From: Histomonas meleagridis 2922-C6/04-290x
Taxonomy: Eukaryota; Protista; Parabasalia
Direction: 5' to 3'
Length of the DNA stretch: 64,000 bases
Assembly (NCBI GenBank): GCA_020184695.1
Contig: JAANOX010000269.1
Coordinates: forward strand, 248,001 to 312,000
The notes under the pieces: model-generated
Told to the model about the DNA's origin: nothing
Databases searched by the model: none
What the model saw: the letters and a program-made list of their open reading frames with translations, nothing else
Made by a program: the position numbers and the translations under genes
Shown here: positions 1 through 64,000 of the stretch, piece by piece
Numbering within the stretch: the first letter of the stretch is position 1
How the letters are laid out: the number at the start of each line of letters is the position of its first letter

Positions 1-249
1 ATAATAATTACATTATTAATACATTGCATTATATCAATTTACACCTCTGTTTTACGACAAATATATTTTCATGTTTTTATTATTTGTTAAAAGATTTTTT
101 GGTTAATTTAAATTTACTAAAGCGAAAGACTTACAAAATTTTCTTTTATTTATTCTCTTTTTTTATGAAATCTTTTGAATCATTTGATTCATCAACTAAA
201 CGCTCACTATTTCATCTTTAAGTGAATATTCTGAAAGAAATACATATAG

Positions 250-1664
250 AACTCAAGCACAAGATCTTATTATTGAAAGGGTGTTGAAGAAATCAATGCT
301 TATGCTTTTGAGGAATGGATTTATCTTAAATCAGTTACATCAATTAGAAGTGCTGCATTTTATCGATGTGCATCATTAATTAATATTACAATACCAAATT
401 CGATTCCTTCATTTGCAAGTTTTCTATTTTATCAGTGTGAATCATTGGTAAGCATTCCAATACCAAATACAGTTACATCAATTGGAAGTTCTGCGTTTCG
501 TGATTGTATGGCGTTAATTGATATTACAATTCCGAATTTAATTACAATAATTAAAAGTTATGTAATTTATGGATGAGAATCATTTGTATATTTCATAATA
601 CCAAATTCAATTACTTCAATTGGAAGTAATGCATTTGCATATTGTAGAAAATTGGAAATAATTAAAATTAGCGAAAATGTTGCAACAATTGGAAGTTCTT
701 CATTTGAGTGATGTCTTAATTTAGTAACGATTAAAATTGGCGAAAATGTCACAACAATTGGAGATTATGCATTTCAATATTGTAACAATTTAATTTGTAT
801 TTATTTCACAGGCAATAAATCGCCATCAGATATAAGTTCAAATGCATTTTCACTTGTGCCAGCACAATATGTTATTACATCAGATTTGTATGAAGATGAA
901 ACATTTCCGTATCGAAAGGTTCATCTATTGAAGGATGCGATCAATATCCCTGGCCTACGCAAAAATTCACACAGTCAAATACATTAACAAAGTCAAATAC
1001 ATATTTTCCAAGTAATATATTTACTGAATCAAATACATATTCTCAGAGTAATACATTTTCTAATTCATTTTTAGAATCAAACACATTTACTGAGACAAAT
1101 ACTTTTACTAACACGAGCGTATACGCAATCATTAACATTTTCTAATTCGAATGCTTTCACTAATTTAAATACATTTACACAGTTACTGCAATATAATACA
1201 TCTTTTGTTCACACATTATTCATTACGTAATCGATTACGCAAACAATTATATCCAAAACTGTGATTACAAATACTATTTCTCTTACGTTCATTAATTCTT
1301 CATATTGTGTTAAAACATTTTTATCTATTATTAATATATAATTCTTGAATATTTTTCATACATTTCATATTATACTGGTTTATATACTATTATAAAACAA
1401 AATGAAATGAATAACAATATGAATAACAAACAAATTATTTTAATTATTACTTGTGTTTATGTTATAGTAATTATCATTGTTATATTCTCTATAATATTAA
1501 TTATTCATAAAAAACGAAGTAATGAAGCAGAAAACATGAAAGAAGGAAATGTTGATAAAGATAACTTTGACATTTCAATGAATAACTTATCAATAGATAT
1601 CTCGAATATTGAAGAAGATACATTCGCAGTTGATTTCAAAGAAAAGAAATTTAAACATATTTAA
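250..1664 (+). pseudogene. BspA-like (TpLRR) surface protein pseudogene: LRRs, SNTFT-type repeats, TM segment and cytoplasmic tail
   Basis: Frame from 280 gives TpLRR units (IPNSITSIGSNAFAYCRKLE, IGENVTTIGDYAFQYCNNL) broken by TGA at 574-576 and 709-711, frameshifts near 905 and 1120, and further stops. ORF 1407-1664 supplies the TM and tail. Confidence 0.85.
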
Positions 1665-1875
1665 ATCAAGTTAATGGAAATTTACTGTTTTTCATTGACT
1701 TAGCTTTATATCGTTGTGTTAAAGCTTCAATGATGTTGAAAATTTATAAAAGATATCGCATAATGAAATAAAATGTTTTTAATATAAATCGTTATGCGTT
1801 TTAAGAACAAAATTTGTTAATAAACATAAAAAATTAAAATTTTTAAATATGTTAAAAAGAAAAATAATACAATTT

Positions 1876-2544
1876 TTAATCAATGTTTCGTTTGGTTTTG
1901 TTGAACAAATTCGTTTTGGAGAGTTCCCACCCAAAAATTGGAAACTTGAAGAAGATTAAGAAATATGAAACAAACTCAAAGAAAGAGCTGATTGATATGA
2001 TCTCTTCTACGCTTAGAACTGTTGACAATATTCGTGTTATGTGGAAGGAAACAATGAAAAATGATGAAAATGCATTGTAAAAAATTATTGGAAGATTGAT
2101 TGTATAACCGATTCTTTTCAGAAGATAATCACAAAGAATGAAGTTAACTTGAGCAGAGAAAAAGAACAAGAATTCCATAACAGTCTGATAATTTATCAGA
2201 TCAAATTCAGAAAGTGATGAAAACCCAATTAACCCAGCAATGGTCCCAAACGAGTTCAAAAATATAATGTATCTGATAGTGGTATCAATTTTTGAATGAG
2301 TTTTGCTTGCAACATTTTTAAAGAATTCATAAAAAAGATAGCAAATCAAAACGCATGTTATATGTGTTGAAATATGAAACAGTTTTGATATTGGAGAACG
2401 ACTTAACATTAATGAAATTGGTATAAAAGAAAAAAAACTATCAAATTCATGACTTGAAAAAAGCAAAGAAATTAAAATTACAGCTCCTTGGAGAATAAAA
2501 ATACTTGTGTACAATACGTAAGGAAACTGAAAAGCAAAATACAT
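1876..2544 (-). CDS. Multi-pass membrane protein, Frag1/DRAM/Sfk1-like
   Basis: About 6 hydrophobic helices. The ORF track starts at GTG 2583; first ATG is 2544. Family call is from topology resemblance only. Confidence 0.5.
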   Translation of the reverse strand: MYFAFQFPYVLYTSIFILQGAVILISLLFSSHEFDSFFSFIPISLMLSRSPISKLFHISTHITCVLICYLFYEFFKNVASKTHSKIDTTIRYIIFLNSFGTIAGLIGFSSLSEFDLINYQTVMEFLFFFSAQVNFILCDYLLKRIGYTINLPIIFYNAFSSFFIVSFHITRILSTVLSVEEIISISSFFEFVSYFLIFFKFPIFGWELSKTNLFNKTKRNID

Positions 2545-2996
2545 GATGTTTAATTTGGTCGAATGTTGAGATTTTGTTTCCACTTTTTAAGTTGTTATTT
2601 GGTCTGATATATCAAGTCCGAATTCGGATATTTGCTGTTTTGGTCTGTATTTTATAATTTTTAACTCCTTAATTATTTTTTATCAAAAAATAATTACTCC
2701 ATCACTTTCTAAAAGGTATTTATTTATTAACAAAGAAAATGATAAATTATTTGTTTATGAAGAATTTTGTAAATTCATAAACATCAGCTGAATGGATGAC
2801 TCTCTATTCTTCACCGACATTTATAAAATTATTTAAATCATAAAATATAATAAAAACATATATATTCATGATTCGTTTTCATGTTTGTTTCTTAAGAATG
2901 AGATATTATTATTTCCTTTTTCAATTTATTAGAAAAAAAATAAGCGTAAAAAATGAATTCATAAAAAAACCTAATCATACTTTTATTTTTTTTTTA

Positions 2997-4118
2997 ATGT
3001 TTCTTTTTTTCATCTCCACAATCTATTGTCATAATCCTAAGCACAAGATTATTTATTATGGAAATAAGGATTCAACTCTTGTACCTGATATTAAAAATTA
3101 TGATCAAAAATATTGCAATGAAAAAAAAAATTTGCACAAATGTGAAAAAATTAAAGAGATATTTAAAACATTTTCAGAAATTTTAATTTTCAAGGATTTA
3201 AGCGAACTTGTAAACTTGAAAAAAGATCTTTTAGGACTTAATTCAGCAGTTATATTCATTGGTGAAAACCAATCTAATCCATTAGATCTTTCTGGTGTTA
3301 CAATTCCAAAACTAGGCATTAAATCATATGGTTTAAACAAAAGTTTATATATTAAAGGAATTAATGTATCAAATACAATTCCTGTTATTGTTTTAGATGA
3401 TAATATTCAATTCGATGGTAATTTTATAGCAGATACTATTTATATCAATCAGTTAAAAGATGGAAAGTTAAATGCCAATCGTGTTATTATCCCATCATTT
3501 CGAGAAACAAAAAATATCCAAGCAAATAAAATCGAATATTTTTATTTCTCTCCTTTTGATATTAATATTGATGGTGATAGATATATAGTAAGTTCTAAAC
3601 CAATTAATTTTAAAGATAAGATTAGCATTGTTGCTGATCCTTATACTGGAAAAGATTTTGAAATAAATATGACTTTAAAAAAGAGTTGTAATGAATTTTC
3701 ATACATAGAAATATACCTTGAAAAACCTTTCGAAAGTTTGACATATAGTTTCATGGATCCTGATGATATGGATATTGTGATGTTGGGAGAAAAAATATTT
3801 ACGTCTTCAGATGTTCCTAAAATTAAATTTTCATTTGACAAAAATGATTGGGATAAGTCAAATGTAAAACTAAATATTATTACTTCTCCGAGTTCTAAAA
3901 AATTTATAGATATTAGTGGTATACCTGCACGTGTTTTGGCAACAGTGAAAGAAGATACAACATTTGTAGGAAAAAGTATATCAAAATATAATTATGGGAA
4001 TAAGACGTTTGTATTAGTCATTGCTATAGTTTTTTTGTTGGTTGTTTCCGTTATTATTGCTTTCATTTATTTGAAGTGCCACTCAAAAAATTCCTCAGAT
4101 TTAAATTTTAATTATTAA
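2997..4118 (+). CDS. Type I membrane protein of unknown function
   Basis: ATG 2997 (MFLFFISTIYC, signal-like); C-terminal TM (FVLVIAIVFLLVVSVIIAFIYL) and short tail. Confidence 0.7.
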   Translation: MFLFFISTIYCHNPKHKIIYYGNKDSTLVPDIKNYDQKYCNEKKNLHKCEKIKEIFKTFSEILIFKDLSELVNLKKDLLGLNSAVIFIGENQSNPLDLSGVTIPKLGIKSYGLNKSLYIKGINVSNTIPVIVLDDNIQFDGNFIADTIYINQLKDGKLNANRVIIPSFRETKNIQANKIEYFYFSPFDINIDGDRYIVSSKPINFKDKISIVADPYTGKDFEINMTLKKSCNEFSYIEIYLEKPFESLTYSFMDPDDMDIVMLGEKIFTSSDVPKIKFSFDKNDWDKSNVKLNIITSPSSKKFIDISGIPARVLATVKEDTTFVGKSISKYNYGNKTFVLVIAIVFLLVVSVIIAFIYLKCHSKNSSDLNFNY

Positions 4119-4668
4119 AAAAATTATTATAAAAATTGATTTTTTCTTAGAATTATTGTAAAAAGCCGATTTTTTCACATGAATAATTTAATGCCTCTAA
4201 TGCATTATTAAAGTTCTTAAAAATATTAAAGAATTGTATTAATTAGAAAGGACATTTCACAAATTTTATTTTTTTTGAAATGCACCAAAATATTTTGAAA
4301 GCAAAAATTGGTAACAGGATTCTGATTCTAATTAGTTTTTGGTTGCTAATATACTATGATAGCAATTCTTAGATATTGAAGAGTGTTATTAAAATTGATC
4401 CTAACAATTTCCAAAAATTTTTTGTTTTTTATTTCATGACAATATGAGTGTTTTTCATTAGATAGCTCTTGCCTGAAAATTATATATATGACTCAAAAAT
4501 ATCTCGTTCTGATAAATCATAACTACCCGTTGTACAAAATTAAACAAGTTATAATCCTCGAGGATGAGATTAACGTTATCCATTCAATATTGAATTTGCC
4601 GATCTAATGATATGCCGAACAAATTTCTTTGAATTTTGTCACTTTTCAGGTGCACTTTTTAGAGGCAA

Positions 4669-4676
4669 AACGGTTT
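4669..4676 (+). promoter_or_regulatory. M3-like trichomonad core-promoter motif AACGGTTT
   Basis: Matches the T. vaginalis M3 consensus RRCGGTT[T/G] just upstream of ATG 4684. Related AACGGT/ACCGTT words occur near other starts (about 19177, 20357, 32408, 35867, 36674). Confidence 0.45.
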
Positions 4677-4683
4677 ATGAAAA

Positions 4684-5469
4684 ATGACAAACAATATTTT
4701 AAATCAATCAGAAACACTCAGTGAGCTCTATCAATTCTTGGATTCAGCAAAATCAAAAGATGTATCTGATTTGGTTTTACCAGATTTGAGTCAAGTAGAA
4801 GAGATTCATTCTGAATTAAATATGAAGATTGAAGAACTTGAAAAAGAAATCAATCAATCCAAAGAAAACGAAAGGAAAACAAAAGCCATTATGGCAAAAA
4901 ACATTGAAGATTTCAACAAAGAAAAAGAAAAGCTTATTTCAAAATATGAAAAAAAATTAGCATTACAAAAGAATAATTACGAAAAAGCGCTTAAGCATTA
5001 TCAAGCCCTTCTTCAAGATTCTATCCGTGAGAAGGAAGAACTAGTTGATCAAATTGAACTTTTGTCAAAAAAAATCATTGTTACCCGAGAAGAATCATCC
5101 AAACGTGAAAAAGAGATTCAACGTCAAGCGTCCATACAGATAACACAACAGCGGGAACTTGCAATTTCACAGAACAAAGCGCAACAAAAGAAAATATATT
5201 CAAAAAAGCTCAAAACCGCCAAAGAAACCGCTTTGAAATCCTTTGAACCCGAATTGAATAGTTTACTCGAAAAGCATCAAAACGAAATAAATGAAATCAA
5301 TCAGAACCATAAAAAAGAACTAAACGAATTACGAGAAATGATAACAAAGCAAATGAATGAAGAAAGAGAACGAATTGTTGAAAACTTAAAAAAACAACAT
5401 GAAATTGAATTAAAAGAAGTCGAAGAAAGATATAAAGCGCAAATATTAAAACTAAAAGAACTGAACTAA
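4684..5469 (+). CDS. Coiled-coil protein resembling the CEP131/AZI1 C-terminal region
   Basis: Continuous heptads. KTAKETALKSFEPELNSLLEKHQNEI resembles the CEP131 ...GLEPEIQ.LI.KH motif. Confidence 0.5.
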   Translation: MTNNILNQSETLSELYQFLDSAKSKDVSDLVLPDLSQVEEIHSELNMKIEELEKEINQSKENERKTKAIMAKNIEDFNKEKEKLISKYEKKLALQKNNYEKALKHYQALLQDSIREKEELVDQIELLSKKIIVTREESSKREKEIQRQASIQITQQRELAISQNKAQQKKIYSKKLKTAKETALKSFEPELNSLLEKHQNEINEINQNHKKELNELREMITKQMNEERERIVENLKKQHEIELKEVEERYKAQILKLKELN

Positions 5470-5910
5470 GGTAACGTGAGAAATGTTTATGTTGTAAGTA
5501 AATATAACTTTTATTATTTTAAATAAATTTTTTTTTAAACATCAAATTATATTGTTAACTAAGAAAAATAAAACCTTTTATCATGTTTGATGAACAGTAA
5601 TCATTTATTCAACTGCATTAGTCCTAATGCTTTTGTAATTACATGTGTGGGTAAAATCATGATGCGATATGTTGTTGTCTCTTATATAAAATATTTTGTT
5701 AATGTAATTATGTTAGGGTAATGTATAAAAATAACATCTGCAAAAAAATAAATGGTCACGATTTTTAAAAAACAAAATTCGAAGGTTATTATACATTATA
5801 TAATATGTTTTTTAATGAGCATAATTTTCTTCCTTTTTATTTCGAAATAAAGAAATATCAGATTGGAGCACCCCAATATCCGAGCAAACTCTTTCAAATG
5901 CTAACAAAAG

Positions 5911-7230
5911 ATGCTGGCCCAATTTCTTCTTTTTACATTTGCTCTTTCGGAAACAAATATAATAAATACAGAAGTTAACAGAAAATACAGTATAAAAGAT
6001 GATCTAATAGTAGTTAATGTTTTAGTTAAAGTTTTAAACCAAGGTGAACCATTTTCAAAATACACTTTCACAATTCCGGATCGCGAAAATCAGCATATTG
6101 GACATACAACAGCTTCTTTTTCAACAAATAACATACGTTCATTCGACAAATCACTTCCAATTTCTGTAAATGGTAATGAGTACACTGTTGATCTTCAGAA
6201 AGAAATACCAAATGGAGAAGAATTCACGTTATACTTTTCTTATACATTAGGTGATTACTTGTTGTTCATAAAGCAAAAAGTTTCATTAAATCAACGAATC
6301 CAACTTTATTTCAATACAACAAAATTCTTTAAATCAAAGTACGAGACAAGGAAATCTTCTCTTTCGATCTCAGGCATTCCAAAGGCATCCATTACTACTC
6401 CGAAGCACATTCTTGAAGATTCAGGAATTCGAATACAATCGTCAATGATTATCCTGAAAGATTTGACGAACGATGATGGATCTGACTTCGAAATCGAGTT
6501 CACGACGTCCCGACCGATGATTCGTATTGATCAAATAATATCACAAACTACAGTCTCTCACTGGGGAAAGACCAAACAAAAGGCGTTCTACTCAGTGACA
6601 AACGCAGGGCCGAAGTTCACTGGTGAATTTAACAGAATTGATTTCAATCCTCGAACAACTCCATGCTTCACTCAGTCCATAGAAATGAGACCTCCGAAGG
6701 GTGCCCGTAACTTTTGGGCCTCTGATGAATCAGGGCTTCTCCAGAAAGAGCTTTCTTTGACTGGAGATAATTTATTGATTCCTCTTCGTGGTCCAATGCT
6801 TAGCAGTTGGAAGGCAACGTTTACTGCTGGCTGGACCATAGATACTTCTGTGTTTGTTTCTGGGGGATATCGCTTCGAATCTCCACTTATTACAAAATGC
6901 GTATCAGCTCCTGTAACAGAGGTTGTTGCAGAGTTTGTTCTCCCAGAAGGAGCCGTCGTCGTGGATGTACAGGTTCCAATTGATGCAAATGTCACCAAAT
7001 TCATCCAGCCACATAACCTCGATTTGAACGGCCGAACCGTCGTAAGGATTGAGGCCGACCATCTCTCGACTGAGGACGACGTGCCTGTTGTGATTTCTTA
7101 TCATTTGAGCGCACATTATCACTTCTTGAAGATATTAACATTAAGCGTCGCATTTGTCATTGTGTTTGTAGCAATAATCGTTGCAAGGCGTTTCGATTGC
7201 GGAATAGCAAATAAGCAAAAAACTCAATAA
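5911..7230 (+). CDS. RPN1: Ribophorin I (oligosaccharyltransferase subunit OST1/RPN1)
   Basis: Signal peptide; VSHWG, GPKFTGEFNRIDF, DESG and PLRGPMLSSWKATF motifs; C-terminal TM. Confidence 0.85.
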   Translation: MLAQFLLFTFALSETNIINTEVNRKYSIKDDLIVVNVLVKVLNQGEPFSKYTFTIPDRENQHIGHTTASFSTNNIRSFDKSLPISVNGNEYTVDLQKEIPNGEEFTLYFSYTLGDYLLFIKQKVSLNQRIQLYFNTTKFFKSKYETRKSSLSISGIPKASITTPKHILEDSGIRIQSSMIILKDLTNDDGSDFEIEFTTSRPMIRIDQIISQTTVSHWGKTKQKAFYSVTNAGPKFTGEFNRIDFNPRTTPCFTQSIEMRPPKGARNFWASDESGLLQKELSLTGDNLLIPLRGPMLSSWKATFTAGWTIDTSVFVSGGYRFESPLITKCVSAPVTEVVAEFVLPEGAVVVDVQVPIDANVTKFIQPHNLDLNGRTVVRIEADHLSTEDDVPVVISYHLSAHYHFLKILTLSVAFVIVFVAIIVARRFDCGIANKQKTQ

Positions 7231-7724
7231 ATCTTATCAAATGTAATTATCAATCTAATTATAAGAAAAGAAAAATTTGCAGTAACGTTAAGCCATAATA
7301 CAATATAAGCAATTTCATGTGAGATTTACAATTTTAATATGAATTATTGCATATTGAGCTATAAAGTTATAAACTTATGAAAACTTTAAATTTTCTTCAA
7401 AATCTCCAATTGTTGTTACATTTTCTCCAATGATAACTGTTTATAATTGGATGAATTTTGTTGTTTTCTTAAATTAAGTTTGTTTGCATATCTTAATCCA
7501 AAATTAATTTTTTATCATGTTTTAATTCTACCTAAATCGTTGTATATCACATTTCTGATGAATACTTTCCGCCTGGTTAAGGTTTATGACCCCCTTATGT
7601 CAAACTAGTTTCAACTTTACGAAATTATAAGATATTAATATAATCAATATAGTTAAGTTATTATTAAAACAAATGAAAAAATGCGCCGCTTGAATTCAAT
7701 AAAATTTATATAAACCCATAAATC

Positions 7725-9047
7725 AGGTTGCAGTTCTATTATTGGCATAACGGATTTCGATATAGTGTTTTTTGGAAATCTATTTAATCGCATTTTGGGA
7801 TTGTACATCATTAACAAATATTAAAATTCCTAATTCAGTTACATCAATTGAAACTTATACATTTGGCAATTGCTATAAATTAGAAAAAATAAAAATCGGT
7901 GAAAATGTTGAATCAATTGGAGATTATGTATTCTTTATGTGTTCATCTTTAAGTAATATAGAAATTCCATATGCAGTTACATCGATTGGAAGGCATGTAT
8001 TTGAACGTTGTAAGTCATTAATTAATATCGATATTCCAAATGCAGTTACATTAATTAGTAATGCTGAATTTTTTATTGCGAATCATTAATTAAGATCACA
8101 ATTCCAAATTTAGTTAAAACAATTGAAACTGAAACATTTTCAAATTGCTATAAATTAGAAACGATTAAAATTGGTGAAAATGTTGCAACAATTGAATATA
8201 AAGCATTTTATTATTGTCAAGATTTAAAATGTATTTATTTTACAGGCCACAAATCACCAAATATAGATTCAAATGCATTTTTAAATGTGTCAGCGCAATG
8301 TGTTATGACGTCATATTTTTATGAGGCTGAATCATTTGGAGCGCTTTCAGTATCGAAAGGTTCTTCCATTGATCAATGCGATCAATATATTTGGCCAACG
8401 CATACATTCACTAAATCAAATGCGTTTATACAATCAAATACATTTACTAAGTCAAATTCATTTTCTCCAAGTAATACATTCACTAACTCAAATTCATTTA
8501 CTAAATCAAATGCTTTTACACAATCGAATACATTCACTAACTCAAATTCATTTACTAATTCAAATAAATTTACATCTTCATTTCGATTTGATGTAACATT
8601 CGTTCAAACATTATTTTCGAAACATTCCATTACATAAACAATTATTTCCAAAACGATATTACCGAAAACGATTTTTATTACTTTATTTAAATCAACATAT
8701 TTTTATTATTATTCAAATTTGATATCATATGAATATATCATTCAACAATATTCGACATATTATATTATATATTTTATACATATTATAGTTATATCTTTAG
8801 TACATTTGAAAATAGATCAGGTAAAAATAAAATGTCGAATAATCTTTTGATTGGTATTATCTGTGGTTCAATCTTTATCATTCTTCTTATTGTTGGTATT
8901 ATTTTGTTCTTAATTAGAAGAAATAGAAATAAAAATTCGTATGTTAAAACTGAAACAACACCTTCGAGTTCAGTCACGAAACAACAAAACATTGAAAATG
9001 TCGATGAAGAATTCAAAAATTTTATACTAAAAGAGAATGATCAATAG
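7725..9047 (+). pseudogene. Second BspA-like surface protein pseudogene, paralog of 250-1664
   Basis: TpLRRs (7772-8280), the same CIYFTG.KSP and VSKGSSI..CDQY.WPT linker, SNTFTNSNSF repeats, TM and tail at 8832-9047. Frameshift near 8065, TAA at 8635-8637, frameshift before 8832. Confidence 0.85.
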
Positions 9048-9491
9048 ATATAATTTCTAATCATGTTTAAAATGGTAAATTTTACTGGGAATTTTTGTTG
9101 CATGCCCACTCTGGTAGGTAAAATTGTAAAAAGTCAAATTAGTATAAATTTAAATTTCATTTATTTATTCATATGTAAACTATACACTATTTGCATTGTA
9201 AAGCATTTAAAAAATGTATGGAACGATCAAAATGTCTTTCATTACGTTAACTTCAGTGAATTATCTTTATTTTGTTTTTAATATATTTTTTTTAAATATA
9301 TTATTATTCATCTGATTGGGATCTAATAGGCGGATAGATCAATGTATTCAAAATTCATATTATTTTGATGCTGTACAACTTTATACCTCAAATATTGTAA
9401 TATTTTTCCTAAATTACAGACTTTCAACAAGTATATATACAGATATTTTTTATTGCAAATATACAACATAATGTTTTTATTTCGTGAAAAA

Positions 9492-11296
9492 CTAAGTGGA
9501 AACTTTAGCTAGTTTGGAATTGATTAATATTCGAATTTCTTCATGACATTGTTCTGCTGCCCATATAAGTGCTGTATTAAATAATACAAATAATTTCCAA
9601 ATATTATTTTGAAACAAAAAATTAATATGATAAATATTATATAAAACATATGAATATCTTTAGCATTAATATCAATTCCTTCTTGCTCAAGAAGTAACTT
9701 CGCTATTTCTGTATGTCCTTTTTCGGCAGCGATCATTAACACAGTAAAAAATAATTTAAATAATTTCCGAATATTATTTTCATACAAAAAATTATTAAAA
9801 TAAATATTATCTTTAGTATTAATATCAATTCCTTCTTGTTTGAGAAGTAGTTTAACTATTTCAGTATGACCCTCTTCAGTTGCATTCATAAGTGCTGTAT
9901 CAAATAATTTAATTAATTTCCAAATATTATTTTGAAATAAAAAATAATAAAAATAATTATATTTAGCATTAACATCAATTCCTTTTTGCTCAAGAAGTAA
10001 TTGAACTATTTCTATATACCCTCTTATAGATGCAATAATAAGTGCAGTTATAAATAATTTAAACAATTTCCAAATATTATTTTGAAATATGAAACAATAA
10101 AAATAAATATTATCTTTAGCATTAATATCAATTCCTTCTTTATTAATAACATATTTAATAAGCTCAATGTTTCCTGATTGTGTTGATGAAATAATGATGT
10201 CTTTTGGGATTTCGTTTTCTGCAAGGAAATATTTGACAAGAAATATGTTTCCTGTTCTTGATGCAAAATTTATAACATCTTCGTTAACTTTCATTCCTTC
10301 TTTTTTTAAATATAATAAGATATCATAGTTATGGTATGAAATGCATTTAATACCTAATTCTTCTAAACTGTGGGTTTTTTCGATTTTGTTTTCATAAAGA
10401 TATTTAAAGATATCATTTTGATGAAATTCAATTGCTGCTTCATATGCATTTTGAAAAGATGAATGATTTTGTTCACATAAATGAATTATCTCAAGATTTC
10501 CACCAGCAACTGCATATTTACCTGTATTAATTACATTAGCACCATTCATAAGGAAATATTTAAAACATTTAACTGATGAAAAAAATGCTGCATAATCAAT
10601 TAATGAAACATTTCTTTGATTAATAAATGAACACATTTCATAAAGTGATGGTTCAATAGTTTGGTCAAAATCAAAATTTGTTTGTGATGATATTTCTTGA
10701 AGTTTTTCTATTTCATCATTTCGAATTATTTTTGCAAGTTCATTTGGATTATGCCCTTCTTTGATTAATTTCTTATGAAGTTCGAAATCATTCTGTGTAA
10801 GTTCTTCATAAGGAATTTTTTCTGTGATATTGAACCTCTTTATATGATAAATATTTAATATATCTTGATGATAATGAATAAAAAATGGATCTTTCATATT
10901 TTGAATAATTTTTGCTTCAATCAAATTATGATCTATCATGAAATTTAGATAATAATATGATTCTTTTGTTCTTTTTTTAAGAAGATATCGAGAAAATACA
11001 TCGGATATTTCTGATGTACACTTTTTGTCTTTCTCATGTTTTTCTATTTCTTGTAATAATCTCAAATATATCTCATAATCATTATTCCAAATGGAAAATG
11101 ATTTAAATATCATATGGCTTACAACCATATTAAAAGATATTGGATATTTATCTAAAAATTTATTAATTATGAAATTTACTGATTGATCAAAATTATTTGA
11201 GTTTAAATAAAAAATTATATCTTTGAGTGTTGTTAATATTTTCCATTCATTTTGAGGTTTTTGTTGATTTTCTTCGTTTTCTTTATCATTTAACAT
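9492..11296 (-). CDS. DUF3447-type ankyrin-repeat protein with four intron-like inserts
   Basis: ATG 11296; parabasalid-type N-terminus (SLIDYAAFFSSVKCFKYFLMNGA) followed by GIDINAKD...TALxxA repeats. The last repeat (NTALIWAAEQCHEEIRILINSKLAKVST, TAG 9492-9494) is in a different frame after an 80-nt insert. Confidence 0.8.
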
Positions 11297-11689
11297 TTGT
11301 TGGTGTTGATTAATATATATAAACGGTCGCTTCCGGCCTTGCAGCAAATATTCAAAAATTTAATGCAACATCCATATAATACTTTAGTAATTATTTAATC
11401 TAGTTCGCTATCACTATTTTTTTTTTAAGATTTCAAAAAAATTTCCAAAATGGAAAACAAAATCAAAATGATTCATAATATATATTAAGGATTCCTTTGC
11501 TTTTATCCCTCTTTATCAATGCCACTTTGTTGGGCACTAAATTTTCTATTATTTTATTGGAGAAACATTTTTTGTAGAAACTTGAATAAGGCATTTTTCT
11601 TATTAAATAAACCTCAGAAAATCAAAAACTTGAAATACAAATTTGTTACGATTTTTAAAAATAAAAGTGTGTTACTTGTGAAAATTAAT

Positions 11690-12112
11690 TTACTTACTGC
11701 GTGCTCTGTGAACAACTTCCAAAATAATTAATATGGCTGCAGCGATAATTTCAAGAGAACCTCCTGCAACACCAAGATCTCCAGAAACGCCCAAGCAGCA
11801 AATGCCTTTTACACAATAAATTATACCACGGATATAACCAACTTCGAAGTAAGATGTGTATTTTGTTTGGAAAATAAGACCGAATTCGACAAGTGCGTAG
11901 AAGAAAGATATAAGGCAGAAAGCCAAGCAAGAAGACCAAAAGTAGAAGTTACCATTCCTGTTGTTATTTTCTGAGTTTGATGGGCTATAACCCGAATAAA
12001 TCTTTCCAACTCCTCTACGAGAGCAAGTGTTTGCAAAAGCAGCTCCAGAAATGATTTCAGCTATGATGCAATAAATGGTGATGACGAGGTTTATGTTGAT
12101 AACCACAACCAT
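11690..12112 (-). CDS. Small multi-TM protein, TVP15/COPI-associated-like (paralog A)
   Basis: 140 aa, hydrophobic helices, ending RGIIYCVKGICCLGVSGDLGVAGGSLEII. Confidence 0.6.
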   Translation of the reverse strand: MVVVININLVITIYCIIAEIISGAAFANTCSRRGVGKIYSGYSPSNSENNNRNGNFYFWSSCLAFCLISFFYALVEFGLIFQTKYTSYFEVGYIRGIIYCVKGICCLGVSGDLGVAGGSLEIIAAAILIILEVVHRARSK

Positions 12113-12262
12113 ATCAAAGATTTGGTGGGTGTTTTGAATGCACAGAAAAAGTCAACAGTCAGTTCAACGGGACAAAAGGCCAAGGTCAATTTCACAGAAA
12201 ATTCAAAAAAAAGACTTTTTCAAAGCACACAATTCAATTTAATTCGAGCAGACACTTCAACA

Positions 12263-12697
12263 ATGTCTGGAGAAAAAAAGGTTGTTGTCTTATCAATTGA
12301 TTTCATACTGGCAATTGCTGCATGCATTGCCCTGATTCTCGTAGCAGCTACTTATATTACCTACTTAAATAAACACTGGTGGGGAGGTTCAATTAAAGTA
12401 GGATGCAGTCCAAAAGATGCTTGGGGCTGTAACAGCGCTTTCTACGCAAGTTGCACCTCCGTTATTATGACAATCACTGCTCTTTGCTTCGCTATCTTTG
12501 AAATCGGAATTATTTTCAAAGGTGCATGGTTCACATCCATCAAAAATAGGCTTGTAAGAGCTGTTTTCTATCTCCTTCAAGGAATGATGACACTCGGAAT
12601 GATGAACGATCTTGGAATTGCCGCAGGTTCCATCGAAATGATTGTTGCTGGAGTCATGATCATCATCGAAGTCTTTTTCATTTGCAAAAACCGCTAA
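12263..12697 (+). CDS. Small multi-TM protein, TVP15/COPI-associated-like (paralog B)
   Basis: ATG 12263 (MSGEKKVVVLSIDF); RAVFYLLQGMMTLGMMNDLGIAAGSIEMI aligns with paralog A. Confidence 0.6.
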   Translation: MSGEKKVVVLSIDFILAIAACIALILVAATYITYLNKHWWGGSIKVGCSPKDAWGCNSAFYASCTSVIMTITALCFAIFEIGIIFKGAWFTSIKNRLVRAVFYLLQGMMTLGMMNDLGIAAGSIEMIVAGVMIIIEVFFICKNR

Positions 12698-12958
12698 ATA
12701 ATCAGTATTTAAAGCCAAAAATATTTTTTTTCATATGTTGACACATTTCCCCCTATCGTCTGTCAGAACGATCATGTTTTTTGTGTCCGTTTTGACGATC
12801 ATTTTTATCGTCTGTTTCACGTTACTTATGAATTTTTGAGTTCCACGAGATTGTTAGAGGTAGATAATTCTATGAAATATCAATCTCGAAGTTCTCAATA
12901 TTTTCAATAGAGAAATAACCTCATGTAAAGCAATGAAAATGTCAATTTCGTGTGACAG

Positions 12959-14410
12959 TCATCTCAAATTTTTGCCAAAGCAGCAGCACTTTTGCGGTGT
13001 GAAGTCACCCTTCACCAAACCTTCAAGAAAACACTTTTGGCATTTCGGATTGCCTTTCAAGTATCTTTCTATCAAATCCTTCTCCTTGTATGCAATATCT
13101 AATTTTCTTAATCTTATTAAATCATTTTCGTCAATGAATATTCCACAATATACTTCTTCTTCCCTATTTCCTACATGCGAACATTCTTCACAATACTTTG
13201 TTAAGCTCATTGGCGTTGTCATATAAATCACATATCTAATCTTTTCACTTTCTACAATTATTTTTGCACCCCATTCCTCTGTTACAACTACAGCTGCCAA
13301 CTTACCCATTGTCCATCTTTTTCTTACTTCTTTTACCAATTTGTCATTCATATTCGAATGTAAAAATGCCGCAAATAATCCTTTGTCGCATAATTTTTTC
13401 GACATAATTTCTGTCTCATTTGCATTTGCACAAATGATAACACCACAACTTGAATTAACTATATCAAATATTTGTTCAAAAGAATTTTGTTTTTTTCTAA
13501 CTTCAAATCGAATGTTTCTAAGGTTCAGTGGTTGTTTAAGTGTATTCGGCATTGTAATGTTACATGAGTAATTTGCAAAGATAACTATTTGAAGATTTGG
13601 AAATGATTTTTTTGCTTCCGATACAACATTTACCTTTTGCGGATTTGATATCTGTAATATTACCCTTCGAATTTTTTGGGTATTTGATAATTCATCAAAT
13701 TTGTCAATATAAATAACTGACAAATTCTCATTTTCTTGTTCAATTGTTGTGTACACTGCAGTCGAATTCTTTTGCACATATGAAATCACTTTGTAGCATA
13801 TTGTTGATGATGTAATATCCCAAAAAAGTACATTAATTTCATTTTCGGATTCATTTAATATCTTTTGGATAACTTCAAGTTGAAATTCGTCGATTTTTTG
13901 TTGGAAATATTCCAAACTTTGCTCTTGAAGATATTTGGATTCATAAAAAATCGGTTCTGTGATTGTTATTTTGTTTTGTGTTTCATTTGGTAAAAGCGTT
14001 TGTTCAAGTCTTAGTATATTTTCCCAAATGATTTTTCGTTCTTTCTGGAGTTCAGTGATATTAAGTTTTTGGGAAAGATTCTTTGATATTTGCTGTGATA
14101 TTTCTGTAGATTTATTATATAATGTTTGAAGTTCTGTTAAAGGTGTATCTTCTTGAAAATCTGATAAATATTCTATTGTAAATGGATCATCATCATCTTC
14201 GTCGATATAATGTATAGAGGGTTCTTCTTCTTGATTAATATGAAGAAAATTTGGTGATTCCATCTGAAATGTTTCTTCTAATTTGTCGATATTAATATTA
14301 GTATAAATTGGTTCATCAAGGTAACTCCAGACAAAACAAGAGAGCTCAAGCTGTTGTTGCTGCTTCTTGATGATTTTATTTAATTTTTCAAAGTTTGTGC
14401 GCATTTCCAT
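12959..14410 (-). CDS. Degenerate RecQ-family helicase-like protein (HELICc plus Zn/RQC start)
   Basis: LRNIRFEVRKK, CGVIICAN, AAFLHSNM, IRYVIYMTTPMSLTKYCEECSHVGNREE and C..C motifs follow RecQ order. Walker A/DEAH and RAGR are not recognisable. Confidence 0.65.
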   Translation of the reverse strand: MEMRTNFEKLNKIIKKQQQQLELSCFVWSYLDEPIYTNINIDKLEETFQMESPNFLHINQEEEPSIHYIDEDDDDPFTIEYLSDFQEDTPLTELQTLYNKSTEISQQISKNLSQKLNITELQKERKIIWENILRLEQTLLPNETQNKITITEPIFYESKYLQEQSLEYFQQKIDEFQLEVIQKILNESENEINVLFWDITSSTICYKVISYVQKNSTAVYTTIEQENENLSVIYIDKFDELSNTQKIRRVILQISNPQKVNVVSEAKKSFPNLQIVIFANYSCNITMPNTLKQPLNLRNIRFEVRKKQNSFEQIFDIVNSSCGVIICANANETEIMSKKLCDKGLFAAFLHSNMNDKLVKEVRKRWTMGKLAAVVVTEEWGAKIIVESEKIRYVIYMTTPMSLTKYCEECSHVGNREEEVYCGIFIDENDLIRLRKLDIAYKEKDLIERYLKGNPKCQKCFLEGLVKGDFTPQKCCCFGKNLR

Positions 14411-14781
14411 TTAACTTTTGATGCGCTTGATGTAAACCGTGATAATTGAACTGAATTTTCTGTATAACCGTCGAAGATCAAGTTGTGTTTTTGTTGCAAT
14501 TGCATCACAGCATACACCCTCACAAGAAAGAGAGGGCTGCAGTCAAACAAATTCATAAAAAATGATAAAAATACATACACATTCAAATTTTGTTTATTCA
14601 AGGGTTTACAACAGAAAATGCATTTTCTTGGGACTGTAAAGGTGTGTGTGTTGTTGTACAATTGTGGGCTACTAAATAACAATTATTGAATTTTAATAAT
14701 TTGGTTTAAGTTTTTATGAAAACATAAATTTTTGCAAATTTTTAATTTTTATGAAACAAATGTATAACTCCGGTGGTGGAG

Positions 14782-16701
14782 TTATTTCACAGTTTGCTCA
14801 AATATCAAAAACTTATTGTCATCTGTGAGTTTCCCATTGAAGAGAATAGTTCCTGAAACAATAAACGGATTCTCTCCACCGATCATTTTCTTCACAAATT
14901 CTACGGTTTCTTCGTTATTCAATTCAAATTTTTTCTCGAGGAACGATATAGAAATGCTATCATAAAATATATCGGCTGTTTGTAGGAAACAGCTCATGGA
15001 CACCTTCTTCAAGTCGGTTTCAAGTCTTTCACTATTGATATCCTTCTTTATGGCTTCATATGCAGCATGCCAATCACCAATCTTTGCTTTTTGAACCATC
15101 ATAATTACACGCTGAAGTGTATTCTCTGGCTGAGGTGTTGGTAATCCTTTTTGGAAATTAATATGAAGAGAATTACCAACATGTGATTCAGATTTACCAA
15201 CAGTTAAGTACGGCAAATCTAAAAATGCTGCAGATATAATAGAAAGCAAGTACATGTAATCTGGGTCTATAAACATCCATGGCGGAACAATAAATGGTGC
15301 TTGACCTATATTCCGAGGGATTGAACCTAAACCAAAAATTCTCAAGTAATCGTATGATATAGAATATAGCCCAGCTTGAAATGCAGAAATACCAATTTGT
15401 GCTCGAGCACGATTTGATATAACCTGAGTAAGTGGTTTAGAATCCGGAACTGAAGGCACCCTAATAAATAGCTGACTAGCTTCTTGAGGGTATCCTCTTA
15501 AAGAAAGGTTTATGCATAAGTAAAGAGCTGACCGTGTTTTTATATCTAAGGCAACATCATCTGGAAAAGTGCCAGAAACCGATACAATTTCCATGATAGA
15601 GGACGTTAAATCGTAAACGTCCTCTTCTGGTTTGTTATGAATGTGTTCAACAACCATAAGCATTAGCTTAGCTGCGTTTGATTTTTCTCCTTCTCCTAGT
15701 AAGGGTTCTATGAAATCTTTAAGAATTTGTACAAATTTTGGAATTATCATTTGAAGCTTAGAAACATCACGAGTAAATAAATGACGTGGATCAATTGACC
15801 TTGCCCAGTAATCTTGGTTGAGTCTTTCTAAAAACTTCATTAACAATTTGCCATCTGATTTCAAATTTGGAAGATGCTTTAAAGCAAGCTCCCAATCGCC
15901 AACTGGAATTGGTAATGATTCAGACATTGACATAATTGTTTGGCATAATTCAAGGGCAACATCATGAGCAAGTTTTGAATCATTATCTTGAATATAATTG
16001 TAAATATTATCAAGCCGTTCTGGTGTTGCTTGCACATTACCTGTTTCTCGCTTTTTTACGATGCTTGGAAGCAATCTACGAACTTTATCTATATTTGCAA
16101 TTTTTCGTGCTTCAGCTTCAGTTCGTGCTTGAACAAATTCTGAAAAGTATCCTTGAGTAGGGTTTTCTAAGTCTTGTTCTTTTTTAAATTTTTTCTTGAT
16201 ATCTTCGATTTCTTCATCATCTGAATCTACAAACCAATGTGATGATATACTTGTGGTTTGTGCTTTGTTATCATAGAGTTCGTCTTTTTGGAATTTTTCT
16301 GGGTGTTTATGAAATTCTTGTAAAGCATCATTAAATGGTTCGCAAAATTTTTTAAAATCTTCATAAAAATCATGTAACTCTTTTTTATCTTTATCAATAG
16401 CCTCGAGTTTAGAAGAAATTTTTGCTATCAAACAAATAAAATTATTTGGATAAAGATTATCTTGAAGATTAGGAATTTCTTTTGCAAACTTTTTTTGAAA
16501 ATTTTGAAAATTATTTATAGCATTTGTGTAATTTCCTGATTCAGAATCATTTAAAATCTTATTTAACAAGTCATTGAATTGATTCCATAAAATTTTTTTT
16601 TGTTCTGGAATTTGATTTTTTACAGAATCATTGCTTTGATTTATTTCTTCCTCTTCAGATTCATCATCACTACCACTGCTCTCAACAAAAAAACGAGACA
16701 T
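14782..16701 (-). CDS. EIF3C: Translation initiation factor eIF3 subunit c (NIP1)-like
   Basis: Diagnostic MSRFFVESSGSDDESEEEE start at ATG 16701, QVISNRARAQIGISAF motif, PCI-like C-terminus. Confidence 0.8.
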   Translation of the reverse strand: MSRFFVESSGSDDESEEEEINQSNDSVKNQIPEQKKILWNQFNDLLNKILNDSESGNYTNAINNFQNFQKKFAKEIPNLQDNLYPNNFICLIAKISSKLEAIDKDKKELHDFYEDFKKFCEPFNDALQEFHKHPEKFQKDELYDNKAQTTSISSHWFVDSDDEEIEDIKKKFKKEQDLENPTQGYFSEFVQARTEAEARKIANIDKVRRLLPSIVKKRETGNVQATPERLDNIYNYIQDNDSKLAHDVALELCQTIMSMSESLPIPVGDWELALKHLPNLKSDGKLLMKFLERLNQDYWARSIDPRHLFTRDVSKLQMIIPKFVQILKDFIEPLLGEGEKSNAAKLMLMVVEHIHNKPEEDVYDLTSSIMEIVSVSGTFPDDVALDIKTRSALYLCINLSLRGYPQEASQLFIRVPSVPDSKPLTQVISNRARAQIGISAFQAGLYSISYDYLRIFGLGSIPRNIGQAPFIVPPWMFIDPDYMYLLSIISAAFLDLPYLTVGKSESHVGNSLHINFQKGLPTPQPENTLQRVIMMVQKAKIGDWHAAYEAIKKDINSERLETDLKKVSMSCFLQTADIFYDSISISFLEKKFELNNEETVEFVKKMIGGENPFIVSGTILFNGKLTDDNKFLIFEQTVK

Positions 16702-16864
16702 TAAACACGAACACAGAGGTTGCACGTTAATTTCCCAGCTAACGTTCAAATGGATTTTGTTCCATTTGCCAAAGCACAAATTGGAACAATTTTACAAATG
16801 AAATATCAAAACATAAAAAAAAATATCAAAGTCAAAAATTATGATTATTTATCAAAACGGCGTT

Positions 16865-18193
16865 TTAACGATTAACTGATTCGTTGGCCTCGTTCACTAT
16901 ATCCTCGAAGTTTTGTGGGAGTTCCTCTATTTTTGTATGATAGAAATCCTCAATATCTCTAAGTAATTTAACTTCAGTAGAATCGATGATATTGAATGCA
17001 ACACCCTTTCTTCCATATCTACCACTTCTACCAATTCTGTGAAGATATTGTTCAGCAGAGTATGGAAGTTCAAAGTTAATTACAAGTGTAACTTGTTGAA
17101 CATCAATACCACGTGCAAGTAAATCAGTAGATATAAGTACACGTGTATTTCCTGTTCTGAATTGTTGCATGATCTTCGCACGTTCTGCTTGAAGAAGCCC
17201 ACTATGGATTGCGGAAACATCAAATTTCTCCTTCTCGAACTCGTGCTGAAGGTAGTCGACCGTTTGTTTCCTGTTGGCAAAGATAATGGCTTTTTGAATG
17301 GATAACCTGCCGTAAATGTCCAAAAGTGTCGGGAACTTGTATTTTGGGTCGTTTACGTTGACAAAATATTGACTAATACCTTCAAGTGTAAGTTGTTCTG
17401 ATCTGACAAGAATCTTGATTGGATCCCTCATGAATTGCTTCATAAGTTCAAAGATTTCTCCGGGAATTGTGGCGGAGAAAAGAAGAATTTGAATAGTAGG
17501 ATCGAAATATGAAAATATCTCTTGAATCTGTTCAATAAATCCACCAGAAAGCATTTCATCGGCTTCATCAACACACACGATTTTGATTTTTTCACATCGA
17601 AGATATCCATCTTGGATGAGATTAAGTGCACGACCTGGTGTAGCAACAACAACATGTGGGAATTTACTGGCACGTTCACAATCCTCTTGAACTGATGAAC
17701 CTCCAATAAATTGGTCAACGGTTAAGTTTGGTATTCTACTACCAATGCTTGTCATTACCATAAATGTCTGTGTAGCAAGTTCACGTGTAGGAGACAAGAT
17801 GAGAGCTTGAGTTGTTTTCTTGGAAGTATCAATCTCTTGTAGAATTCCAATTGAAAAGGCACCAGTTTTACCTGTACCGGATTGTGCTTGAGCAATGACG
17901 TGACGGCCCATTATAATAGGTTGAATTGCTAATGACTGAATAGGTGATGGATTTTTAAAACCATAGCTGAAAATACCGTGTAGTAAATCTTCATTTAATT
18001 CCATCTGATCAAAGTCATCGATTTCTTGGGTCCAATTTGTTTCGAAATCTTTTGGTACAAAATCGGAACGTTGGATTTGACGGCCGGTACGGCCACGGCG
18101 GCCACGATATTGTCCTCGTTTGTCGTTATTGCGTGGAGTTCTATCTGAAGAGTAATCATCCCCTCGGCTATGCATAAAAAAGTGAATGGCCAC
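16865..18193 (-). CDS. eIF4A-family DEAD-box RNA helicase with RG-rich N-terminus
   Basis: Q motif (GFKNPSPIQ), AQSGTGKT, PTRELA, TPGR, DEAD, SAT, RGID, HRIGRSGR. Confidence 0.93.
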   Translation of the reverse strand: MAIHFFMHSRGDDYSSDRTPRNNDKRGQYRGRRGRTGRQIQRSDFVPKDFETNWTQEIDDFDQMELNEDLLHGIFSYGFKNPSPIQSLAIQPIIMGRHVIAQAQSGTGKTGAFSIGILQEIDTSKKTTQALILSPTRELATQTFMVMTSIGSRIPNLTVDQFIGGSSVQEDCERASKFPHVVVATPGRALNLIQDGYLRCEKIKIVCVDEADEMLSGGFIEQIQEIFSYFDPTIQILLFSATIPGEIFELMKQFMRDPIKILVRSEQLTLEGISQYFVNVNDPKYKFPTLLDIYGRLSIQKAIIFANRKQTVDYLQHEFEKEKFDVSAIHSGLLQAERAKIMQQFRTGNTRVLISTDLLARGIDVQQVTLVINFELPYSAEQYLHRIGRSGRYGRKGVAFNIIDSTEVKLLRDIEDFYHTKIEELPQNFEDIVNEANESVNR

Positions 18194-18483
18194 AACATAG
18201 ATTTTTCAAACAAACCGTCGGCCAACCTGAATTTTTCCAAAGAAAATTGTTGATCGATCTGTGAAATAATTATAAATTACGAGATTAAAAAGAAATATCA
18301 TTCATGCTTTCACTTGTGTGTGTTATTTTTTATGAAAGAAAGAGAGTGTGATAAATAAAAATGGTTTCCAGTCATGAAAGTGCGAAAAAAAAAAAAGTTA
18401 AACGTTTTTTGTGAAATACTAAACTGCTGAAAAGATTGTGAAATTTTGTGAATTGAGTGGTTTATTCAAGTGAAAATATTTTT

Positions 18484-19116
18484 TTAACAACATTTCTTCT
18501 GCTGAGAAGTTGTTGTGTTAATGTTTACAGGATTTCCGCCACCACCTTGTGTTGATTCATTACCTCCATCGTTTGGTTGGTTTTGTTTGATTTGTAAATA
18601 TTTTTCGGCAAGTTTTTCGAAAAGTGTATTAATTCCATCGCCAGTAACAGCACTTGTTTCAAAATATTCCAAGTCGCTTGATAACTCTTCTGCTTTCTCA
18701 CATCCGTCTTCAGTAGATATTTCACGTTCGGTAAGATCATTCATGTTTCCGCATAAACATATAACAGCATTTCTATTTGCTGACGAAATTTCTTCGTACC
18801 AACTTGATACAGAGTTAAATGAACTACGACTAATTTGACTTGTTGGTGTTGGGTTTCCAACAGCAAAAACAATAATTACAATAGAAGCATCACGATAATA
18901 CATAGGTGTTAGAGTCCTGTATTCCTCTTGTCCAGCAGTATCCCAAATTGCTAAATTGATTTTTTGTCCATGAACATTTAAAGACTTTGATAATATGTCA
19001 ACACCAACTGTTGCTGATGTTGATGAATAAGCGCCATTGACAAAGCGTAGTAATATAGCTGTTTTGCCAACGCCAGAATCACCAACAAGGACAACCTTAG
19101 TTGCAACCTCAGACAT
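18484..19116 (-). CDS. Rab-family small GTPase
   Basis: GDSGVGKT, WDTAGQE, ETSA, C-terminal CC; G4 reads NMND. Confidence 0.92.
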   Translation of the reverse strand: MSEVATKVVLVGDSGVGKTAILLRFVNGAYSSTSATVGVDILSKSLNVHGQKINLAIWDTAGQEEYRTLTPMYYRDASIVIIVFAVGNPTPTSQISRSSFNSVSSWYEEISSANRNAVICLCGNMNDLTEREISTEDGCEKAEELSSDLEYFETSAVTGDGINTLFEKLAEKYLQIKQNQPNDGGNESTQGGGGNPVNINTTTSQQKKCC

Positions 19117-19189
19117 TTCTTGACAAAAGGCGTCAATTCAAAAAGTTGATGTCACTTTTAACAATACGAAGAATTAACGGTCATGAGTT

Positions 19190-20047
19190 ATGAACGTTAG
19201 AACAGGAATCGACTCATCAAAATTAATCTTGTTAATTAGAGGTGCAAAAAAGACAGGAAAAACAAGCTTACTGAGATGTATGCGTGGTAAGCAATTTAAT
19301 AATAATTATGAACCAACATTAACTAGTATTCAAAAAAAAATCCACTGGCGCCTTGTTACAAATCCATATAGATATATTACTATAACTATTATTGAAATTG
19401 TTTCTAATTTGAGTTCTCTTAAATCAGGATCACCAAATGGAATTATTATTTTATATGATCCACGTGATCAAGCAAGTGTATCATATGGAGTAGAAGCAAT
19501 TATGCAAACACCACCTTCAATACCCATTGCAGTTCTAACAAATTTTCAAGATATAATTACTGCTGATTTACATCCTTCTTTCTTCCCTTTTAAAAATCGA
19601 TGCCATTTTATTTGTACATCAATGGCAACAAATCTTGGAATGATAGAGCTTGCTAAATGGATAGAACTTCCATTGTCATTAAAAATTTATCGGTTATATA
19701 AATCATTAATAAGTTATACAAACCAAGAAATCACACAAATAGAGAAAAAATTGCATAATACAATAAATAGAAAAGAAAGTAGCGATGATAAATTTTGGAA
19801 TAATGATAATACAAATATAACAAATAAAAAAATTGAATTAATCCAAGAAGTTAAGCCGTTGGTACAAAAAACTACAGAGGAACAAAAGAAAAAGAAAATT
19901 TCAAAAAATGAACAAAATCCAAAAAAGAGAAACAGTTCTCACGGAAAGCAATTAAATTTAGAAATTGTTCCTAAGCTTCAAAATATCCCATTGTGTTCGC
20001 TTGAAAATGGGTTTTATTCTGTTCCAGAACCAAAAAGAAATAAGTAA
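19190..20047 (+). CDS. Atypical Rab-like GTPase resembling RABL6/PARF
   Basis: IRGAKKTGKTSLLRCMRG P-loop, YEPT...IHW, VLTNFQD, long basic tail, no prenylation motif. Confidence 0.6.
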   Translation: MNVRTGIDSSKLILLIRGAKKTGKTSLLRCMRGKQFNNNYEPTLTSIQKKIHWRLVTNPYRYITITIIEIVSNLSSLKSGSPNGIIILYDPRDQASVSYGVEAIMQTPPSIPIAVLTNFQDIITADLHPSFFPFKNRCHFICTSMATNLGMIELAKWIELPLSLKIYRLYKSLISYTNQEITQIEKKLHNTINRKESSDDKFWNNDNTNITNKKIELIQEVKPLVQKTTEEQKKKKISKNEQNPKKRNSSHGKQLNLEIVPKLQNIPLCSLENGFYSVPEPKRNK

Positions 20048-20424
20048 CGATATGGAATTCAGAACTTTACTTGTTGATAAAGCTTAAAATTAATAAACAT
20101 TTGTTTGAATTAGAAAAATCGAATATTTACGAATTATTTTTGATCAAGTCAATATAAGTGAATTGATTGGAGTAAGAGTTTTTTTTCGGAATTTTATTTT
20201 TGATCAATCTAAGATTCAAAATATTTTTTCTTTTTTCACTTTTTCTTTATTAATAAAAGCTAGATATTCTTAAATTGATTGATTTTTCTCTTTAATATTT
20301 ATCATATGGAAAAATTATTATGATGTAATTGATGAAATTTTTGTTCGTTATTAATAACCGTTTATGGTCTTCAAGGACAAATTTATTTTTTTGATATCCT
20401 TTTTTTAATTTAACAAGGTTCTAT

Positions 20425-21360
20425 ATGGAAAAAAGATTCTTAATCGATCAAGTGTATCGATTTAAAGAGAATTATTATGATTTTGATCTGAGTATAGATA
20501 ATTCCATCATTAATTTTTTAAATTTTCAAAATTCAAATCAAGAAAATCCACATGAAACATATCCTAAAAACGAAAATATTGAAGATAAAAAGATCAATAT
20601 TATAATTGATAAGACAGAAATCAAAGTAAATAAGGAAAGTCAAAATCTAAAGGAAAGTCAAAATATAAAAGAAATTCAAAATGACGAAAAACTTCAAAAT
20701 ATTATAATTACTAAAGAAAATATACATTTACCATTATCAAAAGGGACAGTAGCATATTTTAAAATTACACATTATGATAAAATTAATAATAGTAATTTTA
20801 TAATTACTAATTTTTATGAAGAAGAAGATTTAAATAATGATAATTTAAAAATTCAAGTCGAAAGAACAAGTAAATTAGGATCCATTCAATATAAACTTTA
20901 TTATGAAAATGAAGAAAAATATTTTTGTTTTATTCAAAGTAATTTTTCACGTGATTCATTTTTTAGTATTCTTAAAATAAATCAGCAATTTAAAGAAATA
21001 TCGGCCATTAAAATTAAAACTCGCTTTCAAGAAATCAATAAAATTCGACAATTTAAAAGTTATATTCCAAAAGAAACTATTTTTAATAAAGGAGAAACAT
21101 CAATTTTACTTAAGCACAAAGAAAAACGACATAAAATGATACCAAAACCACCCAAAATGAAATCAGGTATTCCAACATTATATTTTGGCGGACGAGTTAA
21201 AATGGAATCAATTAAAAATTTTATTTTAGTTTCACCAAATAATTTTACCAATAAATTTTTAGTATTTGGGAAAGTTACACATACTAGTTATGTCGGTGAA
21301 GTATGTCATCCACTATCACCAATTCAAGCTATTACACTTGCGCTTCCACATTTTAAATAA
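20425..21360 (+). CDS. Tubby C-terminal domain protein
   Basis: PKPP...LYFGGRVKMESIKNF, FGKV, HPLSPIQAITLAL. Confidence 0.85.
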   Translation: MEKRFLIDQVYRFKENYYDFDLSIDNSIINFLNFQNSNQENPHETYPKNENIEDKKINIIIDKTEIKVNKESQNLKESQNIKEIQNDEKLQNIIITKENIHLPLSKGTVAYFKITHYDKINNSNFIITNFYEEEDLNNDNLKIQVERTSKLGSIQYKLYYENEEKYFCFIQSNFSRDSFFSILKINQQFKEISAIKIKTRFQEINKIRQFKSYIPKETIFNKGETSILLKHKEKRHKMIPKPPKMKSGIPTLYFGGRVKMESIKNFILVSPNNFTNKFLVFGKVTHTSYVGEVCHPLSPIQAITLALPHFK

Positions 21361-21462
21361 ATCAAATGATCAAAACAAAATAAAATTCAGTAAGTCTGTT
21401 TGCATTCGTCGCAGGCGAACCGAAATCAAACTTTTTGAGAGAAAATGACATTTGTTTTCACA

Positions 21463-21567
21463 ATGGATGCCGCAAATGTTTTAGCCATTATAGTTGGAGT
21501 TGGAATTATTGTTGTAGGTGCACTGGCAGGTGTTGGTTTTTACCTTCGTAGGAATGAACAAAAATAA
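21463..21567 (+). CDS. Single-pass membrane microprotein (34 aa; 40 aa from ATG 21445)
   Basis: MDAANVLAIIVGVGIIVVGALAGVGFYLRRNEQK*: clean TM plus basic stop-transfer, GC above flanks. Below the ORF-track cutoff. Confidence 0.6.
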   Translation: MDAANVLAIIVGVGIIVVGALAGVGFYLRRNEQK

Positions 21568-21685
21568 TCAAAATTCCTTATTAAAACTCATATATATTTA
21601 TTAATTTTTTTTTCCTTTTTAAGATTAAGATGTTGAACTAAACAAAACCAATAGAAATATGTTGTAAAATTATAAAATGAGTTTA

Positions 21686-22300
21686 TTAGTCTTTAGGAAC
21701 CCAACGTGAAGAGCAAAGTGGACAATTTGACATTGTCTTGATCCATTTGTCCAAGCAGTGAATATGGAAGATATGTCCACACTTTCCTTCTTGTGTTGGA
21801 CAAGGATCAGTAAGACCAAGTGCAGTATCATCTGCACATGGACCATGTAAAGGCATACGGCAAAATGAGCAATCGACTGTTTCGTTTTTGAAGCTTGAGA
21901 TATAAACAGGATTGAATTTTCTAAGGACTAATCTTGGTTGATCAGTTCCAGCGGCTCCTGGACGACCAGCTGGTCTTGCGCCTGGGCGAGCGCCTGCTCT
22001 TCCTGCACGTGAACGTGTTGGATGAGGAGCAGAGGTTTCAGGTGCTGATGTTGGTGCTGATTCTTCAGATGGTTTTTCGGTTGGAGTTTCTTTTGTGGTG
22101 GTTTCTTGAGCTTCTTGCTTCTTTTCTTCAGCTTCGTGTGGTGGAGCAGCTGCTGGACGAGCAGCTCCACGAGCTCTTGGTGTTGCAATTCTTCCACGGA
22201 CTCCTCCACCACGTGTTGCTTGCCCGCGTCCACGAGCTGATGCACCACGTCCGCGTGTTGTTGCTGGGGCTGGAGCTTCAGGTTCTGGTTTGTCAGACAT
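21686..22300 (-). CDS. RING-H2 protein of Rbx1/Apc11 type with long Arg/Gly/Pro/Ala-rich N-terminus
   Basis: CSFCRMPLHGPC...CP..GKCGHIFHIHCLDKWIKTMSNCPLCSSRW. Confidence 0.85.
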   Translation of the reverse strand: MSDKPEPEAPAPATTRGRGASARGRGQATRGGGVRGRIATPRARGAARPAAAPPHEAEEKKQEAQETTTKETPTEKPSEESAPTSAPETSAPHPTRSRAGRAGARPGARPAGRPGAAGTDQPRLVLRKFNPVYISSFKNETVDCSFCRMPLHGPCADDTALGLTDPCPTQEGKCGHIFHIHCLDKWIKTMSNCPLCSSRWVPKD

Positions 22301-23408
22301 TTTAATGGTGACACTTTTATTATTAATTCAAAAAAGTTGGCAAAAAATATTTGGGGTGTACCAACAACCTCCCTCACATAAGGATTTTCAATTTAGTTTT
22401 ATCGTATTATCATATGGCAGGCAAATTATGTTTTTGATGTTTTTTAAAGATTTTTTTGTTTCTTTCATTATATATCTTTCTTTCAATACTTGTGTGAAAA
22501 ATAAATTTTGTTTTTTGCGTGATAAAATCAATTATGTTTATATGATATTAAATGTTTATAAAGTTTGAAATAAGGTATCTTGTTTAACAATAATTTTTCG
22601 CTATTATTTTTATTCGATATTATCACTTGTTAATTCCTTTGTATATCTAAGAAACATTCTTTTTAGATTTCAATTAATATTTATATATCATTATTAAAGC
22701 TTTTCGAAAAGCTTATAAATTAACATTACTATATTTTATGAAAAAAAGGATACAAACAGTAATATGATTTTTTAATTCATGTTCAAGTCAGTTTCGAAAA
22801 TGATATTATTTACAATGAATATATTTTTTGTGGAAATGGTTATTATTTTTTATTATTTGGGATTTCATTAAGCATTTTCCAATTCCCTTAAAGAGTTTTT
22901 CTTAAATTTGCTTTAGAATTATTTTAAATTTGTAATGTTATATTTTCCAATTGCTTATGGAGTAGATTTCAATACTATCAATTTTTCATATCTTTCACGA
23001 AAGTACTTATATTATCTACCTCTCCAAATTATAAATAAGGGCCCAAAATATAAGACAATAAATTAACATATACCTGCATGATTTTAATTTTATAAATAAA
23101 TTTGAAATTCTATTTTATGAATTCTACATCATAAAATAATAAACCGTTAATTCACCTGCCAACCTTTTTTTTTTTTTTATAAAAAATTGATAAATAGAAA
23201 ACTTGTCTGATCTTATACAACATTTAAAATTAAAAACGGGCAGCAATTATTTCCTGTTATTAAATATTTTATGTAATATTATATTTTAGATTGGACAAAA
23301 TTCTTATTTTAACGGTGAAAGAACCAGATTTCTGTTTTCTTTGAATTTTTGACAAGTTTCTCAAATTTCATTCAAAACTTTTGATAATGTCACTTTTTGT
23401 CATTCGAT

Positions 23409-24023
23409 ATGTCTGAACTCCAGTCAATTGATTCAAAGATCGTTTTACTTGGTGCCACAAGCGTCGGTAAAACTTCCATCATCTGCAGAGCAGTTTCTGA
23501 TGAATTTGATGCCGAAATGCCAGCAACAATTGGAGCTTGCTACACTGCAAAACAAATTGAACTCGACAAAGTAAGTGTTAACCTACAGATTTGGGATACA
23601 GCTGGTCAAGAACGTTTCAGGACCCTCGCTCCAATGTATTATCGTGGTTCTATTGTTGCTTTATTGGTATTCTCACTCATTGAAGAATCATCACTCAACG
23701 ATGTCAAAAGTTGGGCACAAGAAATGAAAGCACAAACAGATGAAATGCCAACCATTTTTGTTATCGGAAATAAAATGGATCTTGTTGATGAGAGAACAAT
23801 CACAACAGAACAAGGAGAGGCTGTTGCCAAAGAACTTGGCGCTTTTTACTATGAAGTTAGTGCAAAATCCGGACGTGGAATTGAGGAACTTTTTGTTCGT
23901 ATTGCAGAAGAATCCGCTAAAAAACTTGCAGGAGACAATTCTACCGGAGGGTCAGGTCATAAAAAAGATGGGGTCAATATTAAAGAAGGTGAAAAGGAAG
24001 GCAAAAAGAAATGCGGATGCTAA
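23409..24023 (+). CDS. Rab-family small GTPase (Rab5/21-like features)
   Basis: GATSVGKT, ATIGACY, WDTAGQERF, YYRGS, GNKMD, EVSAK, C-terminal CGC; ATG 23409. Confidence 0.93.
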   Translation: MSELQSIDSKIVLLGATSVGKTSIICRAVSDEFDAEMPATIGACYTAKQIELDKVSVNLQIWDTAGQERFRTLAPMYYRGSIVALLVFSLIEESSLNDVKSWAQEMKAQTDEMPTIFVIGNKMDLVDERTITTEQGEAVAKELGAFYYEVSAKSGRGIEELFVRIAEESAKKLAGDNSTGGSGHKKDGVNIKEGEKEGKKKCGC

Positions 24024-24302
24024 AGTTAATAAAGTTCACCTCAGACGCTAACTTTGGGCAAATTTCGTTATTTGAAAATTCAATGCTCCTCACAAAAGTT
24101 ACTTCTTTTTGAATGCTTTTCTGTATAAGACGATCAATAATCAGAAAATTTCAAATTCCAAAAACCTTTTTGAAAGTCATTTTTTTGACTTGCAAATGAT
24201 CGTTTTTGCACCTTTTTGAGATAATTTGAGAAGAACAAAATAAAAACGAAACAAATTTATGTAAAACACAGAATTTTCTATCGTTATAATCACATCAAGT
24301 TA

Positions 24303-27300
24303 CTAATAAATGAGATCTTGTAATATCTGAGTCATCGAGTCAATTCCCTGCTTTGTTACTCTTGGAACAGAAAGTGAACTCCTTTGCCATCTTCCCCCAG
24401 TAACTTGTGCTTGGAATGCTACTGTCTGTACGCCCAAAGATGCCCTCTTTGAAACAGATAATCTTTCGATTTCTCGCTTGACAAAACGAATTCTTTTCTC
24501 ATATTCAACTTTTCCTCTTGTTTCTTGCGCGTATAAGTTGGATATTAAATCTTTGATTGGATACATTCCAATAAGAAGAACAAGAAGCATTGTTGCAGCC
24601 CTTTTAAGTTTGATGTAAATGAAAGATTCATTTTTCAACTCAACTTTTATCTGATATGTTTTGCGTTTATTACAGCTCTGTGCAACCAAGTACATTTTCT
24701 GCTTACGAAAACGGAAATTTTTTGGATCGATTGTCATATTGATTTTACATGTTTTATGTGGATGAAGGCGATGACGACAATCGTGATGATAGTGTACTTT
24801 ATAGCCAACAAAACCATTGATTGCGATAGGGATTGTTACATTTGCGATATTCTTAATGTATAGAAAATGATGAATTGGGCGAGCTTCCATATTATGAAAC
24901 TCAACAGAGTTAGAAACATCGCCCCATTTGTTAACGAATGAGAATTGAGGAGTAATTGAATAGCTGAAAATGTCGAGTTGAAAAGATGGAGTTGAATTTG
25001 TTGCAATCCTAAGAGTGAACTTCTGTTGTCCTTCTGATAATGGTCTGTAGTTAAATGTTATGTTAAAATATTGTTGTGGTTGAATAATTGCTGATACTGG
25101 AGATTTAAGCATAACTGTTTTCCTTTTCTTGAAGTCCACATGAACATAGAATATCACAGGTGTATCCAAAAAGTTTTGTACTGTTACATTTCCTTGGTTA
25201 ATTGACGATTTTGCGATTTGTCCAAAATTGTACGATAGGTCCTGAAAAGTGCCGTATGTCAAGAGAACGTTTACAGACGATCCTATTTTGAAAACTTTTG
25301 TATCCAAAACGAACTCGAACGGCAAAAGTGACGGCTTAAACGGGTCCCTTTCGACCGATATATTCAATTTCTTATATGAAATAAAACTTTTCACGAACTT
25401 TAAATCGACCACATAATCGACAGATATTATATGTGTGAAGATATTTGGGAAGAGCACTAGTTTTTTTAGCTTTTTTTCAGAGCCATCAGGGAGTAACACT
25501 TTATAAATTGTAATGTTCGAATCAAATGTTGAAATAGCGAACAAATCGATTTTCACTTTTGTTCCCAAACAAATTGAAGACGGAAGTGTTGACGTAATGA
25601 ATATGTTACCAACGGCTAATGTCCAAGTCACTTCTATTTCATATAATCTTTTTGCGACTTCGAACTTTATTATTTGGTTTTGCTCATTATAGTTCGTAGT
25701 GTTCTCAAATCGGATATCAATTTGAACCTTTTGGGATACTAATGGACTGACTCTAATTGTTCGTGATGACATAATTTTGATTTTCGAGTCTTTCGGGTTT
25801 TTAAATTTGATGTCATAACATATCGGATGCGGATTCTCGATGAAGAACGAAAGTTGTTTGACTGAATTCGGATAAACTTTCGAAAAATTATAAAACAATT
25901 TCTTCGTGTCTAATTTAAAATCACTTGAATTTGATATAGAAACATTTCCATTATAACCAAAAACAGGAATTTTAAGTCGAGTTATATTTGTATCGATATA
26001 AAGATATGTCTGAATATTATCATTTAATTCATCTTCATCATGGAATAACACATATATTTGCTGAGATAAAGATTTGGATGGTATCACAAATGGTTTAAAA
26101 TCGAGAATCGAAAATTTTTCAGATTCAATTGAAACTGCAAAAACAGCGACGGTTTCTTTAAAAAAGTTGAAAAAACTAAAATTTGAAATTTGCGATCCAA
26201 TAATTTGTATTTCCTTAACAATAGGAACAAATTTACCATATGTGACATAACCTCTGATTGGTACATCGACCACTTGTATTGAATCTGCAGATTCATATGA
26301 AATTGTAACACTTGTTTCAACTTCGCCTTTTCTTTCACCAGTTAAAATCACTTTGCAAACATTTGTCGTCGACCGTATTTCACAATCAAGAGGCGGCGTA
26401 ATATGTTCTATTTTACAATTCGATGGTGCGTCTGGTGCCAAATGAACGGAAAGGACATGAATTCTAAAAAATGTTGGATTGACAATTTTGACTTCCATTT
26501 CGATTTTTTCAGTTGGAGATGTGATGACATTAAACAAAAGAATTGGTAAATAGCTTTGAAGAAGTTTGGTTGAGACAAAAAGATATAAAGGATAAGATCG
26601 ACCAACACTATTTGATATCAAATGAACAAATAATACATAAAACCCAGATTTCAGAGAAGGAAGCTTAAATTCAATGTTCGAATTTGTGGTTCGATCATTA
26701 TCAATTGTTAAAATTGACCCATCAAAGAAGACAGAAGACTGCTTTAATGAGAACGATAGCGGCGGTTTGATTGAAATGTTGTTGCCGATAATTGATGAGG
26801 AGTGAAATATTGGATCAAAAACACTGTCTTTGGGTGTTAGTGTTGATTTCAATGTGATGGAATATGGTATAATACCTTTAGATGTGAATATAAGTAGAAT
26901 AGTACTAGATATACCGGGTTTAAGTGGACATATGTATATTGAAAAATGTTTATGGCTTTGAGGTGGAATCGTGATAGAATCAATTTCGGTAACAAATATG
27001 TCAGGAGAAAAAGAAGTAATTTCTGTTATTATAAGTGGAGTTGTTAGCATTTTATTATGAATTGTGAAACTGAATTTTCGCATGATATTAATATTTAAAA
27101 AAGCAACATGAATAAATGGAGGATGTAGCTCCATAAAATTTGAAAAATTAAATAAAATTGTTGTGGGTGGTAAATAATGAAAATTTGAACAAATAAAATT
27201 GTACCAATATGGACTCGTAAAATGAAGTGGGTGGTCAGTATGAAGAAGAAATTGTGAACTGTTTAGTTGCATTGAATCAAATGGACCAATTTCTTCAAGA

Positions 27301-27413
27301 AGAAAATTATGATCTGAACGCCCAATATGATCAACAAAATAAGATTGTAAGGGAAGAACTACGCTACTTTCTAATGTTAAGGAATATGTATAATAAAAAA
27401 ATAAGAAAATCAT
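24303..27413 (-). CDS. Large type I membrane protein with Ig-like/ASH beta domains, TMEM131-like
   Basis: Signal peptide, repeated (I/V)xNP and FTIHN beta-sandwich units, C-terminal TM. Family call by architecture. Confidence 0.55.
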   Translation of the reverse strand: MIFLFFYYTYSLTLESSVVLPLQSYFVDHIGRSDHNFLLEEIGPFDSMQLNSSQFLLHTDHPLHFTSPYWYNFICSNFHYLPPTTILFNFSNFMELHPPFIHVAFLNINIMRKFSFTIHNKMLTTPLIITEITSFSPDIFVTEIDSITIPPQSHKHFSIYICPLKPGISSTILLIFTSKGIIPYSITLKSTLTPKDSVFDPIFHSSSIIGNNISIKPPLSFSLKQSSVFFDGSILTIDNDRTTNSNIEFKLPSLKSGFYVLFVHLISNSVGRSYPLYLFVSTKLLQSYLPILLFNVITSPTEKIEMEVKIVNPTFFRIHVLSVHLAPDAPSNCKIEHITPPLDCEIRSTTNVCKVILTGERKGEVETSVTISYESADSIQVVDVPIRGYVTYGKFVPIVKEIQIIGSQISNFSFFNFFKETVAVFAVSIESEKFSILDFKPFVIPSKSLSQQIYVLFHDEDELNDNIQTYLYIDTNITRLKIPVFGYNGNVSISNSSDFKLDTKKLFYNFSKVYPNSVKQLSFFIENPHPICYDIKFKNPKDSKIKIMSSRTIRVSPLVSQKVQIDIRFENTTNYNEQNQIIKFEVAKRLYEIEVTWTLAVGNIFITSTLPSSICLGTKVKIDLFAISTFDSNITIYKVLLPDGSEKKLKKLVLFPNIFTHIISVDYVVDLKFVKSFISYKKLNISVERDPFKPSLLPFEFVLDTKVFKIGSSVNVLLTYGTFQDLSYNFGQIAKSSINQGNVTVQNFLDTPVIFYVHVDFKKRKTVMLKSPVSAIIQPQQYFNITFNYRPLSEGQQKFTLRIATNSTPSFQLDIFSYSITPQFSFVNKWGDVSNSVEFHNMEARPIHHFLYIKNIANVTIPIAINGFVGYKVHYHHDCRHRLHPHKTCKINMTIDPKNFRFRKQKMYLVAQSCNKRKTYQIKVELKNESFIYIKLKRAATMLLVLLIGMYPIKDLISNLYAQETRGKVEYEKRIRFVKREIERLSVSKRASLGVQTVAFQAQVTGGRWQRSSLSVPRVTKQGIDSMTQILQDLIY

Positions 27414-27639
27414 CTAGATGTCTGTTTGTTCCAGATCAAACGATCTTGGATGATTTTTTTAACGTTTTTTAATCGTTACTTCATTCAAAATATTGTATGA
27501 GATCATTTAAATGGCATTCATTTTTTGAAACTTGGCTTTAGTGATAAATATTAAACCATTCTTAAGAAATGGTGAGTTATGTTGCTCTAGAAAAAATTCA
27601 AAAAAATTGGTATGCTTAGTTGGATTTTTTTATCTAAAT

Positions 27640-28272
27640 TTAGAAAGTTTTCATGATTTGTGCAAGTGGCTCCATTTGTTCTTTGGGAATCAGTTTGAAC
27701 TCAAGACAAAACAACGCAAAATTTTTAAATGATGTGTCAAATTTAGATTCTATTCCTAATTCGACGACCTTATCTCGATGGTGATGGTAAACATGAGCAT
27801 AAATCCGGAACAATCTCTTAAACATATTTGATGCTACACTTACAAAGTCTTGAGGAAATGGGATAGATGGATCTGAAGGGAAGTATTTTTCGTTATTCAA
27901 TAAAGATTGAATCCACTCCAATACGTTGCTAATATATTCATGAGCAGGAAGCATAGTTGGCTTCTTATATTTTACTCCGTCTTGCCAATAGTACTTGAAA
28001 CCAGGTCCTGCTGTAGTTTCTGGACATGTTTGAGTTGTACAATAATCGCCAATAGGATGATAGAGATTTTGAATTTGATTGTAAAACTCTATGAGATTCA
28101 TTGCAATCCAATCATTTACATTCTCTCCTGGAGGAAGCTTGACTGCTTGTTCAATGTTTCCTTTTTCTAAATTTGCCTTGTTAATTTCTCTTAACCTATA
28201 ATGACGATTTTCCTTTGATACGTGTTTCACTTGATGAAAAGTATTGATGTTTTTCTTTCCCCATCCAAACAT
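27640..28272 (-). CDS. MOB1: MOB1/phocein family kinase activator
   Basis: AVKLPPGENVNDWIAMN, CPETTAGP, FPSDPSIPFP, KRLFRIYAHVYHHH. Confidence 0.93.
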   Translation of the reverse strand: MFGWGKKNINTFHQVKHVSKENRHYRLREINKANLEKGNIEQAVKLPPGENVNDWIAMNLIEFYNQIQNLYHPIGDYCTTQTCPETTAGPGFKYYWQDGVKYKKPTMLPAHEYISNVLEWIQSLLNNEKYFPSDPSIPFPQDFVSVASNMFKRLFRIYAHVYHHHRDKVVELGIESKFDTSFKNFALFCLEFKLIPKEQMEPLAQIMKTF

Positions 28273-28688
28273 TTTTTGAAAATGAAGTTGTTTTGAATGA
28301 TTTTCTGTGCGACACCGTAATTTGAATGATTATTTGGAAATTTTGAGATTGAAAATTCAATTCGGCAATTGTAGATATTGAATAAAATTATTAGAAGTTA
28401 CAGAAATTTATTTTATAAAAAAGAAAATTATCTAGAGTTATGTTGTTATGAACTATTTTGGTTGACATTTTTTTCAAGTACTTCCATGAGTATATGTCTT
28501 CAAAAGTAAAATATTACAATGTATTTTGTGAATTTGATGTTAACTTTTGTTTTGATATTTTCCTTTTTATTGTCTTCTTTATACACTTGAAATTCAAGTT
28601 GATTTTGTTCATCTGTAAAACTATTTTCAGTATTTATCGAAAGCCAAGAAGTAGTATTCATAGAAGAAGATTTTGAATTAGAATTTTC

Positions 28689-29000
28689 TTATGCTCCTTT
28701 TTCACAAAGTAAATTTTCTATTATGGTATAACCATTTTGTTGTGCGATTTGAATTTCTGTATAAAATTATTAAAACATATTTCAAATTCTTAAAACATAT
28801 TTCAAATTATTAAAGCAGATCCAAAATTATTCAAATGAATATATTTTGCATTAACATCAATTCCTTTATCTAATAGTAATTTTACTATTTCTATATTATT
28901 ATTTCTAACTGCTATATGAAGTGCTGTTTCAAATCATTAAAACATATTTCAAATTATTCAAATGAATATTTTTTACATTAACATCAATTCCTTCTTTAGT
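28689..29000 (-). pseudogene. Short ankyrin-repeat gene or fragment with two intron-like inserts
   Basis: EGIDVNVKN [40 nt] TALHIAVRNNNIEIVKLLLDKGIDVNAKY [80 nt] TEIQIAQQNGYTIIENLLCEKGA* (TAA 28689-28691). No clear start found. Confidence 0.75.
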
Positions 29001-29676
29001 TTATACAAATGCCATCAATACTGATTATTTTCAGAAAATTTAAATTTAAATGACACTAATAACCTAAAAAATGGTATTTTGAATAACTTATCTAGCATTA
29101 AAGAAAATCTAATTGGATTCTATGGAATATTTCAAGGAATAAATTTATGAATATTCACATTTTCATTTAAAAATAAGTAAAAGAATGAGTTTTTTATTAA
29201 AATATTGTTAAATAATAATCCAATATATAAAAAGGTTTATTATTTAATATAATTCGAAGAAATGATTCCAAAGCTATAAATATCAATGAAGCTTTTCCTT
29301 GTCAATATGTCTCAGAAGAGTTGAATATTCAATATCATCATCATTTACCAATATATTGGAATAACAAAAACAATGATCTTTGGAAGATAAGTAATAATAA
29401 ATTCTTTTACTCGAAAAGAAAATTATTTTATTTATTTACAATTGTAATAATATGATAAAATTTCCAAAGAATAATTACTAACAATTTTTTATATTAAAAT
29501 TTGTTTACTAAATTAAAATCACAAGAAAAAAAGTTAATTTAATAAATTTTTTTTGTTTATTTATACAAGTACTTCTCATTCTTTCAATCAATTTATTTAT
29601 ATTATTAAAAATTTAAAAACATTTTCATATTTAATTTCTAACGAAACAATTTTTAACATAAGAACAAAATTATGAA

Positions 29677-30588
29677 CTAAATCAAATCATTTTGTGACTT
29701 TGGGAAAACGCATTCCTGTATTGCGTACGCAAAAAAAGACGTCATGCCTAAGATGTTCATTGATATTTTTTCCCATTCTTTTTCAGCATTCGGATTTGAT
29801 ATCAACGGAACCAAATTAATTTCATCGTAACTTTGCACAGGTGAATCCCTTTCAAGTAGTTCTGACGCTTTAGAACATAAACTTATACAAAGTTTTAAGA
29901 AATATCCAATTGATGTCTGAATCTCCATTTGTTCAGATGAAATATTATTTTTGGAATTGAAGAACAAATTGTGCTTCTCGCCTTTGTATGTCATGTACGA
30001 GTAAAACGGAGTTGGAAATAATTGATAATCTGTTTCACATTTAAGAATACTTTGAAGACCAAATGTAATATGAACTATTTCATATATGGAGAGATTAAAT
30101 TCAGTGGGATTAAGAAATGGGTGAGTAAGTTTATTTTTTCGTATTGTAAGATTTTCGGGCTCAATATCAATAATATTAAATAAGTCCGAACTTGACCTAA
30201 CTATTGATGGGGTTTGGTAAACTTGACTTATTTCAGGAAGCTTTTGTGTTGGCAGTACTTTTTCTTTAGTTTGCTGTAATGGAATAAATTTAAATTTTGG
30301 CATTTGATAGGAAACATTTTTCTTTTGAGCAATCGAATTCTTAAATACTCTTGTGAGTTTTGACTCATATTCTAATGATGCTGATAGTAGTTTATCTGCT
30401 GTTTCATAATCACCAAAAAGATCAATTTCTCTTTGAGTAGTTGATAGAGATATATCTTCAGCAGAAATTAGACAAGAGGGTGGAAGATTCTCCCTCTTAT
30501 CAAACATGGCCTTTGCGGTCATGACTTCGATTTGTGTAACGCAATCTGTGTTATCTGGAATCTCCAATTTGTATTTGAGGTGCTCCAA
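29677..30588 (-). CDS. Hypothetical protein
   Basis: 303-codon ORF (TTG start in track; first ATG 30522) with protein-like composition; no motif I can assign. Confidence 0.65.
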   Translation of the reverse strand: MEHLKYKLEIPDNTDCVTQIEVMTAKAMFDKRENLPPSCLISAEDISLSTTQREIDLFGDYETADKLLSASLEYESKLTRVFKNSIAQKKNVSYQMPKFKFIPLQQTKEKVLPTQKLPEISQVYQTPSIVRSSSDLFNIIDIEPENLTIRKNKLTHPFLNPTEFNLSIYEIVHITFGLQSILKCETDYQLFPTPFYSYMTYKGEKHNLFFNSKNNISSEQMEIQTSIGYFLKLCISLCSKASELLERDSPVQSYDEINLVPLISNPNAEKEWEKISMNILGMTSFFAYAIQECVFPKSQNDLI

Positions 30589-30711
30589 ATTTTTTATAGA
30601 GAAATAAACGGCTTCAAAATAAAGGCAATATTCAAATGATTTTTTTTGTTAATTAACCACAGGATTAGTTGGTATAAATCAGTGCGTATGAAAATAGTAT
30701 ATTAAAACATT

Positions 30712-31329
30712 TTATTGATCTGATGATTGAACAAAAGAATGTTCATTTAATCGTATCTGTTGATTCATTTCAGAGTACATGGCTTCATACTCTACTCGAT
30801 GCCTTTCTATCATTGCCTTAAATGCTTCCCTGAAATGTTTATCGCTATCAAGAAAAGAATTTTGAATAAAGCTACTTTCATTTTGAGTCGTACGATCACG
30901 GAGATCTTTGGCTGCATCAAAACATTCGCAAGAAGCCAGAACTTTCGATGTGAAAATAAGTTCGTCAATTTTCTTTTTTGTTAATTTTTCAGTTTTTTGA
31001 TGGTAAGAAATCCATTGATTTTTAAGAGATGTTGCCTCTCGGCGATGTTCTTGAGCTAATTTTAAAAATTTGACTTGGAATTTGTATCTGATTTGTGAAA
31101 TTGTTGAATCGGATTGATCTTCAGTTTTTTCAGAAGATTTTGTAAGTTCTTTTTCATCATCATTATCAAAAATTTCTGTACTGCTTTGAGAAAATTTGAA
31201 GTTTATATCTTCATCATTTTCCAAATCGATTTCTTTAATAGCTTTTTCTAAGTCAAGCTCTTCCTCTTCACTGTTATCTGAGAAATCTATGAAGATTTGA
31301 TTCCCATTTTGCTTGATTAAACGACTCAT
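30712..31329 (-). CDS. Hypothetical coiled-coil protein
   Basis: ATG 31329; acidic N-terminus followed by heptad repeats. Confidence 0.7.
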   Translation of the reverse strand: MSRLIKQNGNQIFIDFSDNSEEEELDLEKAIKEIDLENDEDINFKFSQSSTEIFDNDDEKELTKSSEKTEDQSDSTISQIRYKFQVKFLKLAQEHRREATSLKNQWISYHQKTEKLTKKKIDELIFTSKVLASCECFDAAKDLRDRTTQNESSFIQNSFLDSDKHFREAFKAMIERHRVEYEAMYSEMNQQIRLNEHSFVQSSDQ

Positions 31330-31536
31330 CGACAATAAAAATTAAATACTTTATTAAAAAATTAAATGATTTACATAAGAAAGTTTACATATATTTTGTG
31401 CAAAATCCGAAAGCATTCCATTATAAATGCTTTAAGATTTGATTAAATTCTATATGTAAAAAGAAGATAAAAAGATTTGCAAATGGTAATTCTGTAATTT
31501 AATTTTCATCATATGATGAAATCTTTGTTTACTCTA

Positions 31537-32385
31537 CTAATTCCGTTCTAATTTTTCTTTTTCGTGGGACGGCATTGGATGTATAAGTAAGTCGATTAGT
31601 GACTGTAATCCTTTAATTGCATTATCATCATAAAATGGATCTGTAGAGTCACCACCCTCAACATCAACATCCAAATATGCATGTGCAAAGTCAATTATTG
31701 TTACTCTCATTGGTGCATCGGAATCTCCGTCATATACAGCGAGAATTGATGCACTATACAAACGCATCTTAGGGAAGATCTCAATCGTCTCCAATAAGGC
31801 ACTTCGTATTTTACAAATTTGTTCAATGAATTCGTGCTTACGTTTTCCTGGGAAAAATGTGCGAAGAAGTTTTTCGACTTCTTTGATGTTAAGGTTATGA
31901 CCTTGAACTCTATCACATTTGTATGTAACAGTGTTATCCTTTCGCATACGAGCATCAATTATTCTGATAGCATGGGTAGATGTGGTTGTATTTTTCATAT
32001 GATCAAGTTGGGCTTTAACCTTCTCAGGTGAAGCACCTATTTCGAAAGATCGTGTTCCTAACTTGATATCTAAGATACATGGAGAAGACATGCCTTGGGT
32101 TTGATCTTGAAGAAGAAGCCATCTTTTACCTTCGGAAATATGTGAACCCATATAACGGCATGTATGAAGGGAGAGAGGTGAAGGAAGAATTGCTCTATAA
32201 AAATTATCTTCACGAGTAATATAAGGTTTTGCTATGGCTGATATTGAAGTAGAATTATATATTGACTTCTGTATTTCGCCGTGGCCACCACCTTGTGTCT
32301 TAAGATAACCAACAATTCGTATATCACCAGATATTTGTTCATAGTTCGGAGTGGACATATCCATCATTTTTGGCCTAACGGTCAT
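31537..32385 (-). CDS. Inositol polyphosphate kinase (IPK/IPMK family)
   Basis: PCILDIKLG (PxxxDxKxG), SILAVYD, IIDFAHA. Confidence 0.92.
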   Translation of the reverse strand: MTVRPKMMDMSTPNYEQISGDIRIVGYLKTQGGGHGEIQKSIYNSTSISAIAKPYITREDNFYRAILPSPLSLHTCRYMGSHISEGKRWLLLQDQTQGMSSPCILDIKLGTRSFEIGASPEKVKAQLDHMKNTTTSTHAIRIIDARMRKDNTVTYKCDRVQGHNLNIKEVEKLLRTFFPGKRKHEFIEQICKIRSALLETIEIFPKMRLYSASILAVYDGDSDAPMRVTIIDFAHAYLDVDVEGGDSTDPFYDDNAIKGLQSLIDLLIHPMPSHEKEKLERN

Positions 32386-32795
32386 AATCAGCTTTCAATG
32401 CTTTAGAACCGTTAAACCGTCAAATTGTACCAGATTTTTGATCAAATTTCCAAAGGTTAAAGAAAAATTGAATTCCAAAATCACTACGGCTCAAATTTTA
32501 ACAGTTTACTTGTTTTTTTGGGTTGTTTGAGAGGGGATTCGGTGGGTAAATTTTACTTAGTTTACACCAACCATTTTGATTCAAATAACCGCGCCATGCA
32601 TTCAAAATCAATGGTGTTTTGACTTAAGTTTGCCTTTTTCAGATAAGGTTTAATCACCTACATTGAAAATATTGTTTGAGGTTTTGTTGTAAAAGTTTTT
32701 GAAAATCGTTAATTTGAAAACAATAAAGCTGTAACATGGTTTTTTTAATGATGTAAAAATATGTTTTCGTTGACTAATTTTTGCGTATCAATATG

Positions 32796-34139
32796 TTAAA
32801 TCTGATTCTCAATTCTATTTGTCAATTTCTCTTTCTGTAAACTCAATTCGCCTATTTTATCAAATAGATCATTTAATTGTGTGATTTCTTTTGATTCAGC
32901 TTTGTCTGTGTTATTATTTTCGAAGTGTTTTGAACTGAAGAATAATTTCAAATCACTCTCGATTGGAAAGTTCGCTTCAGTACAGCTTTTTTCATTAATT
33001 TCTCCCTTAATTTCTCCTTCTAATCCATAATATTTATTTGGACTCTTTGAAGAATCTTTAATCAAAACCCTTTTTTCATCGCCAGTTACTACCACTGATA
33101 TACCTGGTCTCATTGGTATCCTGAAAAGCCAATTCTGAAACACAAGAAGAAATAGAGTAAATTCTTCTTCAATGGTTCTATCGATAGCCACAGGGAAGAG
33201 AACGTTAGTGAGTAAACCGATAACCGTCACATCATGGCATGCGGTTGAAAAGCATTGGCATACTTCAAGCAGCATGCAATGCGTCGTCAATGGAAGCAAC
33301 GCAACAATGGCATGTATGAGCCTCATTTTATTGACTTGCGTTTGATTGCGGAGATTATTTATGATCGCTGAATGAAGTTGCTCTGAAATATATTCAGTGC
33401 CATTATAAGAAAGAAGAAGAAAAAGAAGTGAAACTAATTCACATGTGGTGAACTGCTGAAGGTTACTGGTTGTTCGTATTGACTCAAAAAATGATTCTAC
33501 TGTAGTTTGTGTAAGTTCACATAATATGTATGATGATTGCTTCTTCATTTTGATTGAAGAAGTAAGAGCAAAAAATGGATGGTTGATGATATTTTTGCTA
33601 AAGCTGACAACAGGATATGATGGACTTGAGGAATCATAAGCAAATTTTGATGATGTGAATAGAATTGGATTTAATGTTAGATCAAATGACTTTAAAATGA
33701 TCATAGGAGTGTTGAATGAATGGTCTAACGGATAAATAGAGTTTGTTTGAGGATTATAAGCAACATATTTCTTTCGATCATATGGAAGTTTGAGACATTC
33801 AATCGCAAGTTCAATCAAGCGATATATCTGTAAGTTCATTCCAACTGCGAGAGATGAACTTTTATCTTCAAAAATTACTTGGATCAACTTTGATGAATTT
33901 GTAAGAAGATAAAGAGAATCATATTGTTTTCTAAAAAATATAGAGCAAGTTTCAGTTTTAGGTATTTCTTCAAATGCTGAACTAAGACCGAAAAGAAAGA
34001 ATTCTGCATTTGAATTTGGAAGATCAAAAGTAGCCAAAACATTTGTGATTAAATCAGAAATAGTTTCACTGTAATTCGCTTTGTATTTTACGACTTGGCT
34101 TAAATCTGGAATTGAGATAAGGACTTTTGCACAAGCCAT
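32796..34139 (-). CDS. Hypothetical protein; ubiquitin-like N-terminal units and a possible degenerate RhoGAP-like helical domain
   Basis: 447-codon ORF. LP......L..........VLFP......LLVFQNWLF loosely recalls the RhoGAP C-terminus. Confidence 0.45.
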   Translation of the reverse strand: MACAKVLISIPDLSQVVKYKANYSETISDLITNVLATFDLPNSNAEFFLFGLSSAFEEIPKTETCSIFFRKQYDSLYLLTNSSKLIQVIFEDKSSSLAVGMNLQIYRLIELAIECLKLPYDRKKYVAYNPQTNSIYPLDHSFNTPMIILKSFDLTLNPILFTSSKFAYDSSSPSYPVVSFSKNIINHPFFALTSSIKMKKQSSYILCELTQTTVESFFESIRTTSNLQQFTTCELVSLLFLLLSYNGTEYISEQLHSAIINNLRNQTQVNKMRLIHAIVALLPLTTHCMLLEVCQCFSTACHDVTVIGLLTNVLFPVAIDRTIEEEFTLFLLVFQNWLFRIPMRPGISVVVTGDEKRVLIKDSSKSPNKYYGLEGEIKGEINEKSCTEANFPIESDLKLFFSSKHFENNNTDKAESKEITQLNDLFDKIGELSLQKEKLTNRIENQI

Positions 34140-34302
34140 TTGTTCAAAAAAACGTTTCTGTCAAGCGACGGTTATACGAACGTTGCAAGAAATTTCTTTT
34201 TGAAGACACAACTTCCAAATAAAAAAAATATAACTAACGTTCTATTTTAAAAACATTAACATGTCGATAAATGTCAACATGAAACATATTCGTCTTTAAG
34301 TA

Positions 34303-35649
34303 TCATTTGATACTTTCGATCTCTTCGATGTTCAAACATTTCTTGAGTGATTCAATGAATTCTTGAGCGCAATCCTTATATTCAAATGGTGCCTTTTGCC
34401 CTATATATTGAGTAATTATTGCATGATTTTCATTATCAGTATTCTTCGGAAGTCCATTTTTACAATTGCTGTAATCTAATAGGATATATGCGTTCTCTTC
34501 ATCACCTTCAGGTATCTTAGAGTATATAGGAAGCATTACTAACTCATCATTTCTTTCAGTAACTTTAAATGGAATTGTTTTTGTCTTACTGAAATAGCAT
34601 GATGCGGTCTTTGATGTGCCCATAATTTCAGCTAATTGCATTAGCTGCGCTACAAATTTCGGGTTTGGGCTTGAAATCCTTCTTTTAGAACGAACCGTAT
34701 CGTAAGCGGTTTTGTAGTCAATTTCGTTGGTAACGATCAAGTAGCCGATACAAACCGCTGCTGATCGAGAAACTCCTTCAACACAATGAAGAAGAACTTT
34801 ACCGCCTTCTTTAATTGCATCGTTAATAAAATTAGTGATTCTGAAAATATGCGATAATATATTTTCATTACCACCATCAAACATAGGAATATCAAGATGA
34901 ATAAAGTTTGGTAATGATTTTATTACTTGTGATGCACAATTAACAATATGAGTGATCCCAGCGTGGTTAAGTAGGGCCTCGTTTTGTGATGTTGTTTGGG
35001 AGCCTATAAAAATGTTATCTGTTACTTGACTAAGATAGTCTCTCCATCGAGCTAATTTGTCTTGCTTCCCCCAATGTAGTTTTGTACACGTGTCTTGAGA
35101 ACAACAGAGTAAGGCTGGACATGGGTTTATTGGCAAAAATGATGATGGAAAAAATGGTGGAGGAGTAATAGAATAACGTAAAGAAAACTGTGAAAGAGGT
35201 GGAAATAAATCAAACAGATTTTGGACAGGAAATGTTTTTTTCCCGATAATAGGACGAAGATTTAAAACTTGTATTAAAGAAATACAACGCGCTCGAGATA
35301 AACAATTAGATTCCTTTCCTGTAAGGATAAAGCAAAATCCCTTTTCATTGTTTAAATTGATAGGATGCAAAAATCCATCTTCATTAAACGAATTTTTAAA
35401 TTCATCAATAGGAAAATCACTTGGTTGTAATGCAAGTGAATCACAATTTACAGGTGTTGGAGAGAAAACAGCTAGTAATGATATTTTCTTCAATTTATTT
35501 GAAATTTCAAATAAAGATGAAAAAGAAAGAGATTTAACTGAAGAACGAATTTGATTTTGTGAGACAGGCCAGAGCGATAGGCTAATTTTATTTCCCTTCG
35601 GTTGTTCATCTGAAGGCTGACCAAATTCGAAACCACTACTAAAAAACAT
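34303..35649 (-). CDS. Dual-specificity protein phosphatase
   Basis: SQVTDNIFIGS, GITHIVNCA, VLLHCVEGVSRS, SPNPKF; first ATG 35649. Confidence 0.92.
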   Translation of the reverse strand: MFFSSGFEFGQPSDEQPKGNKISLSLWPVSQNQIRSSVKSLSFSSLFEISNKLKKISLLAVFSPTPVNCDSLALQPSDFPIDEFKNSFNEDGFLHPINLNNEKGFCFILTGKESNCLSRARCISLIQVLNLRPIIGKKTFPVQNLFDLFPPLSQFSLRYSITPPPFFPSSFLPINPCPALLCCSQDTCTKLHWGKQDKLARWRDYLSQVTDNIFIGSQTTSQNEALLNHAGITHIVNCASQVIKSLPNFIHLDIPMFDGGNENILSHIFRITNFINDAIKEGGKVLLHCVEGVSRSAAVCIGYLIVTNEIDYKTAYDTVRSKRRISSPNPKFVAQLMQLAEIMGTSKTASCYFSKTKTIPFKVTERNDELVMLPIYSKIPEGDEENAYILLDYSNCKNGLPKNTDNENHAIITQYIGQKAPFEYKDCAQEFIESLKKCLNIEEIESIK

Positions 35650-36859
35650 TCTTTTCCAATATCGCTGATAAAAAGGGTGCCCCAAAAAGTTCAAATTTTT
35701 ATTCCTAAATTTTTATAACTAAGTGATAACTATATGCTTGATGATCATTGTTATTATTATCTAATGTTTTTGAAAGATTTAGTAAGTATTAACTCAAAAT
35801 TATGAAGGATTTAATTATGATAATGAAAAATCTTGAAGTAAAAAATATGTACGACTTCCACGCAAACGGTTTTTATAAGGGAATTAAGCTTTTAAGCTTT
35901 TATTCTTCTTTTTAGAGTCATTTTTAGAGATTATTGTTCAAGGATGTTTGGACGTTTTTGTGCAGTAAGTCGAAATGTTGCTGAAATTAACGGTCGATAT
36001 ATCACCACTTTTTTCATAGTTTACATATAACTAACAAAATATTGAACGATTAAAATTTATTAAAAAAGTCGATGAGTCAAAATATTTTTGATCTTTTTCA
36101 ATACTTTATATTCAATGTAATCCATTCAATTCTTTTACATCGATGTCACTTTTACGATAGAAATACGATAGAGTTTTTTGAACATTTTCAAAAAACTCTA
36201 TCGTATTTTAATCATTGGCCCGTACCAGATGCTGGGGCAACATATCTATCTTTTTTAAAATTATCATAATTCTTCTTCTGCCTCGAAAAATTTAAAAATT
36301 ATATATTTAACCAAGAATTGTACTTGATATTAAGCAACTTTATCTATTTGTATATATATGGATTTGTCACTTTTATTTTGAAATAAATGTATTTTAAAAT
36401 TTTTTTCGAAGTCGCTCCATACATATCAAATATACCAGCACTCCGGGTCATTTGTTATTGTTTTTGATATACAAAATTTGTTCATTTGTTAATTTTGAAA
36501 TTTTTATCTCCCCACTCAGTTTGTTTCAACATCACTTTTCTGTAAAGTAACCAATGAAATTAAATACTTTACTTGATTTAAACACGATAGAGGACGTTAA
36601 AAACAATTACAGCCACCTCAAAATATTTTGACGTATTCGACTTTTTGAATTAATAAAGTTTTGAAAATTGGTGACCGTTTATTGACCGTTAATTTCAGCA
36701 ACATATCGACTTACAACAGTTTGGACGTTTTTGGTGGGTTCTCAAAAATTTCAATTGAGCAAAAACTCGTTATGACAAAACTGTATGATCATCATTCAAA
36801 ACCCCAAGTTTTGATAGCTTTATACCAAATTTCACCCTCAGAGGTAACAAGTTATTTCG

Positions 36860-39800
36860 ATGAAAAAAACAGTTGAAGAATCTGGAACACAAGGCACCAA
36901 CAAATCAAACTCTAACCGCATGTCATGTTCCAGTGTGGACAACAATGCATCGAAATCAAAAGCATTTGAATCAGTATTAATTCAACTAATCACAGAATCA
37001 AATCGAACAACAAGTATTCCTCAAGCCCTTGGTATCATTTGGTTTCTTTTTTCATCACTTCAGCTTGTAATTGCTTCGTATTTTATTTTTCGCGATGGCT
37101 TTGAAATGGGTTCATTTATGCGTATTTTATCAAGTGTCCTTTATTTTGGCTTTGATAACAATACATCTAACTGGATATTTGCACTTATTCCACCAATTAT
37201 CAATCTTCTCACATTTTTAATAACCTTTGTCATGTATGTTGACTTCAATATCAATCATGAATACCGTCGTGTATTTATGTGGATCTTTCGTTATTGGCAT
37301 GGTGCCTATTATCATATCTTTTCATCACCCTCTATTATTTCATTAGGCTTTTCCCTTAAGATTTATACTGAAAATCCCAATGGCCCCAAAGGAATTCTTC
37401 TTCTTGTCAACATTTTTAGCATTGCATATCTTTGTTATCATTTTTACAACCTTACATTACCCATTTTTTCAAGTCCATATCTCCACAATCATTATTTCTT
37501 TATTTGGATGCCGCATTCTGTTTTTAATCTTGTATTAATTGTCGGCGTTCCAAATGCATTTTCAGTTTTTGCAATTCGTAGTACAGGCTGGATGTTTTAT
37601 ATATCATATCTCATCTTAATAGGCGCATCCGTTCTTATGTTTTATCAATTTTTATATGATAATTTTTCACGTATTTTTTCTGCTGCATTATTACTGACGT
37701 TACCAGTTTGGTGTATTTTTAATGGTATTATTTCATTTTGTTCAATTTTTATACCGATTAATCTTTACATATATTATTTTGTTCCATTTGGCTTAGCGAT
37801 TATTGTTTCTATCATTCTTAAGATAATATTAACACGAAGAGAAGATCGAATCGCTAAAGAACTTACAACAGATATTGAAATGAATGAAGAAGAGAAGAAA
37901 GAATATTTTGATAATTTAGGAATTAATGAAAGAAACATATTCTTATATATGCAAATTGGTATACAAAGAGAATGTTCATTGTTTCTTGATTGGTCACTTT
38001 CTAATTATGCATGTAAACGATTTCCACAAAATCAATCAGTGTTAGTCTTATCAACATGGATGGTATCATTTTTCCCATCTGAATCATACACATTTAATAA
38101 GATGTTAGATTGTTGTAGTAAAATATTGGATCCAAGTTTATATACCAAATGTATGTATTATCAATTACATCGCGCACATTTATTTAGACAAAGTTCAGCA
38201 TCCAATGAAATTAACAAGGATTTTTCAAAGATATCACAAATGTCAAATTGGTTAATATCGAACATGAGTAACTTTTGGAAAACAATTTATAGTGATCCAG
38301 AAGATATAAATGAATCGATTTGTAGTGAAATTAATGAGATTAAAAAACAAGTTGATCAACAATGGATCGAAATTAATGATAAATATCCGAATAATGCACG
38401 ATTTGCATTAGAATATTCACGTTATTTAATCGAAGGGAAAAGTTGTTTTAAAGAAGGACTTATATGGCATAAGAAATCACTTTTATTAGAAAGTGGTAAA
38501 CGATTTGAAAATGATAAATTATTTAGATGTTTCTTATTACAATTCCCTTATTACTTAAAGCATAAAGTTGTTGACTTTAATGGGAATTTATTAAACAAAA
38601 GAAACTTAAAAATGAATACTGAAACAACTACAATATCAACAAATTCAAGTTTCGATACTGATTCAGATATATTTATTAATGAAGAAGAAGATAGAGAATA
38701 TTTACCATTAATAGATCTTCGATTAGCATTACAAAATTCCGTTTCTATTATGTCAAGTGCTACAGGTAAAATATTAATATCAGTTATATTATCATTAATA
38801 GTTTTATTAGCAGTAAGTATAGCACAATTTTGTTTTATTTCTTATTCATTTAAATCTACAAATGATTTTATATCTGTTTTAGAAGATTTTGATTCGATAT
38901 TTCATTCATATGATATAACTTCTAATAGTAATATTTGGTTATCTATTATGTCATCTGAAGAAGTTAATAATAATATTGATATAATATCTAATGAATTATC
39001 ATCAAGATTATTAAATTGGTTTGATGATACATTAAATAATGCAAGTTTAAATGTATTAGCTAATTCAAATGAAGGTATTATTAACATTGATACATTTTCA
39101 TCTTTTCTTTATAATGTACATGCTGAAAGTGCACGTTTAACATCATTTAGTTCAGTATTTTCGAAAGAATTATTTTCGACACATAAATGTGTATATAATA
39201 ATGATTTATTAGAAGAAGAAGTTGAAAATAATGAAATATCACTTGATTATCTTTTAAGGTCATTTTTCCAATTATCTACGGAATTAATTAATTATCCAAA
39301 GAATGATATCTTTTCATGGTTAAACTCACCTGATTTTTGTACATTATATATGCAACAATTCGAAATTCAAGAAGCTTTGTTCCATTCATTAGGACATTTT
39401 ACTATAACTTATAAAACTTATTTTGATAATGATACTGATGATGATTATAATTTCTCTGATGATGATGATTATTCTTATAGAGAAACTATGTTTACATTTT
39501 TAGGTTCATTTATACCTTTTGTAATCTTTTTAGTAAGTGTACCAGTATATATATCTACAACTTATTTCCCTGCTAAACAACTTCATAGTTCATTAAAATT
39601 ATTATTTTCAGTATCTAAAGACGATTCATTAGCAGCTTCTAAACAAATATTAAGTAATGATGACTCGAAAAGTAATAATAATTCAACGTTTTCTAAAATT
39701 AACAAATTTTCATTTTATAGTATATTAATAGTTTTAGGAGTTATAATATTATTTGTCTTATTAATAATATTACCAATTCATTCTACAATGCATAATAATG

Positions 39801-41626
39801 ATTTATATGTATTTATCGATTATTTTATAATGATGATAGCACATCGAAATTTATTATATGCTATAGGTAGAGATACATCATATTATATATTTATTAATAA
39901 TATAAAGAAAATTGATTATAATGATAATACTAAAAATAAAATATTCCAAAATGCAATTAATGTTTATTCCAATTTCTTAAGACAACATATATTAAATATA
40001 TTATATCAATATAATGAAATGGCGCCAATTATAGACTTCCAAACTTTAACTACATCTACATCGAATTTTAAAGAAAATAATAATATATTACAAAACACAA
40101 AACTTTGTGATCCTGATCCTACATTAGGAGATGAGACAGAATATTATAGTTGTATCTCATTTAATCGTTTAGTTAATTATTATATTGGTAAAATTAAAAG
40201 TGCGTTAGCAATATATCAAAACATTACAGCAACAGAAAGTTTTATATATCAAATTGGACATATATTAGATTCACGTTTTAATGAAAGTTTCCATGAAATT
40301 TCAACATTATACATATCAAACATTGAAAGTCTTAAAGTCAGTTTCTTTATTATTAATTTGATCATATTTTTAATATCGATTATTATCATTATCTTTATGT
40401 TTTTATTAGAATATCAATCAATTAATAAAGCGAATGAACAATTTGATATATTTAAAGCATTATTAATGCGATTAAATCCTTTATCTATAGTATCTAATCC
40501 TTTATTATTATCATTAGTTTATGGTACTAAAAATCGTAACAAACAAAAGATTAGTAGTTCTTCACATGCTATGTTTCAAACTTCTCAAGATGCGATGATC
40601 TTATTTAATGATGAATGTATAATCGAAAACTTAAATCCAGCAGTGACTGAAATATTTGGTTTTACTCCTGAACAAATCCTTGGACAACATATTAAATCAT
40701 TAATTGATACTGAAAATAATTCACAACTATTTTATGTGATTAATTTAATGTTAAGTGGACAAACAAAATTAATGTATGAAACTCAAGCTATAGGTACTAA
40801 AGATGATTCATCTAAAATACATTTACAAGTTACTTTAGTCGGGTTTACTCAAAATGAACGTAACGCTTCAAGTTTCGCAATATTATGTAAAGATATGACA
40901 ACTGAAATAGAACAAAAGAATGCTGTCGAAGAAGCTAAAAAGAAATCAGATGAAATTTTAAACCAAATATTACCAAAGGATATCATCATTAGATTAAATA
41001 GAGGTGAAAAAAATATTTCATTTACTGTACCTTGTGCAACTGTTATGTTTTTGGATATCGAAAAATTCTCAAAATATACTTCGACTTTAACTGCAAAAGA
41101 AATTATGCAAAACTTAAGCCGAATATTTACGGAATTCGATACCATTTTGGGTGGTGAAGAATTTAACTTAATTACAAAAATTAAATTAATCGGTGATGAC
41201 TATATGGCTGCTGCTGGATTGTTTAACCCTGACGTAGATAAGTCATTGCATGCAATACAATCCGTAAACTTCGCAATTAAGGCTTTGGAAGCTGTGGAAA
41301 ATTTGAACATAGTATTGAACGCAAACTTACAATTAAGAGTTGGCGTGAATACGGATGGGCCTTTGATCGCAGGCGTGCTTGGCGTGGATAAGCCTTTGTT
41401 CGATATTATCGGAGATACAATTAATGTGGCCGCTAGATTGCAAAGTACAGATATCCCAAGCTTGATACAGGTGTCAGAAGGTACTTATAATTGTATTGCA
41501 AATCAAAAGTTTTATATAACACAAAGAGGTGAAATAGAACTAAAAGGTAAAGGTAAAAGAATGACATACTTGGTGCACCCCGAAGAAACAAGACAATTAA
41601 GAAAAAATGAAATAAGTAATGTATGA
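36860..41626 (+). CDS. Transmembrane adenylyl cyclase (class III) with PAS domain
   Basis: Multiple TM blocks, PAS (NPAVTEIFGFTPEQILG), FLDIEKFS, KIKLIGDDYM, FDIIGDTINVAARL. K/D pair indicates ATP specificity. Confidence 0.93.
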   Translation: MKKTVEESGTQGTNKSNSNRMSCSSVDNNASKSKAFESVLIQLITESNRTTSIPQALGIIWFLFSSLQLVIASYFIFRDGFEMGSFMRILSSVLYFGFDNNTSNWIFALIPPIINLLTFLITFVMYVDFNINHEYRRVFMWIFRYWHGAYYHIFSSPSIISLGFSLKIYTENPNGPKGILLLVNIFSIAYLCYHFYNLTLPIFSSPYLHNHYFFIWMPHSVFNLVLIVGVPNAFSVFAIRSTGWMFYISYLILIGASVLMFYQFLYDNFSRIFSAALLLTLPVWCIFNGIISFCSIFIPINLYIYYFVPFGLAIIVSIILKIILTRREDRIAKELTTDIEMNEEEKKEYFDNLGINERNIFLYMQIGIQRECSLFLDWSLSNYACKRFPQNQSVLVLSTWMVSFFPSESYTFNKMLDCCSKILDPSLYTKCMYYQLHRAHLFRQSSASNEINKDFSKISQMSNWLISNMSNFWKTIYSDPEDINESICSEINEIKKQVDQQWIEINDKYPNNARFALEYSRYLIEGKSCFKEGLIWHKKSLLLESGKRFENDKLFRCFLLQFPYYLKHKVVDFNGNLLNKRNLKMNTETTTISTNSSFDTDSDIFINEEEDREYLPLIDLRLALQNSVSIMSSATGKILISVILSLIVLLAVSIAQFCFISYSFKSTNDFISVLEDFDSIFHSYDITSNSNIWLSIMSSEEVNNNIDIISNELSSRLLNWFDDTLNNASLNVLANSNEGIINIDTFSSFLYNVHAESARLTSFSSVFSKELFSTHKCVYNNDLLEEEVENNEISLDYLLRSFFQLSTELINYPKNDIFSWLNSPDFCTLYMQQFEIQEALFHSLGHFTITYKTYFDNDTDDDYNFSDDDDYSYRETMFTFLGSFIPFVIFLVSVPVYISTTYFPAKQLHSSLKLLFSVSKDDSLAASKQILSNDDSKSNNNSTFSKINKFSFYSILIVLGVIILFVLLIILPIHSTMHNNDLYVFIDYFIMMIAHRNLLYAIGRDTSYYIFINNIKKIDYNDNTKNKIFQNAINVYSNFLRQHILNILYQYNEMAPIIDFQTLTTSTSNFKENNNILQNTKLCDPDPTLGDETEYYSCISFNRLVNYYIGKIKSALAIYQNITATESFIYQIGHILDSRFNESFHEISTLYISNIESLKVSFFIINLIIFLISIIIIIFMFLLEYQSINKANEQFDIFKALLMRLNPLSIVSNPLLLSLVYGTKNRNKQKISSSSHAMFQTSQDAMILFNDECIIENLNPAVTEIFGFTPEQILGQHIKSLIDTENNSQLFYVINLMLSGQTKLMYETQAIGTKDDSSKIHLQVTLVGFTQNERNASSFAILCKDMTTEIEQKNAVEEAKKKSDEILNQILPKDIIIRLNRGEKNISFTVPCATVMFLDIEKFSKYTSTLTAKEIMQNLSRIFTEFDTILGGEEFNLITKIKLIGDDYMAAAGLFNPDVDKSLHAIQSVNFAIKALEAVENLNIVLNANLQLRVGVNTDGPLIAGVLGVDKPLFDIIGDTINVAARLQSTDIPSLIQVSEGTYNCIANQKFYITQRGEIELKGKGKRMTYLVHPEETRQLRKNEISNV

Positions 41627-41893
41627 AAAAAATAAAAAATAATTTAAACATTTTTAAGGTTAATCAACAATTAAATTTTATCGAACCTAAAAAAATTAAA
41701 TGTTTGATCAAATTAATTTTAAAATTCTCATTCGCTTAAATAATTATTAATTGCTTTTTCCTTTAAAAAAGTAATTAAACTACTTATCAATATGACAAAA
41801 TTGATATTATGCCTTTTTGAACTCTTTGATAATAATTCAAAACAAAAATAAAAAAACGTTAAGCAGTCAAATATTTTTACTGTTATTGTGAAA

Positions 41894-42325
41894 ATGAATT
41901 CGGAGTTTATGTTGGCTTCAAGAGATATTTCAAGAGATGATGATGACGATATCCCAATAGATGATAGTGATGATGAATATAAAAGTAGATCTGAAACTGT
42001 GGAAAAAATGATTTCTGAAATGACGGAAGAAGAAAGAACAAGATATAACATATTTCAATCACAGACTTGTAGATTCCCGAAAAATAAAGTTAAGAGCTTA
42101 ATGCAAAATGCTGTACCTGGTGTTCAAGTTCAAAATAAAGCAGTCACAGTCGCATCATTCGCTGTTCGTTTATTTTCAGCAGAATTGATTGAGCTTGCAC
42201 GTGAAATTAGTGGAAATGAAGAACCTTTAACACCTGATCTTATAATGATAGCATTAAATGAAATAATTGACAAAGGAACCATTCCAGGATTAGGTCCAGG
42301 AACAAAAAAATCTCAAGTATTTTAA
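41894..42325 (+). CDS. TAF11: TFIID subunit TAF11-like histone-fold protein
   Basis: MTEEERTRYNIF...FPKNKVKSLM...AVRLFSAELIELA...EPLTP. Confidence 0.8.
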   Translation: MNSEFMLASRDISRDDDDDIPIDDSDDEYKSRSETVEKMISEMTEEERTRYNIFQSQTCRFPKNKVKSLMQNAVPGVQVQNKAVTVASFAVRLFSAELIELAREISGNEEPLTPDLIMIALNEIIDKGTIPGLGPGTKKSQVF

Positions 42326-42559
42326 AGCACTTCATTGTTTTTGTCATAAAAATTATAATATTTTTGCATTACTTTTTTTAAATGATTGACCAGTGATGCA
42401 AATGTTTAAATTTTTATTAAAAAAAAAGTATTAAACATATTAGCAAATATATCAAATTTTTTATGGAAAACACATTAATTTGGTGAAAGATGATTTTTTG
42501 AGGCTTTTTTGTCCCTTCAAGAATCTTGCCAATTTGATTCATCTAAAGCTATTGGGTGT

Positions 42560-42887
42560 CTCTAAGTATATAGAGGTTATATCAGGCGACGAAGAAGACC
42601 TCCAAGCAAATATAGAGGAATATGGACCTGCTTGTGTTGCTATTGATGCTTCACACTGGAGTTTCCAACTTTATACCAGTGGAATTTATGATGAACCAAG
42701 ATGCTCATCTACAGCACTTGACCATTGTGTTGGATGCGTTGGATTTGGTGTCGAAGGTACTACTAATTATTGGATTGTTCGTGACTCTTGGGGAGAATCA
42801 TGGGGTGAAGACGGATATATCCGTATGATCAAGAACAAGAACAACCAATGTGGTATTGAGACTGATGCTGTTATCCCAATTGCTTAA
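42560..42887 (+). pseudogene. 5'-truncated cathepsin L-like (C1A) cysteine protease fragment
   Basis: GPACVAIDAS, LDHCVGCVG, WIVRDSWG, GYIRM, NQCGI. No propeptide or catalytic-Cys half upstream. Confidence 0.85.
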
Positions 42888-42958
42888 AAAATTTATGAAA
42901 CTTTTGTTTTGTACTGATGTAAAATATTCAAATTCAGCGGTTTCGACAGCTTCCAAAA

Positions 42959-44875
42959 ATGCATCCAAACATTATTCCTGCACCTTTACATCTGGAAGTT
43001 GGAAACGGAGAATGGATATTAACCTCAAACGCAGTAATTATGTATGATTCTTCTGTAGAAGGGTTATTCTTTATTTCAAATTATCTTGCTAATTTTATCA
43101 GAAAATCTACAGCTATCTCTATTAAAGTTTCAAACGTCATCAACTCAAATGGAATTGTTCTCAAAAAATCAGTTGGGTTTGGAAAAGAAGAATATTCACT
43201 CATAGTTGATACAGAAGGTGTTAAAATTTCTGCTTCAGAATATAACGGATTCTTTTATGGAGTTCAAACGCTATTACAACTTTTCCCAGTTGAAATTTTT
43301 AGCAGAGCTTATACTCCAAATATAAAATGGAGTGTTCCATTTATCAAAATATCTGATAAGCCAAGATTAGAATGGCGTGGGTTTTTATTAGATTGTAGTC
43401 GTCATTTCTTTGATGTCAGTACAATTAAACATGTGTTAGATACAATGGCTCTTCATAAAATTAATGTATTCCATTGGCATCTTGTTGATGACCAATCATG
43501 GAGAATTGAAATTAAAAAATATCCACTTTTAACACAGAAAGGAGCGCTTACTGACGAGCTTCCAATTCCATGGCATCGACTTGAATATGATGGAACTCCA
43601 TATGGACCATATTATTACACACAAGAAGAAATCAAAGAAGTTGTTGCTTATGCTAAATCATTAGCTATCACAGTTGTCCCTGAGATCGAAATGCCTGGTC
43701 ATGCAGTGGCTGCTCTTTCGGGGTACCCCGAATTTTCTTGTAAAGGTGACACTTTTCGCCCGTTAACGTATTGGGGTTGTTCACCAGACGCATTTTGTCC
43801 TGGAAATGATGGAACAATTAAATTCTTGGAAGACATATTAGATGAAGTAATGGAACTTTTTGATTCAAAGTTTATACATTGTGGTGGTGATGAATGTAGT
43901 AAATGTAGATGGGATGAATGTCCAAAATGTCAGAAAAGAATAAAGGATAAGGGATTAAAAAACACTGAAGAACTTCAATCATGGTTTGTTAACCAAATTG
44001 CTAATTATGTCGAATCAAAAGGAAGACATATGATAGGTTGGGATGAGATTATGCAAGGCGGCCTCCCAAAGGAAGCATCTGTAATGAGTTGGCAAGGAGT
44101 TGAAGGAGGAACTAAAGCTGCGCAACAAGGACATTATGTCGTAATGTCACCAAATCCGATTCTTTATGTTGATCATGGCCAGTTACCAGTTGCTGAAAAA
44201 TATGAATATATTGTTGATTATTCAAAAGGACAACTTAATAATTTATATAAAGTATATACATTCGAACCAACAAAAGGAATCCCTGAAGAATGTAAGAAAT
44301 ATATTATCGGAGCTCAATGTAATCTATTTGCTGAATATGTATGGGGAGGTAGAATGGATATCGATTACAAATATTTCCCACGTATGTGTGCTCTTTCTGA
44401 AGTATGTTGGTCGAAATTAGAAGATAGAAGTATGGAAAATTTCTTAGCAAAAATGTCACGTTCTCATAGTGAAAGGTTAGTTAGATATGGCATTAACATT
44501 GGTCCTATCACAGGGCATAAAAACATTTATTGGAATAATAATCACATCAAAGCCAATGTTTTCACATCACATGTCTGGAATATTAACGGTGGAATTGGAA
44601 TTCCTGCTTCATATCAAGCTGTGTTCATAATGAAAGCAGGAAATAATAATATTAAGGTGAGGAATGTTAAAATTTTATATGATGACGAAGTTGTCGCAAA
44701 TGATTTAAGCGAAAAATTGGTAACAGAAATAAATACACCATCATTTAACTTCGTTATAAAAGAAAATGCAGAAGGTCATAACGTAACAATTAGTGCTGAA
44801 TTATGTGGTATCGGTGGAAATGATTCATGTGGCGAGATACAGATTTACTATACAATGCCAAATGAGAATAAATAA
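42959..44875 (+). CDS. Beta-N-acetylhexosaminidase, glycoside hydrolase family 20
   Basis: DKPRLEWRGFLLDCSRHFF, FHWHLVDDQSWRIEI, PEIEMPGH, catalytic HCGGDE, GWDEI, YFPR. Confidence 0.95.
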   Translation: MHPNIIPAPLHLEVGNGEWILTSNAVIMYDSSVEGLFFISNYLANFIRKSTAISIKVSNVINSNGIVLKKSVGFGKEEYSLIVDTEGVKISASEYNGFFYGVQTLLQLFPVEIFSRAYTPNIKWSVPFIKISDKPRLEWRGFLLDCSRHFFDVSTIKHVLDTMALHKINVFHWHLVDDQSWRIEIKKYPLLTQKGALTDELPIPWHRLEYDGTPYGPYYYTQEEIKEVVAYAKSLAITVVPEIEMPGHAVAALSGYPEFSCKGDTFRPLTYWGCSPDAFCPGNDGTIKFLEDILDEVMELFDSKFIHCGGDECSKCRWDECPKCQKRIKDKGLKNTEELQSWFVNQIANYVESKGRHMIGWDEIMQGGLPKEASVMSWQGVEGGTKAAQQGHYVVMSPNPILYVDHGQLPVAEKYEYIVDYSKGQLNNLYKVYTFEPTKGIPEECKKYIIGAQCNLFAEYVWGGRMDIDYKYFPRMCALSEVCWSKLEDRSMENFLAKMSRSHSERLVRYGINIGPITGHKNIYWNNNHIKANVFTSHVWNINGGIGIPASYQAVFIMKAGNNNIKVRNVKILYDDEVVANDLSEKLVTEINTPSFNFVIKENAEGHNVTISAELCGIGGNDSCGEIQIYYTMPNENK

Positions 44876-46062
44876 TATCGACATTCATTTATACAAATAA
44901 AAAGTAAATTTTGTTTAAAAAAATCTTTTTATTGTACTAAATCTTTTCCAACATCTTAAGAAGTTTTAAAACATTTGAAATGTAACGAGCACTGCTTTTT
45001 TTCATATACAAATAATATGAGAAATATGTATTAGTACTAATTTTTAGAAATTTCTAAAAATGCAAATGTTTTGTTTTGCTTTCTAAACAAATTACCATTT
45101 CATAAAATTGTAAAAGCAAACTTGCTTTCACTTTGAATCGCAGATAAAGTTCAACCAACGATTTTGTTAATCGTTTTGTTTGATAAACAGAATGAATATG
45201 TCCATTTAAAAAATCAAGAGAAAATAAAAAATAAAATATAAAAAATATTTTTACTGAAAATATTTTTTTATTAAATGTTTTAATATTTCTTTAACATCTG
45301 AGATTATAAATTGGAGACAGCGATTATAACAAGAGTGTCTTCTTAAGTAAGAGGTATTGGATCATACTGAATTTTATAAATAACAAAAAGGGCAAAAATT
45401 AGATACATTGTCTTAAATATAGATGAGGATACCATAAAACTAATTATACTGTTCATATTCAAGCTTTATATGTAATCAAAAACAATGTAAACCAAGTAGA
45501 TGAATCATTATTTGGTAAAAATTATCAAAACACATAAATTAAGATCTATTTCAACTTCAAAGTTGAAAATTCGAAAATAAATATAAAAACATATTTTTTT
45601 CATTGAGACCAAATTTATGGTTTGACTTGTTTGCTCTTATGTTTACTGGCTGTCTTATTGGTGATTTTTGTAATATGGATAGTACAAAATTAAATTTATT
45701 CATAATAATCTTTTGAGACAAGCTAATTCAATATGTAATTTGTTTTAATATTCTTTCAAACAATTTTGTTAACATTGGTTTTAATTTTACAGAGCTTTAA
45801 GTTGAAATAACCCATTTTGCAGTTAATCACATCAATTATGTGAAGTGAAGTGTTTTATCATAGAAAAAGTCATGTAAAATTTTGATTTTTTACTTCACTC
45901 GGCTTCATTAAACTGTCACATTCATTTTTCTATACCATGGTCCATGTTTAACAGTTAAACAACAAACAATGCATTGAATTCATTGTTTACTTTGTATGAT
46001 TTGAATATATTTAATGAAAAATCTCTTAAAATAATATTAACAAATTTTCTCACCTCATTTTC

Positions 46063-49000
46063 ATGTTGGTATATTTTTTGACGATTCTCAACATTTTTAA
46101 TTATATTCCAGATGAATATAAAAGCCTTTCACAAAAAGCAAGAGAACAAGTCCGTCTCCGTGTTGTCAAGAGTGATCGTGAGCCAATATATAAGAAAGGA
46201 TATTATTCTCAAAAAGGAATTGACTTTTATCTGACCACAAACTTAATGAGTTCAACATCCAAAGGAATCAAAGGTTATGCTTTTGATAATGAAACCAAAT
46301 CCATAGCAATCATACCTAATCGAAAGAAAGTTCTTTCTGATGATGCTGACATAAAGACAGGTTCATTTGTTGAACCAATAACAAAAGATATATATAAACT
46401 TTATAAAGTTGCTGATGATGGTGAAGTTCAAATATTTAAAACCAAAAAATTAGATAAATTACATGTTTTTAGGAATCTTCATTTATATACATCTCAACCA
46501 AATAATAATAAAGATACAACGAATGAAGAGGAAGAAGAAGAATCAAATGAAAATATAGGATGGACAATTGGATATACTCCAGAGGACAAAACTACAGGAT
46601 TATCAACAGCTTATTTAGGATATCGTTACTATTGGAATAAACCAGAGGTAGGAGAAGATGCATTTGAATTAGGTCCAATTGAACAAAACTTTATAGTTTT
46701 TTCGGTAAGTGCAGGTGCTTATGCTCAAATCTTTACATCATTCGATTTTCAAATGGAAGATGCAAGTTTTAACATTGAAGCAGATATTGATTTAAGTGCA
46801 ATGGCTGGATTAGGATTTACATTACTTCCAGACAATAATCCTGATGATTTAACATTTGGGAAAGATGTTCCAATTTATGCTATTCCTTCTCTATCAATGT
46901 ATGGCATTAAATTTAAACTTGGAATTTATGGATTTGTAGAAATAGGTTTCGCAAATATTGAATATAAACTAATACAATTACTAAAATATGATTATAGAAT
47001 TAAGTTAAGCCAAAAATATCATATTAAATATTCATCAAAAGATGATCATTTTGAAATTACACCAACAAATCCTACATTTGAAACAGTCAAAAACCAACAA
47101 AAACAAGAAGAAATCACAAAAGAAGATATTAATGGTATGTATCTAAAAATTACACCACGTATCGATGTTGGTATTAAAGCTACTATTAATATAGGTTCGG
47201 AAATGATTTCATCTGAAGGAGAATTAACAGCAAGTATGTTTATTCGTTATGAAGTTCCATTTGATTTTGGTTTTGATTCATCTAAATGCACATTTCCTTA
47301 TCTTTATGGACAATACAAACATAGTCTTTCATTTAATTTTAGAATCTTTGGGAAGTTAAATTTATTAGGTTTTATTGATTGGGAAAAAGAATTTTTGATA
47401 CCAATAAATATATTTACATCAAAACCTTCAGGACAATTTTGTATTTTTGATTCACAAAATTCTATCGATAAGAAATTTTTGAACTATTATGGTGATTCTG
47501 TATATGTTATACAACCAACTTCAATTCGACTTTGTGATGATTGTCAACAATCATCATCATCTGAAGCAGAATCTTTTTTCATATATTTAAATTTCTTACA
47601 ATATGGATCAACTATAACAAAAACATTTTCATTACCACGTGTTGAATTATTAAATAGTCAAACAAAAACATTAAATCGTTTATTTGTAATATCAAATGGA
47701 AATTCATATAGCAAATTAAATTATGAAGGTTATGAAGAAGATTTATTTTTAGATGATAATCTTGCAACTTTTACAAGTTTTCCTTTACAAACAGGAATTA
47801 ATGAATATTGTGGTGATGATGATTCATTTTATTTAAAGACTGGCGTTTGCATTAAAACTCAAATTTCGGAAGCTACAAAAGTTGATTTATCAGAAGAATT
47901 TGAAAAGCCAATAAATTCGAATTATATTGCATATCAAGGGGATGTTTCTGATAGTGATTATATTGGAATTATTACACATTCTGAAGGAACTCCATATTCA
48001 TCAGGATTAAAAGGATTTCAAATATTTGATGATGCTGTTTCAACAATAGAAGAAACTCAAGAAGGAGAATATTCTGGCAAAAATCCATATAAAGTATTAA
48101 TTAAGAATTTTAATGTTGGTGGTTATACAATGGATAGTGTAAATTTAGGAATAAAACTTTGTAAAGATATTGATTCGAATTGTATTACATTACAAAATAA
48201 ATCATATACGGATTTTCCAGCTGGAAATAATTTTGATAAATATGAACCTGTTTTATATTTAGGAAAAGAATTTAATACAAAGAATAATTATAATGCTGTT
48301 GTAACAATTGATATAAAATATAAACATAGTATTTTTAATTCATATTCAATTTCATTAAAAAATACAATGTATTTAAGAGCAATAACTCCACTTAAATCAC
48401 ACACTTATAATTTTGAAGGTACAATTGAAGCTAATGGTGATCCTTTTTCATTTGATATTGTATTTGAAAAATATACCCCAACAATTGTTATGAATGTTGC
48501 AAATCTACCTAAAAATACACGCGCTATTGTAACAAGAGTTTTTTCTGCTCCTCGGTATGACCTTGACAATTGGGGAGATGTTTCAATATCATTAACAATG
48601 GCGCCTTCCGAAATATATGGAACAATTCGATTCTTTGGTGAATTTGGAGAGTTATTTTCAACAGTTAAAGATAAAATAAATTTAGCCTGTATAATTAAAA
48701 TGCCAGGATTACAACCATTATGTGAAGGAGTAACCTTAATTAATGAAGATGAATATGTTATAGTTTTAAAGGAAGAAAGTACATTATTTTCAATGGAAGA
48801 TAGTAAAATTTGGTTACAAAAATTACATTCTATTAATATTCCATTTAGAAGATATGATAGTAAAACAACTCAAAGTTATACCGCTACATTGACAGCTATT
48901 TTTTCGATTAGTGATATTAAAAATCCATTTTGTTCAGTAACTACACCTTCTGTTGGTTATACTGGCTTAAATTTACATAGTGGTTGTATTCAACAAATTG

Positions 49001-50316
49001 AAAAACGAACACAATTCGTTATATCTATACAGGCAAATTCATTTGTTTTAAATAAATGGAATTCTGATTATATATATCAAAAAGATTATAAATGGGTTAT
49101 TAGAAGTGGAATTGCTACATCTCAAGATACTTCAAATTCATATAAATACAATTTATATACAAGAGATTTATATACAGGTTTTCAAGAAAATCAAGCATCA
49201 ATAATGTTTCCAGCAAGAAATGTACGTGATATCTTAAAGACTCCAAATCATAAATTATACTTTAAGGATAATCATTCGATTTCTGTTATTGATGGAATTA
49301 ATGTTATTGATCTTTCTAAAGATTCTGATGGTGATTATTTCTATACTTTAAGTGATAACATTATAAAGGATTATACTTTTGTAAGAAAATGTATAACTAA
49401 AGAAGAAGCAAATTGTATGACAAATATAAAATTAGGAAATAATATCCAATTAATAACTTATGACGACACTGGTAAAATTAATGATTTCGATTTGGATGAA
49501 AGCTCAAATATAAATTCCATAAAATTAAATAGTAATTTTAAATCACAAATTGTTTCTGGTAGAGATTTTGTTCAATTTTCTAAATCATGGAAAGGTTCTG
49601 TTTCCACAAAAATAATTGAAGGCGCTTCTAAATTAACTGTTAAAGCAATTGAATTAACAAATCAAATTAAATTATTTGCTTCTATTACGATAAATGATGT
49701 TGATGAAGAAATCCCATTTAGTGCAAACAAATGGTATACAAGCATTGAAGATTTTCTGCGTGCATTAAAAGTTAAAGAATCAAATGATGGATATACATTA
49801 GAGAACATAAAGATGGAATTGGATGGAACAATTTTAATTCCAAAATATCTTTATCAATATGGAGAAGTAGTTGATTATGAAAAAGTGGTGGATTATCCTC
49901 TGGGAAATATCCAATGTGTGACTGATTATCCAAGATTTGATATTTCTGAAACTTCATCAATTATATCATCATCAGTAGAAACATCTTCAATAATATCTTC
50001 ATCAGTAGAAACTTCATCAATTATATCATCATCAGTAGAAACATCTTCAATAATATCATCATCAGTAGAAACATCTTCAATAATATCTTCATCAGTAGAA
50101 ACATATGCAACAACAATTAATGAAGAAGATAAAACAAATGAAGAGAATCAGGATATTGAAAGCGGAGGACTTGATGGTGGAGCAATTGCAGGAATAGTTA
50201 TTGCCGTTATTGTTGTTGTTGTTGCTTGTGCTGCAGGAGTCATTTTTTACATTCATAAGAAAAAGATGCAGAAGCATACTTCAACAAGTTCTGATCAAAA
50301 TAAACAAATAATTTGA
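46063..50316 (+). CDS. Large type I surface/membrane protein of unknown function
   Basis: 1417 codons; hydrophobic N-terminus, Ser/Thr repeat stalk, GGLDGGAIAGIVIAVIVVVVACAAGVIFYI TM, short basic tail. Confidence 0.85.
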   Translation: MLVYFLTILNIFNYIPDEYKSLSQKAREQVRLRVVKSDREPIYKKGYYSQKGIDFYLTTNLMSSTSKGIKGYAFDNETKSIAIIPNRKKVLSDDADIKTGSFVEPITKDIYKLYKVADDGEVQIFKTKKLDKLHVFRNLHLYTSQPNNNKDTTNEEEEEESNENIGWTIGYTPEDKTTGLSTAYLGYRYYWNKPEVGEDAFELGPIEQNFIVFSVSAGAYAQIFTSFDFQMEDASFNIEADIDLSAMAGLGFTLLPDNNPDDLTFGKDVPIYAIPSLSMYGIKFKLGIYGFVEIGFANIEYKLIQLLKYDYRIKLSQKYHIKYSSKDDHFEITPTNPTFETVKNQQKQEEITKEDINGMYLKITPRIDVGIKATINIGSEMISSEGELTASMFIRYEVPFDFGFDSSKCTFPYLYGQYKHSLSFNFRIFGKLNLLGFIDWEKEFLIPINIFTSKPSGQFCIFDSQNSIDKKFLNYYGDSVYVIQPTSIRLCDDCQQSSSSEAESFFIYLNFLQYGSTITKTFSLPRVELLNSQTKTLNRLFVISNGNSYSKLNYEGYEEDLFLDDNLATFTSFPLQTGINEYCGDDDSFYLKTGVCIKTQISEATKVDLSEEFEKPINSNYIAYQGDVSDSDYIGIITHSEGTPYSSGLKGFQIFDDAVSTIEETQEGEYSGKNPYKVLIKNFNVGGYTMDSVNLGIKLCKDIDSNCITLQNKSYTDFPAGNNFDKYEPVLYLGKEFNTKNNYNAVVTIDIKYKHSIFNSYSISLKNTMYLRAITPLKSHTYNFEGTIEANGDPFSFDIVFEKYTPTIVMNVANLPKNTRAIVTRVFSAPRYDLDNWGDVSISLTMAPSEIYGTIRFFGEFGELFSTVKDKINLACIIKMPGLQPLCEGVTLINEDEYVIVLKEESTLFSMEDSKIWLQKLHSINIPFRRYDSKTTQSYTATLTAIFSISDIKNPFCSVTTPSVGYTGLNLHSGCIQQIEKRTQFVISIQANSFVLNKWNSDYIYQKDYKWVIRSGIATSQDTSNSYKYNLYTRDLYTGFQENQASIMFPARNVRDILKTPNHKLYFKDNHSISVIDGINVIDLSKDSDGDYFYTLSDNIIKDYTFVRKCITKEEANCMTNIKLGNNIQLITYDDTGKINDFDLDESSNINSIKLNSNFKSQIVSGRDFVQFSKSWKGSVSTKIIEGASKLTVKAIELTNQIKLFASITINDVDEEIPFSANKWYTSIEDFLRALKVKESNDGYTLENIKMELDGTILIPKYLYQYGEVVDYEKVVDYPLGNIQCVTDYPRFDISETSSIISSSVETSSIISSSVETSSIISSSVETSSIISSSVETSSIISSSVETYATTINEEDKTNEENQDIESGGLDGGAIAGIVIAVIVVVVACAAGVIFYIHKKKMQKHTSTSSDQNKQII
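49948..50097 (+). repeat. Coding 30-bp tandem repeat x5 (ETSSIISSSV)
   Basis: GAAAC(T/A)TC(A/T)TCAAT(T/A)ATATC(A/T)TCATCAGTA repeated five times. Confidence 0.95.
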
Positions 50317-50536
50317 TCTTTTTTCTTCCATATATTATTTTAATTTAGAAATGTTTAATCGATTTTAAATATAATGACAATTTAAAATAACATCAAATTT
50401 GATGATAACAATTAAAAAATGGCATATCAGATCATTGTTTCAATATATTTATTTATATTTATCGAATAAACATTTATCTGAATACGAATGTATAAAACAA
50501 AACAAAAATCAAATGAGTGTGTTCTCGAAAAATTAC

Positions 50537-50749
50537 TTAAACTCGTGGTATATGGCAGTAAACTCCAGTATCACCGTTGAACAAGCAAGATCCACAGGTG
50601 ATGCACTCGGATCCTATATCACAATTAGGTATAAAGCCATTAACATTAAGTTTGTCTGAGACAGAAAATGATTCCGTGTAATTGCAGTAACAATTTCATC
50701 AATAATACGTGCGCAATTTTGGCCAAAATAAAATAATTAAGTTTACCAT
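50537..50749 (-). other. Cys-rich 70-codon mini-ORF interrupted by TGA-TGA
   Basis: MVNLIILFWPKLRTYY**NCYCNYTESFSVSDKLNVNGFIPNCDIGSECITCGSCLFNGDTGVYCHIPRV*; head-to-head with the UBR gene. Confidence 0.35.
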
Positions 50750-50870
50750 TTCGTTCGTTGCCAATTTTTTTGAATTTTTTCACCGATAGAGATTTTTGAA
50801 TTTTTTTTAATCGGAAACAAAAAAATGCTTGTGTAAGAAATGTGATGTGACAAAATATAATACTTAGCAA

Positions 50871-53800
50871 ATGGGGGGATCCGCATCAAATACAAAACTA
50901 CCAGATTTTAAAGGAAACATAAGTTTAGCCATTAAAGACAGCAAAAAAATTTTATGTAAGCAATCTAATTTTACTACTTTTGATGAACTCCTCCAATATC
51001 TGAGAAAAAATTCACATGTTTCCAAATGCCAAGCTTCTTGGTTGCGTCCAAAAATTTCTGTTCATTGTCTACAATGTCAAATACATACGAATAGTTGTAT
51101 ATGTCTTCAATGTTATTTAAATGGTGACCATGAGGGGCATTCTATCTATGTTAATACTACATCCACAGGAAATTGTGATTGTGGTGACCCAGATTTATGG
51201 AAGCCATCTGGGTATTGTGCCAATCATCGAAGTCAATCCCAACCTTCAACAATAGAAATACCAAAACCTATATTAGACCTTCTTCACATCATTTTTAAGT
51301 CTGCTGTTTCTCGACTTCCTTATCTTGCCAAAACACAACCGAATGATTTAATCGAATTAATTGATTGGCTTATTCAATTTTGCGAAATTGGAGATTCTTA
51401 TCGACGGTACATAGTCACCTTTCTTACACAAGGCACCATTATTCATGATCTCATTGAATCAGGAGTAAGTTCCACCCCAGATGGAGTTCGATCAATACTT
51501 CACTTGTTTGGTAGCTGTATAAATGACTCAATTTTCAAGTTAAAGTATGCTGAAGCATGTTTTGATACATACAACAACATTGTTAAGACAATCTTTCGTT
51601 TAATGAAAGCGAAAAAAGATTCATATAAGAACTTAAATTCATTCATGGAATTTACATTTCATTCATTTACAGGTGACGAAATATTCGCATGCATTGATTT
51701 AGATCAATTTGATTGGTGTTCGTTTTATCTCGATCTTATTTCTACAATTCAAAATGAACAATTATCTTTTGTTAAACGAAATGATCTTCTAAAATGTGAA
51801 ATATCTTCAACAGAATCAACTATCACTGGATTAGGTCGAATATTTGAAAAAACTGATCAAAGTTACGATTCAGTTCGCCAAAAATTCATTGAAGGATTTA
51901 CTGGAATATTACTTAATGAAAATTCGGATTTATTTACAAACATACATCAAAAAACAGATGAAAATGATTTCTATCCATATATATCATATAATTTATATAT
52001 GACAACTTTCTTTGATTCACTTGAAAAATGTAAAAATTTAGATATAACAAAAGTATTACTTAGAATAGAAACATATTTAAAGAAAGTATATAGAAATAAA
52101 CCTGCGCAATCACTGTTTAACTTTTGTCAAATTTGAATTTCATTATTTTTCTCTCCTTCGACATTTCTTGGAACTCTTCTTCATCAACAAGGTGATAATG
52201 CATTGACAATATTAAAAAATACAATTAATGATGTTGATAACTTTTTAATTCTTGCTTCATTGAATGTACAACGTCTTCTTTCTTCTCTTTACTTTAATTC
52301 TCATAGATTAATTGTCAATAATTTCGGATTAAAATTTTTCATTGCTTTAATGCGTCTTCTTGGAAATGAATTTTCACAACTTTTCGTTACATTACAAATG
52401 TGTATGGGATATACAACTGATAAAGAATTGTTTTTAAATAATATTGCTCGCACTATTGGAATTTTTGATTTTCCTCCAAAATTTGACTTACTTTTCTTTA
52501 TATTTATACATTTAGTTTCAACATTAATTACTGATAGACTTTATATTAATAATCGCCAACGTGAAATAACACAACAAAAAATAATTTCGAAACTTTTATT
52601 TAAACAAAAACCTTTTCAATCATTAGAAAAAATTATACGTCGTTTAACAATTCAAGAAAATAATGAACTAAAGGAAATGTTATCTGAGATAACAACATCA
52701 TCACCTTCTACAAATGGAATTCTTTTTAAATTAAAGTCACATGAATTATGGAATCCTATTTCTCCACTTGATTTTTCAAATAAAACACTTTCGAAATATA
52801 CTAAATACATTGCAAAGTTTCCAAATAATTTAATGCCATTTAAACCATTTGAAGAAGAACCTTTTGGTTTAGATCTTCATTCATATCTTTTCACACCTAC
52901 GTTACTTGCTATTGAATATTATATATTGATGCAAAATAATTCGCAAGAAACAAATCAACTTGTATTAAATTTATTATTAATAGCATCGAAATTACGTGAT
53001 AAAACTAAGAAAATTGAAATTGATGAAAAACCAATAATCGTAAGTAATTTAGAACAACTTACAGAAGATATGCCAACAGAATTCGAATCTGCAATAAAAC
53101 AAAAATTCATATTCATAAGTAATTCTCCACAATCAATTGTAGATTTGGTTGCTTCATTAGGAAAATTAGGACTTAATGTCCTTAAAGAAATGGATATATC
53201 ATATGTCGATAAAGAAGATAAAACACAAAATGAAACTAAAACAAGAAGTAGTCGAGCATCTGATTTACGTGCATCAATAATGCGAAACTTTAATAACAAA
53301 ATTCAACAATTTGAAAAAGGTAATGTTACAATTAATGAAAGTAACATTAAAGAAAATTCTTGTGAAGTATGTTCAGTATGTAATGTACAAATAGAAGATG
53401 AAATACTTTGTTATCCAATGTTTATATATTTATCTAGTGTCCCAGTTAGATATGATTATACATTTGTAGATAGAGTAATTTGTTTTAATATTTGTAAGCA
53501 TTTATTACATCATACATGCCGTGGTGGTATATGTCCAATTGATCGAATACTTAAAAATTGTTATTTACCAAAACTTGATGATATAAACGATTTGACTCAA
53601 CCAAAAGTATTAAATATTGTTAGTGCATTTGGGAAAACTTTAGCAGCAGATGAAGAAATGGGTCATATAGTATTAGGGTTAAGTAGTTTATTAGTAATAT
53701 ATGAAGTAAGATCACGTGCAAATCCTTCAGCACTTGATCCAGATAAATATTTTCTTCTTGCACGGAACTTATTTCTAAATTTACGCGTTTTATATCAAAT

Positions 53801-54485
53801 GGGTACAAAAATGAGCAGTCAAATATCACAATTCCAATATTTCATATCGGATTTAATAACAAGTAAAGTGCCAGAGAAAGAAATAAAAGAAATAGCACGA
53901 AAATATACGAGAACATTAAAAGGAGAAAAGTTACAACTTTTCTTAAGAAGAGTTCGTATTACGGAATATTTCGTATTAGGAATTGGGCATGCACAATATA
54001 TAGATTGGGATGAACTACTTTCAAATGAACAACTTTGTTTATATTATAATGTTATTTGGGATAAAAATGAATATGATATGATACCATTTACTTTAACAAA
54101 ATTACCGAAAAATTATTTGCGATTCGGCGCTGAACCTTTTAATTTGGATGAACAAATTTCTACGTCTGAAGTAAGATACTTCTTGAGTTTATTGGATGGA
54201 AAAGTTTTGGAAGAAAGAAAAATATTCGAATACATGAATAATTCGAAAGACGATTTCATTCTGTTAATGAACTTAAACTCAAAACATTCCCAAATTAATA
54301 TATTGATGGAGAAATTTTTCCCATCGTTGTTTAAGGTGCCTTCGGTGTATTTGGATTTCTTGGGTAACGAAGGGATAGGATTCGTAAATGGTTTCGAACT
54401 GTTCTTGTCTGAGGAAAAGTATGAAAAACTCGCTGACGATTTCTTGTCAGGTGAAATAATCAAATACGTGGAATTAGTCGATTAA
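50871..54485 (+). CDS. UBR-box (N-recognin) E3 ubiquitin ligase, UBR1/3-like, with one in-frame TGA at 52134-52136
   Basis: UBR box (HCLQC...CICLQCY...HEGH...GNCDCGD...C..H) and RING-like CSVC...CKHLLHHTC..CPID. Track ORFs 50871-52136 and 52203-54485 share a frame, and only the TGA separates them. Confidence 0.85.
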
Positions 54486-54920
54486 TATGTAAATAATATT
54501 AAGTTTTCGGTTAGTCACTCGATTGTGAGCTTTACTCATACGATATCCTTTAATGTAATTTGATCGGCATGTGAATTGAGTATGTTTGGGAAATCAGTGG
54601 TTTGATCATTTTAGATACGAACTGTATAAATATGTAATTAATAATATTTTATATTTTAAAAAATTATTGAATACAACAACTTATATGAAAATATTATAAT
54701 TATAGAATTATACAAATTTATTAAAAAAAATATCTTTCATATAAAGTTTCATGAAATAATTATCATTGTCATCGTTTTGCTTCATCTTTAAATTCTTAAG
54801 AACAACTTTAAGTACTGTTGTACTTCGGGGATACTTGTTTTATATACAAATATTTCTTAATTTTGTCATTTGGGTATCAAAAGATTTAAAAATTTCTTTA
54901 AATACATTTTATTTATTAAG

Positions 54921-55025
54921 TAAAGTGGTTGCAGAAAGGTTTCCCAAACACCTCAGTTTTTGAATATAAATCCGATGATTTTTCATTCGATTCTATCGTT
55001 GAGAAACCTTTCTGCAACCACTTTA
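54921..55025. repeat. Perfect 23-bp inverted repeat with 59-nt spacer (MITE-like or hairpin)
   Basis: TAAAGTGGTTGCAGAAAGGTTTC (54921-54943) is the reverse complement of GAAACCTTTCTGCAACCACTTTA (55003-55025). Confidence 0.95.
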
Positions 55026-55184
55026 TATAATATATTTATTTGACTTATAATTGAATGCAAATGTTTAAAATTCATAAAGAAATAATCATCGATTTATGGT
55101 TCTTTAAAATTGATATTTTTGCCCATTATAAAAACAATTTATTAAATCTAAACATATGTGAAAAAAACATCACAGGTATAGTTC

Positions 55185-55718
55185 TTAGAATGTTTGGTGG
55201 ACATATTTAGGATCGTATGAGCTGGAGTGAATGATGTTGCTTTTCATTTCAAAATGTGAATCAGTTTCGTTTTTTTTGTATGGCGTAATTTTGTGCCTTC
55301 GATAAGTTTTTGTTGAAGGGTTCAAGGAATTTCGGATTTTTCCTCTTGAACGTAACTCTCTTGATTTAACCCAAAAATTTCTTCTTGAGATATTTTGTCT
55401 ATCTTTGATTCCTTTGCGAACCAATAAAATGTTTGATCCTGGTGTTAGGTAGTAGGTGTCCAAAGTAGAATTACCATCAATGGAACCATTTTTCGAAATC
55501 AAATAAAATTCATTTACTTTAAGTGGATGTATCTTTTCTTGAATTTTGTCGCGAAGATCATTTACTGTTTCAAGGTGATTATATTCAACTTCAAATTTAG
55601 TAATATCAGGAAGATGAATAATTAATGAACCTTCTGGTTCCAAAGCTAGTGGAACCACATTAACATTTTGTAGGTGGTAATCAAATTGTTGCTCAAAAGG
55701 TTTTTCTGAAGATTCCAT
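55185..55718 (-). CDS. Small protein with ubiquitin-like domain and basic tail
   Basis: FEVEYNHLETVNDLRDKIQEKI...LISKNGSIDGNSTLDTYYLTPGSNILLV. Confidence 0.7.
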   Translation of the reverse strand: MESSEKPFEQQFDYHLQNVNVVPLALEPEGSLIIHLPDITKFEVEYNHLETVNDLRDKIQEKIHPLKVNEFYLISKNGSIDGNSTLDTYYLTPGSNILLVRKGIKDRQNISRRNFWVKSRELRSRGKIRNSLNPSTKTYRRHKITPYKKNETDSHFEMKSNIIHSSSYDPKYVHQTF

Positions 55719-55802
55719 AGTTTGCTTTGGTTGAGAAATTTTTAAATTCTCACTATGGTGAAGGGCACCCCAAAACGTTAAAAATTTCCATTAGATAAAT
55801 TA

Positions 55803-56522
55803 TCAAACATCCTTTCTTGGAATCACAGGAAAGTTTAGAAGCGTTTGTACTTTTTTCTTTTTTTGATTGTTACTCTTAGAAATTTCTTCAATTTCCTGTT
55901 TTGCAAGAGTTTTTACATCTTCACTACATTCTCTTTTCTTTTTCTTTTTTCTTTTTTTTAAACTTCCGTTTTTTTCTCTAAGCAAAGTTCGAACCAAAAT
56001 TTCAGATGAAAGTATTTCTGTTATTTCAGTGGATGTTATCCGAGACAAAATATTAAGGATTGGTTGCCGTTCAATTCCTTCAACATCAGCAATGATTACA
56101 ATTATTGAGGCATAAGTAGCTGGATGATCAAGCTTACTATTTGGAAACATATCTTTAATTTCTTCATAAATTTGCTGTGAATCATTTACAAAATGTAATG
56201 GAAGATTACATTCTGTGACTAATTGTTGAAAAGATGGAGAATCTTGAAATGTTAATGATTTTCTTATCTGTGAAACTTTTGAAATTAACCCATTATACGT
56301 GAGACCAGACATCTCCGAGATTTTTAAAAGACGTTGTTTTGTTTCAAGATTATATCTATAAAGTGAAAGAGCAACACAAGCTCCAACATGATTTGAAATA
56401 TTTAGATGTTCAATGTTTTTACAATAATCATGTGCAGTGTTTGATACCTTTATCCGGTCTTCAAGGTTATCTAACAAACACTCTCTAACATAAGGTGCAA
56501 TGATCATTTTCTTGGAAGTCAT
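55803..56522 (-). CDS. ORC6-like (TFIIB/cyclin-fold) protein candidate
   Basis: ATG 56522; SEMSGLTYNG...SFQQLVTEC...SQQIYEEIK...LDHPATYASII pattern resembles the ORC6 middle domain; KKRKKKKK NLS. Confidence 0.55.
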   Translation of the reverse strand: MTSKKMIIAPYVRECLLDNLEDRIKVSNTAHDYCKNIEHLNISNHVGACVALSLYRYNLETKQRLLKISEMSGLTYNGLISKVSQIRKSLTFQDSPSFQQLVTECNLPLHFVNDSQQIYEEIKDMFPNSKLDHPATYASIIVIIADVEGIERQPILNILSRITSTEITEILSSEILVRTLLREKNGSLKKRKKKKKRECSEDVKTLAKQEIEEISKSNNQKKKKVQTLLNFPVIPRKDV

Positions 56523-56910
56523 TTTAAAAAGTGTTTCCAAAAAAACAAATAAATTGAAACAACAATCTTTGGTCTTATGAAAAAATAGTGCAATCGTATG
56601 TTTTTATATTAAAAAAGTAATGAGCTTTCACCCACAAATATTTCGACCGATTAAAACAAACAGAAAGATCAATTTCTAAACGTTCATTTCTCATGTTTGC
56701 GGTTTTGATATAAATTATTGAAATATTTGAACCATTTGGTCGTTCCTCTGGGGCGTTTGAGTGTTTTATTTTGGGATTGGGAAGAAGTGCGATCAAATAC
56801 TTTTGTGAAGAAAGTGATAAAATTGACAACTATCGCCAAAAAATAATTCAAAAATTCCGAAGTCGATTGAAAAAACGGATGTAAGGTTGTCAATCTAGAA
56901 AAATCAAGAA

Positions 56911-57525
56911 ATGGGGAACTCAGAATCTAATTCTAACTCAGAATCTGTTCTTGATGGAAATATCAATCCAGAATACCTAAAAAAATTACACGAACAAGGG
57001 ATTAAATTTACTTCTCAAGAAATCATTCATTTAGTCAATAAATACCGTGAATTAGCAGGTACAGAAGACCTTGGTGGAGATGGAAGAATTGATGAGGAAG
57101 AGTTTATAACTAAGATGAAAATACCTAACGAAAAAATTGGGAAAATTATGTATAAAATGCTTGATTCTGATGGAAATGGAACATTAGATTTCAATGAATT
57201 TATCACAGGTCTTAATAACTTCTTGCCAGAGGCTCCTATAGAAGAAAAAGCCCATCTTTGCTTCAGAGCTTATGATAGTGATGGAAGTGGTACAATTTCT
57301 AAAGAAGAAATTCGTTCTATGGTCGAAATATCTTTAGAAAATAATCAACTAATGAGTATGGATGATGAACATTTGGACAAATTAATAGCAGATGTTTTTG
57401 AAGAATATGATAAAGATGGAACAGGAGAACTAACCGAAGACGAATTTTTAGAATTAATGAAGAAAGCGCCAAATGTTCTAGATATCTTTGAAATTGATGT
57501 TGCAGCACTAATTTCTGAATCCTAA
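56911..57525 (+). CDS. N-myristoylated EF-hand protein, calcineurin B/NCS-like
   Basis: MGNSES start; EF loops DSDGNGTLDFNE, DSDGSGTISKEE, DKDGTGELTEDE. Confidence 0.9.
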   Translation: MGNSESNSNSESVLDGNINPEYLKKLHEQGIKFTSQEIIHLVNKYRELAGTEDLGGDGRIDEEEFITKMKIPNEKIGKIMYKMLDSDGNGTLDFNEFITGLNNFLPEAPIEEKAHLCFRAYDSDGSGTISKEEIRSMVEISLENNQLMSMDDEHLDKLIADVFEEYDKDGTGELTEDEFLELMKKAPNVLDIFEIDVAALISES

Positions 57526-57579
57526 ACAATATAAAGAAAATATCTTACAAATTATTTATTACATGGAAAAGAATAACAA

Positions 57580-58752
57580 TCATAGTAAAGAGTCAAAATC
57601 AATATCATCACTAAATTGTGATGTTGGACCAGAAAGTTTAAATCTATTTTGAGGTTTCTTATCAGAGAACTGTTCTTCAAATTGATTCATATTCTTCAAT
57701 ATATTTTCCTTATAAGAAATTGCTTTTAATGGTTTTTCTTTGGCATTTAACCCTTTCTTATTTTTATGATTATTTGAGGGTGATGTCATGATCTGATTAA
57801 GTAATGTTTCAAGCGATGGCTCTTTTGAATTTTCTAATTGAGTATTCAAGTCCGATTCATTATTTATTGTGGTAGATGTGACTGGTGGTGGATCTGGTTC
57901 TACTTGGAAAAATGGATGTTGTAATGCTTGAGAAGCACTTGGCCTCTTTGAGGGGTCATACTGAAGTAACTGCTGAAGGAGATTTATTGCATTTTTTGAT
58001 GCGTTTGGAATTATAGTTGCTAAATTAACAGATGGAGTGGGGTTAAATCTAACACCATGTTTATTTGCGAGTCGAATGCCATCAGGCCAATTTTTGGAAT
58101 TTGGAGATCCTAAAATAGCAATCGTTTTGTATAATTGATCTTGTTCTGAGATTCCAGGAAATAATGGTTTTCCTGTATATAGCTCAGCCATAATTACTCC
58201 AGCTGCCCAAATATCAACAGGAGAGTTGTAATTGGGCGATTTTAGTATGATCTCAGGTGCTCGATACCATCTTGTCGAAACATATTCCGTATATGGTGGC
58301 ATGCTACGAATTTCACGTGCAAGCCCAAAGTCAGCAATTTTTAATTTATCGCCTTTCCAGAGAAGATTGTCAGGTTTAATGTCACGATGAAAGAATCCTT
58401 GCCGATGGATATAAGCAAGCCCAGAGAAAATTTGTTTCATAATTGACTTAACTTCAGGTTCTGTATAACTTCCCTTTTCATTAATAGTGCGAAGTAATGA
58501 TTTTTCTCCTAATTCAAAGACTAAATATAAATAACCATTTTCTCTGAAAACTTGAAGAAGTCGAATAACATTTTCATGTTTCATTCGACGTAAGCTTTTG
58601 ACTTCTTTTAATTGAAGACATTCTTCAAAAGAAGAATATTTTTGTTTCATCTTCTTAATTGCAACTAATTCACCTGTTTGCTTATCTCGACATTTGGTGA
58701 CAATGCCAAAAGCACCATCACCTATTGTTTCTATTTCCTCAAAACGATTCAT
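57580..58752 (-). CDS. CMGC kinase of the MAK/ICK (RCK) family
   Basis: IGDGAFG, VAIKKMK, HRDIKPDN, DFGLARE, PPYTEYVSTRWYRAPE. Confidence 0.93.
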   Translation of the reverse strand: MNRFEEIETIGDGAFGIVTKCRDKQTGELVAIKKMKQKYSSFEECLQLKEVKSLRRMKHENVIRLLQVFRENGYLYLVFELGEKSLLRTINEKGSYTEPEVKSIMKQIFSGLAYIHRQGFFHRDIKPDNLLWKGDKLKIADFGLAREIRSMPPYTEYVSTRWYRAPEIILKSPNYNSPVDIWAAGVIMAELYTGKPLFPGISEQDQLYKTIAILGSPNSKNWPDGIRLANKHGVRFNPTPSVNLATIIPNASKNAINLLQQLLQYDPSKRPSASQALQHPFFQVEPDPPPVTSTTINNESDLNTQLENSKEPSLETLLNQIMTSPSNNHKNKKGLNAKEKPLKAISYKENILKNMNQFEEQFSDKKPQNRFKLSGPTSQFSDDIDFDSLL

Positions 58753-58918
58753 TTTTTTGTTTGTGCAAAATAACGTTTTTTTTTCAATCGGTGTCTGTTT
58801 ATTTCAAAAGTGCACGATAGAAGCAGTTTTTGTCTGAACATTTCTGGCAATTCTCTTCTTATGCCAGGGTGCCCCATAACACTTTCTGATGTTTTGAAAA
58901 TACTGACACTTTTTTCGA

Positions 58919-59635
58919 ATGGCAAGTGATTTGCTTTTTTATGCAAATGTTCAACATGATATTTCTCGTTATGAAGAATCACTCTCTTACCTTAAAGAAT
59001 TCATTTCACAAAAGTCAAATCTTAATAAAAAGGAAAGGGCAATTTTCGGTTTAATATATAAAGATGCAATAGACCAAACTAGAAATACACTTCGTATACT
59101 TTCAGATGATCTTGGAAACAAAGGAGCACCTGAACAAATGGCAGTTGTTCAACGTTATTTTGATAAATCTTTAAATGAATTAAATATTCAATGTAATGAG
59201 GCACTCTCAATTATAAATGATACACTCTTACCAAGCTCTGATGATTTGGTAGCAAAAGCGTTTTATTATAAGATGGCTGGGGATCTTTACAGATACATGT
59301 ATGAATTTTCCCAAACAAAAGAAAGTTCTTATCTTCAATCTGCTGAAACTGAATACAATAAAGCCATTGAGATATCATCAGCAAACTTACCATTCTCTCA
59401 TCCGGTTCGTCTTGGATCAATTCTTAATTACTCAGTTTTTCTATATGAACATTGTCATAATCGCGAAAAAGCAATCGAATTAGTGAAAACAGCGCTCTCT
59501 GATGTTGAAAAGGATACTACAACCTTAAGTAAGGGAACACAACTCGAAACAATAGATGTGATTAATGTTATGCAAAAAAATCTTGAGTACTGGGATATGT
59601 CATTGCAATCAAGTGATGAGGGTGATGATGAATAA
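58919..59635 (+). CDS. Divergent 14-3-3 protein
   Basis: YKDAIDQTR, KMAGDLYRY, HPVRLGSILNYSVFLYE; phosphopeptide-binding K/R/RY positions appear retained. Confidence 0.9.
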   Translation: MASDLLFYANVQHDISRYEESLSYLKEFISQKSNLNKKERAIFGLIYKDAIDQTRNTLRILSDDLGNKGAPEQMAVVQRYFDKSLNELNIQCNEALSIINDTLLPSSDDLVAKAFYYKMAGDLYRYMYEFSQTKESSYLQSAETEYNKAIEISSANLPFSHPVRLGSILNYSVFLYEHCHNREKAIELVKTALSDVEKDTTTLSKGTQLETIDVINVMQKNLEYWDMSLQSSDEGDDE

Positions 59636-59856
59636 ATTCATTTTGAAACATCAAATGAGATATACAAATTGTGAAAAATAAAAAAACAATGATATTTTAA
59701 ATTTATATTATTTTTTATGATTATAAGCAAAGAAAATAGATATTGTTAGCATATGAAAAGAAAATAGTAACCCTGAAGGATAAAACCATTTTAAGAAATC
59801 AAATTCCTTTTTACTTTGCCAATGCAACAATTTTTAAACGTTCGATTGTGGCAAAA

Positions 59857-61560
59857 ATGAGTTGGGGAGGTTCTGATCCACTATCTTCTGGAACAAATTT
59901 TTTGGGAGGTTCTGACCCATCATCTTCTGGGACAAATATTTGGGGAGGTTCTGACCTATCATCTTCTGGGACAAATATTTGGGGAGGTTTTGACCCATCA
60001 TCTTCTGGAACAAATACTTGGGGAGTACCCCCTGAACCAAAACAATGGTTGGATGAGCGGGGGAATTTCCCTACAAATAGTTGGCAAAATACTAATCAAT
60101 CAAATAAATCTAAAAATTCCACCTCAATTGGATCACAGAATAATACCCCTAAATCGGGATGGGGAAGTTCATCTAAAAAAGATAACAAAGTAAATGAAAC
60201 AAATGCAAAAGATAACAAAGTAACTGAAACAAATACAAAAGATAACAAAGTAACTGAAACAAACACAAAAGACAACAAAGTAACTGAAACAAATACAAAA
60301 GATAACAAAGTAAATGAAACAAATACAAAAAACAACAAAGTAAATGAAACAGTAACAGATAACAAAGTAAATGAAACAAATACAAAAAACAACAAAGTAA
60401 ATGAAACAGTAACAGATAACAAAGTAACTGAAACAAATACAAAAAATAACAAAGTAAATGAAACAGTAACAGATAACAAAGTAACTGAAACAAATACAAA
60501 AAATAACAAAGTAAATGAAACAGTAACAGATAACAAAGTAACTGAAACAAACACAAAAGATAACAAAGTAACTGAAACAAACACAAAAGATAACAAAGTA
60601 ACTGAAACAAATACAAAAAACAACAAAGTAAATGAAACAGTAACAGATAACAAAGTAACTGAAACAAATACAAAAAACAACAAAGTAAATGAAACAGTAA
60701 CAGATAACAAAGTAACTGAAACAAACACAAAAGATAACAAAGTAACTGAAACAAACACAAAAGATAACAAAGTAACTGAAACAAATACAAAAAACAACAA
60801 AGTAAATGAAACAGTAACAGATAACAAAGTAACTGAAACAAATACAAAAAACAACAAAGTAAATGAAACAAACGCAAAAAACAACAAAGTAACTGAAACA
60901 AATACAAAAGACAACAAAGTAACTGAAACAAATACAAAAGACAACAAAGTAAATGAAACAAATACAAAAAACAACAAAGTAAATGAAACAAATACAAAAA
61001 ACAACAAAGTAAATGAAACAAATACAAAAGACAACAAAGTAACTGAAACAAATACAAAAAACAACAAAGTAAATGAAACAAATACAAAAAACAACAAAGT
61101 AAATGAAACAAATACAAAAGACAACAAAGTAACTGAAACAAATACAAAAAACAACAAAGTAAATGAAACAAATACAAAAGACAACAAAGTAAATGAAACA
61201 AATACAAAAAACAACAAAGTAAATGAAACAAATACAAAAGACAACAAAGTAACTGAAACAAACACAAAAGATAACAAAGTAACTGAAACAAATACAAAAG
61301 ATAACAAAGTAACTGAAACAATATTAAATAAGGAAAACATACCTATTACAAAGAGTGAACAAAAATTGTCCATTCATAAAACAAAAAAGAAGCCCATTGT
61401 TGTACACACATATGGATTACCCTCACAGTTTTGTATATCATATTGTTATACAATGAAGGCATGCAATAAACACATGACAACAGAACAAATTGAGCAAGCT
61501 GTCCATAAAGCAGCTCAAACACTTCAACCTTGGATGAAGTCCGGATGTATAAATAAATAA
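59857..61560 (+). CDS. Low-complexity repeat protein: WGG repeats, long ETNTKDNKV(T/N) array, short unique C-terminus
   Basis: ATG 59857; the frame stays open through about 1.1 kb of repeats; unique C-terminal ~75 aa. Confidence 0.7.
   Translation: MSWGGSDPLSSGTNFLGGSDPSSSGTNIWGGSDLSSSGTNIWGGFDPSSSGTNTWGVPPEPKQWLDERGNFPTNSWQNTNQSNKSKNSTSIGSQNNTPKSGWGSSSKKDNKVNETNAKDNKVTETNTKDNKVTETNTKDNKVTETNTKDNKVNETNTKNNKVNETVTDNKVNETNTKNNKVNETVTDNKVTETNTKNNKVNETVTDNKVTETNTKNNKVNETVTDNKVTETNTKDNKVTETNTKDNKVTETNTKNNKVNETVTDNKVTETNTKNNKVNETVTDNKVTETNTKDNKVTETNTKDNKVTETNTKNNKVNETVTDNKVTETNTKNNKVNETNAKNNKVTETNTKDNKVTETNTKDNKVNETNTKNNKVNETNTKNNKVNETNTKDNKVTETNTKNNKVNETNTKNNKVNETNTKDNKVTETNTKNNKVNETNTKDNKVNETNTKNNKVNETNTKDNKVTETNTKDNKVTETNTKDNKVTETILNKENIPITKSEQKLSIHKTKKKPIVVHTYGLPSQFCISYCYTMKACNKHMTTEQIEQAVHKAAQTLQPWMKSGCINK
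60181..61320 (+). repeat. Coding minisatellite of 30-bp units with interspersed 27-bp variants
   Basis: GATAACAAAGTAA(C/A)TGAAACAAATACAAAA units and ...GAAACAGTAACA variants; all lengths are multiples of 3. Confidence 0.95.
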
Positions 61561-61939
61561 ATATTTTTTTTTTTTTTTATATAGTGTTCAAGTCATGACC
61601 CCCTCCTATTTCACTCAATAAAAGAAATAATATTTCGATTTTTATTTAATTAGTATAGTGTTTCTTACTGTGCTCAAATGATATGTTTAAATATTGTAAT
61701 TATTTTTTAAAGTCATTTTGAAGCTTTAGGAAACTTATTGGTTTTTGACTGATTAAAATTCATGTATATTTTTTTCTCATATCTTCTTAATATTTTTTAA
61801 TTATTCCAAATGATTGAAAATTACATGAGATGAGGTTAGATGATTAATGTGAGTTTGATGCTTATTCGCATTTTAAAATTTTCATTTTATTGGTTAGAAT
61901 ATAACCTTTGTGAACCATTCACCCATTTTGTCCCCACAC

Positions 61940-64000
61940 CAACCACACACGTACCACCCACCCACACACGTACCACCCACCCACACACGTACCACCCCCA
62001 CACACACACGTACCACACACACAAGTACCACACACACAAGTACCACACACACACAAGTACCACACACACAAGTACCACACACACAAGTACCACACACACA
62101 AGTACCACACACACAAGTACCACACACACAAGTACCACACACACAAGTACCACACACACAAGTACCACACACACAAGTACCACACACACAAGTACCACAC
62201 ACACAAGTACCACACACACAAGTACCACACACACAAGTACCACACACACAAGTACCACACACACAAGTACCACACACACAAGTACCACACACACAAGTAC
62301 CACACACACAAGTACCACACACACAAGTACCACACACACACAAGTACCACACACACAAGTACCACACACACAAGTACCACACACACAAGTACCACACACA
62401 CAAGTACCACACACACAAGTACCACACACACAAGTACCACACACACAAGTACCACACACACAAGTACCACACACACACAAGTACCACACACACAAGTACC
62501 ACACACACAAGTACCACACACACAAGTACCACACACACAAGTACCACACACACAAGTACCACACACACAAGTACCACACACACAAGTACCACACACACAA
62601 GTACCACACACACAAGTACCACACACACAAGTACCACACACACAAGTACCACACACACAAGTACCACACACACAAGTACCACACACACAAGTACCACACA
62701 CACAAGTACCACACACACAAGTACCACACACACAAGTAACCACACACACAAGTACCACACACACAAGTACCACACACACACAAGTACCACACACACAAGT
62801 ACCACACACACAAGTACCACACACACAAGTACCACACACACAAGTACCACACACACAAGTACCACACACACAAGTACCACACACACAAGTACCACACACA
62901 CAAGTACCACACACACAAGTACCACACACACAAGTACCACACACACAAGTACCACACACACAAGTACCACACACACAAGTACCACACACACAAGTACCAC
63001 ACACACAAGTACCACACACACAAGTACCACACACACAAGTACCACACACACAAGTACCACACACACAAGTACCACACACACAAGTACCACACACACAAGT
63101 ACCACACACACACAAGTACCACACACACAAGTACCACACACACAAGTACCACACACACAAGTACCACACACACAAGTACCACACACACAAGTACCACACA
63201 CACAAGTACCACACACACAAGTACCACACACACAAGTACCCCACACACACAAGTACCACACACACAAGTACCACACACACAAGTACCACACACACAAGTA
63301 CCACACACACAAGTACCACACACACAAGTACCACACACACAAGTACCACACACACAAGTACCACACACACAACACACAAGTACCACACACACAAGTACCA
63401 CACACACAAGTACCACACACACAAGTACCACACACACAAGTACCACACACACAAGTACCACACACACAAGTACCACACACACAAGTACCACACACACAAG
63501 TACCACACACACAAGTACCACACACACAAGTACCACACACACAAGTACCACACACACAAGTACCACACACACAAGTACCACACACACACAAGTACCACAC
63601 ACACAAGTACCACACACACAAGTACCACACACACACAAGTACCACACACACACAAGTACCACACACACAAGTACCACACACACAAGTACCACACACACAA
63701 GTACCACACACACAAGTACCACACACACAAGTACCACACACACACACGCCCCACACACACAAGTACCACACACACAAGTACCACACACACAAGTACCACA
63801 CACACAAGTACCACACACACAAGTACCACACACACAAGTACCACACACACAAGTACCACACACACACAAGTACCACACACACACAAGTACCACACACACA
63901 AGTACACACAGTACCACACACACAAGTACCACACACACAAGTACCACACACACAAGTACCACACACACAAGTACCACACACACAAGTACCACACACACAA
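61940..64000. repeat. Tandem satellite, 15-bp unit AAGTACCACACACAC, running off the window end
   Basis: About 2 kb of near-perfect units with occasional extra-CA variants; degenerate 19/21-bp CGTAC units at the proximal edge. Confidence 0.97.

What the first reader, a model, noticed from the sequence alone, without database searches (positions are those of the whole stretch)
61940..64000. 15-bp (CA)-rich satellite with a telomere-like proximal gradient but reversed polarity
GTAC cores at 61951, 61970, 61989, 62010 and 62025 (spacing 19, 19, 21, 15) grade from degenerate CCACCCACCCACACACGTA units into well over 100 homogeneous AAGTACCACACACAC units. Variants are mostly one extra CA, as from template slippage. 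The other strand (GTGTGTGTGGTACTT) resembles long TG-rich yeast-type telomere repeats. However, the G-rich strand runs 5' to 3' toward the genes, the opposite of a canonical telomere at this end. It could be a centromeric or interstitial satellite, a fusion relic, or an unconventional chromosome end. The alternating CA tracts may form Z-DNA.
Basis: partly seen in the sequence, partly recalled or inferred. Interest (0 to 1): 0.75.

Follow-up and report, generated by a model that had tools for sequence, protein, structure and literature searches.

The report
Reversed-polarity chromosome-end repeat of Histomonas
A 15-base repeat sits at the outer end of at least six to eight assembled chromosome pieces of the poultry parasite Histomonas meleagridis, always pointing the opposite way from a normal telomere; it is the first concrete candidate for the still-unknown chromosome ends of this parasite group.

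Summary
From window 61934, three 19-21-bp units grade into a homogeneous 15-bp array (AAGTACCACACACAC). The array runs past the window to the end of contig C269: about 265 units, 231 of them identical and 18 with one extra CA.

The genome is the Histomonas meleagridis attenuated-strain assembly (Nanopore/Flye, polished with Illumina reads). Its paper never mentions telomeres.

The clean 15-mer occurs at only five loci genome-wide. Related variant or noisy arrays mark three more. Seven of the eight sit at a contig end or run to one; the eighth (C87) was not read. At all eight the CA-rich strand runs 5'->3' away from unique DNA (for C87 from match strand and position only).

The architecture is shared: unique DNA, then CCCACCC-type 17-19-mers, then a 15/17-mer mix, then pure 15-mers. 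On two contigs, 6-42 kb of noisy 14-16-nt periodic sequence follows. That noise looks like the same array with adenine-specific Nanopore miscalls.

No TTAGGG, TAGGG or TTTAGGG arrays and no TERT-specific domains were found.

Best reading: a chromosome-end repeat with non-canonical polarity, probably kept up by recombination rather than canonical telomerase. A subterminal satellite under an unassembled true telomere remains a serious rival.

The scan flagged this same stretch once more in an overlapping window.

The parts
61561..61933 (+). Unique AT-rich junction flank between the last ORF (stop at 61560) and the first repeat unit. Its last ~35 bases are already C/A-rich.
   Evidence: This flank has no similarity to the flanks of the other array-bearing contig ends.
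61934..62024 (+). Proximal variant zone: 19-, 19- and 21-bp units of the GTACCACCCACCCACAC(AC) type. The same type forms the basal zone at six array-bearing ends.
   Evidence: The shared unit GTACCACCCACCCACAC(AC) is seen in C269, C93, C88, C78, C211 and C204.
62025..64000 (+). Homogeneous 15-bp array (AAGTACCACACACAC)n with the CA-rich strand on +. It continues 2,021 bp beyond the window to the end of contig C269, about 4.0 kb in all.

Best explanation
The array is the chromosome-end repeat of Histomonas meleagridis. It is the outermost resolvable sequence of several chromosome arms. Each end is built as unique DNA, then a basal zone of older 17-19-bp CCCACCC-type variants (at some ends amplified into end-specific 19-, 38-, 57- or 69-bp satellites), then a 15/17-mer mix, then a pure 15-mer array of at least 4 kb and probably tens of kb. 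The strand that ends 3' at the outside is the CA-rich one, the reverse of every telomerase-made telomere.

I therefore think the array is kept long and uniform by copying between ends (break-induced replication, gene conversion or unequal exchange) rather than by a canonical telomerase. This is how the terminal satellites of some flies are thought to be maintained.

Shown: the multi-locus position at contig ends, the uniform polarity, the shared architecture and shared variant families, and the absence of three canonical repeat types.

Inferred: that the contig ends correspond to physical ends, that the noisy distal sequence is the same array, and the maintenance mechanism.

Roughly 0.75 that the array is chromosome-end-associated at all. 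Roughly 0.45 that it is itself the terminal, telomerase-independent cap.
For: (1) The genome tally of the unit dimer (431 forward, 100 reverse) is exactly accounted for by five contigs: C269 226, C93 203 and C59 2 on the forward strand; C78 23 and C204 77 on the reverse strand. Related arrays lie on C88 and C211, and noise-only matches on C87.
(2) At all 8 loci the C-rich strand runs 5'->3' away from unique DNA; for C87 this rests on match strand and position only. C269, C59, C88, C78 and C211 end inside the array.
(3) The unique flanks differ, so these are distinct loci. C211 and C93 share an ~800-bp subterminal element at 84% identity. C204, C59 and C88 share 19-mer variant families, which points to exchange between ends.
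(4) There is a proximal-to-distal purity gradient. In C93, C204 and C78 the +CA units cluster in the first ~60 units, and C93 then has more than 150 nearly pure 15-mers.
(5) No (TTAGGG)4, (TAGGG)5 or (TTTAGGG)4 exists anywhere in the assembly.
(6) Pfam Telomerase_RBD and TERT_C give no match. The 46 RVT_1 matches include many multi-copy and decayed copies, and the five scanned are RVT_1-only, non-LTR-like RTs.
(7) The nine other contig ends I could read carry no terminal tandem repeat.
(8) Parabasalid telomeres are described as unknown in the literature, and the genome paper does not mention telomeres.
Against: The polarity is opposite to every known telomere. That argues either for a new mechanism or against the array being the true terminus.

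On C93 and C204 the clean array is followed by 6 and 42 kb of unresolved sequence, so the assembly never shows a demonstrable physical end.

Contigs also break in any long array, so 'at a contig end' is weak evidence of terminality.

C88 ends in a 69-bp satellite without reaching 15-mers.

The TERT negatives come from a loose first-look filter, with no positive control in a eukaryote.

Illumina polishing of multi-mapped reads may have exaggerated the array's purity.

Other satellites noted by the scan, including a 9-kb heptamer array, could not be examined.
Confidence: 0.45

Rival explanations
1. Subterminal (telomere-associated) satellite. The 15-mer array lies just inside a different, true telomere repeat that the Nanopore assembly failed to recover or miscalled.
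For: Reversed polarity is unremarkable for a subtelomeric satellite, and such satellites are uniformly oriented and exchanged between ends. End-specific amplified variants (the 69-mer on C88 and the 19/38/57-mers on C59) show satellite-type dynamics. Nanopore basecallers of that period are documented to garble telomere repeats. Reads were sheared with a g-TUBE, so reads may be shorter than arrays of tens of kb and unable to span them.
Against: No array of the three commonest telomere repeat types exists anywhere in the assembly. The 42 kb distal to the clean array on C204 keeps a 14-16-nt period to its last base and aligns to the 15-mer rather than to anything new. The 15-mer is always the outermost resolvable unit.
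Confidence: 0.27
2. A true telomerase-made telomere with inverted polarity. A telomerase with a GU-rich template of about 15 nt synthesises the CA-rich strand, and template slippage gives the +CA units.
For: The identical 15-mer dominates at five different ends. The commonest variant is +CA. Distal purity over a variant-rich base is what terminal templated addition produces. The scan also noted a TEN1-like gene and a candidate telomerase RNA elsewhere in this genome; both are unverified.
Against: No TERT-specific domain was found. No precedent exists for a C-rich 3' telomeric strand. End-specific 19-69-bp amplified units are not telomerase products.
Confidence: 0.1
3. Internal arrays (centromeric or other) arranged as mirror-image blocks. 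Contigs break on both sides, and both sides show the same polarity relative to unique DNA.
For: Arrays of tens of kb (the 42 kb on C204) are more typical of centromeres than of protist telomeres. Orientation alone cannot exclude a symmetric inverted structure.
Against: No contig shows a CA-to-TG strand switch. The 42-kb and 10-kb stretches stay C-rich on the outward strand throughout. The short simple unit and the basal variant gradient are telomere-like. The scan lists other satellite loci as centromere candidates (unverified).
Confidence: 0.12
4. Sequencing or assembly artefact: the 15-mer array is not real DNA.
For: The assembly is Nanopore R9.4/Guppy/Flye. Repeat-calling errors are documented and clearly affect the distal parts.
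Against: The clean array survived three rounds of Illumina polishing with 88% identical units. It joins smoothly to at least seven different unique flanks, and its variants are structured. Noise of the artefact type looks quite different.
Confidence: 0.03

Closest known systems
Budding-yeast telomeres (S. cerevisiae TG1-3/C1-3A; 8-25-bp units in Candida and Kluyveromyces). From established knowledge; see also PMC12449055, listed.
   Same: TG/CA-rich composition. The unit length falls in the 8-25-bp range. Irregularity comes from slippage. A variant-rich base lies under a more uniform distal array. The proximal Histomonas unit resembles C1-3A closely.
   Different: In yeasts the TG-rich strand runs 5'->3' to the end and is made by telomerase. 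Here the CA-rich strand does, and no TERT signature was found.
Telomerase-independent terminal satellites of lower Diptera (Chironomus ~340-bp units; Rhynchosciara 16- and 22-bp units; Anopheles).
   Same: Tandem arrays reach the chromosome ends. Orientation is uniform. Arrays are homogenised between ends by recombination. No strand-composition rule applies. The Rhynchosciara units are of similar size.
   Different: A different lineage, with no sequence relation. For Histomonas neither terminality nor loss of telomerase has been shown.
Divergent metamonad telomere of Barthelona sp. (TATATGGTCT), versus TTAGGG in Monocercomonoides and Skoliomonas (PMC11316075 and PMC6759080)
   Same: They show that telomere repeats in Metamonada can depart far from TTAGGG and are recognised from repeats at contig ends.
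   Different: Those repeats are reported in the conventional 5'->3' outward sense. The Histomonas unit is longer and its G-rich strand points inward.
Nanopore repeat-calling errors at telomeres (Tan et al. 2022, PMC9414165)
   Same: The noisy distal sequence behaves like the documented (CCCTAA)n to (CCCTGG)n error. It sits on the C-rich strand, is dominated by A>G, keeps the period, and alternates in patches with correct calls.
   Different: This explains only the distal noise, not the clean array or its polarity. A base modification is an alternative cause that was not separable here.

Membership tests
Telomerase-synthesised telomere repeat | Short tandem repeat at the physical chromosome termini | tested here: inconclusive
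   Arrays lie at, or run to, 7 contig ends, plus C87, which was not read. A contig end is not a proven chromosome end, and two contigs continue into unresolved sequence.
Telomerase-synthesised telomere repeat | Same orientation at every end | tested here: met
   All 8 loci have the same strand pointing outward.
Telomerase-synthesised telomere repeat | The G-rich strand runs 5'->3' toward the terminus | tested here: not met
   The outward 5'->3' strand has 6 C and 1 G per unit. The distal 42 kb of C204 is also C-rich on the outward strand.
Telomerase-synthesised telomere repeat | TERT gene present | tested here: inconclusive
   No match to Pfam Telomerase_RBD or TERT_C at E<=10. The five RVT_1 open frames scanned are RVT_1-only, non-LTR-like RTs, and many of the other matches are decayed copies. 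The pre-filter is loose and no eukaryotic positive control was available.
Telomerase-synthesised telomere repeat | Telomerase RNA with a template of more than one unit | not tested
An unverified scan note mentions a candidate telomerase RNA elsewhere.
Telomerase-independent terminal satellite (Dipteran type) | Terminal tandem arrays exchanged and homogenised between ends | tested here: met
   The same 15-mer is found at 6 ends. 19-mer variant families are shared by C204, C59 and C88. C211 and C93 share an 800-bp subterminal element.
Telomerase-independent terminal satellite (Dipteran type) | Absence of telomerase and of canonical repeats | tested here: inconclusive
   The three canonical repeat types are absent from the assembly. 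The TERT negatives are weak.
Subtelomeric (telomere-associated) satellite | A different terminal repeat lies distal to it | tested here: inconclusive
   None was seen. The distal sequence keeps a 14-16-nt period and aligns to the 15-mer. Miscalling could hide a cap.
Centromeric satellite | One array per chromosome flanked by unique DNA on both sides, so flanking contigs show both polarities | tested here: not met
   All 8 loci show the same polarity, and no strand switch occurs inside 42 kb. A mirror-image arrangement is not excluded.
Nanopore repeat-calling artefact | Noisy error repeats of similar period, biased to particular substitutions, interleaved with correct calls | tested here: met
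   This applies to the distal noise only. It is 75% identical to a perfect 15-mer array. 82% of its mismatches are transitions, and 83% of mismatches fall at A. It does not apply to the clean array.

The most novel reading that the evidence does not exclude
Histomonas, and perhaps parabasalids generally, has natural telomeres of inverted strand polarity. The strand ending 3' at the chromosome tip would be the C/A-rich one, laid down by a templated enzyme or another dedicated end-replication system. The distal array might also carry a modified base (adenine on the CA strand or thymine on the TG strand) that derails Nanopore basecalling.
Probability: 0.1. Interest if true: 0.95.

Novelty: new variant of a known kind. 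Interest (0 to 1): 0.62.

Why it matters
What caps parabasalid chromosomes (Trichomonas, Tritrichomonas, Histomonas, Dientamoeba) is an acknowledged gap. A 2013 survey calls their telomeres unknown or enigmatic. Recent chromosome-scale trichomonad assemblies still report no repeat motif.

This array gives a specific probe sequence and eight specific loci, so the question becomes testable by Southern blot, Bal31 digestion, FISH and re-analysis of the deposited reads.

If the ends are confirmed, the inverted polarity would be one of two things. It could be the first protist example of telomerase-independent satellite telomeres. Or it could break the rule that the G-rich strand forms the 3' end.

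In practice the array also marks true chromosome arms for scaffolding this genome. And it flags tens of kb of miscalled sequence in the public assembly.

Tried and rejected
1. Coding repeat. All six frames of the array are open. But +CA units shift the frame, the array lies at 8 contig-end loci, and it has no Pfam content. Rejected.

2. Relatives in other data. One metagenome scan found a single contig (VFQP010003256.1, locus L057) with 6.4 copies of the same 15-mer. They lie inside a 565-aa low-complexity ORF in 50%-GC DNA, so I take this as coincidence. I cannot tell that contig's organism and did not pursue it.

3. Canonical telomere arrays (TTAGGG, TAGGG, TTTAGGG): none.

4. TERT. The Pfam RBD and C-terminal domains gave nothing. 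The RVT_1 hits scanned are retroelement-type.

5. Rfam on the window: nothing. tRNAs in the window: none.

6. The idea that the distal GC-rich 14-mer is a second real satellite. I downgraded it after the alignment and patch analysis.

7. Steps that could not be run:
As a result C87, the weaker RVT_1 loci and further contig ends were not read.
That stretch has no reference, so the step was left out.
- A telomerase-RNA template search needs the whole genome and was not possible.

Full report
**What is there.** The window's last 2 kb is a tandem array, exactly as described. GTAC cores sit at 61951, 61970, 61989, 62010 and 62025. TRF finds a 19-bp array at 61934-62020 and a 15-bp array at 61998-64000, the latter with 132.8 copies at 96% matches. 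The window is C269:248001-312000 of a 43,133,364-bp, 281-contig genome. The contig ends at 314,021 and the array runs unchanged to its last base. Split at GTACC, the array gives 261 intervals (about 265 repeat units). Of these, 231 are the exact unit, 18 have one extra CA, and the rest are singletons. The + strand is CA-rich, so the TG-rich strand points 5'->3' toward the genes. The frame-shifting +CA units and the multi-locus terminal position rule out a coding repeat, although every frame is open.

**Organism and data quality.** I checked this against Palmieri et al. 2021 (PMC8529796). The attenuated strain has 281 contigs, 43,133,364 bp and an N50 of 314,021 bp, which is the length of C269. 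The assembly is Nanopore R9.4 with Guppy and Flye --meta, followed by three racon rounds with Illumina reads. Libraries were sheared with a g-TUBE. The paper contains no occurrence of 'telomer' or 'chromosome'.

**Census.** The unit dimer occurs 431 times forward and 100 times reverse in the genome, and 0 times for the backwards-read control. Counting in the stretches I fetched gives C269 226, C93 203 and C59 2 forward, and C78 23 and C204 77 reverse. These sums equal the genome tallies exactly, so no other contig holds the clean array.
- Related arrays with the same GTACCAC core lie on C88. There a 69-bp unit is repeated about 60 times to the contig end, after a run of 17-19-mers.
- C211 has about 420 bp of variants and then turns into 15/17-mers at the very end of the contig.
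- C59 has a 19-mer repeated 90 times, with interspersed 15-mers.
- The noisy form also occurs at C87:452.6-461.7 kb. I could not read that region.

On every one of these eight loci the C-rich strand runs 5'->3' away from unique DNA; for C87 this rests on match strand and position only. Right-hand ends carry the forward form and left-hand ends carry the reverse form. For a simple internal array cut by the assembler, both polarities would be expected. Eight of eight has a two-sided chance of about 1 in 128.

The unique flanks are unrelated, so these are different loci. The exceptions are an ~800-bp element at 84% identity shared by C211 and C93, and shared 19-mer variant families among C204, C59 and C88. 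Nine other contig ends that I could read carry no terminal repeat.

**Architecture.** All resolvable ends have the same order: unique DNA; a basal zone of GTACCACCCACCCACAC(AC) units, sometimes amplified into end-specific longer periods; a zone where 15- and 17-mers mix; and then nearly pure 15-mers. In C93, C204 and C78 the +CA units are concentrated in the first ~60 units, and C93 then has more than 150 almost uninterrupted 15-mers. In C269 the +CA units are spread evenly at 7%. No long shared 15/17 pattern links two ends. Multi-mapped Illumina polishing may have blurred these patterns, so I give them little weight.

**The distal 'second repeat'.** On C93 the clean array (about 4 kb) is followed by 6 kb of 66%-GC sequence running to the contig end. 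On C204 a 1.7-kb clean array is followed by 42 kb of the same kind, with only 1.6 kb of unique DNA on the other side.
- TRF sees a 14-bp consensus there with only 69% matches and 20% indels.
- The 14-16-nt period persists across the whole 42 kb.
- The near-distal consensus differs from the 15-mer by four transitions and one deletion.
- Aligned to a perfect 15-mer array, the near-distal noise is 75% identical.
- In the near-distal C93 segment, 285 of 348 mismatches are transitions, 247 of those are A>G, and 83% of all mismatches fall at adenines. The C204 near-distal segment gives similar figures. Further out the adenines are read as G, T or C, while cytosines largely survive.
- On C204 a patch of the noisy form sits inside the clean array.

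This matches the documented Nanopore repeat-calling errors at telomeres, for example (CCCTAA)n read as (CCCTGG)n, which are worse on the C-rich strand. I conclude, as an inference, that the noise is the same array miscalled and left unpolished because Illumina reads could not align to it. A modified adenine, or a modified thymine on the other strand, would give the same picture and cannot be separated without the raw signal. Either way the arrays are longer than the clean 4 kb, and the assembly does not display a demonstrable physical end.

**What else could cap the chromosomes.** Pattern searches for (TTAGGG)4, (TAGGG)5 and (TTTAGGG)4 with 2-3 mismatches find nothing in the assembly. Pfam Telomerase_RBD and TERT_C find nothing at E<=10. 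Their prokaryotic controls are uninformative and the pre-filter is loose, so these negatives are weak. RVT_1 gives 46 matches. The five long open frames I scanned contain RVT_1 only (one with a faint zf-RVT) and look like non-LTR elements, and many of the weaker matches carry internal stops and look decayed. The literature I could reach gives no telomere motif for any parabasalid. [quoted passage not shown] Other metamonads have TTAGGG (Monocercomonoides, Skoliomonas) or a divergent 10-mer (Barthelona).

**Interpretation.** Several features together are what chromosome-end repeats look like: position at contig ends, restriction to a handful of loci, uniform orientation, a shared basal variant zone, a pure distal array, exchange of variants between ends, and the absence of canonical repeats. 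I put about 0.75 on 'chromosome-end-associated'.

The polarity is the problem. Telomerase extends a 3' end, and in all known cases that strand is the G-rich one. With no TERT signature, and with clear satellite-type amplification at some ends (the 69-mer and the 19/38/57-mers), I favour a terminal array maintained by recombination between ends, as in some Diptera (from my own knowledge). I give this about 0.45 as a full statement.

The main rival, at about 0.27, is a subterminal satellite under a true telomere that this Nanopore assembly lost or garbled. A telomerase with an inverted template gets about 0.1. Mirror-image internal arrays get about 0.12. A pure artefact gets about 0.03.

**Surroundings.** Genes run normally almost up to the array: an adenylate cyclase with PAS domains, a GH20 hexosaminidase, a UBR-box protein and a protein kinase. 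A 605-codon ORF made largely of a 10-residue repeat ends 370 bp before the first unit. The window holds no Rfam family and no tRNA.

The single metagenome hit (L057) is an unrelated coding repeat of unknown origin, and I did not follow it further.

Noticed in passing
window 59743-61560 (+), with repeats at 59862-60025 and 60177-61321: A 605-codon ORF ends 370 bp before the array. It consists largely of about 39 copies of a 30-bp (10-residue, KDNKVTETNT-like) repeat, preceded by about 4 copies of a 39-bp repeat. It has no Pfam match. It could be a repetitive surface or secreted protein, or a non-coding minisatellite.
   Followed up: partly
G000 C93:137,100-143,369; C204:1-42,000; C87:~452,600-461,700: Tens of kb of 66%-GC, 14-16-nt periodic, very noisy sequence in the public assembly. 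It aligns to the 15-mer with adenine-specific substitutions. It is probably miscalled Nanopore sequence, or a sign of a modified base, rather than real sequence as written.
   Followed up: partly
G000, 46 RVT_1 matches, e.g. C11:481265-481915, C49:1052-1825, C56:1577-2371, C20:1823-2587, C251:443-904, C269:4089-4568 and 10120-10770 (loci L040-L047): There are many more reverse-transcriptase open frames (up to ~1,500 aa, RVT_1 only, non-LTR-like) than the 23 retroelements (2.6 kb) reported in the genome paper. Several lie within 0.4-5 kb of contig ends. It is unclear whether this reflects assembly breaks at repeats or end-targeted elements.
   Followed up: partly
L037 (C88:78000-86639), positions 4391-8640: At this end the basal telomere-like unit has captured about 50 bp of unrelated sequence and been amplified as a 69-bp unit about 60 times (99% identity in blocks), with 138- and 207-bp higher-order periods.
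   Followed up: partly
C211 subterminal flank (within L039, just inside the array) versus C93 subterminal flank (L035 ~450-1240): An ~800-bp subterminal element at 84% identity is shared by two otherwise unrelated array-bearing ends.
   Followed up: no
L032 (C269:1-3000), positions 2-74: The other end of the contig starts with a tRNA-Ile(GAT) gene at its second base and has RT-bearing elements within the next 10 kb. It is an ordinary assembly break, not a second array.
   Followed up: partly
L057 (metagenome contig VFQP010003256.1), positions 4946-5041: The identical 15-mer occurs 6.4 times inside a 565-aa low-complexity ORF in 50%-GC DNA of unknown origin. I take it as a coincidental pentapeptide-coding repeat.
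   Followed up: partly
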